From an uncultured Gemmatimonadales bacterium (GTDB lineage: Bacteria > Gemmatimonadota > Gemmatimonadetes > Longimicrobiales > RSA9): a stretch of DNA of 64,000 bases. Within the stretch, counting starts at the first letter, position 1. Each line of letters starts with the position of its first letter. Below, in pieces: positions 1-64,000 of this stretch. Both the position numbers and the translations under genes were made by a program. Under the pieces are notes generated by a model. The model did not search any database. It was not told the DNA's origin and was given only the letters and a program-made list of their open reading frames with translations. Location of the stretch: NCBI GenBank assembly GCA_963798085.1, contig CAWCRS010000003.1, forward strand, positions 96,001 through 160,000, in the 5' to 3' direction.

Positions 1-454
1 GCTCGGTCTCACCGCGGCGCACGTCGTGGTGATTCCCTTCTCCACCACAGCCGGCTGGACCTGGCTGGACGCGCTCTGGCCGCAGCGGGCGCCGCAGCAG
101 GCGCTGGAGAACGTGCTGGGTGCGCTCGGCCTGTACGTGCTCACGGTAGTGGTGGCGACTTCATACCTGCGGCGGCGCGTGGGCCGCAGCACGTGGAAGC
201 TGGTGCACTACGCGTCCTACGTTTCCGCCGTGCTGTTCTACATCCACGGCATCTTCCTGGACCCGAAGCTGCAGAACCGGCCCGTGGACTGGTTCGATGC
301 GGAGAAAGTCAGTGTCTGGGCCTGCCTGCTGCTGGTGACCGGCGCCTCCATTCTCCGCCTGCGCTGGTCGCTGCGCCGCCGCGCCGCCGGCCGCGCCAAA
401 GACCAGCGCCACTGGGATGCGCCTGTACCTGCCGAGTGGATCGAGACGGCCTGA
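1..454 (+). CDS. Ferric reductase-like transmembrane protein (MsrQ/YedZ-like), 5'-partial
   Basis: Hydrophobic helices; 'ATSYLRRRVGRSTWKLVHYASY...FYIHG' resembles the W-x-x-L/V-H heme-ligand helix of ferric reductase TM domains; the frame is open to the window edge. Confidence 0.7.
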   Translation, partial: LGLTAAHVVVIPFSTTAGWTWLDALWPQRAPQQALENVLGALGLYVLTVVVATSYLRRRVGRSTWKLVHYASYVSAVLFYIHGIFLDPKLQNRPVDWFDAEKVSVWACLLLVTGASILRLRWSLRRRAAGRAKDQRHWDAPVPAEWIETA

Positions 455-517
455 ATGGCGCTATGGTAGTCAGCTGTTAGTGACCGGGCAGCATGGTGGC
501 GGGCGGGCGTTGAACTG

Positions 518-558
518 CGTTTCCGGGGCTGGGGCCCGGGCTGGGGCTGGGGAACAGC
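518..558 (+). repeat. (GGGGCT)n-type ~40-bp repeat, G-rich orientation
   Basis: cgtttccggggctggggcccgggctggggctggggaacagc; near-perfect inverted partner at 1246-1286. Confidence 0.9.
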
Positions 559-561
559 TTG

Positions 562-806
562 ACGGAAATGACGCCTGGGCGGTTCCTGCGCCGAGATCCG
601 GGGGCAGGGTGAGGGAACGGGTTGGGGTTCAGGGGTCGGACGCGGGCAAGGGCACGCGTTGGAGGATCCGGGTTGCGGGCTACTGAATACGGAATGACGC
701 CTGGGCCGTTCCTGCGCCGAGTTCCGGGGGGAGGGTGAGGGAACGGGTTGGGGTTCAGGGGTCGGACGCGGGCAAGGGCACGCGTTGGGGGATCCGGGTT
801 GGGGGC
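562..806 (+). repeat. Tandem direct repeat, two ~118-bp units (562-680, 689-806)
   Basis: Both units read acggaa(a)tgacgcctgggc...gggttcaggggtcggacgcgggcaagggcacgcgttgg...gatccgggttg with few mismatches. Confidence 0.95.
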
Positions 807-1033
807 GGCGGAATCCGGGGTCACTGCATTACTAACACGCAGTTTGAGAACAGGGTCGGGCTTTCGGGTTCAGCTCACCGCCTTGCGCTCGGGTCATGAG
901 TGTCGGTCGAGACCACCAGTTCGCGGTTTGCTGCCAGGCCCGGCCACGCTTCGCAACTGCGTCTCCGTTCCCAGGCAATCAGCCCCAAACGACCTGCTAG
1001 TCAGCCAGGCCGTGCATTCAATCCCACCCCCGC

Positions 1034-1134
1034 CCCCCAACGGGTGCCCTTGCCCGCGTCCGACCCCTGAACCCAGCCCTTCCCTCACCCCCTCCCGGAA
1101 CCGAATCGCAAAACCAGCCCGGGCGTATTCCATA
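1034..1134 (-). repeat. Third, inverted copy of the ~118-bp unit
   Basis: Reverse complement contains the identical 31-bp core gggttcaggggtcggacgcgggcaagggcac plus similar flanks. Confidence 0.9.
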
Positions 1135-1245
1135 CGTCGTTCCCCGGCACCACGCGCCCGCAACGCCGTTCAATCTGTTGCGCCGTCTCCCGGTCCCAGC
1201 CCCGGCAACCAGCGCCAGCAGCACTGTTGATCCGTTTGCGATGAT

Positions 1246-1286
1246 GCTGTTTCCCAGCCCCAGCCCGAGCCCCAGCCCGAGAAACG
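1246..1286 (-). repeat. (GGGGCT)n-type repeat, C-rich orientation
   Basis: gctgtttcccagccccagcccgagccccagcccgagaaacg; inverted partner of 518-558. Confidence 0.9.
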
Positions 1287-1297
1287 ACGTAAGGGGC

Positions 1298-2464
1298 CTA
1301 ACTCGAATAGTAGGATGCATTCTCCCGGACGTAGCCCTCCGTGAGGTCGCAGCCGAACGCAGTGGCGCGGCCTTCGCCAATGCCGAGGTGCACCTGGATG
1401 TCAATGGTGTCGGCGCGCAGGGCTTCGCGCACGCTTGCTTCATCGAACTGCACGCGCACGCCGGATTGCACGACTTCGTGGCCGTTGATGGACACGCCGG
1501 TGGTGTCGGGCTGGATGGTGGCGTCGAAGCACTTGCCGATGGCCATCAGGATGCGGCCCACGTTGGGGTCGGCGCCGTGGGCCATGGTCTTGACGAGTGG
1601 TGAATTGACGAGCGAGCGGGCCACGCTGCGCGCATCCGCTTCGCTGCTGGCGCCACGCACCGTGGCGCGCAGCAGTTTCTCCGCGCCTTCGCCGTCGCGG
1701 GCCAGCAGTTCGGCAACGTGCAGGCAGCCGGCAGTGAGGGCGTCCTGGAAGTCGCGCTCCGGCATGGGACCGGCGAGGCCGTTGGCCATGAGCGCACACG
1801 TGTCGGAAGTGCTCGTGTCGGTGTCGATCGACAGCATGTTGAAGGACACGTGCGCGGCGCGGCGCAGCATGGCATCGAGGACGGGCGCATCGAAGGCGGC
1901 GTCGGTGAAGATGTAGACGAGCATTGTCGCCAGATTCGGTGCGATCATGCCCGAGCCCTTGGCTACCCACGTAATGGTGGCGCGACCGGCATCGAGCGAC
2001 ACCGCCTTGGGCCGCGTGTCCGTGGTCATGATGCCTTCGGCGCCGGCCAGCGGATCGTCGCCCAGCTCGGCACTCATGCCGCGCACGCCTGTCTCGATCT
2101 GCTCGATGGGCAGCGGCACTCCGATGACGCCCGTCGAGCTGACCAGCACGCGGTCCGGTGTGGTGCCGGCTTCCGCGGCCGCGGCAGCCGCCATGCGGCG
2201 CGCGTTGCGCATTCCCTGGTCGCCGGTGGCCACGTTGCTGTAGCGGCTGTTGGCGATGATGGCGCGCAGCTTTCCGCCGCGGATGGTTTCGCGGCCCAGC
2301 AGCACGGGTGCGCCGGGAAAGTGGTTACGGGTGAAGAGTGCGGCGGCGGCGGCATCCACATCGCTGACGAACAGCGAGAGATCCTTCGCGTCGCGCTTCA
2401 GCCCGATGTTGCGGCTGGCGCAGCGGAACCCGCGCGGAAACGCGGAGCGTTCGTGCAATCTCAT
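1298..2464 (-). CDS. argJ: Glutamate N-acetyltransferase/ornithine acetyltransferase ArgJ
   Basis: PRGF start, SSTGVIG, IMTTDT, KGSGMIAPNLATML autocleavage motif, DTSTSDT, ARDGEGA, GCDLT..YV..NA.Y; real start taken as the ATG at 2464. Confidence 0.95.
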   Translation of the reverse strand: MRLHERSAFPRGFRCASRNIGLKRDAKDLSLFVSDVDAAAAALFTRNHFPGAPVLLGRETIRGGKLRAIIANSRYSNVATGDQGMRNARRMAAAAAAEAGTTPDRVLVSSTGVIGVPLPIEQIETGVRGMSAELGDDPLAGAEGIMTTDTRPKAVSLDAGRATITWVAKGSGMIAPNLATMLVYIFTDAAFDAPVLDAMLRRAAHVSFNMLSIDTDTSTSDTCALMANGLAGPMPERDFQDALTAGCLHVAELLARDGEGAEKLLRATVRGASSEADARSVARSLVNSPLVKTMAHGADPNVGRILMAIGKCFDATIQPDTTGVSINGHEVVQSGVRVQFDEASVREALRADTIDIQVHLGIGEGRATAFGCDLTEGYVRENASYYSS

Positions 2465-2514
2465 GGCTGAATATCGGCTGTTGCTGGCTGTGCAGATATC
2501 GGGGATGGTGAAGC

Positions 2515-4053
2515 TTAGTGGCTGACAGTGCTGTTCGCAACGCGGGTCGCCGGGTCGAGTTCGAGGCCGGCCATGAGGCGCAGCAGATCGTCCTGATTCG
2601 CCTGCGCGCGCGACACTTCGCCGATCAGCCGGCCGCCGCGCAGCACGAGGATGCGGCGTGACAGACTGATCAGCTCGGGAAGCTCGCTCGAGATCAGCAG
2701 AATCGCGTGGCCCTGCGTGGCGAGGTTGTCGATGAGGCCGTGGATTTCGGCCTTGGCGCCCACGTCCACACCGCGTGTCGGCTCGTCGAGGATGAGGACG
2801 CGCGAGCGCGCCGCCAGCCAGCGCGCGAGCACGATCTTCTGCTGGTTGCCGCCGGAGAGACCGGCCACGGTCGCATCGACGGAGGGCGCGCGCACGCGCA
2901 AGCTTCTGGAAGTACTCGGTGGCCAGCGCGCGTTCCTGCGCGCGGCGGATGAAGCCGAGGCGCGCGAGCCGATCGAGGATGGGCAGTGACGTGTTGTGGA
3001 GGCCGCTCTCCGACAGCACGAGGCCCTGACGCTTGCGGTCTTCGGGCACGAGGCCGATGCCCAGGCGGATGGCCTGCCCGGGCGTGCGCGGCCGCACGCT
3101 GCGGCCCTGCAGGAACAGCGACCCGGTAACATCGTGGTCCAGGCCGAAGATGGCGCCGCGCCAGCTCGGAGCGGCCGGCGCCCACGAGCCCCGCCAGTCC
3201 CACCACTTCGCCGGCGTGCAGGGAGAACGAGATGTCCTCGAACTTGCCCGGACAGCTGTAGTCGCTCGACGCGCAGCAGCTCCTCGCCCGGCTTCGAGTC
3301 GGGGTGCTGCGGGAAATACTCGCCCAGCGGGCGCCCGATCATGAGACGCACCAGCTGCGCTTCCGACAGCTCGCGCGTGGCATGCGTGGCGACGTGTTTG
3401 CCATCCCGCAGCACGCTCACGCTGTCGCACAGGCTGAAGATCTCGGGCATGCGGTGGGAGACGTAGATGCACGTGACGCCGCGCTCGCGCAGCCGCGCAA
3501 TGAGCTGCGTAGAGTCGTTCGGCCTCGGTCTGGCTGAGGCTGCTGGTGGGCTCGTCGAACACGATGACGCGCGCACCGCTGCCCACGGCCGCGGCGATCT
3601 GCACCAGCTGCTGCTGCGCGATGGTGAGGGCACCGAGTCGGCGCTCGACGTCGAGGCTGGTGCCCGATCTCGTCGAGCATTCCGGTTGCGCGCCGTGCCA
3701 TCTCCGGGCGTCGAGACGAGGCCGCGGCGCACGGGCAGTGCGGCCAGGCACAGATTCTCCGCGACCGAGAGGTTATCGCAGAAGGCCAGCTCCTGGTGCA
3801 CCATCGCCGACGCCGGCCGCGAGTGCGTCGCGCGGGCCGGCGAAGCGGACGGACGACCGGCAATGAAGAGCTCGCCCGGCATCCGGTGTGTGAATGCCGG
3901 CGAGGATCTGTCCGAGCGTGCTCTTGCCCGCGCCGTTCTCGCCGCAGAGTGCGTGGCACGAGCCCGCGGCGATCTCGAGCGACACATCGGCAGCGCGAGC
4001 ACGCCGGGAAAGCGCTTGGTGACGTGCTCGAAGCGGACCGCGGGCTCGGACAC
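2515..4053 (-). CDS. Sugar ABC transporter ATP-binding protein (RbsA/XylG type), multiply frameshifted
   Basis: [18 protein letters not shown] (Walker A, other frame), [48 protein letters not shown] spread over three frames. Confidence 0.9.
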
Positions 4054-5086
4054 GCTGGCTGCGACGGTGCTCGATTCAGGTACGCGTCGGGCACGTCGGT
4101 GAAGCCCCAGTCCTTCAGCTGCCGCGCCCAGTCGCCAGGTTGTCCTTCGTCACGCGCACCAGCTCCATGGGGATGATCTGCGGCACGTCCTTCTTGTAGA
4201 TCACCTTCTCGATGATGGTCCGGACGCCGACGTAGCCCCACAGGTAGACGGGCTGCGCCAGCAGCACCGGGGTGATGCCCTTGTCGACGTAGGCCAGCTC
4301 GGCGGGCAGTGCATCGACACTCACGACTTTCATGTCGTGCCGGGTCGAGGTCGGTGAGCAGCGTCTGCGTGAACAGCGCCCAGCCACCGATCATGGCCCA
4401 GCCGTTGACTCTCGGGGTAGGCGTTGTTGACGCGCACGACTTCGGCGGCCGCGTCCTGCGGCGTCTCGATGTGATTGAACGAGCCCACGATCTTGATGCC
4501 CGGGTACTTCGCCGCCTCATCGCGCACGCCCTGCACGCGGTGCTGCAGGTTGGGCGCGTTCTGGTTGCCGGCCAGGATCGCGATGTTGCCCTTGCCGCCC
4601 ATGAGCGGCGCCAGCTCGTCCATCACGGCCTCGCCCGTCTTGACGTCGTCCACACCGTAGTAGGCGAAGCGCTTCGAGTCCGGTGCGTCGCTGTCGAACG
4701 TCATGACGGGCACGCCGCGCGCGACTGCGTCATTGATCGCGCCCGTGATCTTGCCCGCATCGGAGACCGAGATCAGGATGGCATCCGCGCCGTCATTCAC
4801 GGCCTGCTGGATGCGCTGCGCCTGCACCTGGCCGTCCTCCTGCGGCGGCGTCAGCCAGTCGATGGTCGACCTGCAGGTCGTCCTTCGCCGACTTCCTTGG
4901 CCGCGGCTTCGGCGCCGGTGCGCGCCGCCAGGAACACCGGGTTAGTCGAACTCTTGGCGATCATGGCGATCGTGAATTTGCGGGCGCCGCCTGCCGGCCG
5001 CCTGCTGGCCCTGCGTCGGCGCCGCGCGAGCACGCCGTCGCGCCGATGCAGGCGAGCATTGCCAGGTGCAGGACTGTCCGGTTCAT
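4050..5086 (-). CDS. Sugar ABC transporter substrate-binding lipoprotein, frameshifted
   Basis: Start MNRTVLHLAMLACIGATAC (lipobox-like); fragments IAKSSTNPVF, ARGVPVMTFDSDA, YGVDD, VVSVDA, LAQPVY.WGY in different frames; 3' end approximate. Confidence 0.8.
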
Positions 5087-6161
5087 CCTTCTCTCCTCTT
5101 CACGGGTTCACCCGGCGAGGCGCCGCTTTCGGCAGCCTGACTCAGCCGTCGGGCAGTAAGGCGAGTGCTCCACTGGTCCACTACCACGGCCACGATGATG
5201 GCGCAGCCGATCACGATCCACTCGTAGTTCTGGTCGAGGTGCAGTGTACGGATCGACTGGCGGATCAGCACGATCAGCAACGCGCCGAGCATGGCGCCCA
5301 GCGCACTGCCCCGGCCGCCGATCAGGCTGGCGCCGCCCACGACTGCGGCCGCGATCACGTAGAGCTCGTAGCCCTGCGCATCGCCGGATGACGCGGAGCC
5401 GTAGAAGCTGGCGCCCAGGAACGCGGCAATGCCGGCGGTGAGACCGGACACCGCGAAGACGCCGATCTGGATGCGATAGAGCGGCAGACCGGCGAAGCGG
5501 CTGGCTTCCAGGTTGCCGCCGAACGCGAAGACGTGCCGGCCCATCACGGTGCGTTTCAGGTAGACGCTGCCCAGGAACGCCAGCACCAGCATGGTCAGCG
5601 TCGGCACCGGATACAGCGTGCTGCGCAGACCCAGCGAAGCCTTGGCCAGGCTGGTCAGCGAAGCCGGCACCAGGATGCTCTCCGCGCGCGTGGCCACGAA
5701 GGCGATGCCGCGCAGCATCCACATCGTGCCCAGCGTGATGATGAAGGGGTGCACCCGCAGTCCCACCACGAATACGCCGTTGAGCACGCCGCAGAGCAGG
5801 CCCACACCGGCACGCCGTCACCAGGCCGAGCGCAATGGTCGCTGCTCCCGCTCATGGGTCCGGCCGCGCGCAGCAGCAGCGCCATGCTGACGCCCGCCAG
5901 TGCGTAGATGGAGCCGACAGAAAGGTCGATGCCGCCCGAGATGATGACGACGGTCGCACCGATCGCCATGATGGCGAAGAAGCTGGCGTCAGTGGCCGTC
6001 TGTATGAGCGTGTTCGAGTTCCAGAAGTTGTTGACCATCTGGCCCGTGTTGCGATCAATGTGCGACCCGGCCAGTAACGTCAGTGTTATCATGACCAGCA
6101 GCACCACGCCCACCAGTCCGGTCTCCTGCGATGCGAGCAGCCTGCGGACCATCGGATGCAT
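5083..6161 (-). CDS. Sugar ABC transporter permease (RbsC type), frameshift near 5820
   Basis: IISGGIDLSVGS in the N-part; PFIITLG, GRHVFAFGGN.EASRFAG, YELYVIAAAVVGG in the C-part. Confidence 0.9.
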
Positions 6162-6165
6162 GCGG

Positions 6166-7668
6166 TCAGCTCTGTGGCAGGACCGGCAGGGACGCGGAGA
6201 AGCTGGCGCGGTAGCGTGCGTAGTGCTTCTGGTAGTCGAGGCACGCCTGGGCGTCGGGGAATTCGAGCGGGCCCTGGCGCAGTGTGGCGCGCGTGGCCGC
6301 CTGCAGATCGGCGAACTCGCCGGCGCCCACCGCCGCCAGCAGGGCCGCGCCGTATGCCGGCCCCTCTTCGCGATTCACGGTGCACACGGGAACAGCCAGC
6401 ACTTCCGCCTGCAGCGTGCGGATGAAGGCGGAGTGCGCGCCGCCACCCGTGAGCAGCAGCTGCCCCGGCGACATCTCCATTTCGCGCAGGATGGCGACAC
6501 AATCGCGCAACGCGAAGCACACGCCCTCGAGCACGGCGCGCGTGAGATGCGCCCGCGTGTGCGCCGTGCTCAGGCCGAGGAACGCGCCGCGCACGGAAGC
6601 ATTGCGGTGCGGCGTGCGCTCGCCTTGCAGGTAGGGCAGGAAGGTCACGCCGGCCGCGCCGCGCGGCGCGGTCACGGCCTCCGCATTCAGTGCCGCATTG
6701 GCCTCGTCGTGATCGCGGAACTCCTGCGCCAGCTGATCGCGATACCAGGCGAAGGCGCCGCCCGCGGAGAGTACCACACCCATCACGTACCAGAGGCCCG
6801 GCGCCACGTGGCAGAACGTGTGCGCACGCAGCAGCGGATCCACGCGCGGCCATTGTGTCGGCGCCAATACAGTACCGGACGTGCCCCAGCTGCTCACAGC
6901 GGTGCCCGGGCTGATCGCGCCCACGCCGGCCGCTCCGCATGCGTTGTCGGCGCCACCGCCCACCACGGGTGTGCCGGGCGCGAGCCCTGTGGCGGCCGCG
7001 GCGGCCACCTCGATGCGCCCCAGCACTTCCGCCGAGCCGCCCACATCCGGCAGCAGCGACCGCGAGAGACCCACCGCCGCGAGGATCTCCTCGCTCCAGC
7101 GCAGGTGTGCGGTGTCGAACATCAGTGTGGCCGACGCGTCCGAGGGCTCGGTCGCCAGCGTACCACTCAGCCGGAAGCGAATGTAGTCCTTCGCGAGCAG
7201 CACCTTTGCGAGCCGCGCGAAGTTGGCCGGCTCGTGCCGACGCAGCCACAGCACCTTGGGCAGTGTGAAGCCTTCCAGTGCCGCATTGCACGTCCACTCG
7301 CGCAGCTTCGCTTCACCGCCCGCGCGCTCGGTGATTTCCGCGCATTCCGCTGTGGTCCGTCCATCACACCAGAGCAGTGCCGGCCGTATAACACTGCCTT
7401 TCGCATCGAGGAACACCGAGGAGTGCATCTGCCCGGAGATGCCGACACTCGCGACCTTCGCCTGCGGCTGCTGCCGCAGCACCGCCTGCGTGGCCAGGAT
7501 GGTCGCCTGCCACCACGCTTCCGGCTCCTGCTCCGCCCAGCCGGGCTGCGGTGTGGCCATCGTGAGCGGTGAAGAGGCGGAGGCTGTGACGTCGCCTTCA
7601 CGATTCACCAGGATGGCCTTCACGCCGCTGGTGCCGATGTCGAGGCCGAGGAAGCAATCGCCTGCCAC
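6166..7668 (-). CDS. xylB: Xylulokinase (FGGY family)
   Basis: LGLDIGTSGVK, ISGQMH, WCDGRT, GFTLPK, SDASAT, GGADN, SWGTSG, PYLQGERTPH, TGGGA; GTG start at 7668 preceded by AGGAG. Confidence 0.9.
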   Translation of the reverse strand: MAGDCFLGLDIGTSGVKAILVNREGDVTASASSPLTMATPQPGWAEQEPEAWWQATILATQAVLRQQPQAKVASVGISGQMHSSVFLDAKGSVIRPALLWCDGRTTAECAEITERAGGEAKLREWTCNAALEGFTLPKVLWLRRHEPANFARLAKVLLAKDYIRFRLSGTLATEPSDASATLMFDTAHLRWSEEILAAVGLSRSLLPDVGGSAEVLGRIEVAAAAATGLAPGTPVVGGGADNACGAAGVGAISPGTAVSSWGTSGTVLAPTQWPRVDPLLRAHTFCHVAPGLWYVMGVVLSAGGAFAWYRDQLAQEFRDHDEANAALNAEAVTAPRGAAGVTFLPYLQGERTPHRNASVRGAFLGLSTAHTRAHLTRAVLEGVCFALRDCVAILREMEMSPGQLLLTGGGAHSAFIRTLQAEVLAVPVCTVNREEGPAYGAALLAAVGAGEFADLQAATRATLRQGPLEFPDAQACLDYQKHYARYRASFSASLPVLPQS

Positions 7669-7803
7669 TAACAGTCTCCTGCCGGGTGCGCGCGTGCGCA
7701 CGACGCATTGCGTGACCGGCGAACGGCGGTCCCCGTCACGCGTGTGAGGGGGCGCTGCAGCGGCGGCGAGCTTGAAGACTGTGCGGGCACACTCCGTCCC
7801 GGG

Positions 7804-7917
7804 TCAGGAAGGCGAGGCGCCGCCCGGCGAGGCGAGGCCCGGGACAGGGCCCGTGGCCGGCAGGCAGGTCGCCGCTGCATACGCGCGCTGTTGCGGTTGC
7901 TGGCGAGGAAAATCCAT
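7804..7917 (-). CDS. Putative 37-aa leaderless uORF upstream of xylB (MDFPRQQPQQRAYAAATCLPATGPVPGLASPGGASPS)
   Basis: ATG lies just after a TTGACA...TAGTCATC promoter-like motif that also precedes the dsbD ATG; below the ORF-track cutoff. Confidence 0.35.
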   Translation of the reverse strand: MDFPRQQPQQRAYAAATCLPATGPVPGLASPGGASPS

Positions 7918-7921
7918 GGAC

Positions 7922-7956
7922 GATGACTATCCCTGCCCGGCCCGCCAGTGTCAAGC
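7922..7956 (-). promoter_or_regulatory. Sigma70-like promoter for the xylB unit
   Basis: TTGACA at 7954-7949; GATAGT 17 nt downstream, overlapping TAGTCATC. Confidence 0.55.
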
Positions 7957-8018
7957 GGACCGAAAAGCCGTTCGCGACTCGTCAGGAAAAGTGATGACTT
8001 CCCGCAGCACACCCATTT

Positions 8019-9314
8019 TCAGGTCACGGGCTCGCGCAGCAGCTGCGCGATGAAGCGACCGAGGCGTTCTTCGTTGCCGTGGTCCCAGCCCACCACCACC
8101 TGGCGGATGACACCGTGTTTGTCGATCACCACGATCTGCGGAATGCCGGCCACGTTGTACTTCGCATTGACGGTGGTCGCCGCCGCCGCCGCCGTGGCCT
8201 GCGCGTCCGCCGTGCGTGCCGGCAGACTGTTGATCGCCACCAGGAACGGCAGCTGATTTGTCTCGGGGAAGTAGACGCGGTCCGCAGCCAGTTCTTCTTC
8301 CGGCGTCACTTTCTTCCCCTCGAACGTGCCGTAGAGTTCGGTGGCGAACACGGTCGCGAACTTCTCGCCGGTGAAGCGCGCGGCCAGGCGGCGCATGCCC
8401 GGGTAGCTCTCGTGGCAGGGAACGCACCAGTGCGCCGTGAACTCGACGACCAGCACGGTGCCGTTACCGGGTGTTACCGGTGTGGTTCTGCCATCCGCGT
8501 TGAGCCAGTGTTCGCCGGTGATGGTGGCGGCGTGGGTGCCCACCATGTTGTACATGGCGCGTGAGTAGCTGAACGCCTGTTTCACCATGTCCGCGCCCAG
8601 CTCCTTCTCGGCCGCGTTCAGGATCATGAGCGCGGAGTCGGGGTGCAGGTAGTCGGCGGCGGTGCGCGCCAGGTCGTTGAAGGCGTACACCATGACCTGC
8701 CTGTTGCCGGCCTTGCGTGCCAGGTCTATCACAATGTTAGCGTGCTTGCGGATGCCTTCGTCGACGTCGGCGTAGCCGTACTCGCCCAGGATGCGCTGGT
8801 GCCCGGTGATCTTCACGTCGATGAGCGAGTCGGGCAGCGCATCCAGCTGATCGGCGAGCTGCTCGAGGCGGGGATTCATGCCGCCGAACGAATGCTTGCG
8901 CGACAACTCCGTGCGCATGGCCATGATGATCGTCTCGCCGCGCTGGCGGGGCGTCAGGTCGGGCGCCGCGACGGCCCGATCCACGGCACGCTGCGCTGCC
9001 GCATTGTCGCCCATGTACATGTACAGGTCCGCGAGCGCGGGCAGGTCCGCGGACTTCATGGACTCCATCTTGAACTGTGCCGCGCACTCCGCCGCCATGC
9101 GCTGGGAATCCTTGAGCAGGGCCGAGTAGTCGATGCTCGTGCCGGCATTCCTCGCATCGAGCGCTTTCTGATTGCGCCAGTCGTTCGCGCCCTTCATGCA
9201 GGCGGCGGGCGTCGTGGCATCGAGATGCGGCAGGGCGTTCTGTGCCCGAGCCGCAGCCAGGCTGCCGCTCCCGGCAACGAGGAGCGCTGTCACAATGAGC
9301 GATCTCGTCTGCAT
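8019..9314 (-). CDS. Secreted TlpA-family thioredoxin-like disulfide reductase with long helical N-domain
   Basis: Signal peptide; VVEFTAHWCVPC active site; YNVAGIPQIVVIDKHGVIR cis-Pro loop. Confidence 0.8.
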   Translation of the reverse strand: MQTRSLIVTALLVAGSGSLAAARAQNALPHLDATTPAACMKGANDWRNQKALDARNAGTSIDYSALLKDSQRMAAECAAQFKMESMKSADLPALADLYMYMGDNAAAQRAVDRAVAAPDLTPRQRGETIIMAMRTELSRKHSFGGMNPRLEQLADQLDALPDSLIDVKITGHQRILGEYGYADVDEGIRKHANIVIDLARKAGNRQVMVYAFNDLARTAADYLHPDSALMILNAAEKELGADMVKQAFSYSRAMYNMVGTHAATITGEHWLNADGRTTPVTPGNGTVLVVEFTAHWCVPCHESYPGMRRLAARFTGEKFATVFATELYGTFEGKKVTPEEELAADRVYFPETNQLPFLVAINSLPARTADAQATAAAAATTVNAKYNVAGIPQIVVIDKHGVIRQVVVGWDHGNEERLGRFIAQLLREPVT

Positions 9315-9337
9315 GCCTGCCTCCTGCGCGACTCGCC

Positions 9338-11257
9338 TCAGTTGGCGCCGCGCACGTCCGAGAGGAACTGCACGAACTCACGCGCGTCCCGGGTCATTCC
9401 CAGGAAGCTGGCGCGTGGCTGTCCCAGTGAATCGACGATGGCGTAGAGCGGCAGCGCGACGGTGTGGAAGCGCTGCTGCTCGAGCTGCTGCTGCTTCTGA
9501 TACACTTCACCCTTGCCGTCCGTGAACAGGCGCACGCGCACGAACTTCTCCAGCTCGCGGGTCACGTCCCGCCGCGGAAACATGTTGGCCTCCATCCACC
9601 GGCAGTTGGTGCAGGTGTACCCGGTGAAGTCGATGAGTACGAGTTTCTGCTGCTCCCTCGCCGTGCGCAATCCGCCGTCCAGGTCATCGACCAGCCAGGC
9701 CAGTTCGGCGCCGCGCACGACACCGCTCGCACGATCGCCGGCGGGCGGCAGGAACGGCTCCAGCTCGCCCAGGCGGCGGCCGGTCAGGCCCAGCGACAGC
9801 CAGACTGTGAGCCCCAGCGCCACGGTCGCGCCCAGCGGGTGAGCCAGCCCCTGCCAGTGCGGCCGGCGGATTCGAACACCCGCGAGATAGAGCGCGAGCA
9901 GTATGCCCAGCGCGCACCAGATGGCGATCACGACATTGCGCGTGAACACATCCCAGCCCTGCACCAGGTCCGCGTTGGACAGGAACTTCATGGCGGCGGC
10001 CAGCTCGATGAAGCCGAGCGTGCCTTTCATGGTGGCGAGCCAGGGCCCGCTGCGCGGCAATCGCCGCAGGGCCTGCGGTACCAGCGCGAGCACGAAGAAA
10101 GGTAACGCGAATGTCAGCGCGTACACGAAGAGCCCGGCCGCCGGCCAGCGCCAGTCGCTCTGCGCCGCGGACGTGAGCAGTGTGCCGACGAAGGGCGCAG
10201 TGCACGTGAATGTGGTGAGCGCAAACGTGGCGCCCATGAGCAGTGCGCCGGTCGCGCGACCGACGCGGCTGCCGGTCGCGACCCGGTCGAGCGTGGTGAG
10301 CAGGCGACCGGGCAACGCCAGATTGAGCACGCCGAACAGGCTCAGCGCAAAAACAATGAAGAGCAGCGCGATGCCCAGATTGAGCCATGGATTGGCGGCG
10401 AAGCGGTTGAGTCCGGTGACGCCAAGAATCGCGGACAGGCCCGCGCCGAGCAGAGTGAACGCGGCGATGATGCCACCCGCGTAGAGCGCGGCGCCGCCCA
10501 CCGCCTGCGCGCGCGTCTGTCCCTCGCGCCGGCTGAAGTACGAGATGGTGATGGGCACCATGGGAAACACGCAGGGCGTGAGCAGCGAGAGCGCGCCCAT
10601 GGTCGCGGCCAGCCAGAGGAACAGGAGCAATCCGCGCGAGCCGTGCACCTGCACCAGTGCAGGCGCGGCAGCGGGACGCGGTGATGACGCGGCTTCGTCG
10701 CCTGCAATCCGTGTATTGGAGGCGACCGGCGACGTCTCTGTTAGCGGCGCTCCGGCCACCGCGAGTGCGACGTGCAGCGTGTCCTCGGTGGGCGGCAGGC
10801 AGTAGCGCGCATTGCAGGTCTGGTAGCCGACTCGCGCCTCGACCACGGTTTCGCCCGCGGGCGCATCGACCGCCGCACGCAGCGGTACCGCGAAGTGCGC
10901 GCCGTCCTCGTACCACTCCGTGACCATGCCGAAGTTGGGATCCGCGGCCACCTGCGGCACGGGCGCGTCGATGGTGCCGGCGATCGCGAAACGGCTGGCC
11001 GGGCCCACGGCAATGGTAGTGGCGATGGGTCCGCCGGGCGGCTGCGTGATGCTGTACAGGTGCCAGCCGGGCGGAATCTGCGCATCGATGGCGAGTGTGA
11101 CGCGGCCACCCGGGCGCACGGAGTCCGCCGCGGGCTTCGCTGTCAGCTGGATGGGGTGCTCCTGTGCACGCAATGGCGCTGCCAGCAGCAGGACCGTCGC
11201 AGATGCGAGGCAAATGCGATTCGCCGGGCGGGGGTGGCGAGGGCAAGGGTGGGACAT
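9338..11257 (-). CDS. dsbD: Thiol:disulfide interchange protein DsbD
   Basis: GWHLYS and YQTC...CLPP N-domain, LLTPCVFPM and FTCTAP TM cysteines, DFTGYTCTNC thioredoxin domain. Confidence 0.9.
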   Translation of the reverse strand: MSHPCPRHPRPANRICLASATVLLLAAPLRAQEHPIQLTAKPAADSVRPGGRVTLAIDAQIPPGWHLYSITQPPGGPIATTIAVGPASRFAIAGTIDAPVPQVAADPNFGMVTEWYEDGAHFAVPLRAAVDAPAGETVVEARVGYQTCNARYCLPPTEDTLHVALAVAGAPLTETSPVASNTRIAGDEAASSPRPAAAPALVQVHGSRGLLLFLWLAATMGALSLLTPCVFPMVPITISYFSRREGQTRAQAVGGAALYAGGIIAAFTLLGAGLSAILGVTGLNRFAANPWLNLGIALLFIVFALSLFGVLNLALPGRLLTTLDRVATGSRVGRATGALLMGATFALTTFTCTAPFVGTLLTSAAQSDWRWPAAGLFVYALTFALPFFVLALVPQALRRLPRSGPWLATMKGTLGFIELAAAMKFLSNADLVQGWDVFTRNVVIAIWCALGILLALYLAGVRIRRPHWQGLAHPLGATVALGLTVWLSLGLTGRRLGELEPFLPPAGDRASGVVRGAELAWLVDDLDGGLRTAREQQKLVLIDFTGYTCTNCRWMEANMFPRRDVTRELEKFVRVRLFTDGKGEVYQKQQQLEQQRFHTVALPLYAIVDSLGQPRASFLGMTRDAREFVQFLSDVRGAN

Positions 11258-11261
11258 GAAG

Positions 11262-11295
11262 GATGACTAGCCCGCCGGTCGCGCTACTGTCAAGC
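11262..11295 (-). promoter_or_regulatory. Putative leaderless promoter of dsbD
   Basis: gcTTGACA (11293-11288)-N18-TAGTCATC-cttc-ATG; no SD before the ATG. Confidence 0.5.
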
Positions 11296-11487
11296 AACGG
11301 CACCGGCTGTCAGTGCGTGGTTCGCGACCGCGCCTGTCCATAGGGCCGTGGATCCCGCGCGCGCCCGTTCTCGAGTGCACGCATCCGGCGACAGGCCATC
11401 CCCTTGCCGGATTGTTGCCGGCCGGCGTCTGGCGGGCGGGCGGCTGGCTGCACCTGCTTGTAACTGCTATCTTTGCAGGGTAGTCGG

Positions 11488-11533
11488 GGCGTGCGCGCCG
11501 CCGCAGTCGGTGGAGCGCGCGCGCCATTTTTTT
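11488..11533 (+). terminator. Intrinsic terminator-like hairpin in the infA leader
   Basis: GGCGTGCGCGC/GCGCGCGCGCC 11-bp stem (one G-U) plus inner stem, followed by ATTTTTTT; extended -10-like TGcTATCTT at 11465-11473. Confidence 0.55.
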
Positions 11534-11551
11534 CCTGAACACAGGCGGGGC

Positions 11552-11788
11552 ATGGCAAAGCAGGAAGGCATCGAGATGGAGGGCGTGGTCACGGAAGTGC
11601 TTCCGGACCGCAATTTCCGGGTGCTGCTCGACAACGGCCACACGGTGCTGGCCTATGCGGCTGGCAAAATGTCGAAGTTCAAGATTCGCGTGCTCGTGGG
11701 CGATCGCGTATCGCTCGAGCTGTCGCCGTACGATCTTTCGCGCGGCCGCATCACCTACCGTCACAAGGCGGGCGGGCCCAGCGAGTGA
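11552..11788 (+). CDS. infA: Translation initiation factor IF-1
   Basis: [18 protein letters not shown]...AGKM...[25 protein letters not shown]. Confidence 0.97.
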
Positions 11789-11932
11789 GTGGACGCATGC
11801 GGACGGAAAGCACGTGCAACATCGTCGCATGATCCACGTAGTATTTCCTGCCAGTCACGCACCACACACGTCACGCATGGAGCCGGCCCGGCGGTGAGCG
11901 AACAGTGGCCATCGCGCAAGGAAGCGCGCCGC

Positions 11933-12361
11933 ATGGCGCAGGAGAACCGCTCACTGCAGCGGCGCAACTGGCGCATCGTGCTGCGCGACCTTGCCATTTT
12001 CCAGATCAAGCTGCTGCTGGACGGCGCCAAGGACGTCATCATTTCGCCGCTCTCCGTGCTGGCCGCCGCGATCGACATCCTGAAGCCCACGGATGAGCGC
12101 GGGCGACGATTCTACGCCGTGATGCGTGCGGGGGAGCGGATGGATCGCTGGCTGAACCTGTTCGGCGCCACGGAACACGCGAGTGAGCGGCCCGAGGGTC
12201 TGCTCAATGCCACCGTATCGGGTGCGGACTCGCTGCTGGGCAAGCTGAGCGAGTATGTGCTGGGCAGGGACGAGGCGGTGAAACCGCACGCGCCCGAGGC
12301 GGACGCCGGTCATGAGGAGCACAGGGAGGGCGAGAACGGCGAGGGCCATGAACGGCGGTGA
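11933..12361 (+). CDS. Hypothetical protein
   Basis: Coding-like ORF (RDLAIFQIKLLLDGAKD...WLNLF); AAGGA upstream. Confidence 0.65.
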   Translation: MAQENRSLQRRNWRIVLRDLAIFQIKLLLDGAKDVIISPLSVLAAAIDILKPTDERGRRFYAVMRAGERMDRWLNLFGATEHASERPEGLLNATVSGADSLLGKLSEYVLGRDEAVKPHAPEADAGHEEHREGENGEGHERR

Positions 12362-12519
12362 CGCGCGGCCGCAATCGTACCCGTAACGCAACCGCGATAA
12401 CACGGCTGCGGTCGCAACGAGACCGCTGGACCGACTCTTGCCCCGCTGGACCTGCTGCCGTACATCCGGACCACTGGACGCCGGAATGACAGTGCTGAAC
12501 CCGAGCAAGGACGAGGACC

Positions 12520-13137
12520 ATGCCCTATCCGTTTGTGCTTCCCGATCTGCCGTACAAGTTCAATGCGCTCGAGCCGCACATTGATGCGCGCACCATGGAA
12601 ATCCACCACGACAAGCATCACGCCGGGTACACCAACAATCTGAACAAGGCGCTGGAGCCGCACAGCAATCTGCACGGCAAGTCGATCGAGGATCTGCTGC
12701 GCGGGCTCGATCAGGTACCGGAGGCGATCCGCACCACGGTCCGCAACAATGGCGGCGGCTTTGCCAATCACGCGCTGTTCTGGACGGTGATGGCGGCGAA
12801 TGCGGGGGGCGCACCGGCGGGCTCGCTGGGCGCGGCCCTTAACTCGAAGTTTGGCAGCTTCGACGACTTCAAGAGCAGGCTGACGGCGGCGGCGGGCGGC
12901 CAGTTCGGCAGCGGCTGGGGCTGGCTGGTGGTGGACGGCTCGGGCAATCTGGACGTGTACGCCACGCCCAACCAGGACAGCCCGTACATGAAGGGCCACA
13001 CCCCGATCCTGGGCGTGGATGTCTGGGAGCATGCGTACTACCTCAAGTACCAGAACCGCAGACCCGACTATCTCGGCGCCTGGTGGAACACGGTGAACTG
13101 GGCCGAGGTGCAGCGCCGGTACGACGCGGCGCGCTGA
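12520..13137 (+). CDS. sodA: Superoxide dismutase, probably Mn-type
   Basis: [41 protein letters not shown] and NQD residues typical of MnSOD. Confidence 0.95.
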
Positions 13138-13144
13138 AAGAAGC

Positions 13145-13173
13145 AACCGGCCGGGCAGCGAGCCCGGCCGGTT
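13145..13173. terminator. Perfect 12-bp hairpin between convergent genes
   Basis: AACCGGCCGGGC-AGCGA-GCCCGGCCGGTT just after the sodA stop. Confidence 0.7.
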
Positions 13174-13212
13174 CCGTTTCGTGGCGCTGCGGAGCACGTC
13201 GCGACGGTCCGC

Positions 13213-13743
13213 CTACCTGCGACGCTTGTAGACCCCGTCGAATGCGCTGCTCCAGGTCTTGCCCCCGTCCTGGCTCGTCTCCCAGAACTGGCGCACGCGG
13301 TCCCTGCTGTTGTCGATCAATGACCAGGTAATGCGATTCTGCACGGTGCTGCCGTTGGGCAGCTTGCGCTCGCCCGTCAGCACCATGCGGCCATCCTTGT
13401 AATCGCCTGTCAGGGAGAGCAGTGCGCCGCTGTCGCTGACCCACTCCTGGTGCCAGTGTCCATCCGCACGCGACCAGATGTTGAAGCTCTCGCCATTGCC
13501 GCCACCCGCACCGGTCCATTCTTCGTGAATCACGCAACCCTTGAGGATGCTGGTGATGCGGCTCTTGCCCGCGGGCTTGTCATCGGGCGTGGTGACATCC
13601 CAATCGCCCACCCAGAAGTCGAACTGCCGGAACTCCGGCTTGTCGCAGGTGGGCGGTGCCTGCTGCTGCGCGGCCAGGGGATGCACGGCGAGAAGCCCGC
13701 TGATCAGCGTACCGCCCATGATGCGCAGCGCCCTGCGGCTCAT
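13213..13743 (-). CDS. Secreted hypothetical protein (QFDFWVGDW motif; DUF1579-like beta fold suspected)
   Basis: Signal peptide; C...EFRQFDFWVGDWDV, GCVIHEEW, SQDGGKTW...FDGVY. Confidence 0.7.
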   Translation of the reverse strand: MSRRALRIMGGTLISGLLAVHPLAAQQQAPPTCDKPEFRQFDFWVGDWDVTTPDDKPAGKSRITSILKGCVIHEEWTGAGGGNGESFNIWSRADGHWHQEWVSDSGALLSLTGDYKDGRMVLTGERKLPNGSTVQNRITWSLIDNSRDRVRQFWETSQDGGKTWSSAFDGVYKRRR

Positions 13744-13939
13744 GCGACCTCCCTTGTCGAGAACGAAGCGATTTTCCCTGTGCCGGTCGTCCGGATGGGG
13801 AACGCCGGCTGCGCGCCTTCCGGTAACGTATAACCGGGACACGGCGTGCCGCGTGCAGGTGTCGTGACGGATGCCGGATGTCGCGGGATCAACGGCTTCT
13901 CTGCAAGACGGCGAGGCCTGTGGCGGCGCTCGGGCTGCG

Positions 13940-16048
13940 TCAGTCGGGGCGGTGCACGCGCACGCGGGCGTCGACGGCTACACCGCCCTTCTCGAAGACC
14001 ACGAACGGGTTGATGTCGAGCTCGGAGATGACGGAGTGATCGCCCACCAGCTGGGAGACGCGCTGCACGACCTGTGCGAGCAGCTCGCGATCCGCGGGCG
14101 GCTCGCCGCGCACACCGCGCAGCAGTTTCGCGGCACGAATGGAATCGATCATTTCGCGCGCATCGATGTCGCTCACGGGCTGCACGCGGAACACGACATC
14201 GCTCAGCGCTTCGACGTAGATGCCGCCCAGTCCGAACATGAGCACGGGTCCGAAGGACGGGTCCTGGCTCATGCCGATGATCATCTCGCGCCCGCCCTTC
14301 ACGAACTGCTCGATGATGACGCCTTCGATGCGGGCATCCGGCGAGGCCTCGTGCACGCGCTGCATGATGCGCTGGAACGCGGCGCGCACTTCCGCGGCAC
14401 TGCGCAGGTCCAGCTCCACACCCCCGATCTCGGTCTTGTGCACGATGTCGGGTGAACGAATCTTTGCGGCCACGGGATAACCGATGCTTTCGGCCGCGCC
14501 GGCGGCATCGGCGGCGGTGCTTGCCGTACGCGATGCGATGACGGGAATGCCATACGCGGCGAGCAGCGCCTGCACCGCATCCGCCGGCAGCCAGCCTTCA
14601 CTGCCGGGCGTTGCCGCGAGCGCTTTCTGCGCGGCCGCCTCGTCGACGTTGAAGTGCTGCACCTTACCCGCAGGCCGTTCCAGCCAGAGCCGCCGTCGAT
14701 TCATTGCGGCCAGCGCCTGCGCCGCGGATTCCGGGAAGATGTAACCGGGAATCCCTGCCTCGCCCAGCTCGGCTCGGCCCTGCGGCAATCCTTCGCGTCC
14801 CATGAGCACGGCCAGCACGGGTTTCCCCGGCACCGCCTCCCTCGCCTTGACGATCGCCATGGCGACATCCTGCTGGCGCACGCCCAGTGGCGGCACGAAC
14901 GCGGCAATGGCGGCGCTGATGTTGCCGTCGGCAAGCACGGTTTCGAGCGCAATGCGGTAATTCTCGGCAGTAGCGGTAGCGATCATGTCGACGGGATTGC
15001 GCACGCTCGCTTCCTCCGGCAGATCGCGGCGCAGCTTCGCCTGCGTTTCCGCGGACAGCTCGACCACGCGCAGGCCGCCCGCCTCGCACGCGTCGGCGAT
15101 GATGATGCCGGGTCCGCCGGCATTCGTGATGATGGCGACATTCTCGTTGTGCGGGACGGGCAGATGACTGAACGCCATGGCCAGGTCGAACAGCTCCTCC
15201 ACACGGTCCACGCGAATGACGCCGCACTGCGCGAGCAGTGCATCGGTGGCGGTGTCGAGGCCCGCGAGTGCGCCCGTGTGCGATGATGCGGCGCGTGCGC
15301 CCGCCAGCGTGCGCCCCGATTTCACGACAATGATGGGCTTCTGCCGGGTCACGCGTCGGGCAACGCGTGTGAACCGGCGAGGATTACCGAAGCTCTCGAG
15401 ATACATCAGAATGACACCGACGCTGGGGTCCTGCTCCCAGTGCTCGATCAGATCATTGCCGCTGACGTCAGCCTTGTTGCCCACGGACACGAAGTAGCGG
15501 ATGCCGATGCCGAACTCCGACGCGTAGTCGAGAATCGTGATGCCCATGGCGCCGGACTGGCTCATGAATGCGACCGGGCCGGGCGGCGGCATGGAAGGCG
15601 CGAACGTCGCGTTCATGCTCACGCCCTCGCTCGAATTGATGACGCCCAGGCAGTTCGGTCCGATGATGCGCATGCCGTAGCGGCGCGCGATCTCGAGCAG
15701 CGCCAGCTCACGCTCGCGGCCGGCGCCGCCGACCTCCTTGAAACCGGCCGTGATAACGATCAGTGCGCGCACGCCCTTCTGCCCGCACTGCTCGGCCACG
15801 CCGGCGACGTAGTCCTTGGGTACGGCGATCACGGCGAGATCGATTTCCTTGGGTATGTCCAGCACCGACGGGTTCGCGGGCACGCCGTGCACGGCCTGCG
15901 CTTTGGGATTGACCGGCCAGACCGCGCCGGTGAACCCGTGGCGCAGCAGATTGTCGATGATCATGTAGCCCACAGTGCCCGGTGTACGGCTGGCGCCAAT
16001 GACGGCTACCGACTGCGGGCGGAAGACTGCGTCGAGAGAATGGCTCAC
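13940..16048 (-). CDS. Acetate--CoA ligase (ADP-forming), fused CoA-binding/ligase/ATP-grasp
   Basis: SVAVIGAS, GPNCLG, SQSGA, SVGNKAD, ASSHTGAL (phospho-His intact), TNAGGPG, HKTEIGGV, ELDINP; GTG start. Confidence 0.9.
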   Translation of the reverse strand: MSHSLDAVFRPQSVAVIGASRTPGTVGYMIIDNLLRHGFTGAVWPVNPKAQAVHGVPANPSVLDIPKEIDLAVIAVPKDYVAGVAEQCGQKGVRALIVITAGFKEVGGAGRERELALLEIARRYGMRIIGPNCLGVINSSEGVSMNATFAPSMPPPGPVAFMSQSGAMGITILDYASEFGIGIRYFVSVGNKADVSGNDLIEHWEQDPSVGVILMYLESFGNPRRFTRVARRVTRQKPIIVVKSGRTLAGARAASSHTGALAGLDTATDALLAQCGVIRVDRVEELFDLAMAFSHLPVPHNENVAIITNAGGPGIIIADACEAGGLRVVELSAETQAKLRRDLPEEASVRNPVDMIATATAENYRIALETVLADGNISAAIAAFVPPLGVRQQDVAMAIVKAREAVPGKPVLAVLMGREGLPQGRAELGEAGIPGYIFPESAAQALAAMNRRRLWLERPAGKVQHFNVDEAAAQKALAATPGSEGWLPADAVQALLAAYGIPVIASRTASTAADAAGAAESIGYPVAAKIRSPDIVHKTEIGGVELDLRSAAEVRAAFQRIMQRVHEASPDARIEGVIIEQFVKGGREMIIGMSQDPSFGPVLMFGLGGIYVEALSDVVFRVQPVSDIDAREMIDSIRAAKLLRGVRGEPPADRELLAQVVQRVSQLVGDHSVISELDINPFVVFEKGGVAVDARVRVHRPD

Positions 16049-16350
16049 GAGTCGTCGCCTGATCTGTTTCCGAGGTTGAAATCCGGGTTTACCTGCAGGC
16101 AGGACCGAATGTGCAGCAGGCCTGTTCGCAGGCTGTCCGCCTGCCGCCGCAACGCGGGCCCGCCATGGCCGGAGCAGCCGGCCGGACAGGCGGGGGCAAG
16201 ATGGCTGGCGCCACAGCACCGGGCAAGCCGCGCCTGCACAATGGAACGCGTGGTTAAGGCGGACGGCGCAGGCCGGGCGCTTGGAGGATCGCGGGTCTCG
16301 TGGTATCGTTCGGGGAAGCCCCCGCGTTCCCGGCCGTTCCGGAGCACAGG

Positions 16351-18090
16351 ATGCATGATTCCTCGATCATCGAGCTGATCCGTTCGTCCGTGCTGGGTGC
16401 AGGCGAGGCGGTGTGTGGTCCGTTCGGACCTCGCCGCGTCACGTACGCCGACTACACGGCATCCGGACAGTCGCTTTCCTTCATCGAGGACTACATCCGC
16501 GACGCAGTGCTGCCGCTCTACGCGAACACGCACACGGAGAGCAGCGGCACGGGCCTGCAGACCACGCGCTTCCGTGAGGACGCTCGCAGCATCATCCGTG
16601 ACGCAGTGGGCGGCAACCGGCAGGATCACGCGGTCATCTTCTGCGGCTCGGGCTCGACGGCGGCAGTGGACAAGCTGGTGGGTGTGCTGAATCTGCGCAT
16701 TCCTCACGATCTGGACGCGAAGTACGGTCTCTCGCAGCACATCCCGGATGATGAGCGACCCGTGGTCTTCATCGGCCCGTACGAGCACCACTCGAACGAG
16801 CTGCCCTGGCGGGAATCGATCGCGCATGTCGTCGTGATCCGTGAAGACCTGAACGGCGGCATCGACCTCGAGCACCTGGAGCAGGAACTGGTGCGCCATG
16901 CCGGCCGCCCGCTGCGCATCGGCAGCTTCTCCGCGGCGTCGAACGTCACCGGCATAGTCTCGAACACGCGCGGCGTTTCCATCCTGCTGCACCGGTACGG
17001 CGCGCTGTCGTTCTGGGATTTTGCCGCCGCCGCACCCTATGTGAAGATCGAGATGGGCCCGCGCGGCGCGAGCGGCGATGACGCGCTCGACTACAAGGAC
17101 GCGGTGTTCATCTCACCACACAAGCTCATCGGCGGGCCGGGCACGCCGGGCGTGCTCATCGCCAGACGCGAGCTGTTCCAGAATTCCGTGCCCTGTGTTC
17201 CCGGCGGTGGCACGGTCTCCTACGTGAACCCGGAATCGCACCGCTACGTGAGCGATCCCGAGCATCGCGAGGAAGGCGGCACGCCCGCGATCGTGGAATC
17301 CATCCGCGCGGGCCTGGTCTTCCAGCTCAAACAGGCTGTTGGGGAAGAGACGATCCGCGAGCGCGAAACGTCATTCATCCAGCGCGCCATTGCTTCCTGG
17401 CAGAACGATCCGAACATCGAGATCCTGGGCAACTGCCAGGCCGAGCGCCTGTCCATCGTGTCGTTCGTGGTGCGCTGGCACGACCGCTACCTGCACCACA
17501 ACTTCGTGGTGGCGCTGCTCAATGATCTGTTCGGCATCCAGTCGCGCGGCGGCTGCTCCTGTGCGGGACCCTACGGTCACCGCCTGCTGGGCATCGATCT
17601 GGACCGCTCCCACGAATTCGAGCGTGAGATCAGCCGCGGCTGCGAGGGCATCAAGCCCGGCTGGATACGCGTCAACTTCAACTACTTCATCCCGGAACCC
17701 GTCTTCGAGTACATCCTGGAAGCCGTCCACCTGGTAGCCACGCACGGCTGGCGCCTGCTCGATCAATACCATTTCGATCCGCACACCGGTCTCTGGCGCC
17801 ACGCGCGCGGCATCGGCGACCCGCCCATGAGCCTGCGCGACGTCCACTACGATTCCGAGGGCATGACCTGGACGCGCCGCCGCCGCCACGAAGCCGAGAG
17901 CCGGCTGCCCGATTACATCGCCGAAGCCAGACGCATCTTCGCCGAAGCCGACGCGGATGCCACAACCTCCGCACCCATCGAGCTGACCCCCGACTTCGAA
18001 CACCTCCGCTGGTTCCCGCTCCCTGGCGAGCACTCCAACAGCTCCACCGCGGAGAGCGGGGAGGGCGCCGAGGTTTTCCGGCGGGGTTGA
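16351..18090 (+). CDS. Class V PLP aminotransferase/cysteine desulfurase-like protein
   Basis: YADYTASG, YANTH, EHHSN, SNVTG, DFAA, SPHK (PLP Lys), GGTP, RGGCSCAGPY. Confidence 0.85.
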   Translation: MHDSSIIELIRSSVLGAGEAVCGPFGPRRVTYADYTASGQSLSFIEDYIRDAVLPLYANTHTESSGTGLQTTRFREDARSIIRDAVGGNRQDHAVIFCGSGSTAAVDKLVGVLNLRIPHDLDAKYGLSQHIPDDERPVVFIGPYEHHSNELPWRESIAHVVVIREDLNGGIDLEHLEQELVRHAGRPLRIGSFSAASNVTGIVSNTRGVSILLHRYGALSFWDFAAAAPYVKIEMGPRGASGDDALDYKDAVFISPHKLIGGPGTPGVLIARRELFQNSVPCVPGGGTVSYVNPESHRYVSDPEHREEGGTPAIVESIRAGLVFQLKQAVGEETIRERETSFIQRAIASWQNDPNIEILGNCQAERLSIVSFVVRWHDRYLHHNFVVALLNDLFGIQSRGGCSCAGPYGHRLLGIDLDRSHEFEREISRGCEGIKPGWIRVNFNYFIPEPVFEYILEAVHLVATHGWRLLDQYHFDPHTGLWRHARGIGDPPMSLRDVHYDSEGMTWTRRRRHEAESRLPDYIAEARRIFAEADADATTSAPIELTPDFEHLRWFPLPGEHSNSSTAESGEGAEVFRRG

Positions 18091-18325
18091 TCCGGGGACA
18101 TACGTCCGCGGGCGCGCAATTCCATGCACCTCGACAGCAGTTTGTTTGCCCGGCACCACCTCCATGCACGGGCGCGCGCGCGCCGCAAAGGCCCTGCACA
18201 GACAGGTCAGTTCCCGACACGGACCGCCCCCGATCGCCTCGCAATTCCACGGCGCCCTCACCCACCCGGCACACAGATTGCCTCTGACCACGCCGAGGAA
18301 GAGACCGCAAATGGAGACTCCTGTC

Positions 18326-18847
18326 ATGAGCACGGTAATACGGCGATCCTGGTTTCAGCGCATGGCGACGCGCGCCTCGTGGTGGGCGGGGCGGCCGAAG
18401 ACTTTCCTGTTCGCGCTGTCCGCGGTGCTGCTCTGGGCGGTAACCGGGCCCGTCTTCCACTACAGTGATACCTGGCAACTGGTTATTAACACCAGCACAA
18501 CGATCATCACGTTCCTGATGGTGTTCCTGGTGCAGAACACACAGAACCGCGACGGCGAGGCCGTGCAGATCAAGCTGAGCGAGCTGATCCGTGCGTTGCG
18601 CGGCGCACACAATGCGCTGCTCGACCTGGAAGAACTGGATGAGACGCAGCTGGAAGAGATTCGTCGCACGTATGGCAAGGCGGCAGCGAAGGCGCGTTCC
18701 AATGCGAAGCGCGGCCGCGAGGACACGCAGGTCGCAGCGCTCGAGCTGCCCGGCGATGCTCCGCGCGCGGCGAGGAGCGGCACTGCGCGCAGGCGGCGCA
18801 GCAGGGGTCCGCGCAAGCCGCGCGGCCGGCCGCACAAGGAGCCCTGA
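18326..18847 (+). CDS. Low-affinity iron permease (Fet4-like) family protein
   Basis: WAVTGPVFHYSDTWQLVINTSTTIITFLMVFLVQNTQNRD..A.QIKL.ELI; basic C-tail. Confidence 0.88.
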   Translation: MSTVIRRSWFQRMATRASWWAGRPKTFLFALSAVLLWAVTGPVFHYSDTWQLVINTSTTIITFLMVFLVQNTQNRDGEAVQIKLSELIRALRGAHNALLDLEELDETQLEEIRRTYGKAAAKARSNAKRGREDTQVAALELPGDAPRAARSGTARRRRSRGPRKPRGRPHKEP

Positions 18848-18923
18848 AAGCGGCACAGCGAGCACGCCGGCAGCGCTCGCTGGCGCGCCGTACTGGAACC
18901 GCGGGACGCCGCGACGGGATGCG

Positions 18924-20465
18924 CTATTTCGCGACCAGCTTGTCCAGCACGTCCCACGCCGTGAGCGGGAGATGCTCGGCGGCGAAGCGCTGCGGTGTGA
19001 TGCCTGCGCGATGCGCCGCGTTCCATACTTCACTGCCGTACTGCGTCGGCTGGCGCACGGTCTGCACGAAATCGCTGGCCCAGAGGTACTGGTCGCCGGG
19101 GATCCACGCGATCAGCGCGCCTTCGCTGGCCGCGCCATCGATCGGGTAGAGATGGATGCGCCCTCCGGCGAGTGACAGCGAATCGGTCAGCGTCTGGATG
19201 CGCAGCTGCGCGCCACGCGGCGCATTGCTCTTCTCCAGCGCATCGGGCGCGAGCGTCCAGTGTCTGGCGGTGACCTGCTGCAGAAACCCGCGCGAGCCTT
19301 CGTGCGTCACTACGCGCGCGCCCCGTGCCACCCAGAAGCGCAACCCTGAAACGTGCGGCCACGCCAGGTCCGTGACCACGACCACAACCGGATGCCGGCC
19401 CGGGAACAGTGTGGCGATCCATGTGGAGTCGTCGCGGGCCCGACTCTCACCACTCGTCGCGTCCAGCAGGTACACGGTGTCACGCTGCAGCGTGACGGTC
19501 TCGGTGTAAGCTCGTGTTATAAGCAGGAACGTCTGCGCACTGACACGCACGGTGTCGGGCTTGTCCGCCGCCCCCGGGAAGCCCGCCGCTGCGGGGGATG
19601 GCGCCGCGGCCGCCATGCCTTCCGGCGGATTCAGCCGCGGCGCACTGGCGCGGTCGATCAGCGCGAGCGTCGGGCCGGAGACCGTCTGGCTGATCACGGT
19701 CTCGCCATCTTCCACACGGAACACGGCGCCCGGATACGCACCTCCGCCAACCGGCGTGATCCAGGTCGAATAGACGTACTCAATGTGCTGCTGGCCCCAC
19801 AGGTAATGCGACTGCTCGTACTCGACCTTGAGCGGATAGCCGGACTTCGGGTCGAGGTACAGCCGCTCGTGTGCTGTGCCCTCGCCACGCTCGAACACGC
19901 TGCGCCAGTAGTCGCGATACTTGCACTCGCCCGCGTATCGAACACCGCTGTCAGCATGCCAGTCGAGCAGGGTCGTCCACGGGTCCAGCCGCCGTGTGTC
20001 GCGACTCAAGACGGGGAAGGCACGGAAGATCGTGTCGCGCACGCCCCAGGTTCCTGTGGCCGTGCTCACAGTCTCGGCGCGGCCCGCACCGCCGCTGCCC
20101 GGCCAGATGGTTTCGTTGCCAATGCGTTCGGCGCCGGTGCGCGGGTCGATCCAGTACTCGGGTGTGCGGATCGCGGTGAGGTACGGCGGATACCAGCGGT
20201 CGGACTGCTCACGCGCCGAACCCGCCTGCCCGGCCTTGAAGTGCAGCACGCGATCGCCTGCCGCGCGCACGCCCATCACCGTCAGCGCCCGCTCCAGCGC
20301 CTCGCCCGGCTCCACTGCCCTGCCCGCGCGACACGCCTCCTGCGCCTGCTGCGGTGCGGGATAACCAGGTGTTGGGTTACGGCTGGTGTTGGGGTCTGGC
20401 GCGTGTGCCGCGAGCAGGGCGGCCAGCGCGAGGGGGAGCGCTACGGCAGATCTCGTCAGCATCAT
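18924..20465 (-). CDS. Secreted protein with degenerate C-terminal metallo-beta-lactamase-like fold
   Basis: Signal peptide; LLDA...FPGRHPVVVVVTDLAWPHVSGLR...WASD matches the MBL layout but lacks HxHxDH. Confidence 0.6.
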   Translation of the reverse strand: MMLTRSAVALPLALAALLAAHAPDPNTSRNPTPGYPAPQQAQEACRAGRAVEPGEALERALTVMGVRAAGDRVLHFKAGQAGSAREQSDRWYPPYLTAIRTPEYWIDPRTGAERIGNETIWPGSGGAGRAETVSTATGTWGVRDTIFRAFPVLSRDTRRLDPWTTLLDWHADSGVRYAGECKYRDYWRSVFERGEGTAHERLYLDPKSGYPLKVEYEQSHYLWGQQHIEYVYSTWITPVGGGAYPGAVFRVEDGETVISQTVSGPTLALIDRASAPRLNPPEGMAAAAPSPAAAGFPGAADKPDTVRVSAQTFLLITRAYTETVTLQRDTVYLLDATSGESRARDDSTWIATLFPGRHPVVVVVTDLAWPHVSGLRFWVARGARVVTHEGSRGFLQQVTARHWTLAPDALEKSNAPRGAQLRIQTLTDSLSLAGGRIHLYPIDGAASEGALIAWIPGDQYLWASDFVQTVRQPTQYGSEVWNAAHRAGITPQRFAAEHLPLTAWDVLDKLVAK

Positions 20466-20642
20466 GCGACACCGCGCGGTTCACATTTCCGTTGCTCGAT
20501 CCGCGCTCCGCCAGGGCCGGCGCGCGGCGACTGAATCTCGCGCGCCCGCCGGCCTGTCGTACATCAGCCAAAAGGTTGAATCGCGCAAGCGACGCGTGCC
20601 GGTCACCCCACCGCGTGGGGATGCCTGGCTGGCCACGAGTGC

Positions 20643-21998
20643 TTACGATTCGCCCGGGTAGAGGCGCAGCCGGATGGGGCGAGGCGTGTCTATCGCATCG
20701 ACGCGCAGCCGGACGCGGCGTACGGAAACGGGCGGGAAGCGGTCCAGCCTGCAGTAGCCAATGGTGGCGCCGCGCGACAGCGGTACCCATGCGCTGCCCG
20801 TGAAGCCCTCGAGTGCGTAAGCGCTGACGACCTGGCCGTGTGCAATGTCCTCGCGCAGGTCCGCAAGACCGACACTCGTGCTGCGGCCGAGATCCAGTTC
20901 CAGCGTGCCGGCGCGCGGACCCGCCGCACGCCAGCGGCCGTGCAGCCCGCGCGTGATGTCCTCCGCGAACAGCGCGTCCAGCCGCGAGCGCATGCCGGCC
21001 AGCCTCGCCACATCCATGTCGTGCAGCAGACCAGCCCGCGTGGGCGGCACGTTCAGCAGCAGTTTGGAATTGCGACCGACGGACGTGAAGTGCAGGCCGA
21101 CGAGGTTGTCCACGGTGCGGACTTTCTCGTCCTCCGCAGCGTGATGGAACCAGCCGGGCCGGATCGAGACATCGGTCTCGCCGGGCCGCCATACGGAGCC
21201 GGCCGGATCGCCGTGCTGCAGCATCTGCATCACGCCAGCGCCACTAACACCCGGCCAGGGCACCACGGCGGGATCGACCGTCGACCAGTCGGGATCCCCC
21301 GCCTCACCCGCCTCGTTGCCGATCCACCGCACATCCGGTCCCGCGTCCGAAAACATCACCGCTTCCGGCTGCAGCCGCCGCACCAGCGCCCAGAAGCGCG
21401 GCCAGTCGTACTGCTGGCGCCGGCCGTTCGGGCCTTCCCCGTTGGCGCCGTCGAACCACACCTCGTGCAGCCCGCCATAGCGCGTGAGCAGCTCGGTCAG
21501 CTGGTCGCAGTAGAAGTCGTTGTAGTGCGGCGAATCGCCGTAGACAGTGGCGTTGCGATCCCAGGGCGAGAGGTAGAGCCCGGGCTTGAGTCCCTCGGCG
21601 CGACAGGCATCCGTGAACTCGCGCACCACATCGCCCTGCCCGCCTCGCCAGGGACTCGACGCGACGGAATGCTGCGTGGTCTGCGTGGGCCAGAGGCAGA
21701 AGCCGTCGTGATGCTTGGCAGTGAGGATCATGGCGCGGAAGCCGGCCGCGCGCGCCGCCTTCGCCCACTGTCGCGCATCCAGTGCAGACGGCGCGAAGAG
21801 CTGCTCGTCCTCGCGACCATCGCCCCACTCGCGATCCGTGAACGTGTTCACGCCGAAGTGCAGGAACAGCGCGTGCTCGTCCTGCTGCCACGCCAGCTGC
21901 GCGGCGGAAGGCACAGGCCGGCGTATCGGCCGGCGCATTGACCCGCGGGCGAGCGGCGCTGCGGCGATCGCCGCGAGGAAACTGCGTCGCGTCAGCAC
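20643..21998 (-). CDS. Alpha-L-fucosidase GH29 with Tat signal
   Basis: TRRSFL Tat motif, FLHFGVNTF, LTAKHHDGFCLW, YLSPWD, VWFDGA, RWIGNE, SIRPGWF, SVGRNS.LLLNVPP. Confidence 0.9.
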   Translation of the reverse strand: MLTRRSFLAAIAAAPLARGSMRRPIRRPVPSAAQLAWQQDEHALFLHFGVNTFTDREWGDGREDEQLFAPSALDARQWAKAARAAGFRAMILTAKHHDGFCLWPTQTTQHSVASSPWRGGQGDVVREFTDACRAEGLKPGLYLSPWDRNATVYGDSPHYNDFYCDQLTELLTRYGGLHEVWFDGANGEGPNGRRQQYDWPRFWALVRRLQPEAVMFSDAGPDVRWIGNEAGEAGDPDWSTVDPAVVPWPGVSGAGVMQMLQHGDPAGSVWRPGETDVSIRPGWFHHAAEDEKVRTVDNLVGLHFTSVGRNSKLLLNVPPTRAGLLHDMDVARLAGMRSRLDALFAEDITRGLHGRWRAAGPRAGTLELDLGRSTSVGLADLREDIAHGQVVSAYALEGFTGSAWVPLSRGATIGYCRLDRFPPVSVRRVRLRVDAIDTPRPIRLRLYPGES

Positions 21999-22008
21999 GG
22001 CGGGTGCC

Positions 22009-23193
22009 TCACGCGATGCTGCGCAGGGCATCGAGGCGAGGCACGCGGCTCTTCGGACTGTCCAGGCTGAACGAGCGTGCGTCGCCCAGCTGATCGCGCA
22101 CGTACGACTGTGTCGCCTCCACCGCCGCATTGAGCGCCTTGTCCTTCACGCCGAACGTGGCCCACACGATGCGCTCGCTCCCCGGATCGTACTCCCACAG
22201 TCCGATGAGCCGGCCGCGATCGAGAATCGCGTGGTCCGGCAGGTCCACCAGCGAACCGCCCGCCACCGTCTTCTTCTCGACGACCAGCCTGCGCTCCCGG
22301 TCCGCCGGCTCTAACAGCGTGCTCAGCTCGCGTCGCGTGGCACTGATCGGGTCGAGACTGCTGACCAGCGCGTACTGCGGCTTGCCCGCCGCCTCGAAGC
22401 CAAGGAACGCCTCCGCATCCTCGGGCAGCAGGAGCCGCTCGCTGCCGGGCTCGGCGGGTACCAGCCCGAGCGGCTCCGCTGCTTCGCGGCAGGCCTTCAC
22501 GCCCAGCGCCGAGAACCACTGGAACTCGGCGAGCGTAGCCGGTCCCACCCAGCGGAAGAAGCGACGCGCCAGCTCCGTGTAGTCGCTTGCGCCGCCGTGC
22601 CGGCCCGCCAGCGGATTGGGCCGCCACAGCGCGTAGCGGTAGCGCTGCTGATCGAGGCGGCCGTTCACCGGGACGCGGCGGATCTCGCCGCTCGCCTGCA
22701 GCCGGCCGAGGGCGAGAGGCAGCGTCGTCGTCAGACCTTTCTTCTTCCCTTCTTCGCCAAGACTGCGCGAAGCCTTGCCAGTGGCATCCCGGATGCCGTC
22801 CGGATCGAGCGGCCCGGACGCCAGCGCCGACACCACGGCGGCGCTCAGCTTCTCGATTTCCTTTTCCGTAACACCGAGTTTCAGGGCCGTCTTCATGTCG
22901 GCCTCGGCGAACGCCTGGCCCACGCGCAACCCCAGGGCGAAGTCGCTGGCCGGCAGCACGTAGGTGCAGCCGCGGGCCGCGGGCAGCTCGTGGATCTCGA
23001 GCGCGGCCACCGCCCGGTCCGCCGCCTCGCGGCTCGTGCCGGCGCGCGCGAACAGCGTGAGGTAGGGCCCCACTCCGCCCACGCTTCTGGCCCAGCCGCA
23101 GCGCTCCAGCACCTGCGCCGGACTGCGGCCCTGCAGCGAGCCGTCCAGCCCCTGTCTGTGCCACCACCACGCCCGCAGCTTCTTCTCATCCAT
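22009..23193 (-). CDS. AlkZ/YcaQ (HTH_42) winged-helix DNA glycosylase-like protein
   Basis: HRQGL, LFAR, RGCTYV, LARRFFRWVGPATLAEFQWFS, LDP, ILDRGRLIGLW; size typical of the family. Confidence 0.7.
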   Translation of the reverse strand: MDEKKLRAWWWHRQGLDGSLQGRSPAQVLERCGWARSVGGVGPYLTLFARAGTSREAADRAVAALEIHELPAARGCTYVLPASDFALGLRVGQAFAEADMKTALKLGVTEKEIEKLSAAVVSALASGPLDPDGIRDATGKASRSLGEEGKKKGLTTTLPLALGRLQASGEIRRVPVNGRLDQQRYRYALWRPNPLAGRHGGASDYTELARRFFRWVGPATLAEFQWFSALGVKACREAAEPLGLVPAEPGSERLLLPEDAEAFLGFEAAGKPQYALVSSLDPISATRRELSTLLEPADRERRLVVEKKTVAGGSLVDLPDHAILDRGRLIGLWEYDPGSERIVWATFGVKDKALNAAVEATQSYVRDQLGDARSFSLDSPKSRVPRLDALRSIA

Positions 23194-23261
23194 GGCTGGC
23201 TCCATCATGCTCAGCGTGGGATCGCGTGCTCCGGAAGGCCGAAGCAGCATGTAACACGGTG

Positions 23262-25962
23262 TTACCGGACCATCAGCTCGCCGCGCAGCCGGATGTCCTT
23301 CGATGAGCTGCCGACCATGATGCGGAACGCGCCCGGCTCCACCACCCAGTGCCGGTCGCCATCCAGCATGTGCAGCTGATCCGGCCCCAGCGTGAACGAT
23401 ACCTCCTGCGACGCGCCCGGCTCCAGGTGGATGCGCTGGAACCCCTCCAGCTGCATTACCGGCCGGACGCGGGACGCGAGCACATCGCGAATGTAGAGCT
23501 GCACGACTTCATCACCGGCACGCGTGCCCGTGTTCTTCACCGTGCAGCGCACTGCCGTCGAGCCGTCGGCGCCAATCGGATCAGGCGAGAGCGAGAGATT
23601 CGCGTACTCGAATGTCGTGTAGCTCAGGCCGAAGCCGAAGGGGAACAGCGGCTGGCCCGTGAGGTCGACGTAGTCATCGCCTCGCCCCGTCGGCTCGTGG
23701 TTGTAGCGCAACGGCAGCTGGCCTTCCTCGATGGGGAACGTGACAGGCAGCCGGCCCGCCGGATCGGTATCGCCAAACAGCACGTCAGCCACCGCCTCGC
23801 CACCGGCCTCGCCCGGGTACCACGCGTCGACGACCGCCGCTACGCGCTCCAGCCAGCTCGACATGGTGATGGCGCTGCCGCCGATGAGCACGACGATCAC
23901 GGGCCGGCCCGTCGCAGCCACTGCCCGGATCAGCTCCTCCTGGTGCCCGGGCAGGCCGAGGCGCGCGCGGTCGCGGAACTCGCCTTCCTCGGCGCCCGCG
24001 ACGATGATGGCGACGCCGCTCCGTCGCGCCGCCGCCGCGGCGCTGTCGATCTTCACCTGCCAGTCGTTCGCGACGCCCGCATCCCACACGAGCTTCACAC
24101 GGGCATTGCCCGTGCTCTCGAAGTACTCGATGCGCAGTGCGTGCGCCGATCCGGGCGCCAGCGACACACTGGCGAGCCTGCTGCCGTACGACTGCTTGCG
24201 CCAGTTGTCGATCAGCAGCCTGCCATCCAGCCACAGGCGGTAGCCGTCATTGCCCTCAATGCCGAGGCGGCGCACGCCACTCGCCGGCGCCGTCAATGTG
24301 CCCGTCCAGCGCACCGAGTACCAGTCGAAAGGAATGCCGCGCGCCGGCGAATTCAGCGTCCAGCCGAAGTCGATGCGCGCATCCGTGCGCACCACGCGCG
24401 GCGCGCCTTGTAACCGGTTGTTATCGAAGTACTCGCCGTGCAGCCCGGGAGTTCTGCGGCCCTCCTCGCCGGACGCGAGCTGCGCCGCGGGCACCACGAC
24501 ATACTCGCGCGCGAAACGGCCCGGACCCGGAGCGTAGCGCACCCGAGCCTCGCCCAGCCGCGCGCGCAGCGCTTCGAGAATCGAGACAGGCTCCACACCC
24601 GGGCCGCTGTAGCCGCCCAGCCTCGCCGCCGCGGCATCCTCGCCGATTACCGCGACGCTGCGCACCGCTGCGGCGAGGGGCAGCGTGTTCCGTTCGTTGC
24701 GCAGCAGCACCATGCCTGCCGCCGCCGCGGCACGCGCCAGTGCCCGGTGCGCATCACTGCCATTCTCCAGCGCCGCGCTGTCCGCATCCACGTACGGCCA
24801 CTCGAACAGGCCCAGCTGGAATTTGGCGCGCAGCACGCGCGCCACCGCCGCGTCGATCACGGAATCGGCGATGAGGCCACGCCGGAACGCCTCGAGGTAC
24901 GGCCGGTGCTGCGCCCACGAAGACTGGAAGATCACGTCCAGTCCCGCGTCCAGCGCATCCTTCGCCGCCTGCGCCGTGCTCGGCTCGGTCATGTGCAGTA
25001 CGGTGGCGCCACCGGTCGCGGCCGCATCCGGAGATGACGAAGCCCTTGAAGCCCCACGCGCGCCTCAGCACGTCTGTCAGCAGCCAGCGACTCTGCGTGG
25101 CGGGCGCACCGGCGACCGAGTTGTACGCAGTCATGATGGAGCCCGCGCCTGCGTCCAGCGCCGCGCGGAAGGGTGGGAAGTACAGTTCCTCGAGCTGCCG
25201 CTCATTGTCGTTGATCGGGTAGCTGTCGCGGCCACCCTCGCCCACGTTCGCAACAAGGTGTTTGGGTGTGACGACAATGCCTGCGCGCGCGAGCTCGCCC
25301 GTGAACGCCGCCGCCATGCGGCTCGCCAGCCACGGATCCTCGCCGTACGTCTCCTCGACGCGGCCCCAGCGCACATCGGTGGCGAGGTTGACGACGGGCG
25401 AGAGCACCTGGCGGATGCCGCGACGCCTGACCTCCTGCGCGATGGCGCCGGATACCCGCCGCATGAGCGCCGTGTCGAAGCTGGCAGCGAGCGAAATCGC
25501 GGAAGGGAACACGGTCGCGCCGGCACGCGTGAGACCGTGCACCGCCTCATCGAAGGGAATGATGGGAATGCCCAGCCGCGTGCGTTCCACGAAAAAACGC
25601 TGGATGTCGTTGATGCGCTGGGCGTGCCGGCGAGCGGTGGCGGCGGCCGCCTCACGGAATGCGGCAGGCGACGACAGTGCCGCCGGCGATCGGGCCGCTG
25701 CGCCCGCGGTGTCCGGCGCCGTCCCGATCTGGAGCCCGAACACGCCGTTAGACCAGTCCTGTGCGGCGTCGTCGAGGTCGCCCGGTACCATGAACAGCTG
25801 CCAGAACTTCTCTTCCAGCGTCATGCGCCCCAGCAGATCCTTCACGCGCTGCTCCACGGGCACGCCGGGATCGCGGTAGGCGGGCAGCTGCGCGCAGGCA
25901 GGTGGTGCGGAAACCAGCAGGGCAGCCAGCACGGCCGCGCCGCAAAGCGAACACCGGCGCAT
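23262..25962 (-). CDS. GH3 beta-glucosidase with PA14 and Fn3-like domains, one frameshift near 25030
   Basis: RLGIP..DEAVHG, RWGRVEETYGEDP, KHLV, GFVIS/DA broken by an extra C; PA14 (YSVRWTG, NDGYRL), EGEFRDR, PFGFGLSYT. Confidence 0.9.
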
Positions 25963-27050
25963 CAGGAGTGCTTCGTCGCCTGCGACGTCGTGCCATCAGT
26001 GGCGCCGCCCGGATTCTCGTTGGCACCCACATGCTTGTGCAGCCAGTCCGTGGTGGCGTCGTGCAGCGGAATGGGCGCGGCGTAGAGGTTCGTCAGCTTG
26101 ATCTGACCCGCAATGTCGACCGCCTGCCGCAGCGCCGGCATCTCCTCCGCCAGGATGTCCAGCACGTGATTGACGACGTTCCTGTCGAGATCATCGCGCG
26201 CCACGATCCAGTTGAGCACGGAAACCGTTGGCAGCGGTTTCGTGAGCCCCGGATAGCTGCCCGCAGGCAGCGAGCTGACCGAGTAGTAGGCGTAGTGGTG
26301 CGATAGCTGTGTGGCGTGCGCCGAGTCGATGGGCAGCAGGTGCACGCGACCCGTGGTCGTCGCCTCCAGCACCGCGGACGCCGGATAGCCAATGGACAGG
26401 ATCGCGGCATCGATCGCGCCGTCCGCCAGTGCCGATGCCGATTCCGTGAACGAAAGGTAGCGCGTCTGCACGTCGTTGAAGCTCAACCCGTACGCCTCGA
26501 GCACGTGCTTCGCCACTTCTTCCGTGCCGCCACCACCCGGTCCCACCGAAACGCGCTTGCCGCGCAGGTCTGCAATCGCGCTGATGGACGCGCCGTCACG
26601 CACCAGCACGTGCGTCTGATTCGGATAGAGCGGGGCGACGACGCGCAGCCGCGTGACCGGCTCCTTGAAATCGCCGCCACCGTTGTACGCCTCGTAAACC
26701 GTCGTGCCGATCGCGAAACCGAGGTCCATCTCGCCGCGCATGATGCGCTGGATGTTCTCCACCGAGCCGCCCGTCACTTCCGCCGTGTACGTGTGGCTGG
26801 TGTCGCGCAGACTCAGCCGGCTCGCCAGTGTTCCGCCGATCGGATAGTAGACGCCACCCGTGCCCGCCGTGCCCAGACTCAGAAACCGCCGCGGCCCCGC
26901 CCCTTTCTCTCCGCCGCACGCCAGCGCCAGCACAACAGCACAACAGATCCAGCGCGAGGAGCGCAATGCACGCAGGGTGCTTCCAGACGCTCTGCGGCCG
27001 GTTCGGTCATGCAGCTTGCTGGGGTGCGACACCGTCACATTCATGCCCAT
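25962..27050 (-). CDS. TAXI-family TRAP transporter solute-binding lipoprotein
   Basis: LAC lipobox; GTAGTGGVYYPIG, TGGSVEN, LRGKRVSVG..G.GT, PIPLH; start uncertain. Confidence 0.9.
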   Translation of the reverse strand: MGMNVTVSHPSKLHDRTGRRASGSTLRALRSSRWICCAVVLALACGGEKGAGPRRFLSLGTAGTGGVYYPIGGTLASRLSLRDTSHTYTAEVTGGSVENIQRIMRGEMDLGFAIGTTVYEAYNGGGDFKEPVTRLRVVAPLYPNQTHVLVRDGASISAIADLRGKRVSVGPGGGGTEEVAKHVLEAYGLSFNDVQTRYLSFTESASALADGAIDAAILSIGYPASAVLEATTTGRVHLLPIDSAHATQLSHHYAYYSVSSLPAGSYPGLTKPLPTVSVLNWIVARDDLDRNVVNHVLDILAEEMPALRQAVDIAGQIKLTNLYAAPIPLHDATTDWLHKHVGANENPGGATDGTTSQATKHS

Positions 27051-27320
27051 TCACTCCGCTCCATCACGTCTGATTCACGACGAGACTGATTCAGAATCGA
27101 CGATCACATCACCGACCGTGATCTCCATGTGCCGGAAACGCTTCGAGTGGCTCTGCGGGTGCGTCCCTTCATGCCATTTCTGTCGTGACTCCGTCACATG
27201 CGTACCCGTTCACCCCGCGTGCCGCAACTCTGTTTCTGGAAGAGCGCGATCCTGCTGCGTCAGATTCAAGGCGATTCACTTCGAGCGTGAAAGATACACG
27301 AGAATGCCCGGACGATGATG

Positions 27321-29297
27321 TCAATTCCCACGCTCGACACGCACGGATGTGATCTTCCAGTCCGTAATTCCCGCCGCATTCCCCGCGCCCTCCGCAATCT
27401 CCGCGGTGAAGAGCCGCGGAGACTGGAAGAGGAGACTCACGACAATGAGGAGCCCGACCGTGTCCGTGATCCAGCCGGGAAAGATGAGGAGTACTGCGCC
27501 CACGGTCATGAGCAGTCGCTCCCAGGTCGCGAGCGAGCGGCGGGCATGGCCGATGACCGCTGCGCCCAGACTGATGACGCCGAGCAGTGCGCCCAGCACC
27601 GCGACCACAATGGTGCTCGTGGCCCCCGTGAGCAGCAGCGGCGGGCCGTACACGAACATGAACGGCACAATGAAGCCCGATGACGCCAGCGCCATGGCCG
27701 TGAAACCCGTCTTCACCGGCGAGGCACCCGCAATGCCGGCCGATGCGTATGCGGCCAGTGCCACCGGGGGCGTGATGTTGGATATGCAGCCGAAGTAGAA
27801 GATGAAGAGGTGCGCGGCCAGCAGGGGTGCGCCCAGCTGCACCAGTGCGGGCGCACCCAGCGCCGCCAGCACGACGTAGGCGGCCGTCGTCGGCATGCCC
27901 ATGCCCAGCACCAGTGAGCCCAGCGCCGTGAGAATGAGCGCCCCGAACAGGTGTCCGCCGGACAGCGTGATGATCAGCTCGGACATGCGCAGCCCGATGC
28001 CCGTGAGCGAGGCCACGCCTACCACGATGCCGGCCGTGGCGCACGCGGCCGCCACCTGCACCGTCCCCGCACCGCCTGCTATGACCGCGTTAGCCAGCGC
28101 GTGCCGGCTCAGCCGGGTCTGCCGGCGCAGCAGCGACAGCGCCACGGTGCTGACCACCGCCCAGAACGCCGCGCGCATGGGCGAACGGCCCTCGCTCAGC
28201 AGTACCACGATCACCAGCAGGGGCAGCAGCAGGTGCAGGCGAGGCAGCACGCTCTCGCCCCGCAACGACTCGCCGCGTGGCAGCTGCATGCGCACCGCAC
28301 GGAAATGGATGGCCGCCAGCAGCGCGACGTAGAAGAGCAGCGCGGGCACCAGTGCGGCCAGCGCGACGCGTGCATAGGGGATCCCCGTCCACGTGGCCAG
28401 GATGAACGCGCCGGCGCCCATGACCGGCGGCATGATCTGGCCGCCCGTGCTCGCCACCGCTTCGATGGCCGCCGCAAAGTACGCGCGGAATCCCGCGCGC
28501 TTCATGAGTGGAATCGTGAACGTGCCGACGGTCACGACATTGGCCACGGCGCTGCCCGAGATCGAGCCCATCAGCGCGCTCGCCACGGTCGCAGTCATTG
28601 CGGGTGCGCCGCGCAGCCGACCCGCGACACGCGCTGCCAGTGCAATGAGCAGGGCGCCGCCGCCACTGGCCTCGAGCAGTGCGCCGAACAGCACGAACAG
28701 GTACACGAAATCCGCCGACACGCCGAGCGGAATGCCCCAGATGCCTTCGCTCGTCAGATACAGGTGCTCGATGAGCCGGCGCGGACCGTAGCCGCGGTGC
28801 GCCAGCATGCCGGGCAGGTGCGGGCCGGCCCACGCGTACAGCAGCGCCAGCAGCGCGACCACCACGAGGCCCCATCCCGTCGTGCGTCGCGTCAGCTCCA
28901 GCACCACGAGCAGCGCCAGCGCGCCGGCCACCAGATCGAGCATCGTCGCCTGACCCGAACGCCGTACCAGCGCCTCGTGCTCCACCGCAATGTAGAGGAA
29001 TGCGAACACGGCTGTCAGCACGAGCAGCACGCGCCAGACGCGGTCGGTGCGCTGCCACGCGACGGCAGCCCGAGGCGGCGTCGTCGCCTGCAATGACGTG
29101 CCCGACGATGGCACCGGCGCTTCCGATTGCATTCCCGGACTGAGGCCCAGAAAGCCCAGCAGCGTCATGAGCAGCAGGTGCACGGGACGCTGCACCATGG
29201 CGGTGAACGGCTCGACACCCGCCGCCCACAGGTGGAACCCGGCGGCCGCGCCCGCCACCCCCAGGATGGCGAGGCGATGGGACTGCTGGCGCGTCAC
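27321..29297 (-). CDS. TRAP fused 4TM/12TM permease (TAXI type)
   Basis: EGIWGIPLGVS, ISGSAVANV, STGGQIMPPVMGAGAF, LGMGMPTTAAY, ITPPVALA. Confidence 0.92.
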   Translation of the reverse strand: MTRQQSHRLAILGVAGAAAGFHLWAAGVEPFTAMVQRPVHLLLMTLLGFLGLSPGMQSEAPVPSSGTSLQATTPPRAAVAWQRTDRVWRVLLVLTAVFAFLYIAVEHEALVRRSGQATMLDLVAGALALLVVLELTRRTTGWGLVVVALLALLYAWAGPHLPGMLAHRGYGPRRLIEHLYLTSEGIWGIPLGVSADFVYLFVLFGALLEASGGGALLIALAARVAGRLRGAPAMTATVASALMGSISGSAVANVVTVGTFTIPLMKRAGFRAYFAAAIEAVASTGGQIMPPVMGAGAFILATWTGIPYARVALAALVPALLFYVALLAAIHFRAVRMQLPRGESLRGESVLPRLHLLLPLLVIVVLLSEGRSPMRAAFWAVVSTVALSLLRRQTRLSRHALANAVIAGGAGTVQVAAACATAGIVVGVASLTGIGLRMSELIITLSGGHLFGALILTALGSLVLGMGMPTTAAYVVLAALGAPALVQLGAPLLAAHLFIFYFGCISNITPPVALAAYASAGIAGASPVKTGFTAMALASSGFIVPFMFVYGPPLLLTGATSTIVVAVLGALLGVISLGAAVIGHARRSLATWERLLMTVGAVLLIFPGWITDTVGLLIVVSLLFQSPRLFTAEIAEGAGNAAGITDWKITSVRVERGN

Positions 29298-30223
29298 GGG
29301 TGCGGCCCGCCGCCGCGCGCGGGATTCAGCAGCAGCGGCATGCCGTTCTGCGTGGGCGCGATCACCAGCGTTCCCTGCGGCAGGTTCTGCAGTGCCTCAA
29401 TGTAGCGCAGCATCAGATAACGATCTGTCAGGTCCACGTTGATGATCTTCTGCGCCTCCGCAATGCCCTTCGCCTCCTCGATCTTCTGCTTCGCCTTCTC
29501 CTGGATGATCTCCGTCTGGAAGCGCTCCGACGACACCTGCTGCTCCCGCGCCAGCTTCGCTTCGATCGCGTCCTTCACCGTGGGCGGCGCCTGGATGTCG
29601 CGCACGAAGACATCCAGCACTGTGATGCGGTCGCCCGCCTTGGCCTGGATCGCTTCCTTCATGGCCACGGCCACATCACGGCGGTTGGGCGAGAATACTT
29701 CGTTGATCGACTTGGTCGCGATCGCATCACGCACTCCGTTGCGCACCGCGTTCAGCACGATGCGGTTCTTGATCTGCGCTTCGCTGCCCAAGCGCTGGTA
29801 CAGCTCCGGCGCGCGCGCGCCATCAATGCGATAGAGAATGGAAACCTCGAGCGTGACCGTGAGCTGCTCGCTGGTCTGTGCATCCATCCGCTCGATGCCG
29901 CCGTCGATCGGGAAGTTCTGCTCGCGGATCGACATCTTCTCGATGCTCGCCATGGGATTCACGAAGTGCACGCCCTGATCCAGCACGGCGGGATCGACGC
30001 GTCCCAGGAAGTGCTTCACGCCCACCTCACCCACATCGATGAGCGTGACGCCCGAGGTGAGCAGCAGGAAGGCACCCAGGATCATCACGAAAGTCCCCGC
30101 GAGGCGTACGGCGGCAGGCGAATGGCGGGTGCGCTTCGCGCTGGTGTCTGCCGTGGCGCGGCCCAGCAGTCGCACAGCGGTTCCGACCAGGAGCATCATG
30201 ATGCCCAGCAGCACTTCACCCAT
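29294..30223 (-). CDS. SPFH/prohibitin family membrane protein
   Basis: Two N-terminal TM helices, GEVGV..FLG.V, VRDI..P..V.DAIEAK, EAKGIAEAQ. Confidence 0.88.
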   Translation of the reverse strand: MGEVLLGIMMLLVGTAVRLLGRATADTSAKRTRHSPAAVRLAGTFVMILGAFLLLTSGVTLIDVGEVGVKHFLGRVDPAVLDQGVHFVNPMASIEKMSIREQNFPIDGGIERMDAQTSEQLTVTLEVSILYRIDGARAPELYQRLGSEAQIKNRIVLNAVRNGVRDAIATKSINEVFSPNRRDVAVAMKEAIQAKAGDRITVLDVFVRDIQAPPTVKDAIEAKLAREQQVSSERFQTEIIQEKAKQKIEEAKGIAEAQKIINVDLTDRYLMLRYIEALQNLPQGTLVIAPTQNGMPLLLNPARGGGPHP

Positions 30224-30407
30224 TACCCCCTCCTTGCAGTGCGCGCGAGCGCGCGGGGAGAATGCGGGACAAGCTACTCGCCCCGCCCCATGCCGGTCCA
30301 ACCCGATCGCGCTTGTCTCCCATATTGCCGGCGTCGAGACTGATGCCATGCTCGACACCTGTGGGCGAGAGTCTCGCCGCCCCGAGCCGGGGCGCGGGCG
30401 TCCGGCC

Positions 30408-31292
30408 ATGCTCCCGTGTACGCTCGCCGTTGCCAGCCTGATCGTGACGCTGCTCGCGTGTGGTGCAGGCGACGCACCGCCCGCCGCGTCTTCGGCGTTG
30501 CCTCCAACCCGCGGCTCGGCCGGCGCAGCAACCGCGACAGCTTCGTCCACACCAGCGGCGCCCGCCGCCGCTCTCGACAGTCTGCCGCCGGGCGCGCTGG
30601 TCGAGCAGATGCTGACGTTCGATTATCCGCCGGGCGACACCGCGCTGGACTGCGTGCCGCTCGATCCGGTGTTGCCCGTGAACCCCAACGATGTCAACGC
30701 GAAGCTGCGGGATGGCGAGCGCTGGCGCTGCTCCCTCGCCGCGGGCGAGGACGTGACCATCGTCCTCGCCGTCGATTCCATGGAGGGCGGGCTCACCTAC
30801 ATCAAGGACCTGCGCGCGCTGTACGCCGACGGCTCCACGCAGGACCTCGGCGGAGCAGGCGCCGAACCGCCGCCCCGCGGCGAAGCGTTTCTGCATACGA
30901 TCGACCTGGACTTCGACGGCACGCGCGAGCTGGGCCTGCTGGAGTGGTGGGGCGCCACAGGCAACGAGGGCTGGCAGTACTGGCGCTGGCAGTCGGCGAC
31001 GCACCGGCTGGTGGACGACACCGTGCTGACGAACCTCGGCAACCCCGAACCGCTCGCCGGCACGCACTGTCTGCGCACCCACGGTGTGGGCGGCATGGCA
31101 GGTATGATCCACAGCATGGAAGTGGGGTGCTGGCAGGGCGGCCGGCTGGTGACCGTCGGAGCGGAGAACCAGAGCTGGAACGACACGATCCACGCGTTTC
31201 TGCGTTACCTCAGCACGCGCCGTCCGGGTGCCGGCGCACTGACCCTCCTGCGCATTGACACGGTCCGCGACTCACTCTGGAAGCAGCCGTAG
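30408..31292 (+). CDS. Lipoprotein with DxDFDG motif (XAC2610-like suspected)
   Basis: LLAC lipobox, Ala/Pro linker, IDLDFDGTRELGL, GATGN...YW. Confidence 0.6.
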   Translation: MLPCTLAVASLIVTLLACGAGDAPPAASSALPPTRGSAGAATATASSTPAAPAAALDSLPPGALVEQMLTFDYPPGDTALDCVPLDPVLPVNPNDVNAKLRDGERWRCSLAAGEDVTIVLAVDSMEGGLTYIKDLRALYADGSTQDLGGAGAEPPPRGEAFLHTIDLDFDGTRELGLLEWWGATGNEGWQYWRWQSATHRLVDDTVLTNLGNPEPLAGTHCLRTHGVGGMAGMIHSMEVGCWQGGRLVTVGAENQSWNDTIHAFLRYLSTRRPGAGALTLLRIDTVRDSLWKQP

Positions 31293-31331
31293 GCCCCGAC
31301 GTCCGGACCGTCCTGGCGTTCGTCTTTGGAC

Positions 31332-31549
31332 CCGGACCGTCTTGGCGTTGTTGGGTTTGGCCAATGCAGACATTGCCGCGGCAGCGAGGTCGGCCGGATC
31401 TACCACGCTGTTGCTCCTGGCCGCCATGGAGTCCTGGCGTCTGACGGTTAGAATGGCGTGTAGCGCAGCACCAGGACGGTAGTGTGCCCCGGCGTCGCCT
31501 CCGGGGATAGCTGAATGTGGCCTAAGGAAAGAACGCCAAGACGGTCCGG
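31332..31549. repeat. 218-bp segment bounded by perfect 18-bp inverted repeats (MITE-like or structured RNA)
   Basis: ccggaccgtcttggcgtt (31332-31349) / aacgccaagacggtccgg (31532-31549); extra direct copy at 31303-31320. Confidence 0.75.
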
Positions 31550-31672
31550 CGTGCCCGCCACCCCCCACCCCCCTATATTCCCGCACCTCGGCCGCAAGGC
31601 AACGACGCGGGCGCCGCCGCCTCCCGGCGCGCTCCCGCCGCCTCTGCCCACTCACCTGCACGGGGGCCCCCC

Positions 31673-34600
31673 ATGTCTTCCAACCGTGTGTTAGGCATCA
31701 GTCTGCCACTGCTGCCCTTCGCGTTCCTGCTGGCCTCCGCACGGCCCGCAGGACCACCACCCACCGCCAGGGCCGCGGATCCCATCCACTTCATGCGCGA
31801 TCCGCAGTTCTACGGCGGCACCATCGCCTTCTCCTACCAGGGCGATCTCTGGCTGGTGAACGCCGACGGCAGCAATCCCCGCCGGCTCACCGCCAACCCC
31901 GCACACGATGTGACGCCACGCTTCTCGCCCGATGGCAAGTGGATCGCATTCTCCAGCGATCGCCAGGGCAACATGGACGTCTACGTGATGCCCGCCGCCG
32001 GTGGCGAGCCGAAGCAGCTGACCTGGTATCCCGGCGACGACCTCGTGCAGTACTGGACGCCCGACGGCAAAGGCGTCGTCATCACCTCGAACCGCAGCAG
32101 CCACCCGTTCGGCTCACCGCTCTACGTCGTGCCCATCGATGGTGGCATTCCCACCGCGATGCCCATGGACTTCGGCCGTTCGGGCATGCTGAAGCAGGAT
32201 GCCACGCTGGTCGCCTTCGATCGCTTCGGCATGAACGACACGCGTCACGGCTACCGCGGCAACAACAGCGGCGATGTCTGGGTCGAGGACCTGCGCACGA
32301 AGAAGTTCACACAGCTGACGGACCCCAGCCTGGACGACTTCCGCCAGCACGTGCAGGACGGCAAGCCAATGTGGGGCGCGGACGGCATGATCTACTTCTC
32401 CTCCGAGCGCAGCGGCATCTTCAACATCTGGAAGATCAGCCCCACCGGCGGCGCACCCGTGCAGGTGACGAACCACCGCACGGGCGGCATCAAGTACCCG
32501 TCCATCAGCCCCGACGGCAAGACCATCACGTACACGGAGGACTACGAGCTGTACACGCTGGACGTGCCCGGTGGACAGCCGCACAAGGTCACGGTGAACC
32601 TGTCCGTGGACCCGCCTGACAACCTGTTCGAGTACGTGCGCAGCGACAATCGCGCCGACGGCTTCTCGCCCTCGCCCGCTGGCGATCAGCTGGCGGTGGA
32701 TTTCCGCGGCGAGATCTTCGTCGTGCCCGCGGATGCCGAGCTGGGCGACAAGACGCAGGTCACGCACTCGCCTCGCCGTGAGCGCTTCGAGCAGTTCTCG
32801 CCCGATGGCAAACAGCTGGCGTACATCTCGGACGAGAGCGGCGATGAAGAAGTCTGGGTGTGGGACGCCACCACCGGCACGAAGCGCCAGCTCTCGCACC
32901 ACGAGTCCTACAAGAACGACTTCCTGTGGTCGCCCGACGGCTCGCACATCGCTTTTGTCGGCGCTAACCGACTGTTCGAGATCGACGTGGCCGCCGCGAA
33001 GCAGCGCGAGCTGGAGTACAACATTGCCGGCGGCTACAACCTCAACGACTACTCGCCCGACGGCAAATGGCTCCTCTACACACGCAGCGATGCGGACCAG
33101 AACTCCGATGTCTACCTCTACGACATCACGGCCGCGAAGGAGTACGACCTCACGCCGAATCCATTCCGCGATCTGGGCGGGGAGCTGACGCCCGACGGGC
33201 GCAACCTGGTCTTCGAGTCCAACCGCGATGGCGGCACCAACCACCTGTTTGTCGTGTCCCTCGCCAAGCTGTCCGAGGACCCCGAAGACCCGCTCGTGCG
33301 CGCCCGGCACCGCTCGCCCGACGAGCAGGGCGGCGGCGGCCGTGGCGGCCAGGGCGGCGGCGGTGGTGCTGCAGTGCCGCAGGCCGGCCCCATCCACGTC
33401 GATGCCGATGGCATCGCGGACCGCGCCATCCAGCTGACCAGCGGCGACAACGGCGTCGGCCAGTTCTTCGTGTCGCGCGACGGCCGCACCATCTACTTCA
33501 CATCATCGCCGACAACGAAGGCCCGGCTCTGTTCGCCATCGGCATCGATGGCCGCGACCGCAGACGCGTCGCGGCCGGCGGCTTCGGCGCGCTCCAGCCC
33601 TCCCGCGACCGCCGCTGGATCTTCTACCGCCAGGGTGGCGCGGGCGGCCGCGGCGGCGGCCGCGGCCGCGGCGCCGGTCCGGGCGGCGGCGGCAACGGCA
33701 ACATCTACCGCATGTCCCGAACGGACAACCCCACCCGCAGCCGGTTAACTTCGCGTTTACGGTCGAGGTCGACCGCCGGGGCGAGTGGGCGCAGATCCTG
33801 GACGAGTCGTGGCGTGTCATGAAGTACCGCTTCTACGACCCCAACCTGAACGGCCGCGACTGGAACGGCGCACGCGCGCAGTACTCCGCCATGCTCAGGG
33901 ACGTCGCCAGCTATGAGGAGGTCTACGACCTGGCCAATGCCATGATCGGCGAACTGAACGCGTCGCACGTGGGCGTGAGCGGCCCGCCCAGCCGGCCCGA
34001 GCCCGCCAGCCTGCGTGCACACTACCTCGGCCTCGAGCTGGAACCCGCCAACGGCCGCTACCGCATCAGCACCATCTACCACGGCGGCCCCGCCGACAAG
34101 GAATGGCTGGGCATCGCAACAGGCGATTACGTCCTCGCCATCGACGGCACCGAGCTGAAGGCCGGCGACAATTACTGGAAGATCCTGAACCACGCGGTCA
34201 ACGACTTCATTCCCGTGCGTGTGGCAAAGAGCGCGAACGGCGATGGCACCCGTGACGTGCGTATCCACGCCGTCGAGTCCATGAACAACCTGAAGTACGA
34301 GAACTGGGTCGCCACCAACCGCGCGTTCGTGGACAAGGAGACGAACAAGCAGATCGCCTACGTCCACATTCGCGCCATGGACCAGCCATCGCTCGAGCGC
34401 TTCCGCAACGAGATCGACAGCTACTGGAACGCCAAGGGCATCATCGTCGACATCCGCTACAACGGCGGCGGCAACATCGATCAGGAGCTGCTCGACATCC
34501 TGCAGCGCCAGCCGTACCAGTTCTGGAACAGCCGCTGGGGCGCCCGTACCTGGGGGCGCCGCCCTCGCCAGGCCATAGCCGGACCCAAGGTGCTGCTCAC

Positions 34601-34967
34601 GAATCACCGCTCCGCTTCCGACAGCGAAGTCACACCCATGGGCTTCCGCCAGCTCGGCCTGGGCCGCATCGTGGGCACGCCCACCGCGGCCGCGGTCATC
34701 GCAACAGGCAGTTATGCGCTGATCAATGGCGGCTCCATCCGCACGCCGGGCTCACTCGTAATCACATACGATCCCACGAAGCCCAACAACTACGGCGTGA
34801 ACCTGGAGAACTACGGCGTCGCCCCCGATGTGATGGTGCGCAACACACCCGAGGATGAGCTGCGTGGCTTCGACCGCGAACTGAAAACCGCCATCGATGA
34901 AGCCATGCGCATGCTCAAGGAAGGCAAGTACCAGTTCAACGCGACACAGCAGAATGGCGGGAAATAG
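31673..34967 (+). CDS. Tricorn-like S41 protease (PD40 propellers, PDZ, S41), frameshifts near 33500 and 33740
   Basis: FSYQGDLW, repeated SPDGK, GELNASH, AYVHI, DIRYNGGG, SASDSE catalytic Ser, LENYGVAPD. Confidence 0.92.
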
Positions 34968-34983
34968 CTGCTAACGGCGAAGG

Positions 34984-35314
34984 CGTTGCTGGGGCTGGGG
35001 CTGGGGCTGGGGCTGGTTGCTGGGGAACGGACTGAAGCGGCGCCCATCGCTTGGGCCGGGGAACTCTCGAGTCGGGCCGCTTCCGGTGCGTGTGTTTCAG
35101 GCGACGATGTTCCGCCTGGATTCACGCGCACCGCCGCCTCCGCCGCGTACGAGTGTTCGCGGTCAACACGTACCGGGAGTCACTTCTCCAGCGGCACACC
35201 CAGGAACACTGTCGTCCGTTCCCGAGCAACCAGCCCAGCAACCAGCCCCAGCAACGACTTCAATCCGTTCGACACTTCCGTTCCCCAGCGCCCCAGCCCC
35301 AGCCCCAGAAGACG
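34984..35314. repeat. Cluster of three (GGGGCT)n-type repeats: 34984-35030 G-rich; 35216-35256 and 35278-35314 C-rich
   Basis: Perfect (GGGGCT)4 at 34991-35014; inverted partners downstream; lies between convergent genes. Confidence 0.9.
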
Positions 35315-35323
35315 GTCTCGCGA

Positions 35324-35863
35324 TCACTCAACCAGCGCCGCCAGCTTGAGAACGGTGTTCCAGTTCCGCGCGGTACCGCGCGTGTCCAGCTTCTTCTCGA
35401 TCAGCGCAGTCGTCAGTTTCGAGCGACCGACCCCGTCCGGGTACACCAGGTAGACGTGCCGGCCGCCCGTGCCGCGCACGGCCTCGCGACCCGATATCGC
35501 CTGGGCCAGCGCCTTGATGCGTGCGGAGGTGGGTGCTGACTTCAGTGTCATCACGAGCAGATGGCCGGGATCGGCCTTCGCTGCGGCGGGAAACGGATTG
35601 CCTTCAGTGACGGCGCGCCATTCCTTCGCGCTGCGCACGAAGAAGTCGGTCGCTACGCCCAGCTGCTCCTTGGTCGCGTCCTCCAGCAGCTTCTCCAGCC
35701 GGTCGGCGCGCTGATCACTGCGGAACACCAGGTTGCCGCTCTGCAGCAGCGTGCGCGGCTCCTCCAGGCCCAGGTCCTGGGCGAGGGCGCGCAGATCCGC
35801 CATGCCCACCTTGTTGAGGCCCGCCAGATTCACGGCCCGCAGCAGCGCGATGTGCATCGCCAT
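35324..35863 (-). CDS. DUF1697 family protein
   Basis: ALLRAVNLAG..KV.MADL, TLLQSGNLVF, GTARNWNTVLKL. Confidence 0.88.
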   Translation of the reverse strand: MAMHIALLRAVNLAGLNKVGMADLRALAQDLGLEEPRTLLQSGNLVFRSDQRADRLEKLLEDATKEQLGVATDFFVRSAKEWRAVTEGNPFPAAAKADPGHLLVMTLKSAPTSARIKALAQAISGREAVRGTGGRHVYLVYPDGVGRSKLTTALIEKKLDTRGTARNWNTVLKLAALVE

Positions 35864-36179
35864 CAAATCGACCTCCGGATCACGTTCGTTCACGCCCACT
35901 GCCAGTGGAATCCTCAAAACGAGGATCGCACGAACGGCACTCCCACCCCACCCACCCAAATGGAGCAGAGAATCCCGTCGCTGCGTGTGACCTTGATGCG
36001 CGACGGTGGGGGACAGTGGTTTTCCGGTTGCGCCGGGCGCGCCCGACCCGCCCAGCCGGTGGTTGCCCTCCTGCCCAGCGCCAGCGTGAGCACGGCCGCG
36101 GCGCATCACCGCTGTGCTGGAAGGGGAGAACTGACGCGCGATTAGCAACTGTCCCTCGCCCCGCGCAGCGCCTTGACCG

Positions 36180-36650
36180 TCAGCGTGGCACGCGCGGCAC
36201 CCAGCGTGGCACCCTGCGACAGTACTCCCGGTACGCTTCGCCGAATCTCCGCAGCAGCGCCGGCTCCTCGTAGAAGCGCACGAACAGATACTGCAACAGC
36301 ATGAGGATGACGAGATAGATCAGCAGATTGCGCGAGCGATAGAGCAGCGCTTCGCCCAGCACCGCACTCCACACGCCCAGATACATGGGATTGCGCACCC
36401 AGCGGTAAAGCCCGCGCATCACCAGTCGCTTCGGCGGGTCGATGGGCGCCGGCGTCGCCATGCCCGTGCGCGCGAAGTGCCAGAGACACCAGAAGTAGAT
36501 GGCCCCGCCCAGTGCCGCGAACACCAGACCAATCGCACGCCAGCCGCTCACGGCAAACGCCGCCTCCGGCTCGCGCACCAGCGCCGGCAGCCACAGCACG
36601 ACAGACCCCGGCACCACCACCGTGAACAGCAGGTTCTTCAGCAGCAGCAC
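36180..36650 (-). CDS. Isoprenylcysteine carboxyl methyltransferase (ICMT/PEMT) family membrane protein
   Basis: TPAP.DPP.RLV..GLYRWVRNPMY, EEPAL.RRFG..Y..YC..VPRW. Confidence 0.88.
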   Translation of the reverse strand: MLLLKNLLFTVVVPGSVVLWLPALVREPEAAFAVSGWRAIGLVFAALGGAIYFWCLWHFARTGMATPAPIDPPKRLVMRGLYRWVRNPMYLGVWSAVLGEALLYRSRNLLIYLVILMLLQYLFVRFYEEPALLRRFGEAYREYCRRVPRWVPRVPR

Positions 36651-36829
36651 CGGCCACCTCCTTCACTGACCGTCCATTACGGTCGAACCTGCGCCCTGCT
36701 CAAACTTCACTCCTCATCGCCCGCGCACAACCGCCGAAAGCGCTGTGGCCCACGGGGCGCTGCGTGGGCCCCCGCGCCGCCAGCACGCCTGCGCGAGAAG
36801 GCAGGCGCAACAACCGATGCCTCGCGAAT

Positions 36830-36870
36830 CCGTTCCCGAGCAACCAGCCCGAGCCCCAGCCTCAGAAACG
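36830..36870 (-). repeat. (GGGGCT)n-type repeat, C-rich orientation
   Basis: ccgttcccgagcaaccagcccgagccccagcctcagaaacg. Confidence 0.85.
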
Positions 36871-36894
36871 AACCAGCCATCGGCCCCTCGCTTC

Positions 36895-36935
36895 TTGTCC
36901 TGCCGGCCGCACGCTCCATATTGCCTACACGTAGA
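36895..36935 (+). promoter_or_regulatory. Putative promoter and operator of the first padR
   Basis: TTGTCC-N16-CATATT then CTAC-AC-GTAG dyad (36925-36934) just before the ATG. Confidence 0.4.
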
Positions 36936-36939
36936 CGCC

Positions 36940-37263
36940 ATGACGACCTCGCACTTCACCACCAGCGTCCTGCTCGCGATCCGCGAGCTCGACAACAATG
37001 CCTCCACCGTCGCCATCCGCAACGGCATCGAGGCACGGACGGGCCGCGCCGTCGCGCGTGGCGCGCTCTACACAACGCTCGCCCGCCTCGAAGACAAGGG
37101 CTGGCTGCGCTCGCGCATGGGCGAGAGCACACCCGTCCGCGGCGGCAAGCGCAAACGCTACTACCGCCTCACGCCCGCGGGCGTACGCGCCCTGGCCGAT
37201 GCGCGCGACGCGCTGACGGAAAACTGGCGCAGTCTCGGCCGGCTGCTCGACGATCTGCCATGA
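36940..37263 (+). CDS. PadR family transcriptional regulator
   Basis: GALYTTLARLEDKGWL.S..GE.TP.RGGKRKRYY.LT..G. Confidence 0.9.
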   Translation: MTTSHFTTSVLLAIRELDNNASTVAIRNGIEARTGRAVARGALYTTLARLEDKGWLRSRMGESTPVRGGKRKRYYRLTPAGVRALADARDALTENWRSLGRLLDDLP

Positions 37264-39896
37264 AGCCCTCGCGCCTGCCGCCCCGGCTCGCAGTTCGCCT
37301 CATCGAGCGACTGCTGCCGGCGGGTGATTTCCGTGAAGCGCTGCTGGGTGATCTGCAGGAGGAATTCCTGCAGGCGAAGCAGCGCACGCGCTCGACCGCC
37401 GCGCTCTGGTACTGGTGGCATCTCGTGCTGCTGCTCCCATCGCTGTTGCGCACCGGCGCCCTGCTGCAACGCGGACAACCAACACGTCGCAAGGAGTCCA
37501 TCGTGGATACGTTGCGCAATGATGTGCGTTTCGCACTGCGCATGCTGCGGCGACGGCGGGCCTTCGCCTTCATTGCGCTGTTCACGATCGCGCTGGGCAT
37601 CGGATCCGCCACTGCCATCTTCAGTGTCGTCGATGGCGTATTGCTGCGCAGCCTGCCGTTTCCCGCGCCGGACCAGCTGGTGTCCGTGTACCGCTCGATT
37701 CCCCGATGGCGGGACGATCCCTTGTTCAAGGGGACCTGGGAGCAGGTCCCTCTCGCCTGGCCGGAATTCCGCGAATTCCGCGATCAGCAGTCGACCTTCG
37801 TCGCCGCAGGCGGCTGGCTGCTGGGCAGCGAAACGATCTCCGACGACAACGGCCCGCAGCTGGCCGAGGTCCTGCGTGCCACTGGTTCCCTGCTGACCGT
37901 GCTCGGCCTCGCACCCCGCGTGGGCCGCACCTTCCGTGTCGAGGAGGAAGGCTGGCCCGTCACCCGCGTGGTGATGATAACCGAAGAGTTATGGCGCTCG
38001 CGCTATGGCAGTCGTCCGGACATCACTTCGCAGTCCGTCACCCTGAGCGGCGACCGCTACGCCATCATCGGCGTGCTGCCCGCGGGCCTGCACGTGCCCC
38101 GCCTCCAGCAAACACCGGGTTACTGGGTGCCGGCCGGCAGTCGCGCGCGCGACACGACCCGTGAGGATCTGAACTACGAAACCATTGCCCGCCTCCGCTC
38201 CGGCGTAACCATGGAGCAGGCGAGGCTGGAAGCGGCGCGCATCTTCCGCTTCGGCGGACCGCCCGAGGCAGGCGACGCCCGCCTCGCCAGCCTGCAGGCG
38301 GACGCGGTGAAGAATGTGCGTCCGCCCTTCCTGCTGCTCCTGACCGCTGCCGGCCTGCTGCTGTTCATCAGCTGCGTCAACGTCGCGGCACTGATGCTGG
38401 GTGAGAACGCGTCGCGCGACGGCGAGCTGGCGTCGCGCATGGCGCTCGGCGCAGCGCGCGGTCGCCTGATCCAGCAATTGCTGACCGAGCAGGTCGTGCT
38501 CGCACTCGGCGGCGCACTGCTCGGCCTGCTGTTCGCGCACTGGGCGACACGCATGCTCGTGGCTCTCGCCCCTCCCGGAACGCCTCGCCTCGATGAGGTC
38601 GCCGTGAACTGGCGCAGCGCACTGTTCGCGCTCGCGGCGGCGCTCAGCACGGCGCTGCTCTTCGGCGTCGCGCCGGCTTTCACACTGGTGCAGGGAAATG
38701 TCAGCGCGGTGCTGCGTTCCACCCGCATGAGTCAGCGCCGGGGCAGGCTGCAGCGCACCGCTGTGGCCGTGCAGCTGGCGCTCGCCGTGGTGCTCCTCGC
38801 CGGCGCCACGCTGCTGGTGCGCAGCCTGCTTCGCCTGCGCAGCGAGCCCGTCGGCTTCCGCGCGCAGCGCCTGGTGCACGTGCAGCCCTTCCTCGGAGCG
38901 AACTACGCGCAGAGCCTGCAGCAGCGCGCCTTCTTCACGCAGGTGCTGGCCAGCGTTGCCGCACTGCCCGGCGTCGAGGCCGCGACCGTCAGTTCCAGCG
39001 TGCCGTTCACCGATGGCGGCAGCGGCACGACCATCGAAATCGATCATGATGGCACGCCGCAGAAGAGCGCGGCCCAGTGGCGTGTGGTGATGCCGCAATA
39101 CCTCCAAACACTGGGCTTGCCCCTGCTCGAAGGCCGTGACTTCACGCCCGCCGACAACGCGGGCAGTGCGCGCGTTACGCTGGTGAGCGCTTCCCTCGCC
39201 CGCAGCGCATGGCCCGGGCGGTCTGCCGTGGGCCAGCGGCTGCGCGTCGATAACGAGTGGCGCGAAGTGGTCGGGGTTGTAGGCGACGTGCGCTTCCGCA
39301 GTCTTGCGCAGCCTCTACCCGCTACGTTCTATCTGCCTGCGGAACAGACCAGGCGGGCAGGCTTCGACATCGTACTGCGTGTGAATGGCGATCCGGCAGC
39401 AGCCATCGCTGCCGTCCGGCAGCGCATCCATATTGTCGACCCCACCGTCGCGATCTTCCGCGCCGAGGTCGTATCCACACTCATCGAGCGCACGCTCGCG
39501 CCGCAGCGTTTCCGCACCGCCATCACCGCCTTCTTCGCCATCATCGCGGCGCTGCTCACGGGCGCGGGCCTGTACGGCGTCGCTTCTGATGCGGTCATGC
39601 GCCGCCTGCGCGAGATGGCCATCCGCATGGCGCTGGGCGCAAGTGGCACGTCTGTGGTTCGCCTCATGGTGCGCGCCACCACCACGGTGGGCCTGGCCGG
39701 CGCCCTCGCCGGCGTGCTGGGCGCACGGCTCGGCGCGCGCGCGCTGCGGCCCTTCCTCTACCAGGTGGGCCCGGCCGATCCGCTGTCCTATCTGCTTGTT
39801 AGTGCGGCCGCTCTGCTGCTCACCATGCTGGCCGCCTGGATCCCGGCCCGCCGCGCCGCACGCACTCAGCCCGCCGAGCTGCTGCGCTCCGACTGA
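37260..39896 (+). CDS. ADOP-type duplicated ABC permease (MacB/FtsX-like x2)
   Basis: PPRLA...GDL.EEF prefix, DVRFALRML, ALGIG..TAIFSVVDGVLLR.LP, two RMALGA motifs, PARRAAR..P; ATGA overlap with padR. Confidence 0.9.
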   Translation: MKPSRLPPRLAVRLIERLLPAGDFREALLGDLQEEFLQAKQRTRSTAALWYWWHLVLLLPSLLRTGALLQRGQPTRRKESIVDTLRNDVRFALRMLRRRRAFAFIALFTIALGIGSATAIFSVVDGVLLRSLPFPAPDQLVSVYRSIPRWRDDPLFKGTWEQVPLAWPEFREFRDQQSTFVAAGGWLLGSETISDDNGPQLAEVLRATGSLLTVLGLAPRVGRTFRVEEEGWPVTRVVMITEELWRSRYGSRPDITSQSVTLSGDRYAIIGVLPAGLHVPRLQQTPGYWVPAGSRARDTTREDLNYETIARLRSGVTMEQARLEAARIFRFGGPPEAGDARLASLQADAVKNVRPPFLLLLTAAGLLLFISCVNVAALMLGENASRDGELASRMALGAARGRLIQQLLTEQVVLALGGALLGLLFAHWATRMLVALAPPGTPRLDEVAVNWRSALFALAAALSTALLFGVAPAFTLVQGNVSAVLRSTRMSQRRGRLQRTAVAVQLALAVVLLAGATLLVRSLLRLRSEPVGFRAQRLVHVQPFLGANYAQSLQQRAFFTQVLASVAALPGVEAATVSSSVPFTDGGSGTTIEIDHDGTPQKSAAQWRVVMPQYLQTLGLPLLEGRDFTPADNAGSARVTLVSASLARSAWPGRSAVGQRLRVDNEWREVVGVVGDVRFRSLAQPLPATFYLPAEQTRRAGFDIVLRVNGDPAAAIAAVRQRIHIVDPTVAIFRAEVVSTLIERTLAPQRFRTAITAFFAIIAALLTGAGLYGVASDAVMRRLREMAIRMALGASGTSVVRLMVRATTTVGLAGALAGVLGARLGARALRPFLYQVGPADPLSYLLVSAAALLLTMLAAWIPARRAARTQPAELLRSD

Positions 39897-40066
39897 TGCG
39901 GCGACCGGGCTCACCGGGTAATCAGCCCCCACGATCTCCCTCGTGCGTCGAGCGCCGGCGGGTCGAATACCGTTGTCGTTCGGCCAGTCTTGCTGGGGAT
40001 ACTTCGCACGTGCCATTGTGGGCGTCACCATTTTCACCCAGCAGGGGAGAAGCCGGTCCGGATGCC

Positions 40067-40924
40067 TTGAGAAAACGCAGGCTGGCCGCACTGCTGGCGC
40101 TGGCGCTGCCAGTCGCCCTGACCTTCTGGTCGGCATACGTCGAACCGGGTCGGCTGGTGCTCAAGCAGGTCGAGATCGCCGTGCCCAACTGGCCCGCGCA
40201 GCTCGACGGACTGCGCTTCGCGCTCATGTCCGATCTGCACGTCGGCTCGCCTCGCCACGGCCTGGCTAACCTCGAGTCAGTCGTGCGCACGGTGAATGCC
40301 GCACATCCGGACATTGTGCTCATTCCCGGCGACCTCGTCATTCGCCGCGTGCTGGGCGGCAGGTTCGTGGAGCCCGAGCCGATCGCCCGTGAACTCGCGA
40401 AACTGCAGGCGCCGCTCGGCGTCTACGCGGTCCTCGGCAACCATGACTGGTGGTATGACGCGAAGCGCGTGAGCGAAGCACTGCGCGCTGCGGGCATCCC
40501 CGTGCTCGACGACCGCTCGCAGGTGATCGAGGCTCGCGGCACCCGATTCTGGCTCGCCGGCGTCAGCGACTTCTGGGAGGGCGCGCACGACATCCGCGCG
40601 GCGCTCGCCGACGTGCCCGGGACCGCACCCGTCATCCTGTTCACGCACAACCCGGACATCTTCCCCGGTGTGCCCGCCCGGGTGAGCCTGACCGTGGCAG
40701 GCCACACACACGGCGGGCAGGTGCGCTTGCCATGGTACGGGCCGCCCGTCGTGCCTTCGCGCTACGGCCGACGTTACGCCGCCGGCCACGTCGTGGAGCG
40801 CGGCCGCCACCTCTTCGTGACCACGGGTCTGGGAACGAGCATCCTGCCCGTGCGCTTCGGCGTTCCGCCCGAAGTCGCCATCCTGACCTTGCGACCCGCT
40901 GCTGTCTCCGCTGCCGCCCGCTGA
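40067..40924 (+). CDS. Metallophosphoesterase (YkuE-like)
   Basis: SDLH, GD, LGNHD, HNPD, GHTHGGQ; N-terminal TM; TTG start approximate. Confidence 0.9.
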   Translation: MRKRRLAALLALALPVALTFWSAYVEPGRLVLKQVEIAVPNWPAQLDGLRFALMSDLHVGSPRHGLANLESVVRTVNAAHPDIVLIPGDLVIRRVLGGRFVEPEPIARELAKLQAPLGVYAVLGNHDWWYDAKRVSEALRAAGIPVLDDRSQVIEARGTRFWLAGVSDFWEGAHDIRAALADVPGTAPVILFTHNPDIFPGVPARVSLTVAGHTHGGQVRLPWYGPPVVPSRYGRRYAAGHVVERGRHLFVTTGLGTSILPVRFGVPPEVAILTLRPAAVSAAAR

Positions 40925-40970
40925 GTGCGTCAGTCTTGCGATAACACATGCAGTGTAGTACTAATAGGCC

Positions 40971-41339
40971 ATGCCGCCCGCACTCGGTCAGTTCGAACAC
41001 CTCATCCTGCTGGCACTGCTCGACCTGCCCGCCGGGCAGGCCTACGGCGTGCCCATCCGTGAACTCATCGAAGAGCGGACGGGCAGGCGAGTGTCGGCAG
41101 GCGCGGTCTACACAGCGCTCAGTCGACTGCAGGCGAAGGGCTTCGTGTCCAGCCGGCTGGGTGACCCGACGCCCGAGCGCGGCGGCCGCAGCAAACGGCT
41201 CTACCACCTGGAAACGGACGGCGCGCGCGTGCTGGCGGAGTCCGTGCAGGCGCTCTCCGACATGTCGCTCGGTGTGGTGCACCGCCTCAGCCCGCAGTTC
41301 GCCGCCGGCAGCACACGACGCAGGGGAAAGCACTCGTGA
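40971..41339 (+). CDS. PadR family transcriptional regulator
   Basis: LGQFEHLILLAL, AYGV.I, GAVYTAL.RL..KG, PTPERGGRSKR. Confidence 0.92.
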   Translation: MPPALGQFEHLILLALLDLPAGQAYGVPIRELIEERTGRRVSAGAVYTALSRLQAKGFVSSRLGDPTPERGGRSKRLYHLETDGARVLAESVQALSDMSLGVVHRLSPQFAAGSTRRRGKHS

Positions 41340-44051
41340 GTGCGCACACGACGCCCCGCCCGCCGTGGCTTGGCAGACTGCTCGCGCGCGCCATCGCCGG
41401 TCCGGATGCGGATACGCTCCGCGGCGACATCGAGGAATCGTGGCGCCATCGAGCGCAGCGCGAGGGGAACACGCTGCGCGTCCGCGCGAGCTTCGTGCTC
41501 GACGTGCTGCGCTCGCTCGCGCACTGGTGGCTGCCACGCCGGCCGCGCCACCCGGCTCCAGGTTCCGGACAGAAGCGGATGATGACGGGCCTCACATGGG
41601 CCGAGCTGCGTCATGTCGCACGTGGCGTGGCCAGACGCCCGGGCTACACCGCGACCGTCGTCCTCACCCTCGGCATCGGCATCGGTGCGACGACCACGCT
41701 CTACAGTGTCGTTGACGCGATGCTCGTGCGCGCGCTGCCGTACCCGCACGCGGACCGTCTCATCGTGGTGGGCAACACGCTGCCGGACAATGGCGCAACC
41801 GGCGCCCGCGGGGGCCTGCTCCAGCTCCAGAACATGTCGCTGCCCAACATGCGCGACATACAGGCGAAGGTGCCCGACCTGGCATCGGTCGCGCTGCTGG
41901 AGCGCCGCGTCTGGCTGCCCAATGAGAGCCAGGGCCCTGCCCTGATCCAGGTGGCGAACGTCACACCGGAATTCTTCGAGATCCTCGGTGTGAAGCCGCG
42001 CCTCGGCAGGCTGCTGCGCGCGGGCGATGACCTCGATCGCGCGCACATCGAGCGCGGCTTTGCTGTGGTCATCAGCTATGATGGCTGGCAGCGTCGCTTC
42101 GGCGGCGATCCCGGCGTCATCGGCCGCACCGTCCCGGGCGGCAGCGCTTTCGCCGGTTCCACGATCGTCGGCGTGCTGCCCCGCGGGTTTCGCCAGCCAC
42201 AGGCCATCGTGCATGGCGACGTCGAATTCTTCCTTTACCTCGATCCCGGCAGTACGCGATACAGTGACCGGCAGCGTCGCGGCCTGCGCGTGCTGGCCAG
42301 TCTCAGGCCGGGCGCGAACATGACCCGGGTGCGCGCCGAGATTACCGCGGCGCAGGCGCAGCTCGTGCGCGATGTGCCTGCGGCCAACACGCTGCGTGAT
42401 GGCACGCCGGTGGGTGCAGGCTTCAACACACTTCGTGATGAGACGATCGGCAGCGCCGCCCGTCCCACCCTGGTGCTGCTGGGTGCCTCGCTGCTGCTCC
42501 TTCTGCTGGCCGGCGTGAACGCGTCCAACCTGCTGCTGGTGCGCGGCCTCGAGCGCTCCGGCAATGTCGCCATCCGCCGCGCGCTCGGTGCCGGCCGCAC
42601 ACGCATCATGGTGAGTCAGGTGCTGGAAAGCGTTGCCCTCGCGCTGCTCGGCGGACTGCTCGGTCTGTTGTTCGCGCGGCTGGGCGTCCTCGCCTTCCGG
42701 CGCTGGGGCCCGCAGGACCTGCCGCGCATCCACGAGGTCGCCGTCAACCTGCGCATCGCGCTGGCCGGCGGGCTGCTCTCGATCGCGGTCGGCGGCGGCA
42801 TCGGTCTCGTGCCCGCGCTGCGCTCCGGTCGCACCAGCGGCCTCGCCGGCATGCGCGTGCATGCGGGCGTGCAGACCCGCGAAGGCGCTCGCCTGCGCAC
42901 CGTCCTCGCCGCAACACAGCTCGCCCTTGCGCTCGTGCTCGGCGTCGGCGCCAGCCTGCTGTTCCGTTCCTTCGCGGAGTTGCGGGCTCAGCCGCTCGGC
43001 TTTCAGCCACGCCGGCTGCAGACCTTCGTCGTCCCGTACAAGTCCGAACAAATGTGGCTGGGATGGGATCAGATCCTGGGCGTCGTGCGGTCTACGCCCG
43101 GCGTCGGCAGCGCAGCCATCACATCGAATCTCCCGCTGCAGCCCGCATCCTGGCAGCCGCACGTGGAGCGGCCCGACCAGCCCGGTTCGGCCGAAGGCGT
43201 CGGCACTCAGGGCATCGTTATAACACCGGGTTATCTCGCGCTCGCCGGCATTCCGCTGCTGCGCGGACGCGACTTCAATGGCGGCGACCGGCCCGGGACA
43301 CGGCCCGTGTGTATCATCAGCCAGTCGCTGGCGCGCGCCCGCTTCGGTGACAGCGATCCCATCGGCCAGCTCCTGCATGTGGCCGGCGAATTCGGACCCG
43401 CGCTCGAATGTCGAAGTCGTGGGCCTGAGCGGCGATGCCGTGCAGGAAAGGGTCGAGGACGGCCTGCAGCCCGCCATCTACCTGCCCTACACCCAGGCCA
43501 TGCCGTTCGGACTGAACGTACTGTTATCGAGCACGCGTGATCCCGGCAGCCTTGCCGCGGAAATCCGGCAGGCGCTGGGAGCGTCCGGCTTCGCACGGTT
43601 TCCGGTCACCGATTACACCAGCCTGAGCGCGCGCGTTGAGAGCAGCCGCTCCGTGCCGCGGTTTCAGACCGCGCTGATCGGCGTGTTCGCGATCTCCGCA
43701 CTGCTGCTCGCGGCCATCGGCATCTACGGCACGCTGGCCTTCAACGTCCGTTCCCGCTCGCGCGAGCTGGGCATCCGTATGGCCATCGGCGCGCAGGCGA
43801 AGACGATTCACGCTCTCGTGATGCGCCAGGGCTTCACCGTGCTCGCCGCGGGCGTCATTGCCGGCCTCGCCGGCGCGCTGGCGCTGACCCGCCTGCTGCA
43901 GGGCTTCCTCTTCCGCGTGCAGCCGCTCGATCCGCTCGCGTTCCTCGCGGCCGTGCTCGTCGTCATCCTCGCCGTGCTGCTGGCATCGCTGCCGCCTGCA
44001 CGGCGGGCCGCGCGCATCGATCCCACCCGCAGCATCCGGGAAGTCAACTGA
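41336..44051 (+). CDS. ADOP-type duplicated ABC permease, frameshift near 43405
   Basis: GD.EE prefix, LGIGIGATT.LYSVV, IRRALGAGR; C-part RELGIRMAIGA, PARRAARIDP in another frame. Confidence 0.88.
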
Positions 44052-44118
44052 TTTCAGGCGACGACGCAGCGCCGCGTTCGTCGCCCGATACTTCACCCGC
44101 CCTGCACCCGCCAGCCTC

Positions 44119-45120
44119 TCACCCGCCGTTGCGGCGCAGGAAGTCGCCCAGCACGCGGTCCAGCGCGTCCGGCTGGTCGAACATGATGAACAGCCGCGAG
44201 CCCGGTATCGTCGCGAACTCCAGCTTCGGGCTGGCCTGCCGCGCGCCCTGCCAGCTGTCAACACACAGGTTGTGCATGTAGTTGAGTCCGGGTTCGACGT
44301 ACCAGGCCGGATCGTCGAAGCCGGGCTGCACCACGAGCACGGGAACGCGCAACTCCTGCAAACGCGGTGTCAGGTCCACGGCATAGAACTCGAGCAGATA
44401 ACGGATCCACACGGGCAGCGCCGGCGCCTGCGCCTCCCGCCAGAGAAACAGACCGCGGCGGGGATTGATCGCGTAATCGTACGCCATGAAGTTGTTGTCG
44501 TCCCAGGTGCGGCGCGTCACGGTCCGGAACCAGCGCGCGCCCATGCCGTCCGCGTATGCAGCGCGCTGTGCCGCGCTCCACGCCAGCATGGCCGGCGTCG
44601 ACTCGTAGTAGCTCTTCAGCACACCGCTCACGAGCACCACACCATCCACGCGTTCCGGATGCTCGAGCGCGAGGCGCAGCGCGAGCTGCGACGCCAGCGC
44701 CCAGTGCGCCACCACCGTGACGTGCTCAATGTGCTCGCGTTCCAGCAGCGAAACGATTGCCTGCATCGAGGAATTCAACCACGGCGTCTCGGCGTAATGC
44801 GATCCCTCCGGCGGCATGGGCAGCGGCGGCGTATCCCCGAAGCCGGGCAGCGTGATCGCGTACATCGTGTACTCGCTGCGGTGTCGCTCCATGAACTCGG
44901 ACCACACATCATCGCCGAAACCGATGCCCGGAATCAGCAGCATCGTGCGCGGCCCCTCGCCGGTCTTGCGCACCCGGCCCAGTGTGCCCGCAGCGGCGGT
45001 CGTTGTGCCCGCGGCATGCCGCAGGTTGTCGAGTGTCGAGTCCTGCGCCATCGACCGCGTCTGGCCGACCGCGGTGGCAGGCAGCATCAGCAGTGCGGGA
45101 ATCGCCGAACGAAACCGCAT
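44119..45120 (-). CDS. Secreted alpha/beta-hydrolase-fold protein lacking catalytic Ser and His
   Basis: LIPGIG, TLPGFG, A..HPERV; nucleophile elbow reads AHWALA and the His loop reads SRLFIMFDQP. Confidence 0.75.
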   Translation of the reverse strand: MRFRSAIPALLMLPATAVGQTRSMAQDSTLDNLRHAAGTTTAAAGTLGRVRKTGEGPRTMLLIPGIGFGDDVWSEFMERHRSEYTMYAITLPGFGDTPPLPMPPEGSHYAETPWLNSSMQAIVSLLEREHIEHVTVVAHWALASQLALRLALEHPERVDGVVLVSGVLKSYYESTPAMLAWSAAQRAAYADGMGARWFRTVTRRTWDDNNFMAYDYAINPRRGLFLWREAQAPALPVWIRYLLEFYAVDLTPRLQELRVPVLVVQPGFDDPAWYVEPGLNYMHNLCVDSWQGARQASPKLEFATIPGSRLFIMFDQPDALDRVLGDFLRRNGG

Positions 45121-45452
45121 GGACGCTCCTTCGCTCCTGAACGGGTTGCGGGTGCCCGCCGTGGCGCATGCACCCGCGATCGCTGCACCGGCCCACGAGT
45201 GCACGAGCCCATCGTGCGCGAGCCAATACTGCACCGCGCGCGTGTGCTGCACTACGGCGAAGTGAGCCCCACCGTTCGTAGCCGGCGATTGGCCGCCGTT
45301 GCCGGGTGGTGAATGGCATTCCCTGCAGCGCGCAGACAGGCCGCCCCGCTTGCAACAAGGGTGTTGGCGGTCGGCTCGCCGCGATTGCAACGCAGGCTGT
45401 CCGCGGCGGGTCGAAGAAGCGTTCATCCCGTTCACCTCTCCGGTGAGGACTC

Positions 45453-46643
45453 GTGCCAACGTATGGCAAGGCCGGGTGGCTGTTGCTCGCGCTCGCGTGC
45501 GCGCAGTCGCTGCGCGCGCAGCAGACGGTCGTGCTGCCGGCGAAGGACCAGAAGCTCGAGCTCCGCCTGGAGCCGCTGTACGCGGTGGGTCGCGCCGAAG
45601 GCGAAGCGTGGCAGGAATTCCAGCAGCTGAGCGGCGCCGCCTTCGGACCCGACGGCCGGCTGTATCTGCTCGACGCGCCGGCGAGCGTGGTGATCGTGGT
45701 GAACGATCACGGTCAGCTGATCCGCCGCCTCGGTTCGCGCGGCGCCGGGCCCGGCGAGTTCCGCAGCCCGAACGGCCTGGCCGCGTTTCCCGACGGACGC
45801 ATCGCGGTGTGGGCGGAGGACAAGCGCGCGTTTGTCATGTTCGATTCCGCGGGCGCCACGCTCGATGAGATCCGGCCCGGCTACGATGCGGGCCTGCCGC
45901 AGGGTCCGCTAATGCTTTGTCAGGACGGGACGCTGCTGGCCTTCGCCGCGCAGCTGGTCACGGGCAGCCTCGGGCATGCCTACCTCACCGGCTCCGGCAT
46001 CACCCGCGCCATGGGCGAGCTGCCACTCTTGCGCATCCAACTGGCGACCGGCGCGCAGGTTCAGGTCCTGGCGCGCGCGCATCTGCCGGCGCCCGAGAAG
46101 AACGCGCCGGTCTCCGCCCTGCGCGCCTTCGAACCCGAGCCCTCGGCCGGACTGCTCGCGGACGGCCGCGTCGCGCTCTTCCATGACAATGGGTATCGCG
46201 TTGACGTGCTGCGGCCGGACGGTTCGCTGGAGCGCGTGCTGACACGCCCGTTCCGCACGCGACCCACGACCGACGCGGACCGCAGCGCATTCATGAAATC
46301 GATGGCAGGCGAGCGCGTGCATTCCATGGGCTCGGCGGCGGCGGCGGCCACGCCGCCGAAGTTGCCGCAGCCGTGGTTTCATCCCGTGATCCCGCCCATC
46401 CTGCGCATTGCCGCGGACGGGCGCAGCCACATCTGGGTGCAGCGCCGCGATCCCGCGAATCCGACCCGCCCGGGCCCCGTCGATGTGCTGACCGCGGACG
46501 GGCACTACCTCGGCACGCTCGCGGGCGTGCCCCCCGGCCTGCCCGCCGCGTGGGGTCCGGACGGTCGCTTCGTTTTCCTCGAGAACACAGACATGGATGT
46601 CCCGGTGGCGCGCGTCTACCGGCTGCCCCCAACCTTGCGTTAG
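45453..46643 (+). CDS. Secreted 6-bladed beta-propeller/NHL-like protein
   Basis: Signal peptide, DGRLYLLD, G.RGAGPGEF..P, DVL..DG.YLG. Confidence 0.7.
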   Translation: MPTYGKAGWLLLALACAQSLRAQQTVVLPAKDQKLELRLEPLYAVGRAEGEAWQEFQQLSGAAFGPDGRLYLLDAPASVVIVVNDHGQLIRRLGSRGAGPGEFRSPNGLAAFPDGRIAVWAEDKRAFVMFDSAGATLDEIRPGYDAGLPQGPLMLCQDGTLLAFAAQLVTGSLGHAYLTGSGITRAMGELPLLRIQLATGAQVQVLARAHLPAPEKNAPVSALRAFEPEPSAGLLADGRVALFHDNGYRVDVLRPDGSLERVLTRPFRTRPTTDADRSAFMKSMAGERVHSMGSAAAAATPPKLPQPWFHPVIPPILRIAADGRSHIWVQRRDPANPTRPGPVDVLTADGHYLGTLAGVPPGLPAAWGPDGRFVFLENTDMDVPVARVYRLPPTLR

Positions 46644-46774
46644 GGACGGGCCTTCACGGCTGGGGATCAGGCGACGACGCCGCTTCGAGCCGCCCTCGCG
46701 ACCGCACTGCAACGCCGGGGCCGGCTCGACCGCGGCGGGCGTTGCATCCCCTGCGGCTCGACCCATGCGGCGCC

Positions 46775-47227
46775 TCAGCGCAGCTCGCCGACCTTCAGCG
46801 CGCGCACCGCTTCCGCAATGCGCCTGGCCCGCGTCTCGGCGCGGCGCGCACTCTCGATCCAGCGCACGTAGTTCTTGCGGTAGAACGGCGCGACGGACTC
46901 GAAGAAGTTGCGCGCTTCCGGCTCTGCTTCAAGTGCACCCGCAAGGTCGGGCGCGAGTTCCGCGAGCAGCGGGCTTTCCGGCTCCAGCGCGACTTCCACT
47001 TCAGCACCCGCCTCCAGCCCCGCTCGCTTGCGCCACTGCGGCCCCAGCGACATGAACCAGCGATCGCCACTCGGCTCGATCACGCCGCGCACCCGGCTCC
47101 CACCCACCGACCCGTGCACGTAATAGCGGTCGCGACTGCCCCAGACTCCCGTCGGCTCGAATGGGATCTCGATCAGCGTCCGACCACCCGAAGCCGCCAG
47201 CCGGACGGCGAAGCGCTGAAAACTCAT
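46775..47227 (-). CDS. DUF1905 + YdeI/OmpD-associated family protein
   Basis: V.GSVGG, PDLAGAL, F......RK.YV.WIESA.R.ETRARR. Confidence 0.8.
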   Translation of the reverse strand: MSFQRFAVRLAASGGRTLIEIPFEPTGVWGSRDRYYVHGSVGGSRVRGVIEPSGDRWFMSLGPQWRKRAGLEAGAEVEVALEPESPLLAELAPDLAGALEAEPEARNFFESVAPFYRKNYVRWIESARRAETRARRIAEAVRALKVGELR

Positions 47228-47350
47228 CGGTCGTGAACTAACACGTGATTGCCATGCGGCAAAGATTGGAAATACGGCCCCCGCCGCCTGCTGCTCTGCT
47301 GGGCGCTGACGCCGGAAGCCCCATCGGACGGGGCGATACCATCATCACCG

Positions 47351-47390
47351 CCGTTCCCAGTCCCAGGCCCGAGCCCCAGCCCCAGAAACG
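47351..47390 (-). repeat. (GGGGCT)n-type repeat, C-rich orientation
   Basis: ccgttcccagtcccaggcccgagccccagccccagaaacg. Confidence 0.85.
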
Positions 47391-47402
47391 AGCCTGGGGT
47401 GT

Positions 47403-48388
47403 TCAGCCCGTTCCCGTCAGCTCGTTGTCCGCAATGTCGGCGATCTCGTCCTCGTTGCGCCAGACGCGCTCGAGGTAGCGCAGTTCGCCTTGAATGGTGC
47501 GGCGTTCGGCGGAATCGTTGACGGCGATCTCCAGCGCCAGGCGGCGCATGGGACCGAGGCGCCAGAGCGAGCCGCGCTGCGACGCCATGCCGCGCACCAG
47601 CTCGGTGGCGGAGCCGGCCTCGCGGATCGCATCGCCGGCATCGCGCAGCATGCGGTCCGAATGCACCATCGATCTGCTGGTAAGCCAGTACGCGACGCAG
47701 GAGATCGGTGGCGTCGTCGCCCTTGATGCGGTAGACCTTGTCCGGCGTCCAGGGATCGCAGCGGTCGCAGGGCACACCCACCGCCACGTGCCCCAGCTCG
47801 TCGACCAGCGGCTGCAGCCACCAGGACAGGTCGAAGCGGACCGCCAGTAACACGCTGTTACAGTGATCGCAGCGTACCCGCCCGCCCCATGCCGCCCACG
47901 GGAAGCGGCGCCAGCGCAGCACATCGACCATGCGGATTGCTGTCCCAGGCGATCTTGATGCCGCTGTCGGTGAGGCCGATGGCTTCACTGAGGGAGGCCA
48001 GCGCGGCGAAGCTGTAGGCGCCGATGCGGGATTCGCGGCGCTCGAACTGGCGGCGCCGCTTGCGCAGCTCGCGGCCGTAGCGCCACCAGGCTTCCTCCGA
48101 GAGGTCGACCCGGCCCACGCGCACGAGCGCGTGCGTGGCCGTGTTGAGCAGCGCGACGTTGGCCGTCCTCGCCATCAGGCGGCCTTCGTCCCGCGACTTC
48201 CGCTCCAGCGCCTCGATGATCTCGAGCCGCTCGTCCAGTGGCGTCAGCGTCCAGCGATGGCAGCGGTCGCAGATGGCCCAAAGGCGGGAGCGCAGCGGGT
48301 CGAACGCCACGCGCCGCCCGCACGCGAAGGACTCGAACGATTGCGTGTCAGGAAACGGTGTGTCGCAGAAGATGCACCGTCGGATCAT
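47403..48388 (-). CDS. Hypothetical multi-CxxC (zinc ribbon) protein, frameshifts near 47940 and 47670
   Basis: CIFC, GRRVAFD...RLW..CDRC.RW.L.PL.ER; CDHC and CDRC in a second frame; LALEIA.N...ERR...GEL..LE..W...DEIADIAD in a third. Confidence 0.65.
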
Positions 48389-48543
48389 GGACCGCCCGGC
48401 TGCTCCGCGTCTGTCCCGGTATCACCCCTCCGGATCCATCAACCCGGCGGCCAACACCCCATGAATACTAAACCTCGGCCGATGCCCGCGGAACACGCGT
48501 GGACCCGCGCGCCTGGCTACTGGCCCCCTCAAGCTTCCGTAAG

Positions 48544-48874
48544 CGTTGCTCGGGCTGGTTGCTGGGGCTGGCTGCCGGGGAACGGCTTGCTACTCCGCGC
48601 ATCGGCCGGGCTCGCGGGCTGAAGAGACACGGCATAGCACAGATTCGGAGCCTTGTCGCTGCCGAACCGAACCAACTCGATCGGACCGGGTTGCCCGGCA
48701 GGCAGGACCGTTCCCGGCATTCACACCTGGTCCCCGGCCAGACCCTGACGACGACATCCGTGTCCCAGCCCTCGCCCACAGCCCCGCCCGCTGTTGAAAT
48801 CCGTTCCCCAGCCCGAGCCCGAGCCCCAGCAGCGCCCGTCCCCGACAGCCACCCCCAGGCCCCGGCAACAACCG
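48544..48874. repeat. Inverted pair of (GGGGCT)n-type repeats (48544-48585 / 48801-48834) plus degenerate copies
   Basis: cgttgctcgggctggttgctggggctggctgccggggaacgg and ccgttccccagcccgagcccgagccccagcagcg. Confidence 0.85.
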
Positions 48875-49018
48875 ACTCTCGTAGCTCCAGATAGGGGGAA
48901 CTCGCCGCCGCCGTGTCGTGTTAGAAGAGCGTTGGTTCTCGCCCGGCGCCCTTTCGTTCCGCTGGACGGTTCCGCACTTTAAATGGCGGAACGACTGCAG
49001 GATGCAAGGAGGTCCAGT

Positions 49019-49585
49019 ATGACCCGGTCCCGTGCGCTGCTGTTTTCTGGTCTGGGCGTCACTCTCGTAATTCCCGCTGTTCTGCTCTGGCCGCGAAGCC
49101 ATGCCGCGCCTCGCCAGGACGATCCTCGCGTCATCGCGTTGCTGCCTCGGGAAGAACAGCCCGTGATCCCGCGGGATGAAGCCGCGCCGGTTCCGAAACA
49201 CGAAGCCGCTCCGGCGCCCGCTGCGAAGGCAGACAAACCCTCGCCTGTGGCCGTGGCGCCGTCACCGGTGACCGTGCCCGCGGTGGTCGTGCCTGCGCCC
49301 ACATTCGAGCCCATGCGCGTGGTCGAGCCGGTGACCAGCACGGAGATTGCGCCGGTCGCCTTCGAGAGCCTGCCCGAGGCCTCGCCCGCACCCAGTGAAG
49401 CCGACGACGTGCCGCTCTACGTACCCGGCTCCATCGGCAAGGCGAAGCGGCAGTGGGCCGGTGGCGATGGCGCACTGGCGCAGCCCGGCAATCACACCGG
49501 AACGATCATGGTGGGTCGCGGGGGCGGCCACTGCCCCATGCCCGGGCGCGGCGGACCCATCTGGAAGATGTGTCGCACGCAGTGA
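49019..49585 (+). CDS. Pro/Ala-rich membrane-anchored hypothetical protein
   Basis: AGGAGG before the ATG at 49019, one TM helix, Pro-rich stalk, C-terminal GRGGGHC...C. Confidence 0.6.
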   Translation: MTRSRALLFSGLGVTLVIPAVLLWPRSHAAPRQDDPRVIALLPREEQPVIPRDEAAPVPKHEAAPAPAAKADKPSPVAVAPSPVTVPAVVVPAPTFEPMRVVEPVTSTEIAPVAFESLPEASPAPSEADDVPLYVPGSIGKAKRQWAGGDGALAQPGNHTGTIMVGRGGGHCPMPGRGGPIWKMCRTQ

Positions 49586-49637
49586 TGCTTTCTCGGAGAT
49601 GCTGTAGGCCCTGAAATCCAGCGAATCCGGGAATCGG

Positions 49638-49670
49638 AACGGCACGCCGAAAGGCGTGCCGTTTTCGTTT
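49638..49670 (+). terminator. Intrinsic terminator
   Basis: AACGGCACGCC-GAAA-GGCGTGCCGTT followed by TTCGTTT. Confidence 0.8.
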
Positions 49671-49713
49671 CCTGTCTGCGTTGTTGCAATGTGCTGTTAA
49701 CTTCGGCGTTCGC

Positions 49714-51135
49714 ATGATCACACGCATCTCCTCGCCCAACCTGGCCGCCCTTCCGCGGCGAACCCCGCATGGGCCCCGCTCGCGACCGCGGGCCGCCACG
49801 CTGTTCGCAGGCGAGGTGCGGCGCCTGCTGCGCCTGGCCGGCCCGATCATCGTGAGTCAGCTCGGTCAGGTGGGCATGAACACGGCGGACACGGTGATGG
49901 TGGCGCCGCTGGGCGCCACGTCGCTCGCGGCCGCCGGGCTGGGCACTGCCCTGCACTGGCTGGGCGTGATCGTGTGCATGGGCGTCCTGATCGGTGTCTC
50001 GCCGCTGGTGAGTCAGGCGTTCGGCGCCCGCGACATGGCGAGGTGCCACCGCGTTCTGGTGCAGGGCCTGTGGCTGGCGCTGCTGCTGTCGCTGCCGCTG
50101 ACGCTGCTGTCACTGGCCGGTGGCGCGGTGGCGCTCGCCATGGGTCAGGACCCGGTCGTCGCCCGCCTGACAGGGAGTTATCTCACGGCGCTCGCACCCG
50201 GCATCCTGCCCCTGCTCCTGTTCCTTGCCGTGCGCGAATACCTCGAAGGCATGGGCTACGTGCGCGCGCCCATGCTGATCACCTTCCTGGGACTGGCCGT
50301 GAACATCGTGGCTAACCGCGTGTTGATCTACGGCCTGCCCGGTCTGGTACCGGCCCTCGGTGTGGCTGGCGCCGGCTGGGCCACCACGCTGGTCCGCTGG
50401 GTCATGCTGAGCGCCGTGCTGCTCTGGCTGCGGTCCCATCCGCGATTGCGCGTGCACCGCGGCGAGGGCATTGCGCCGGAGCGGCGGCTGCTGGGTGCCA
50501 TCGTGCGCGTGGGTCTTCCCATTGGCGGGCAGCTGGGCCTCGAGACGGGTCTCTTTTCACTGGCAGCCGTGATGATGGGCTGGCTGGGCCAGGTCGAGCT
50601 CGCCGCGCACCAGGTCACCATCAACATCGCCTCCACCACCTTCATGGTGGCGCTGGGCGTGAGCATGGCGGGCTCCATCCGGGTGGGGCAGTACGTAGGT
50701 GCTCGCCGACCCAGGCGCATGCGCCGCGCCGCTCTGGCCACGTACCTGCTGGCGGTGAGCTTCATGGGGTTGTGCGCGCTCGTTTTCGTAAGCGCGCCGC
50801 GCACACTCATCGGTTTCTACACACGCGACCCGGCGATCCTCGCGCTGGGTGCGCGTCTGCTGCTGCTGGCCGCGGCGTTCCAGGTGTTCGATGGCGCGCA
50901 GGTCGCGGGCGCTGCCGTGCTGCGCGGTGCCGCGGACACGCGCGCCGCAGCCGTGATCGCGGGCGTCGGCTACTGGTTGGTGGGCGTGCCGCTCACCTGG
51001 CTCCTCGCCTTCCCGCTTCACATGGGCCCCGTCGGCGTCTGGAGTGGCCTGACGGCAGGCCTGATGGTGACTGCACTGCTGCTCGCCTGGCGCGTGCAGT
51101 TCCGCCTGTGGAGACTGGCGGTCGAGCCGCAATAG
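49714..51135 (+). CDS. MATE family efflux transporter (NorM-like)
   Basis: LAGPII.SQL, DTVMV..LG, VGLPIG, AAHQV, FQVFDG.Q....LRG..DT; start uncertain. Confidence 0.9.
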   Translation: MITRISSPNLAALPRRTPHGPRSRPRAATLFAGEVRRLLRLAGPIIVSQLGQVGMNTADTVMVAPLGATSLAAAGLGTALHWLGVIVCMGVLIGVSPLVSQAFGARDMARCHRVLVQGLWLALLLSLPLTLLSLAGGAVALAMGQDPVVARLTGSYLTALAPGILPLLLFLAVREYLEGMGYVRAPMLITFLGLAVNIVANRVLIYGLPGLVPALGVAGAGWATTLVRWVMLSAVLLWLRSHPRLRVHRGEGIAPERRLLGAIVRVGLPIGGQLGLETGLFSLAAVMMGWLGQVELAAHQVTINIASTTFMVALGVSMAGSIRVGQYVGARRPRRMRRAALATYLLAVSFMGLCALVFVSAPRTLIGFYTRDPAILALGARLLLLAAAFQVFDGAQVAGAAVLRGAADTRAAAVIAGVGYWLVGVPLTWLLAFPLHMGPVGVWSGLTAGLMVTALLLAWRVQFRLWRLAVEPQ

Positions 51136-51336
51136 CTTCGCCATCGGAGCAGGTGAAGCGGCAACGCCGGATCCCTTGCCGGAACTCCGCGCGACGGCAT
51201 TCACTGCGGGGCAGACCGGCGGCGGCACCCATGTGCAGTGACACGCGCGTCTTCTGATAATGCGGTGTTGGATGGTTCTGATCGGCTTGCGCCGAGTCGC
51301 GGCGGTGCCGCTTCCTGAGGAACGACCTTGTGTGGA

Positions 51337-52308
51337 TCAGAAGTGAGCGCGTGTTTCGAGAGAAGCGCCGACATTCAGGATCCAGGAATGCACCGTCCCG
51401 TAGAAATGGCGCCCCAGCGACGCCTCCACACCCGACTCGCGCGTGACCTGTTTGCGCAGCCCGGCCTCGGCGGTCCAGTCCGGCTTGTCCAGCAGTCCGA
51501 GAAATCGTTCGGCATACACGTCGGCGATGACCAGCAGTGACGGGCCTGTGAAGTCGTGATCCACGGCAACGCCCGCGACCCAGTGCCGGTTGCGCAACCG
51601 GACGATTGCCGGGACAACCTGGCTCGTGGGATCCAGGATTGCCGTTCCCGAACCCGAGACGCAGGTCTGGGCAGCATGGATCACCGCGTCGTTCGGCGCT
51701 GGGCCGCACGGCACATCGGGAGGCGCCCTGGGTGCCTTGCCGCTGCACGGTATGCCAAAGGCAATGTCTGCCAGTGTACAGGCTTTGAGCTGCGGCTGCA
51801 GATCAACCGCGTAGCTGCCGAACTGCGCATTGAAGTGCACGCGCACGACGCCGAAGTCATACGACGTAAGACTGCGCAGCGTGATAGCCCTGCCGCCGCT
51901 TCGGGCGCCGCCGACCGGCTCGTACCAGTCGCCTTCGAGTGCGACGGCGGGTCGTCGCTTCGCTTGTGTGAAGACTCCCTGAAACAGGGAGAAACCCGCG
52001 CCACTCATTCCCCAGCGGGGCACCGCACCCGGCTCGCGATACACGAACGATGTCCTGACCTCGATGGAAGTAAGAGGCAGGATGCCGTACGACAGGCCCG
52101 GCTCGAAACGCCACCGTCCGATCTCGGAATCGAAGCGCTCGAACCGCGCGCCGGGCAGGTGCAGGTGGAGTTCGCCCTGCTCTTCCGGCAGTGCATCGCC
52201 AATGCGGACCGGGTGTCCAACGTCCGATTTGAGGTAGCGCCCCTGGCAGAAAGCACGCGACGGCATCGCCATCAGGGCGAGCGCGCCGAGCGCCGCCGGC
52301 AGCAGCAT
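51337..52308 (-). CDS. Secreted/outer-membrane beta-barrel-like hypothetical protein with Cys-containing insert
   Basis: Signal peptide, alternating beta strands (LSYGI, VHFNAQF, WTAEAGLR), terminal Phe; four Cys in a central loop. Confidence 0.5.
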   Translation of the reverse strand: MLLPAALGALALMAMPSRAFCQGRYLKSDVGHPVRIGDALPEEQGELHLHLPGARFERFDSEIGRWRFEPGLSYGILPLTSIEVRTSFVYREPGAVPRWGMSGAGFSLFQGVFTQAKRRPAVALEGDWYEPVGGARSGGRAITLRSLTSYDFGVVRVHFNAQFGSYAVDLQPQLKACTLADIAFGIPCSGKAPRAPPDVPCGPAPNDAVIHAAQTCVSGSGTAILDPTSQVVPAIVRLRNRHWVAGVAVDHDFTGPSLLVIADVYAERFLGLLDKPDWTAEAGLRKQVTRESGVEASLGRHFYGTVHSWILNVGASLETRAHF

Positions 52309-52496
52309 GCGGTTCACGCCACGCCGCCCACCCTGCCGCAGCTGCCGCTGCGCGCTGCAACCCCGGCCTGCTGCCTCCCGCTCAACCCCGCCCACATTGT
52401 CCTTCGTGCAGGTACGTCTCCTGACACACTGTTACTTGCCCATCGCCCCGTTGCGACGGCTGAACGCCGGAGCCCCGATGTCCGCGTCGAGCCACG

Positions 52497-52640
52497 CCTC
52501 TGTGCCGTGGCCTCCGTGTGAGATGATCCCCCTCTCCGCGTCCTCTGCGTTCTCCGCGTGACCTCATGCGCTCCCCGGATACTCCGCGTTCCCCGCAGTG
52601 AGCCCGTTCCATTCCTGCGCCCTACCCTCTGCGCGCTCGC
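52497..52640. repeat. Degenerate CTC(C/T)GCGT-type short repeat tract
   Basis: cctctgtgcc, cctccgtgtg, ctctccgcgtcctctgcgttctccgcgtg, actccgcgttccccgc, cctctgcgcgctc. Confidence 0.6.
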
Positions 52641-52661
52641 CACACGTCTGCGAACTCCTCG

Positions 52662-53447
52662 TCACAGGCGCAGCAGCTGCTGCCTCACAATGCGCCCGCG
52701 GATGCGGCTGACATTGAGTTGCTGCCGGTTGCTGAGAGTGACGACGTAGGTTCCGCCGGGCATGGGGCTCACGCGCTGGACCATGTCGATGTTGGCAAGT
52801 GTGCCGCGCGAGAGGCGGACGAACTGCGCGGGGTCGAGCCTGGCTTCCAGGTCTTTCAGCCGGAACGTGATGGTGTGGCGCTCGCCCGATCCGAGCGTGA
52901 GGTGCAGCAGCTCGCCCTCCGCGATGATGGATGCGACCTGATCGACGGGCACGATGACAATGTCGTCGCGGCGGCGCACGGGAATGCGCCGCAGGTAGCC
53001 CGTGCGCGTTCCCACCTCGTAGTCCACCATGGCCGCGCGCAGCCGGATCGCGCCTTCGCCGGGCTGGTAGTCCGACTGCTCGAGCCTCTCATGCGCGCGC
53101 GCCAGCGTGCGCCGCAGCCGGGCCGGCTCGACCGGCTTGAGCAGGTAATCGATGGCGTTCAGCTCGAACGCGCGCACCGCGTATTCGTCGTATGCAGTCA
53201 CGAATGCGACCAGCGGCACGCAATCCCGTTTCAGCAGTCGCACCACGCCCAGGCCATCGATCTCGGGCATCTGCAGATCGAGCAGCGCGAGGTCCGGCTC
53301 GACGCTCTCGATCACGCGCACAGCCTCCGACCCCGAACTCGCCTCGCCCGCCAGCTCCACGTCGTCGCACGCGCGCAGCAGGTCGGCCAGGAACGTGCGC
53401 GCCGGCCGCTCGTCATCGGCGATGACAACACGGAGTTTGCCGGTCAT
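52662..53447 (-). CDS. LytTR family response regulator
   Basis: IADDE, LDLQMP..DG, FVTAYDEYA..AFE..A.DYLLKP, LE.RLDP.QF.R.SR. Confidence 0.93.
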   Translation of the reverse strand: MTGKLRVVIADDERPARTFLADLLRACDDVELAGEASSGSEAVRVIESVEPDLALLDLQMPEIDGLGVVRLLKRDCVPLVAFVTAYDEYAVRAFELNAIDYLLKPVEPARLRRTLARAHERLEQSDYQPGEGAIRLRAAMVDYEVGTRTGYLRRIPVRRRDDIVIVPVDQVASIIAEGELLHLTLGSGERHTITFRLKDLEARLDPAQFVRLSRGTLANIDMVQRVSPMPGGTYVVTLSNRQQLNVSRIRGRIVRQQLLRL

Positions 53448-55390
53448 GACGGCACACCCACGGCCGAGTCGACCGCTTCCGGGGCGCCGATCAGCGGCAT
53501 GCGCAGCTCGACCGTCGTGCCGACGCCGGGCGCACTGCGCACAGCCATGGACGCATCCCCGCCGAACAGCTGCTCGAGGCGCCGCTGCACGCTGGACAGG
53601 CCGATGCCCTGGCTGCGCCGTCGCTCCAGCTCCACCTGGGTTACGCCCACGCCCGTGTCGAACACGCTGACACGCAGCGCGTCGCCCCCCGTGACCTCGT
53701 GCTCCGCTCGGGCCTGCACCACGATCGAGCCGCCCGCCGCGCGCGGCGCAATGCCGTGTTTGACGGCGTTCTCCACCAGCGGCTGCAGGATCAGCGGCGG
53801 CACCGATACGCCGGCCAGCTCGGGCGGCACATCGATCGTGACGCGCAGGCGTTCCTCGAAGCGGGCCCGCTCGATGGCCAGGTAGGCCTCGACGATTTCG
53901 ATCTCCTGGGACAGCGTCACGTATCGGCCATCGACGCGGCGCAGCACGGCGCGCAGCAACTCGGTTAGCCGGTACAATGTCTGGAGCGCGCGATCCGGCG
54001 CCGCGCGCATCAGGTATCCGATGGTGGTCAGCGCGTTGAACAGGAAGTGCGGGTTGAGCTGGGCGCGAAGTGCCCGCAGCTCGGCTTCGGTGGCCAGCTG
54101 CAGGATTTCGTTCTCGTGCATGCGCCGCTCGACGCGCTCGCGGGCGAGGCGCAATGCATCAATGCGTTGCCCGGCAGCGACCGCTGCCGATTCCAGCATG
54201 CGCAGATCGTCGCTGAGCAGAACGCGACCGCCCTCGAGTCCCGAGATCTGCAGGATGTACGAGGGCAGCTCGGCGGTCGCGACCTTGGCCGTCGCTTCCT
54301 GCCGTCCTTCGCGCGACACCACGTTGATGGGCGGCCATGCCGCGGTCGGCGCTTCGACTTCCGACCAGGCGAGGCGGCGAACGGAAAGCGCAGGACCCAG
54401 AAGCCGACACGTCGCCTCCAGCACTTCGATCTCGCTGTCCAGCGCCGCTACGGCCGCAACGATTTCCGCGCGCACGCGGCGGTAGTCCACGCGGCGCAGC
54501 ACTACGCGATCCACGAAGCGGCTGGCGCCCATGCGCAGTGCCGGATAGGACACGGCGATGGCCAGCCACAGCGTGACGAGCGCGCCCACCGCCCGCGGGT
54601 CCAGCGGGTCAGCGGACAGCTGTGGCAGCACGAACGGCACCACGATCGAGAAGTAGCCGGCAATGATGATGAGGAGGACGGCCACGAGCGCGAGCACACG
54701 TTTGAGGAAGAGATCCGCCAGCGCGAAGCGGTAGTCCTGGTAGAGAATCGCGATTGCCAGCGGAATCGATGCGTGGTGACCGACCAGCTCGACCCACCAG
54801 CGATCCGCTTCGCTGCCGTGCAGGCTCTGGTGCAGTGCCATCACGGCGAAGGCGGCGAGCGCGACGCCGGAGAGGCCTCGCCGCCAGCCCGGCCGGCGTC
54901 GTGTGAGGACGGCGAGTGCGGCCGTGAGTGTCGCGTATCCCGCGGACAGCAGCAGCAGTCCGAAACGACTGGGTGCCACGTGCTGTACCGCGGCGGCCTC
55001 GAACTGCATGAGTGCGGCCGCGCCGCTGAGCGCATACGAAGTGGCCACCAGCGCGCGCGAACCACGCCCGCGCGGAAGATTCTGCGATGCCGCGTGCACC
55101 ACCACGGCGGGCAGGAAGCCGAGCGCGCCGAATGCAATGGCCACAGCCCACGCCGATGGTGTCGTGCCGGCGAGATCGCGCAGTCCGTAGACCGCCAGCC
55201 CACCGATGTTCCACACCACACCCAGGCCGGCCGTGGCGACTGCCATGCGGTCGATAGCATACGCACGTGGTCCCTCGCTCGCCCGTCGCGTGCGCCCGCG
55301 CACTGCCATGGCACCCACCATGGCGTACAGCGCGGCGCCCGTCACGAAGCCAACGAGGTGAACCAGCGTCGACAGATCGTTCGTCGGCAT
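53444..55390 (-). CDS. LytS/YehU-type membrane sensor histidine kinase
   Basis: Multiple TM helices; LRAQLNPHFLFNAL, E.ARF..RL, LQPLVENAVKHG, DTGVG, GIGL. Confidence 0.92.
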   Translation of the reverse strand: MPTNDLSTLVHLVGFVTGAALYAMVGAMAVRGRTRRASEGPRAYAIDRMAVATAGLGVVWNIGGLAVYGLRDLAGTTPSAWAVAIAFGALGFLPAVVVHAASQNLPRGRGSRALVATSYALSGAAALMQFEAAAVQHVAPSRFGLLLLSAGYATLTAALAVLTRRRPGWRRGLSGVALAAFAVMALHQSLHGSEADRWWVELVGHHASIPLAIAILYQDYRFALADLFLKRVLALVAVLLIIIAGYFSIVVPFVLPQLSADPLDPRAVGALVTLWLAIAVSYPALRMGASRFVDRVVLRRVDYRRVRAEIVAAVAALDSEIEVLEATCRLLGPALSVRRLAWSEVEAPTAAWPPINVVSREGRQEATAKVATAELPSYILQISGLEGGRVLLSDDLRMLESAAVAAGQRIDALRLARERVERRMHENEILQLATEAELRALRAQLNPHFLFNALTTIGYLMRAAPDRALQTLYRLTELLRAVLRRVDGRYVTLSQEIEIVEAYLAIERARFEERLRVTIDVPPELAGVSVPPLILQPLVENAVKHGIAPRAAGGSIVVQARAEHEVTGGDALRVSVFDTGVGVTQVELERRRSQGIGLSSVQRRLEQLFGGDASMAVRSAPGVGTTVELRMPLIGAPEAVDSAVGVPS

Positions 55391-55550
55391 CAGCTAGTCC
55401 GTCCGATCGCGCAGTCGATATCGAGGAACGCGCGCATCCCGTCCTCCGCAAGCTACTGCGGTGCGCCAGCGCTACACCACGCCGCCGGCGGCGGGCCGCC
55501 GGGCGCCGGGGCTCCCGCCGCCGGCGCGACGCGGCTGCGCTCGACGTCGG

Positions 55551-56154
55551 TCAGTTCACGCTCGCCGGAAAATCGATGCTGAGGTCCGTGTCGAACGTCG
55601 AGCCGAGACCATCGCCCTTGGCAGCCTCGAAATGGTGCAGCTCGACGTGCAGGTTGCAGCTGGCCGTGGTCGGCGCATTCGCATCCACGACCACCTGGAA
55701 CTTCAGACCCACCGGCTGCGGCGTGGGCGTCTGCGTGTCCAGATCCAGACTCGACACCGGAACCGTGACGCCGCCGCAGTCGAATGTGTAGAAGAAGCGG
55801 TGGAAGTTCGCTTCTTTGCGTACCTCGTCGGTGATGTTGATCACGTTCTTCGAGTCCAGATCGTTGAGCAGCTCGACGGTCCCGTCATAGGTCTTGCTCT
55901 TGTTCAGCGCGAGCACGCCCTGCGCCGCACCCACCGGCTTGGGCAGCTGCGTGCCATCCGGATCCACCCGCACCGATGACACGGCGCCCCCGCCACCGAT
56001 CGGCGTGAGCGTAATGGTGACGCGCGAGATGTTCTCGGGATCGCCGGCGCCCTCGAATGGGTGCGGCGGGATTGTCGCAGGCCGCGCCTGCGAGCAGCGC
56101 GCCCATGACGAGTGGGAACAGAACGTTGCGACGGCAGACCTCCCCTGCGCTCAT
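55551..56154 (-). CDS. TonB receptor-associated lipoprotein, frameshifted
   Basis: LAGAAC lipobox; ENISRVTITLTP, DPDG, ITDEV..EA..HRFFY, PVGL, LHH...K, TDL.IDFP across frames. Confidence 0.65.
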
Positions 56155-56212
56155 GGCCAGCCCTCCTGATGGTCGTATGGACGGGCGCGGTTTCGCCACC
56201 CGCCTGCTGCTT

Positions 56213-58687
56213 CTAACGCCCTGTTTCATGGAAGGGCACGGTGAAGCGCAGCACGACGTCGCGCCCCGGCTCATCCACGAACAGGCGATAGCGGCTCAGA
56301 TAGTCGCGATAGCGCGTGTCGAACACGTTGCGCAGGGCCAGGCTGGGCTCCACGTGCAGCTCGCCGACGTGCAGCGCGGCCGCACCCAGCTCGAGGTTGT
56401 AGAGGCCGTAGCCGGCGGTGGGCAGCTTGTAGATGGTCACGGGCGGCACGCGGGTCTGCCGCAGCACCTGCGTGGTACCGATCTCCAGCCACGGCCCCAG
56501 CAGATGCTCCCCGCTGCCACCCGTGAAGCGGACCGAGGCCGTGATGCGGTCGGCCGGCATGTCGTAGAGCGCGGCACCCGTGGCCCGATCGCTGCCGCGC
56601 ACGATGTTGGCATTGCCGTAGAACGAGAGCCAGGCTGCGGGCGTCAGCTCTCCGGTGATCTCGAGGCCCTTTAACAGGGCGTTAGCATGGGCGTAGTCGT
56701 ATGCGGGATAGGCGCCGCGCACGGTGACGACGGGGTCGCGCGGTTCCAGGAAGATGAAACCGTCGATCTGGTTGCGGTATGCGCTCAGCTCCAGGCGGGT
56801 GCGCGCGCTCAGGTGGCGCAGCGTGCCGTCCACGTTGAACGAGCTTTCCGGACCCAGCGACGGGTCGCCGATCTCGTACTGCGCCGTGCCGTGGTGCACG
56901 CCCTGGCTGAAGCGCTCGTTCACGTTGGGCGGACGCCAGGCCCGGCCCACGGTGCCGCCCAGCGACCAGCTGCCGCTCAATTTCCACGACGCGCCCAGCG
57001 AGCCCGACGCGCCCAGGTACGTATGCCGGTCCTCCGGGCTCACGACCACCGGCGCGCCGAACTGGTACGCGTGCTGCCAGCGGTCGTCGTAACGCGCGCC
57101 CGCGGTCAGCGTGAGCCGGTCCAGACTCAGCTCCTCCAGCGCGTAGACGCCCCCCGCATACAACCGGTACTGCGGAATCAGGAACGAGCGCCCCGGCGAC
57201 AGGTTGCCCTGACGCATCCCGCTGAAGCCGATGGTTCCCGCCAGTCTGCCGACGGGCGGGTGGTGGTACTTCACGTCCAGCGTGTGCGTATACAGTTCCA
57301 GCGCGAAGGCCGGACGATTGCCCACCGCGAAGCCGTGATTGTCGAACTCCTGCCGGTCGTTGTACTGGAAGCCGTACGCGACATCGAGCCGCGAGCGCGG
57401 CGTGAGGTTCAGCTCCGTGCGCCAGGCCAGCAGCTCGTGGCGTACCTTCTGATCGGGATGACCCAGTGTGTAGGCGAAGCTGTTCGTGGTGTAGGCGCTG
57501 TCCATGGCGCGCTGCAGGTCGTCCAGATTGCCCACGTGCGCGCCGATGTAGAGGCCGAGGTGCGTCCCGAAATGACTGTAGTCCAGCTCCGTCCGGCCCC
57601 ATGACCGGCTCATGCCCAGGGCCGCGTTGAAGTCCAGCTCCTCGAACCCTGTGTTAGGCAGGTAATACGCGGGCGCGCGCGCGTCGCCCGCACGGCGGGC
57701 ACTGAACTGGGCGCGCCAGCCCAGGGCGCCCAGCCCGGGCAGCCGCAGGTCGCCGCCCTCCAGCAGCAGCGAAGCGGCGCCCTGGCGGTTGTTCCAGAAG
57801 CTGTTCGTGGACAGCTCGCCGCCCACGCCGCTGCCTGTGGGCAGCGGCCGCGGCATGACGCGCACCACACCACCCAGCGCGCCCGAGCCGTAGAGGATGG
57901 TGCCCGGTCCGCGGATGACCTCGATCTCGTTGGCGGCGAAGGCGTCCACCTCGGGCGCATGCTCGCCACCCCACTGCTGCCCCTCGAGCGGTACGCCTGA
58001 TGTCACCGTGGCGATGCGCTGCGAATGGAGCCCGCGCACCACCGGCTTGGCGATGCTGGGCCCGTACTGGATGACCGCGACGCCGGGCAGCTCCTTGATG
58101 GTCTCCACCATGGTCTGCCCGCGCTTCTGCTCCACCTGCTGCACGGTCATGGTCGTCGTGGCCTGCTTCGCGTTCAGGAAGGTGGCCGTCTCCCGATCTC
58201 CGCTCACATCGATGCCGGACAGCTCGACCGCTTTCGTAGCCAGTGCCACTTCCACCACGGCATCCGAGCGCGTGAGGTCTACGCGCCGGTGGGCGTTCGC
58301 GTAGCCCAGCTGCTCGATCGCGACTGTGACCACAGGCGGCAGGAAACCGGCAATGCGAAACCGCCCCGTGGAGTCGGAGAGGACGGACTGCCGGGTCTCG
58401 ATGACAGTGATGTTCGCGCCGGCGAGCGGCTGGTGCGTGGCCGAGTCCGTGACGATGCCGACGATCTGCCGCCGCGATTCCGCGTGCTGGATCTGCTGCG
58501 CGCGGAGGGAGGCCGTTCCCCCGACGAGCAGCAGCGCCGTGGCCATCGCGCAGCGAGGGAGCGCGCCGGGCGGGCGCCAGCGCGCGCGCTGGTGCGGCGG
58601 AGTCGTCGCCTGTGACCTGAGAACGCCGGACACCGGGCCGCGCGGCGGGCGCCGGCCATGGCTGGGAATGGTGCATGCCTCATGCAT
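56213..58687 (-). CDS. TonB-dependent receptor, probably metal (Zn/Ni/Co) uptake type
   Basis: CarboxypepD_reg-like N-domain, KPVVRGL, QQWG.EH, EVIRGP..LYGS.ALGGV, F.QGVHHGT..YEIG, YRDYLS, PGR; start uncertain. Confidence 0.9.
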   Translation of the reverse strand: MHEACTIPSHGRRPPRGPVSGVLRSQATTPPHQRARWRPPGALPRCAMATALLLVGGTASLRAQQIQHAESRRQIVGIVTDSATHQPLAGANITVIETRQSVLSDSTGRFRIAGFLPPVVTVAIEQLGYANAHRRVDLTRSDAVVEVALATKAVELSGIDVSGDRETATFLNAKQATTTMTVQQVEQKRGQTMVETIKELPGVAVIQYGPSIAKPVVRGLHSQRIATVTSGVPLEGQQWGGEHAPEVDAFAANEIEVIRGPGTILYGSGALGGVVRVMPRPLPTGSGVGGELSTNSFWNNRQGAASLLLEGGDLRLPGLGALGWRAQFSARRAGDARAPAYYLPNTGFEELDFNAALGMSRSWGRTELDYSHFGTHLGLYIGAHVGNLDDLQRAMDSAYTTNSFAYTLGHPDQKVRHELLAWRTELNLTPRSRLDVAYGFQYNDRQEFDNHGFAVGNRPAFALELYTHTLDVKYHHPPVGRLAGTIGFSGMRQGNLSPGRSFLIPQYRLYAGGVYALEELSLDRLTLTAGARYDDRWQHAYQFGAPVVVSPEDRHTYLGASGSLGASWKLSGSWSLGGTVGRAWRPPNVNERFSQGVHHGTAQYEIGDPSLGPESSFNVDGTLRHLSARTRLELSAYRNQIDGFIFLEPRDPVVTVRGAYPAYDYAHANALLKGLEITGELTPAAWLSFYGNANIVRGSDRATGAALYDMPADRITASVRFTGGSGEHLLGPWLEIGTTQVLRQTRVPPVTIYKLPTAGYGLYNLELGAAALHVGELHVEPSLALRNVFDTRYRDYLSRYRLFVDEPGRDVVLRFTVPFHETGR

Positions 58688-58838
58688 TCAGCAAAGTTTG
58701 GACTGCCCGGTCTGCACCGCATTTTGTATCCAATGAGTGGTACATGTGGCCTTACGGGCGGTCCGGCAGGGCAGGCGAGCGGTCTGGCGCAGGAACGCGC
58801 CACCCCCCATTGTGTATGCCTTCGCGATATTCGGGGCC

Positions 58839-59210
58839 ATGACTTTCGCTATCGAACGACGGTTGAACGGCGCTCTGCACACGAGTGTTCGCGCCCTGCG
58901 CAAGGGTGCGATGCTGCTGCTTGCGGCCATGGTACTGGCCGTGGGCGACGTGTGGCCGGTACTCGATCAGGGAATTTCCGTCGGTCCGGAATCCCGTCTG
59001 TCGGTGCCGGATGCCGGCTCCTCCCAGCTGATTCCGCACAATCACGCGTTCTGTGCACTGCTCGGCTCCACACCGTGCCTCCCCGGCACGGCCACGCCGG
59101 TGCACACGGTCGGCAGCCACGAGGCGTTTCTGCCACCGCTCGAAGCGAGGACCGCGCGCTCCATCGTCGCTTTCCATCACACCCGCTCCCGCGCACCCCC
59201 GCTCTTCTGA
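58839..59210 (+). CDS. DUF2946/CruR-like leader protein with C-terminal RAPP arrest motif
   Basis: Basic N-terminus, hydrophobic helix, PHNHAFC, C-terminus HHTRSRAPPLF*; first ORF of a metal-uptake operon. Confidence 0.65.
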   Translation: MTFAIERRLNGALHTSVRALRKGAMLLLAAMVLAVGDVWPVLDQGISVGPESRLSVPDAGSSQLIPHNHAFCALLGSTPCLPGTATPVHTVGSHEAFLPPLEARTARSIVAFHHTRSRAPPLF

Positions 59211-59218
59211 GGCTTGAA

Positions 59219-59302
59219 CGCGTCGCGGCCTGACGTTGCCGTGACGCGGCACTGGTCGCGTCCGGGCAACCGGACACGCACGAGCCAACGGAGTCCGGGA
59301 GG
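59219..59302 (+). promoter_or_regulatory. Structured spacer between leader ORF and downstream RBS
   Basis: Hairpins CGCGTCGCGGC/GCCGTGACGCG (59219-59248) and GTCCGG-GCAA-CCGGAC (59260-59275); SD GGGAGG at 59297-59302. Confidence 0.5.
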
Positions 59303-59308
59303 TCATCC

Positions 59309-60678
59309 TTGAAACAGAAGTGCGGGAGCATCGCCGTCACCGCGGCGACACTGTTCTGCCTTTTATTCACGGGCGCCGGCCAGGCAGCGGCGCAGGAACG
59401 CACATCCGTCGATTCGCTGCGCCTGCGCGTGGACTCGCTGATGCGCGCGCTGGACAGCCTGCGCATCGCCATGTCGCTGATGCAGGTCAACGGCGCGCGA
59501 CCGGCGGCGGTCAGGGTGGACACGGCGGACCCGCTGGCCGCCATTCGCGCCGCGGCGGCGGCAGCCGCGGCGGGGGGCGGTGCCGCGGACACCACGGCCA
59601 CGCCCACCGCCGGTAACACGCAGTTTGTCGGGCGGCAGCGCAACATGAGCATGCTGAACCCCGAAATCAGCGTGACCGGCGATATCTTCGGCTTCGTCGC
59701 GTTCGACGAGCAGAGCGCGTCGGACAACTTCGTGCCGCGCGAATTCGAGCTGAGCTTCGTCTCCAATCTCGATCCCTACTCGCGCGCCAGGATCTTCGTC
59801 GCGCACAGCACGCCGGGCGGTGAGGTGCTGCCCTTCTCGCTCAATGAGACGTCGGGTGATGCGGGTGATGTGGAGGTCGAGGAAGGCTACGCCGAGTACG
59901 TGAATCTGCCCGGCGGTCTGAGCGTGGCGCTGGGCAAGTTCCGGCAGCGTTTCGGCAAGTTCAACCGCTGGCACGCGCACGCGCTGCCCACGCAGCAGCT
60001 GCCGCTGCCGTACATCGCGTTCTTCGGTTTCGAGGGTCTCAGTCAGGCGGGCACCTCCGTGCACTGGCTCGCACCGATCCACCGCGGCGGCACCTATGAA
60101 GCGTGGGGCGAGCTACGCGCAGCAGCAACGATGTGCTGTTCGGCGACTCGCACAAGCTGAGCGCCCTCGCGCATGTCAACGGCTTCTGGGAACTGAGCCC
60201 TTCGACGTACTTCGAGCTGGGCCTTTCGGGCCTGACGGGGAGCCGGGTCGACCCCGAGACGCTGCCCGCATCGGCGCCGCACTCCACGGGCAATCGCACG
60301 CTCGGTTTCGATTTCACGCTGGACTGGCGGCCACCCGAACGCTCGACACGGCAGCAGTTCACACTGTCCGGCGCCGGCATCATGAATCGCCGCGTCTATC
60401 CCGGCGCACCCGACCTCACCGCGCACGGCGCCTTCGCGATTGCCGAGTACAAGTTCGACATCCGCTGGACGGCGGGCGGGCACTACGAATACACGCAGAA
60501 TCCCGAAAATCCGGATCAGCATGCGTGGCTTGCCGGGCCCACGCTCACGTGGTGGCAGAGCGAGTTCGTGCGGCTGCGCGCCGAGTACGAGGTGTTCCGC
60601 GGCCCGCTCGACCGCTTCGGCCAGTTCGTGTTCCAGGCCACGTTCGCCATGGGACCGCACAAGCACGAGACCTACTGA
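59309..60678 (+). CDS. Outer-membrane beta-barrel of the type found in Zn/Mn ABC operons, frameshift near 60100
   Basis: Signal peptide, coiled segment, NPEISVTGD, REFEL, LDPY, EEGY, GKF...FG..N.WHAH, SEF.RLR, C-terminal MGPHKHETY. Confidence 0.75.
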
Positions 60679-60683
60679 ACTGA

Positions 60684-60716
60684 CGGTTGCTGGGGCTCGG
60701 GCCGGGGCTGGGGAAG
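60684..60716 (+). repeat. (GGGGCT)n-type repeat inside the metal-uptake operon
   Basis: cggttgctggggctcgggccggggctggggaag. Confidence 0.75.
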
Positions 60717-60792
60717 TGCGCAGAGGTGGGTTGGCAGGGATTGAGACAAACAGAATGATTAGCGGAAGCCATCGCATCGGCAGGGAGTGGAA

Positions 60793-61848
60793 ATGAGTGC
60801 AATGACAGTGATCGGGCTGGTGGCCGCGCTGGGAACGGCGGGGCCGCCGGTACACGGGGTGGATCCGAAGCCGGCGCCGCGCGCGACGTTGCGGGTAGTG
60901 GCGACGTTGCCGGTGTATGCCTCGATCGTGCGCGCCATTGGCGGCAATGAGGTGACGGTGGTGAGCATCGCGGACCCGCACGAGGACGCGCATTTCGTCC
61001 GGCCCAAGCCGAGCTTCGCGGCGGAGCTGCGGCGCGCGGATCTCTTCATCACGACGGGGCTCGACCTCGAGCTGTGGGTGCCGCCGCTGCTGGACAAGGC
61101 CGGCAACTCGAAGGTCACCGAGGGCGGCCCGGGCTACGTCACCACGTACACGGGCATCAAGCTGCTGGACGTTCCGACCAGCACCGATCGCGCGGCCGGC
61201 GACATCCACATCTACGGCAATCCGCACGTCGCGACCGATCCGCTGAACGCGGTCCAGATCGCGCGCAACATCACGATCGGTCTGAAGAAGGTGGCGCCCG
61301 AGCGGGCCGCGGTGTGGGACAAGGGACTGGGCGCATTCACGGATCAGATCTACCGCCGGCTCTATGGCGACAAGCTGGTCGAGGTCGTGGGCGGCGAGGC
61401 GCTGGCCAACCTGTCGAAACAGGGCAAGCTGCAGAGTTTCCTGGACGCGACGCCCTACCAGGGCAAGCCATTGAGCCAGCAGCTGGGTGGCTGGCTGGCG
61501 GCCGCGGCGCCGTTCCGCGGCAAGGACGTCATCTGCTATCACAAGAACTGGGCCTATTTCGAGGATCGCTTCCAGGTGCATTGCGCCGAATTCGTCGAGG
61601 CCAAGCCCGGCATTCCGCCCACTCCCGGACACGTGGCCGCGCTGATCGACATGATGAAGACGAAGAACATCCGCGTTATCATGGCGGCCGACTATTTCGG
61701 TCGGGAGAAGGTCGAGACAGTGGCACAGCGCGCGGGCGCGAAAGCCGTGATGATGCCGCTGGAACCGGGCGATGAGCCCGGCGTGGACACGTTCTTCGAT
61801 CTCGTGGATGTGTGGGTCAAGAATCTCGCGGCTGCATTCAGTTCCTGA
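60793..61848 (+). CDS. Metal ABC transporter substrate-binding protein (ZnuA/TroA cluster A-I)
   Basis: VVAT, EDAHF..PKPS, G.DLE.W, GDIH..GNPH, YH.NW.YF, E.KPGIPPT. Confidence 0.9.
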   Translation: MSAMTVIGLVAALGTAGPPVHGVDPKPAPRATLRVVATLPVYASIVRAIGGNEVTVVSIADPHEDAHFVRPKPSFAAELRRADLFITTGLDLELWVPPLLDKAGNSKVTEGGPGYVTTYTGIKLLDVPTSTDRAAGDIHIYGNPHVATDPLNAVQIARNITIGLKKVAPERAAVWDKGLGAFTDQIYRRLYGDKLVEVVGGEALANLSKQGKLQSFLDATPYQGKPLSQQLGGWLAAAAPFRGKDVICYHKNWAYFEDRFQVHCAEFVEAKPGIPPTPGHVAALIDMMKTKNIRVIMAADYFGREKVETVAQRAGAKAVMMPLEPGDEPGVDTFFDLVDVWVKNLAAAFSS

Positions 61849-61873
61849 GCCATTGCAAGATCGGAGATTCCCG

Positions 61874-62737
61874 ATGCTCGACCTCATTCTGGTTCCGCTG
61901 GCAGCCGCACTGGTGATCCTTGCGATCAACGCCTACTTCGGGCTGCACATCATCCGGCGTGGCGTGATCTTCGTGGACCTCGCCTTCGCGCAGATCGCTG
62001 CGCTGGGCAGCACCGTGGCCTTCCTGCTGGGCGCCCACGGCGGCTCCGCCACCAGCTACTTGTTCGCGTTCGGCTTCACGCTGCTGGGCGCGCTGCTCTT
62101 CAGTTTCACGCGCGTCGAGCACGGCCAGGTTTCGCAGGAAGCCTACATCGGGATCAGCTACGTGGTCGCGTCCGCCGCGGTGATCCTGCTGTCCAGCTTC
62201 ACGGCGGAAGGCACCGAGCACATCAAGGAGACACTGACCGGGTCGCTCATCTGGGTGACATGGCCAACGGTGCTGAAGATCGCGGGCGTCTACGCGCTCA
62301 TCGCCATCTTCCACTGGCTCGTGCGTCACAAGATGATCGCCGTCACGTTCTCGCCGGGCAGCGTGCGCAACGTGCGGCTCTGGGATTTCATCTTCTACGT
62401 TTCTTTCGGCGTCGCCATCACGTTCGCGGTGGACGTCGCGGGCGTGCTCCTGATCTTCAGCACGCTGGTGATTCCCGCCGTGATCGCCTTCCTCTACACC
62501 AACCGGCTGCTCCCCGCGCTGCTGCTGGCATGGGCGACAGGCGCGGTGGCGATCGTCGGCGGCGTCGCGGTTTCCTTCATCTGGGACATCACGACCGGGC
62601 CGCTGCTGGTGGTCGCGTTCGGCGCGGTGCTGGTGGTGGCCGCGTTGCTGCGTCCGCTGCTGCGCCGCCGCGCGCCGGCGGCGCAGCCGCTGCACGGCGC
62701 TCACGAGATGGCCGAGTCGGTTTCCAGCGGCGACTGA
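61874..62737 (+). CDS. Metal ABC transporter permease (ZnuB/ABC-3 family)
   Basis: YFGLH...RGVIFVDLA.AQIAALG, EA.IG..Y, GVLLIFS.LVIPA, TGP..V. Confidence 0.88.
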   Translation: MLDLILVPLAAALVILAINAYFGLHIIRRGVIFVDLAFAQIAALGSTVAFLLGAHGGSATSYLFAFGFTLLGALLFSFTRVEHGQVSQEAYIGISYVVASAAVILLSSFTAEGTEHIKETLTGSLIWVTWPTVLKIAGVYALIAIFHWLVRHKMIAVTFSPGSVRNVRLWDFIFYVSFGVAITFAVDVAGVLLIFSTLVIPAVIAFLYTNRLLPALLLAWATGAVAIVGGVAVSFIWDITTGPLLVVAFGAVLVVAALLRPLLRRRAPAAQPLHGAHEMAESVSSGD

Positions 62738-62802
62738 CCGGCAGCGAGTCAGGCCGGCCCGGCACCGGTGCCCACGGTCGCCGGCCGGCCTGTCGTTTCT
62801 CC

Positions 62803-64000
62803 CTAACTCGCCGTTAATTCCGCCAACCTGCGCTGCAGATACCTCTGCTCCACCGGATTGCGGCACAGCTCGAGCGCGCGCGCGTACGCGACGGCGGCCT
62901 CCTCGTGCCTCTGCTGGCGACGCAGCAGATCGGCCCTCGCCGCGTGCAGCAGGTGGAACTGCTCGAGCACGCCGCGCAGCGCCAGTTCGTCCAGCAGCCG
63001 CAGTCCCTCCGCCGGACCGCTCGCCATGGCCACGGCGGCGGCGCGATTCAGCTCGATGACCGGAGTCGGCTGCTGCTCCAGCAGCTCGCCGTAGAGTGCT
63101 GCAATGCGCGCCCAGTCGGTAGCCGCGGCCGCCGGCGCGCGCGCGTGCTGGGCAGCGATCTCCGCCTGCAGCAGGAACGGTCCCCGTCCACGGCCCGCGC
63201 CTGCCTGCGCCAGCAGTGCCAGTCCCTCCGCGATGTGCGCGCGGTCCCAGCGCGTGCGGTCCTGATACTCGAGTGTTATCAGCTGCCCGGCCGCATCGGT
63301 GCGCGTCGCGCGGCGTGAGTGGTGCAGCAGCATCAGCGCCAGCAGAGCGCTGACTTCGGCGTCCGCGGGCAGCAGCTGCCGCAGCAGCCGGCCCAGCCGG
63401 ATGGCCTCGGCACAGAGATCGGCGCGCAGCAGCGTGTCGCCTGCAGTCGCGGCGTAGCCTTCATTGAAGACCAGGTACACGACCGCCCGCACAGCCGCCG
63501 TCCGCTCGGGCAGTGCTTCGGGGGGCGGCACGCGATAGGGAATCCCCGCGTCGCGGATCTTGCGCTGCGCGCGCACCAGCCGCTGCGCCATGGTGCTCTC
63601 ACTGACCAGGAACGCACGCGCGATCTCGCGCGTCGCCAGCCCGGCGACCGCGCGCAGCGTCAGCGCCACCTGTGCTTCCTCGTGCAGGGCCGGATGGCAG
63701 CAGGTGAAGATCAGGCGCAACCGGTCATCATCCGGAACGGGGGCGACGACATCGCTCGCCTTCTCTTCTTCTCCGATCTGGCCGGCCGCTTCTTCCAGCT
63801 GCAGCAGACTCTGCAGTGCCTCCTGGTTGCGACGGAACGACTGATCGCGCCGCAGCCGGTCGAGTGCCCGGCGGCGCGCGGTGGTGGTGATCCACGCCGC
63901 CGGCCGCTGCGGAATACCGTCCCTGCCCCACGCATCGAGCGCGCGCACCAGCGCGTCGTGCAGCGCATCTTCCGCCAGCTCGAAGTCGCCACACGCGCGG
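62803..64000 (-). CDS. ECF sigma factor with TPR-like C-terminal extension (ECF42/DUF6596 type), 5'-partial
   Basis: [51 protein letters not shown]. Confidence 0.9.

Follow-up and report, generated by a model that had tools for sequence, protein, structure and literature searches.

What governs a zinc-type uptake operon whose first gene encodes a short peptide ending in a RAPP arrest motif? The window analysed here, a stretch of 64,000 nt from an uncultured Gemmatimonadales bacterium, carries such an arrangement, in which a 123-codon open reading frame (ORF) precedes genes for a porin-like protein, a ZnuA-like binding protein and a ZnuB-like permease. The reading that we favour, at a probability of roughly 0.6, is that a DUF2946/CruR-related leader stalls at RAPP and uncovers the porin-like gene's ribosome-binding site (RBS), and that a metal, probably zinc, releases the stall and shuts the porin-ZnuA-ZnuB operon. 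The sources of the close protein matches are named as Gemmatimonadota and Longimicrobiales, and the phylum label used throughout rests on such names. The features of the locus, all on the forward strand, are as follows.

58826..58831 (+): -10-like hexamer GATATT, 7 nt upstream of the leader ATG; start possibly leaderless; match to -35 poor (2 of 6)
58839..59210 (+): leader ORF, 123 aa; predicted DUF2946-related RAPP arrest-type peptide; relatives mostly 108-115 aa
58908..58964 (+): hydrophobic helix, aa 24-42, ending in a conserved PxL[DE] motif; predicted to act as signal peptide or membrane-anchoring signal
59037..59054 (+): HxHxxC motif (H67-N-H69-A-F-C72), with H67, H69 and C72 as a putative metal site; 45 residues lie between C72 and the RAPP Arg
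59190..59201 (+): codons of the RAPP arrest motif, predicted to serve in the mRNA as an anti-Shine-Dalgarno arm
59211..59308 (+): intergenic region, 98 nt; two predicted hairpins (about 59219-59248 and 59260-59275) bringing the RBS next to the RAPP codons
59297..59302 (+): Shine-Dalgarno (SD) sequence GGGAGG of the porin-like gene; predicted to pair with the Pro-Pro codons when no ribosome is there
59309..60678 (+): porin-like outer-membrane gene; a single frame of about 455 aa in relatives, here broken in two by a frameshift (near 60106-60130)
60787..61848 (+): ZnuA/AztC-like cluster A-I binding protein (PF01297, 148 bits)
61772..62737 (+): ZnuB-like ABC-3 permease (PF00950, 80 bits); true start probably near 61880

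The leader and its relatives

Translation confirmed the description given in the initial annotation, namely a 123-residue product with a basic N-terminus, a hydrophobic helix and the C-terminal sequence RSRAPPLF followed directly by the stop codon, 98 nt ahead of the TTG start at 59309, which GGGAGG precedes. The Arg of RAPP is residue 118, His residues lie at 67, 69, 89, 94, 113 and 114, and Cys residues at 72 and 80. Residues 24-42 have a mean Kyte-Doolittle hydropathy of 2.1, and the export signal or transmembrane segment was judged from hydropathy and the predicted helix alone.

For an unbiased set of loci, 151 related genomes were searched with the N-terminal part of the downstream porin-like gene, of which 49 matched, and the upstream DNA was read at the 30 best porin-anchored loci, the window locus included. 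In 28 of the 30 this revealed an ORF whose product finishes with R[AGS]PP and 2-4 further residues, the exceptions being the operons L023 and L024, which have no R[AGS]PP leader. Because the ORF is present in 28 of 30 loci selected by the downstream gene alone, it is not a chance occurrence; the leader ORF is real and conserved. A scripted pattern found HxHxxC with exactly 45 residues between Cys and Arg in 25 of the 28 leaders, in agreement with the non-CxxC variant that had been claimed; two of the other three carry HxHxxxC together with RSPP, and the third, L050, has CxxC at a gap of 43. When the 27 leaders other than L050 were aligned (18-35% identity to the window protein), H67, H69, C72, R118, P120 and P121 were the sole invariant columns, with a one-residue insertion in two sequences. 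Retention of HxHxxC and R[AGS]PP upstream of homologous operons, which the initial annotation had named as a check, was thus observed at 25 of the 30 loci, and the claim that a conserved RAPP leader heads a porin-ZnuA-ZnuB operon stands, with PF01297 and PF00950 matched downstream.

With a profile of the leader, 404 of 1.84 billion representatives were retrieved at E ≤ 0.001, and 57 of 401 genomes of the phylum matched it at E ≤ 0.01. Motifs were counted in 171 listed profile-matched proteins, the window's own excluded, and these counts are partly circular because the profile was built on the motif: R[AGS]PP occurs in 169 of the 171 (RAPP 156, RSPP 8, RGPP 5, none 2), HxHxxC in 161 of those 169, and the Cys-Arg gap is 45 in 151, 44 in 11 and 46 in 7. 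The linker between the metal motif and RAPP is free in sequence and fixed in length. An additional upstream His and Cys (consensus H-x4-C-x3-HDH-x2-C), missing from the window protein, are present in 108 of the 169. The second Cys, C80, and the HH pair, which had been counted as part of the metal site, are not supported as conserved ligands, being in register in 0 and 1 of the 169 relatives, respectively.

In CruR (Bp2923) of Bordetella pertussis, 45 residues separate CXXC (90-93) from RAPP (139-142), and this distance is reported to be maintained across the family and required for regulation (PMC9426467). As the spacing between HxHxxC and RAPP equals this CxxC-RAPP spacing, His replaces the first Cys in register, while the invariant Cys stands at the register of the second. 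Scans of the window leader against Pfam and NCBIfam gave no family. Matches to DUF2946 (PF11162), the family named in the initial annotation, came from relatives, of which 11 of 27 matched at E ≤ 10; a rescan of these 11 at E ≤ 1 listed three, one of them above the cut-off (24.2 vs 23.7 bits). In the atlas, Gemmatimonadota clusters were matched at 0.95-0.96, the top match being a putative DUF2946 cluster (0.96). CxxC leaders with a gap of 44-45 (L103, L107, L110, L112, L115, L117 and L120) score with the same profile, and the CxxC leaders L050/L137, L112 and L115 also head a porin-ZnuA-ZnuB operon (gaps 43-45). By sequence comparison, then, the window leader is a DUF2946/CruR relative that fails the CxxC criterion and not a plain member. 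Two further leader-like ORFs were noted on contig C9 of this genome (G000): one at about 133150-133490 (L147:1492-1833, reverse strand), with CxxC, the end RDPPTS and 21.1 bits to DUF2946, and one at about 239200-239680 (L145:1432-1914, forward strand), a DUF2946 leader (24.7 bits) rich in Met and His that contains CCCPAC, ends in IGPP, precedes a probable TonB receptor and is a copper-type candidate.

The operon and its probable metal

The outer-membrane protein-ZnuA-ZnuB operon of the initial annotation was recovered as to its genes, with the amendments that the outer-membrane gene is split here and that the window operon, unlike canonical ZnuABC, has no ATPase gene. The frameshift in the porin-like gene is probably an assembly error, since 5 of 31 sampled gene positions in the genome show such splits; no contig of run X1 reaches across the site. 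PF07642 was found on 2 of 120 listed matches of this gene, the window copy giving no family match, and a plasmid search with it returned one match, unannotated. An ATPase gene lies between ZnuA and ZnuB in 2 of 42 operon loci and is missing from the other 40, of which two stop near the edge of a contig; the genome's best ATPase match has 36% identity.

The binding protein has about 350 residues with an insertion near residues 190-235, and its predicted ligands are H69, H147, H252 and possibly E326 (numbered from 60787). The three His residues align with ligands of solved cluster A-I proteins; all 34 binding proteins extracted by script from the 42 operon loci have His as third ligand, and no Asp is conserved at the fourth position. 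The manganese binders MntC and PsaA are reported to use His-His-Glu-Asp, a ligand set that differs from that of the window-type protein, and some zinc binders lack the Asp (PMC3851752). TroA binds both manganese and zinc (PMC3851752), so that the three-His set is only an indication of zinc. In L093 and L097 the operon is followed by ZIP genes. The three-His binding protein, the ZnuD-like receptors described below and the nearby ZIP genes favour zinc over manganese, and the latter, which had been put forward as an equal candidate, gives way on account of the third ligand His. Judged from these sequences, zinc is probably the metal that the leader would sense.

Forty further profile matches head 22 porin-ZnuA-ZnuB operons, 15 TonB-dependent receptors and 2 RND efflux operons, with 1 at a contig end. 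Five of the receptors were scanned: ZnuD (NF038289) was the best NCBIfam match for four, at 182-350 bits against a cut-off of 950, and the fifth is siderophore-like. The efflux operons are both of TolC-HlyD-RND type, that behind L086 (HxHxxC) being CzcCBA-like and that behind L120 having a CxxC leader. Because the HxHxxC leader L086 heads an exporter, the motif alone does not fix the direction of control, and these two operons suggest that the leader device may run with either sign.

Several neighbouring genes were also recorded. A divergent TonB-dependent receptor (824-aa ORF) followed by a lipoprotein-like gene occupies 55551-58687 (-); the two share 53.5% and 46.5% identity with a pair at L116 that is headed by a RAPP leader, no leader precedes the pair in the window, and the pair is probably a second metal-uptake unit lying back to back with the operon. 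A frameshift suspected in the divergent lipoprotein gene was not confirmed, as the gene reads in a single frame. By ORF motif reading, a LytS/LytTR-type two-component pair lies at 52662-55390 (-). An ECF sigma factor with DUF6596 and TPR lies at 62803-63948 (-), convergent with the operon.

Promoter and predicted pairing at the ribosome-binding site

A simple promoter and terminator scan of the window locus found nothing. Across relatives, at least five of six positions of TTGACA were matched at the spacing expected of a leaderless transcript, starting at the leader start codon, in 29 of 63 loci, compared with 8 of 619 control windows. No Fur/Zur-type box was seen at the window locus, where the best site had 5 mismatches to the one 7-1-7 pattern used; the same pattern was matched within 1 mismatch at 1 of 67 loci (L038), and a Gemmatimonadota Zur box may differ in shape. 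The genome has two Fur-family genes, and a perfect Fur-type 7-1-7 box lies elsewhere in it (G000 C7:1028674). At L038 the Fur-family-like palindrome lies over the leader start, with weaker versions at L049 and L087, so double control by palindrome and leader is possible in some lineages.

Pro-Pro codons are C-rich by necessity, and some pairing with an RBS is expected of them. The 156 nt from the leader end into the porin-like gene have a minimum free energy of -79.6 kcal/mol (z -4.4 vs 200 shuffles), with the Pro-Pro codons 59196-59201 predicted to pair with the SD region 59296-59302. A contig of run X1 has one extra base behind 59247, within the intergenic hairpin. RAPP peptides are reported to arrest the ribosome while its P site holds the first Pro (PMC10951233), and the footprint of a stalled ribosome was modelled by forcing everything up to 17 nt past the first Pro codon to be single-stranded. 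In this model the mean unpaired probability of the window SD rose from 0.16 to 0.67, and mean SD accessibility over 66 loci, for which start codons were picked by an automatic rule, in some cases wrongly, rose from 0.20 to 0.40, going up by more than 0.2 in 32 loci and down in 2. Pairing of the RBS to the RAPP region exceeded 0.5 in only 27 of the 66.

Complementarity between the two elements was also compared across loci by permuting partners, keeping the 46 loci with a clear RBS (intergenic regions of 50-140 nt) and dropping 21 of 67. Duplexes of the RAPP region with the RBS of its own locus averaged -16.9 kcal/mol vs -14.7 for permuted partners (0 of 5000 permutations; z -5.4), and control windows at -75, -51, -27 and +21 showed no effect (z 0.1, -0.8, -0.4 and 1.0). 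The effect persisted after thinning by identity (below 50%, n = 37, z -5.1; below 40%, n = 29, z -4.4), and at 33 of 46 loci the native RAPP-region codons gave better pairing than their synonymous recodings did. Among all partners, the own RBS came first at only 2 of the 46 loci (median rank 15.5). At 43 of 67 loci the first Pro is encoded by CCT or CCA, vs 17% of other leader Pro codons and 14% of those downstream. RNAalifold gave no consensus structure on 10 unalignable intergenic regions, one row of which (L139) was mis-cut. Own-locus complementarity between the RAPP codons and the RBS, together with the folding prediction, points to possible translational attenuation of the SecM/CutF type.

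Proposed mechanism, alternatives and known systems

In the mechanism that we propose, the leader ribosome would stall at RAPP, as other RAPP peptides do, and in that position it would occlude the Pro-Pro codons predicted to form the anti-SD arm, leaving the porin RBS free and the porin-ZnuA-ZnuB operon on. A metal, probably zinc, would bind H67, H69 and C72 just outside the tunnel and release the stall as in CruR, whereupon the helix between RAPP codons and RBS would form and uptake would stop. We infer stalling and zinc binding by the leader peptide, and that metal turns the operon off solely because the operon encodes an importer. A more far-reaching reading, which we hold tentatively and at somewhat below even odds, is that zinc uptake in Gemmatimonadota proceeds without a Zur-type repressor, by way of a leaderless mRNA, an HxHxxC that reads zinc on the nascent chain, arrest codons doubling as the anti-SD arm, and a single Cys-to-His swap within a fixed 45-residue ruler that retunes the copper-sensing CruR device.

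Sites made of His and Cys also bind copper, nickel and cobalt, and the same stalling switch might respond to a metal other than zinc (copper, nickel, cobalt or manganese) or to several, which we consider unlikely. CruR and CutF, both of the relatives tested, sense copper, and Ozturk et al. report clusters of CutF-like proteins that contain Cys, His or the two together, linking the His-only ones to nickel and cobalt genes and suggesting those metals for them; in addition, ZnuD and AztC scores fall far below their family cut-offs and MntC is the second NCBIfam match. Copper-gene Pfam families were, however, absent from the 89 neighbouring ORFs scanned, which were hand-picked from 331 unlabelled ORFs, and zinc is what the binding protein with its three His, the ZnuD-like receptors and the ZIP genes indicate. 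We judge it rather improbable that the arrest acts through Rho-dependent termination in the intergenic region, as in CruR, with the RBS helix secondary. Locus-specific complementarity confined to the RAPP window speaks against this, as do the intergenic regions, which span 50-140 nt at the 46 loci and are strongly folded in the window, vs 162 nt in CruR (PMC9426467); in its favour are the ruler and downstream import logic, which are the same as in CruR, the C-rich 3' end of the leader ORF, and the little predicted RBS pairing in half of the loci. Rho termination and RBS attenuation can also act together.

There is little to recommend the view that the leader monitors Sec export capacity like SecM or ApdP and paces the three envelope proteins, its His/Cys cluster being structural or sensing redox, even though RAPP peptides of solved mechanism precede protein-localisation genes and the hydrophobic segment is conserved (mean hydropathy at least 1.6 in 163 of the 171 listed proteins) and keeps a constant spacing to the Cys (30-31 residues in 140 of 155); the 40 examined profile matches head metal-type loci only, apart from the one at a contig end, and invariant metal-type ligands occupy the CruR position. 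Hardly credible, finally, is a product that serves as a small exported metal chaperone, or a stall that metal prolongs so as to induce the operon. CutF does stall for longer with copper, and the related leaders L086 and L120 head efflux operons, but an importer is unlikely to be induced by the metal that it takes up, the AlphaFold model of the leader is of low confidence (pTM 0.35) and unfolded outside two helices, and a linker of free sequence and fixed length is what a nascent-chain ruler would have. The reading of a metal-released, RBS-uncovering leader is the one we retain.

Published papers or their supplements already contain RAPP leaders ahead of metal genes, variants with His only, and leaders ahead of this porin family; what appears to be new from the sequences is the in-register Cys-to-His swap, the zinc-type targets, the predicted covarying helix between RAPP codons and RBS, and the predicted leaderless promoter. 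The initial annotation knew of no description of the variant, and the HxHxxC form was indeed not found in print, whereas His-containing non-CxxC leaders had been proposed in general terms for other metals. The literature search found no description of the HxHxxC Gemmatimonadota form, of this operon type or of zinc sensing, and supplements may list some; of the nine leaders in the available part of the PMC12992588 supplement, eight have CxxC, none has HxHxxC and a zinc test is given for none. Nascent-peptide metal sensing has been shown for copper alone in the literature found, and a zinc version, if true, would give a soil phylum that is abundant and little studied a way to zinc homeostasis that needs no repressor. 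The natural CxxC/HxxC pair before the same operon offers a direct test of the determinants of metal selectivity and sign.

As far as the available texts describe them, four known systems invite comparison. Zur-repressed znuABC and znuD, as in the Caulobacter Zur regulon (PMC4176598), comprise the same kind of target genes and are controlled by a DNA-binding repressor, unlike the window locus with its absent 7-1-7 box and an operon without an ATPase. ApdA and ApdP are RAPP arrest peptides that monitor protein localisation and are described without a metal site (PMC10951233, PMC12992588); the window leader resembles them as a predicted small secretory protein with a C-terminal RAPP and, by prediction, the logic of RBS sequestration, and differs in its putative HxHxxC metal site. 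CutF of Rhodobacter capsulatus is an exported leader with CxxxC whose stalled ribosome melts mRNA structure hiding the next RBS, and which senses periplasmic copper during export, copper lengthening the stall and inducing a detoxifying enzyme (bioRxiv 10.1101/2022.11.11.516240, 10.1101/2025.02.05.636593). The window locus shares with CutF a leader and a structure predicted to hide the downstream RBS, but an importer lies downstream and the sign of control would be opposite. In CruR, copper is sensed in the cytoplasm with the signal peptide dispensable, and metal relieves the stall (PMC9426467). The window leader, for which the initial annotation put forward sensing during export, may follow either pattern. 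Like CruR, the window leader is the first gene of a metal-import operon, with a predicted export signal, RAPP near the C-terminus and the last Cys of the metal motif 45 residues ahead of it; unlike CruR, it has HxxC (HxHxxC) instead of CxxC, its Gemmatimonadota relatives head porin-ZnuA-ZnuB or ZnuD-like genes and not copper genes, often from a predicted leaderless promoter, and a shorter intergenic region with a predicted RBS helix takes the place of the Rho-dependent termination shown for CruR.
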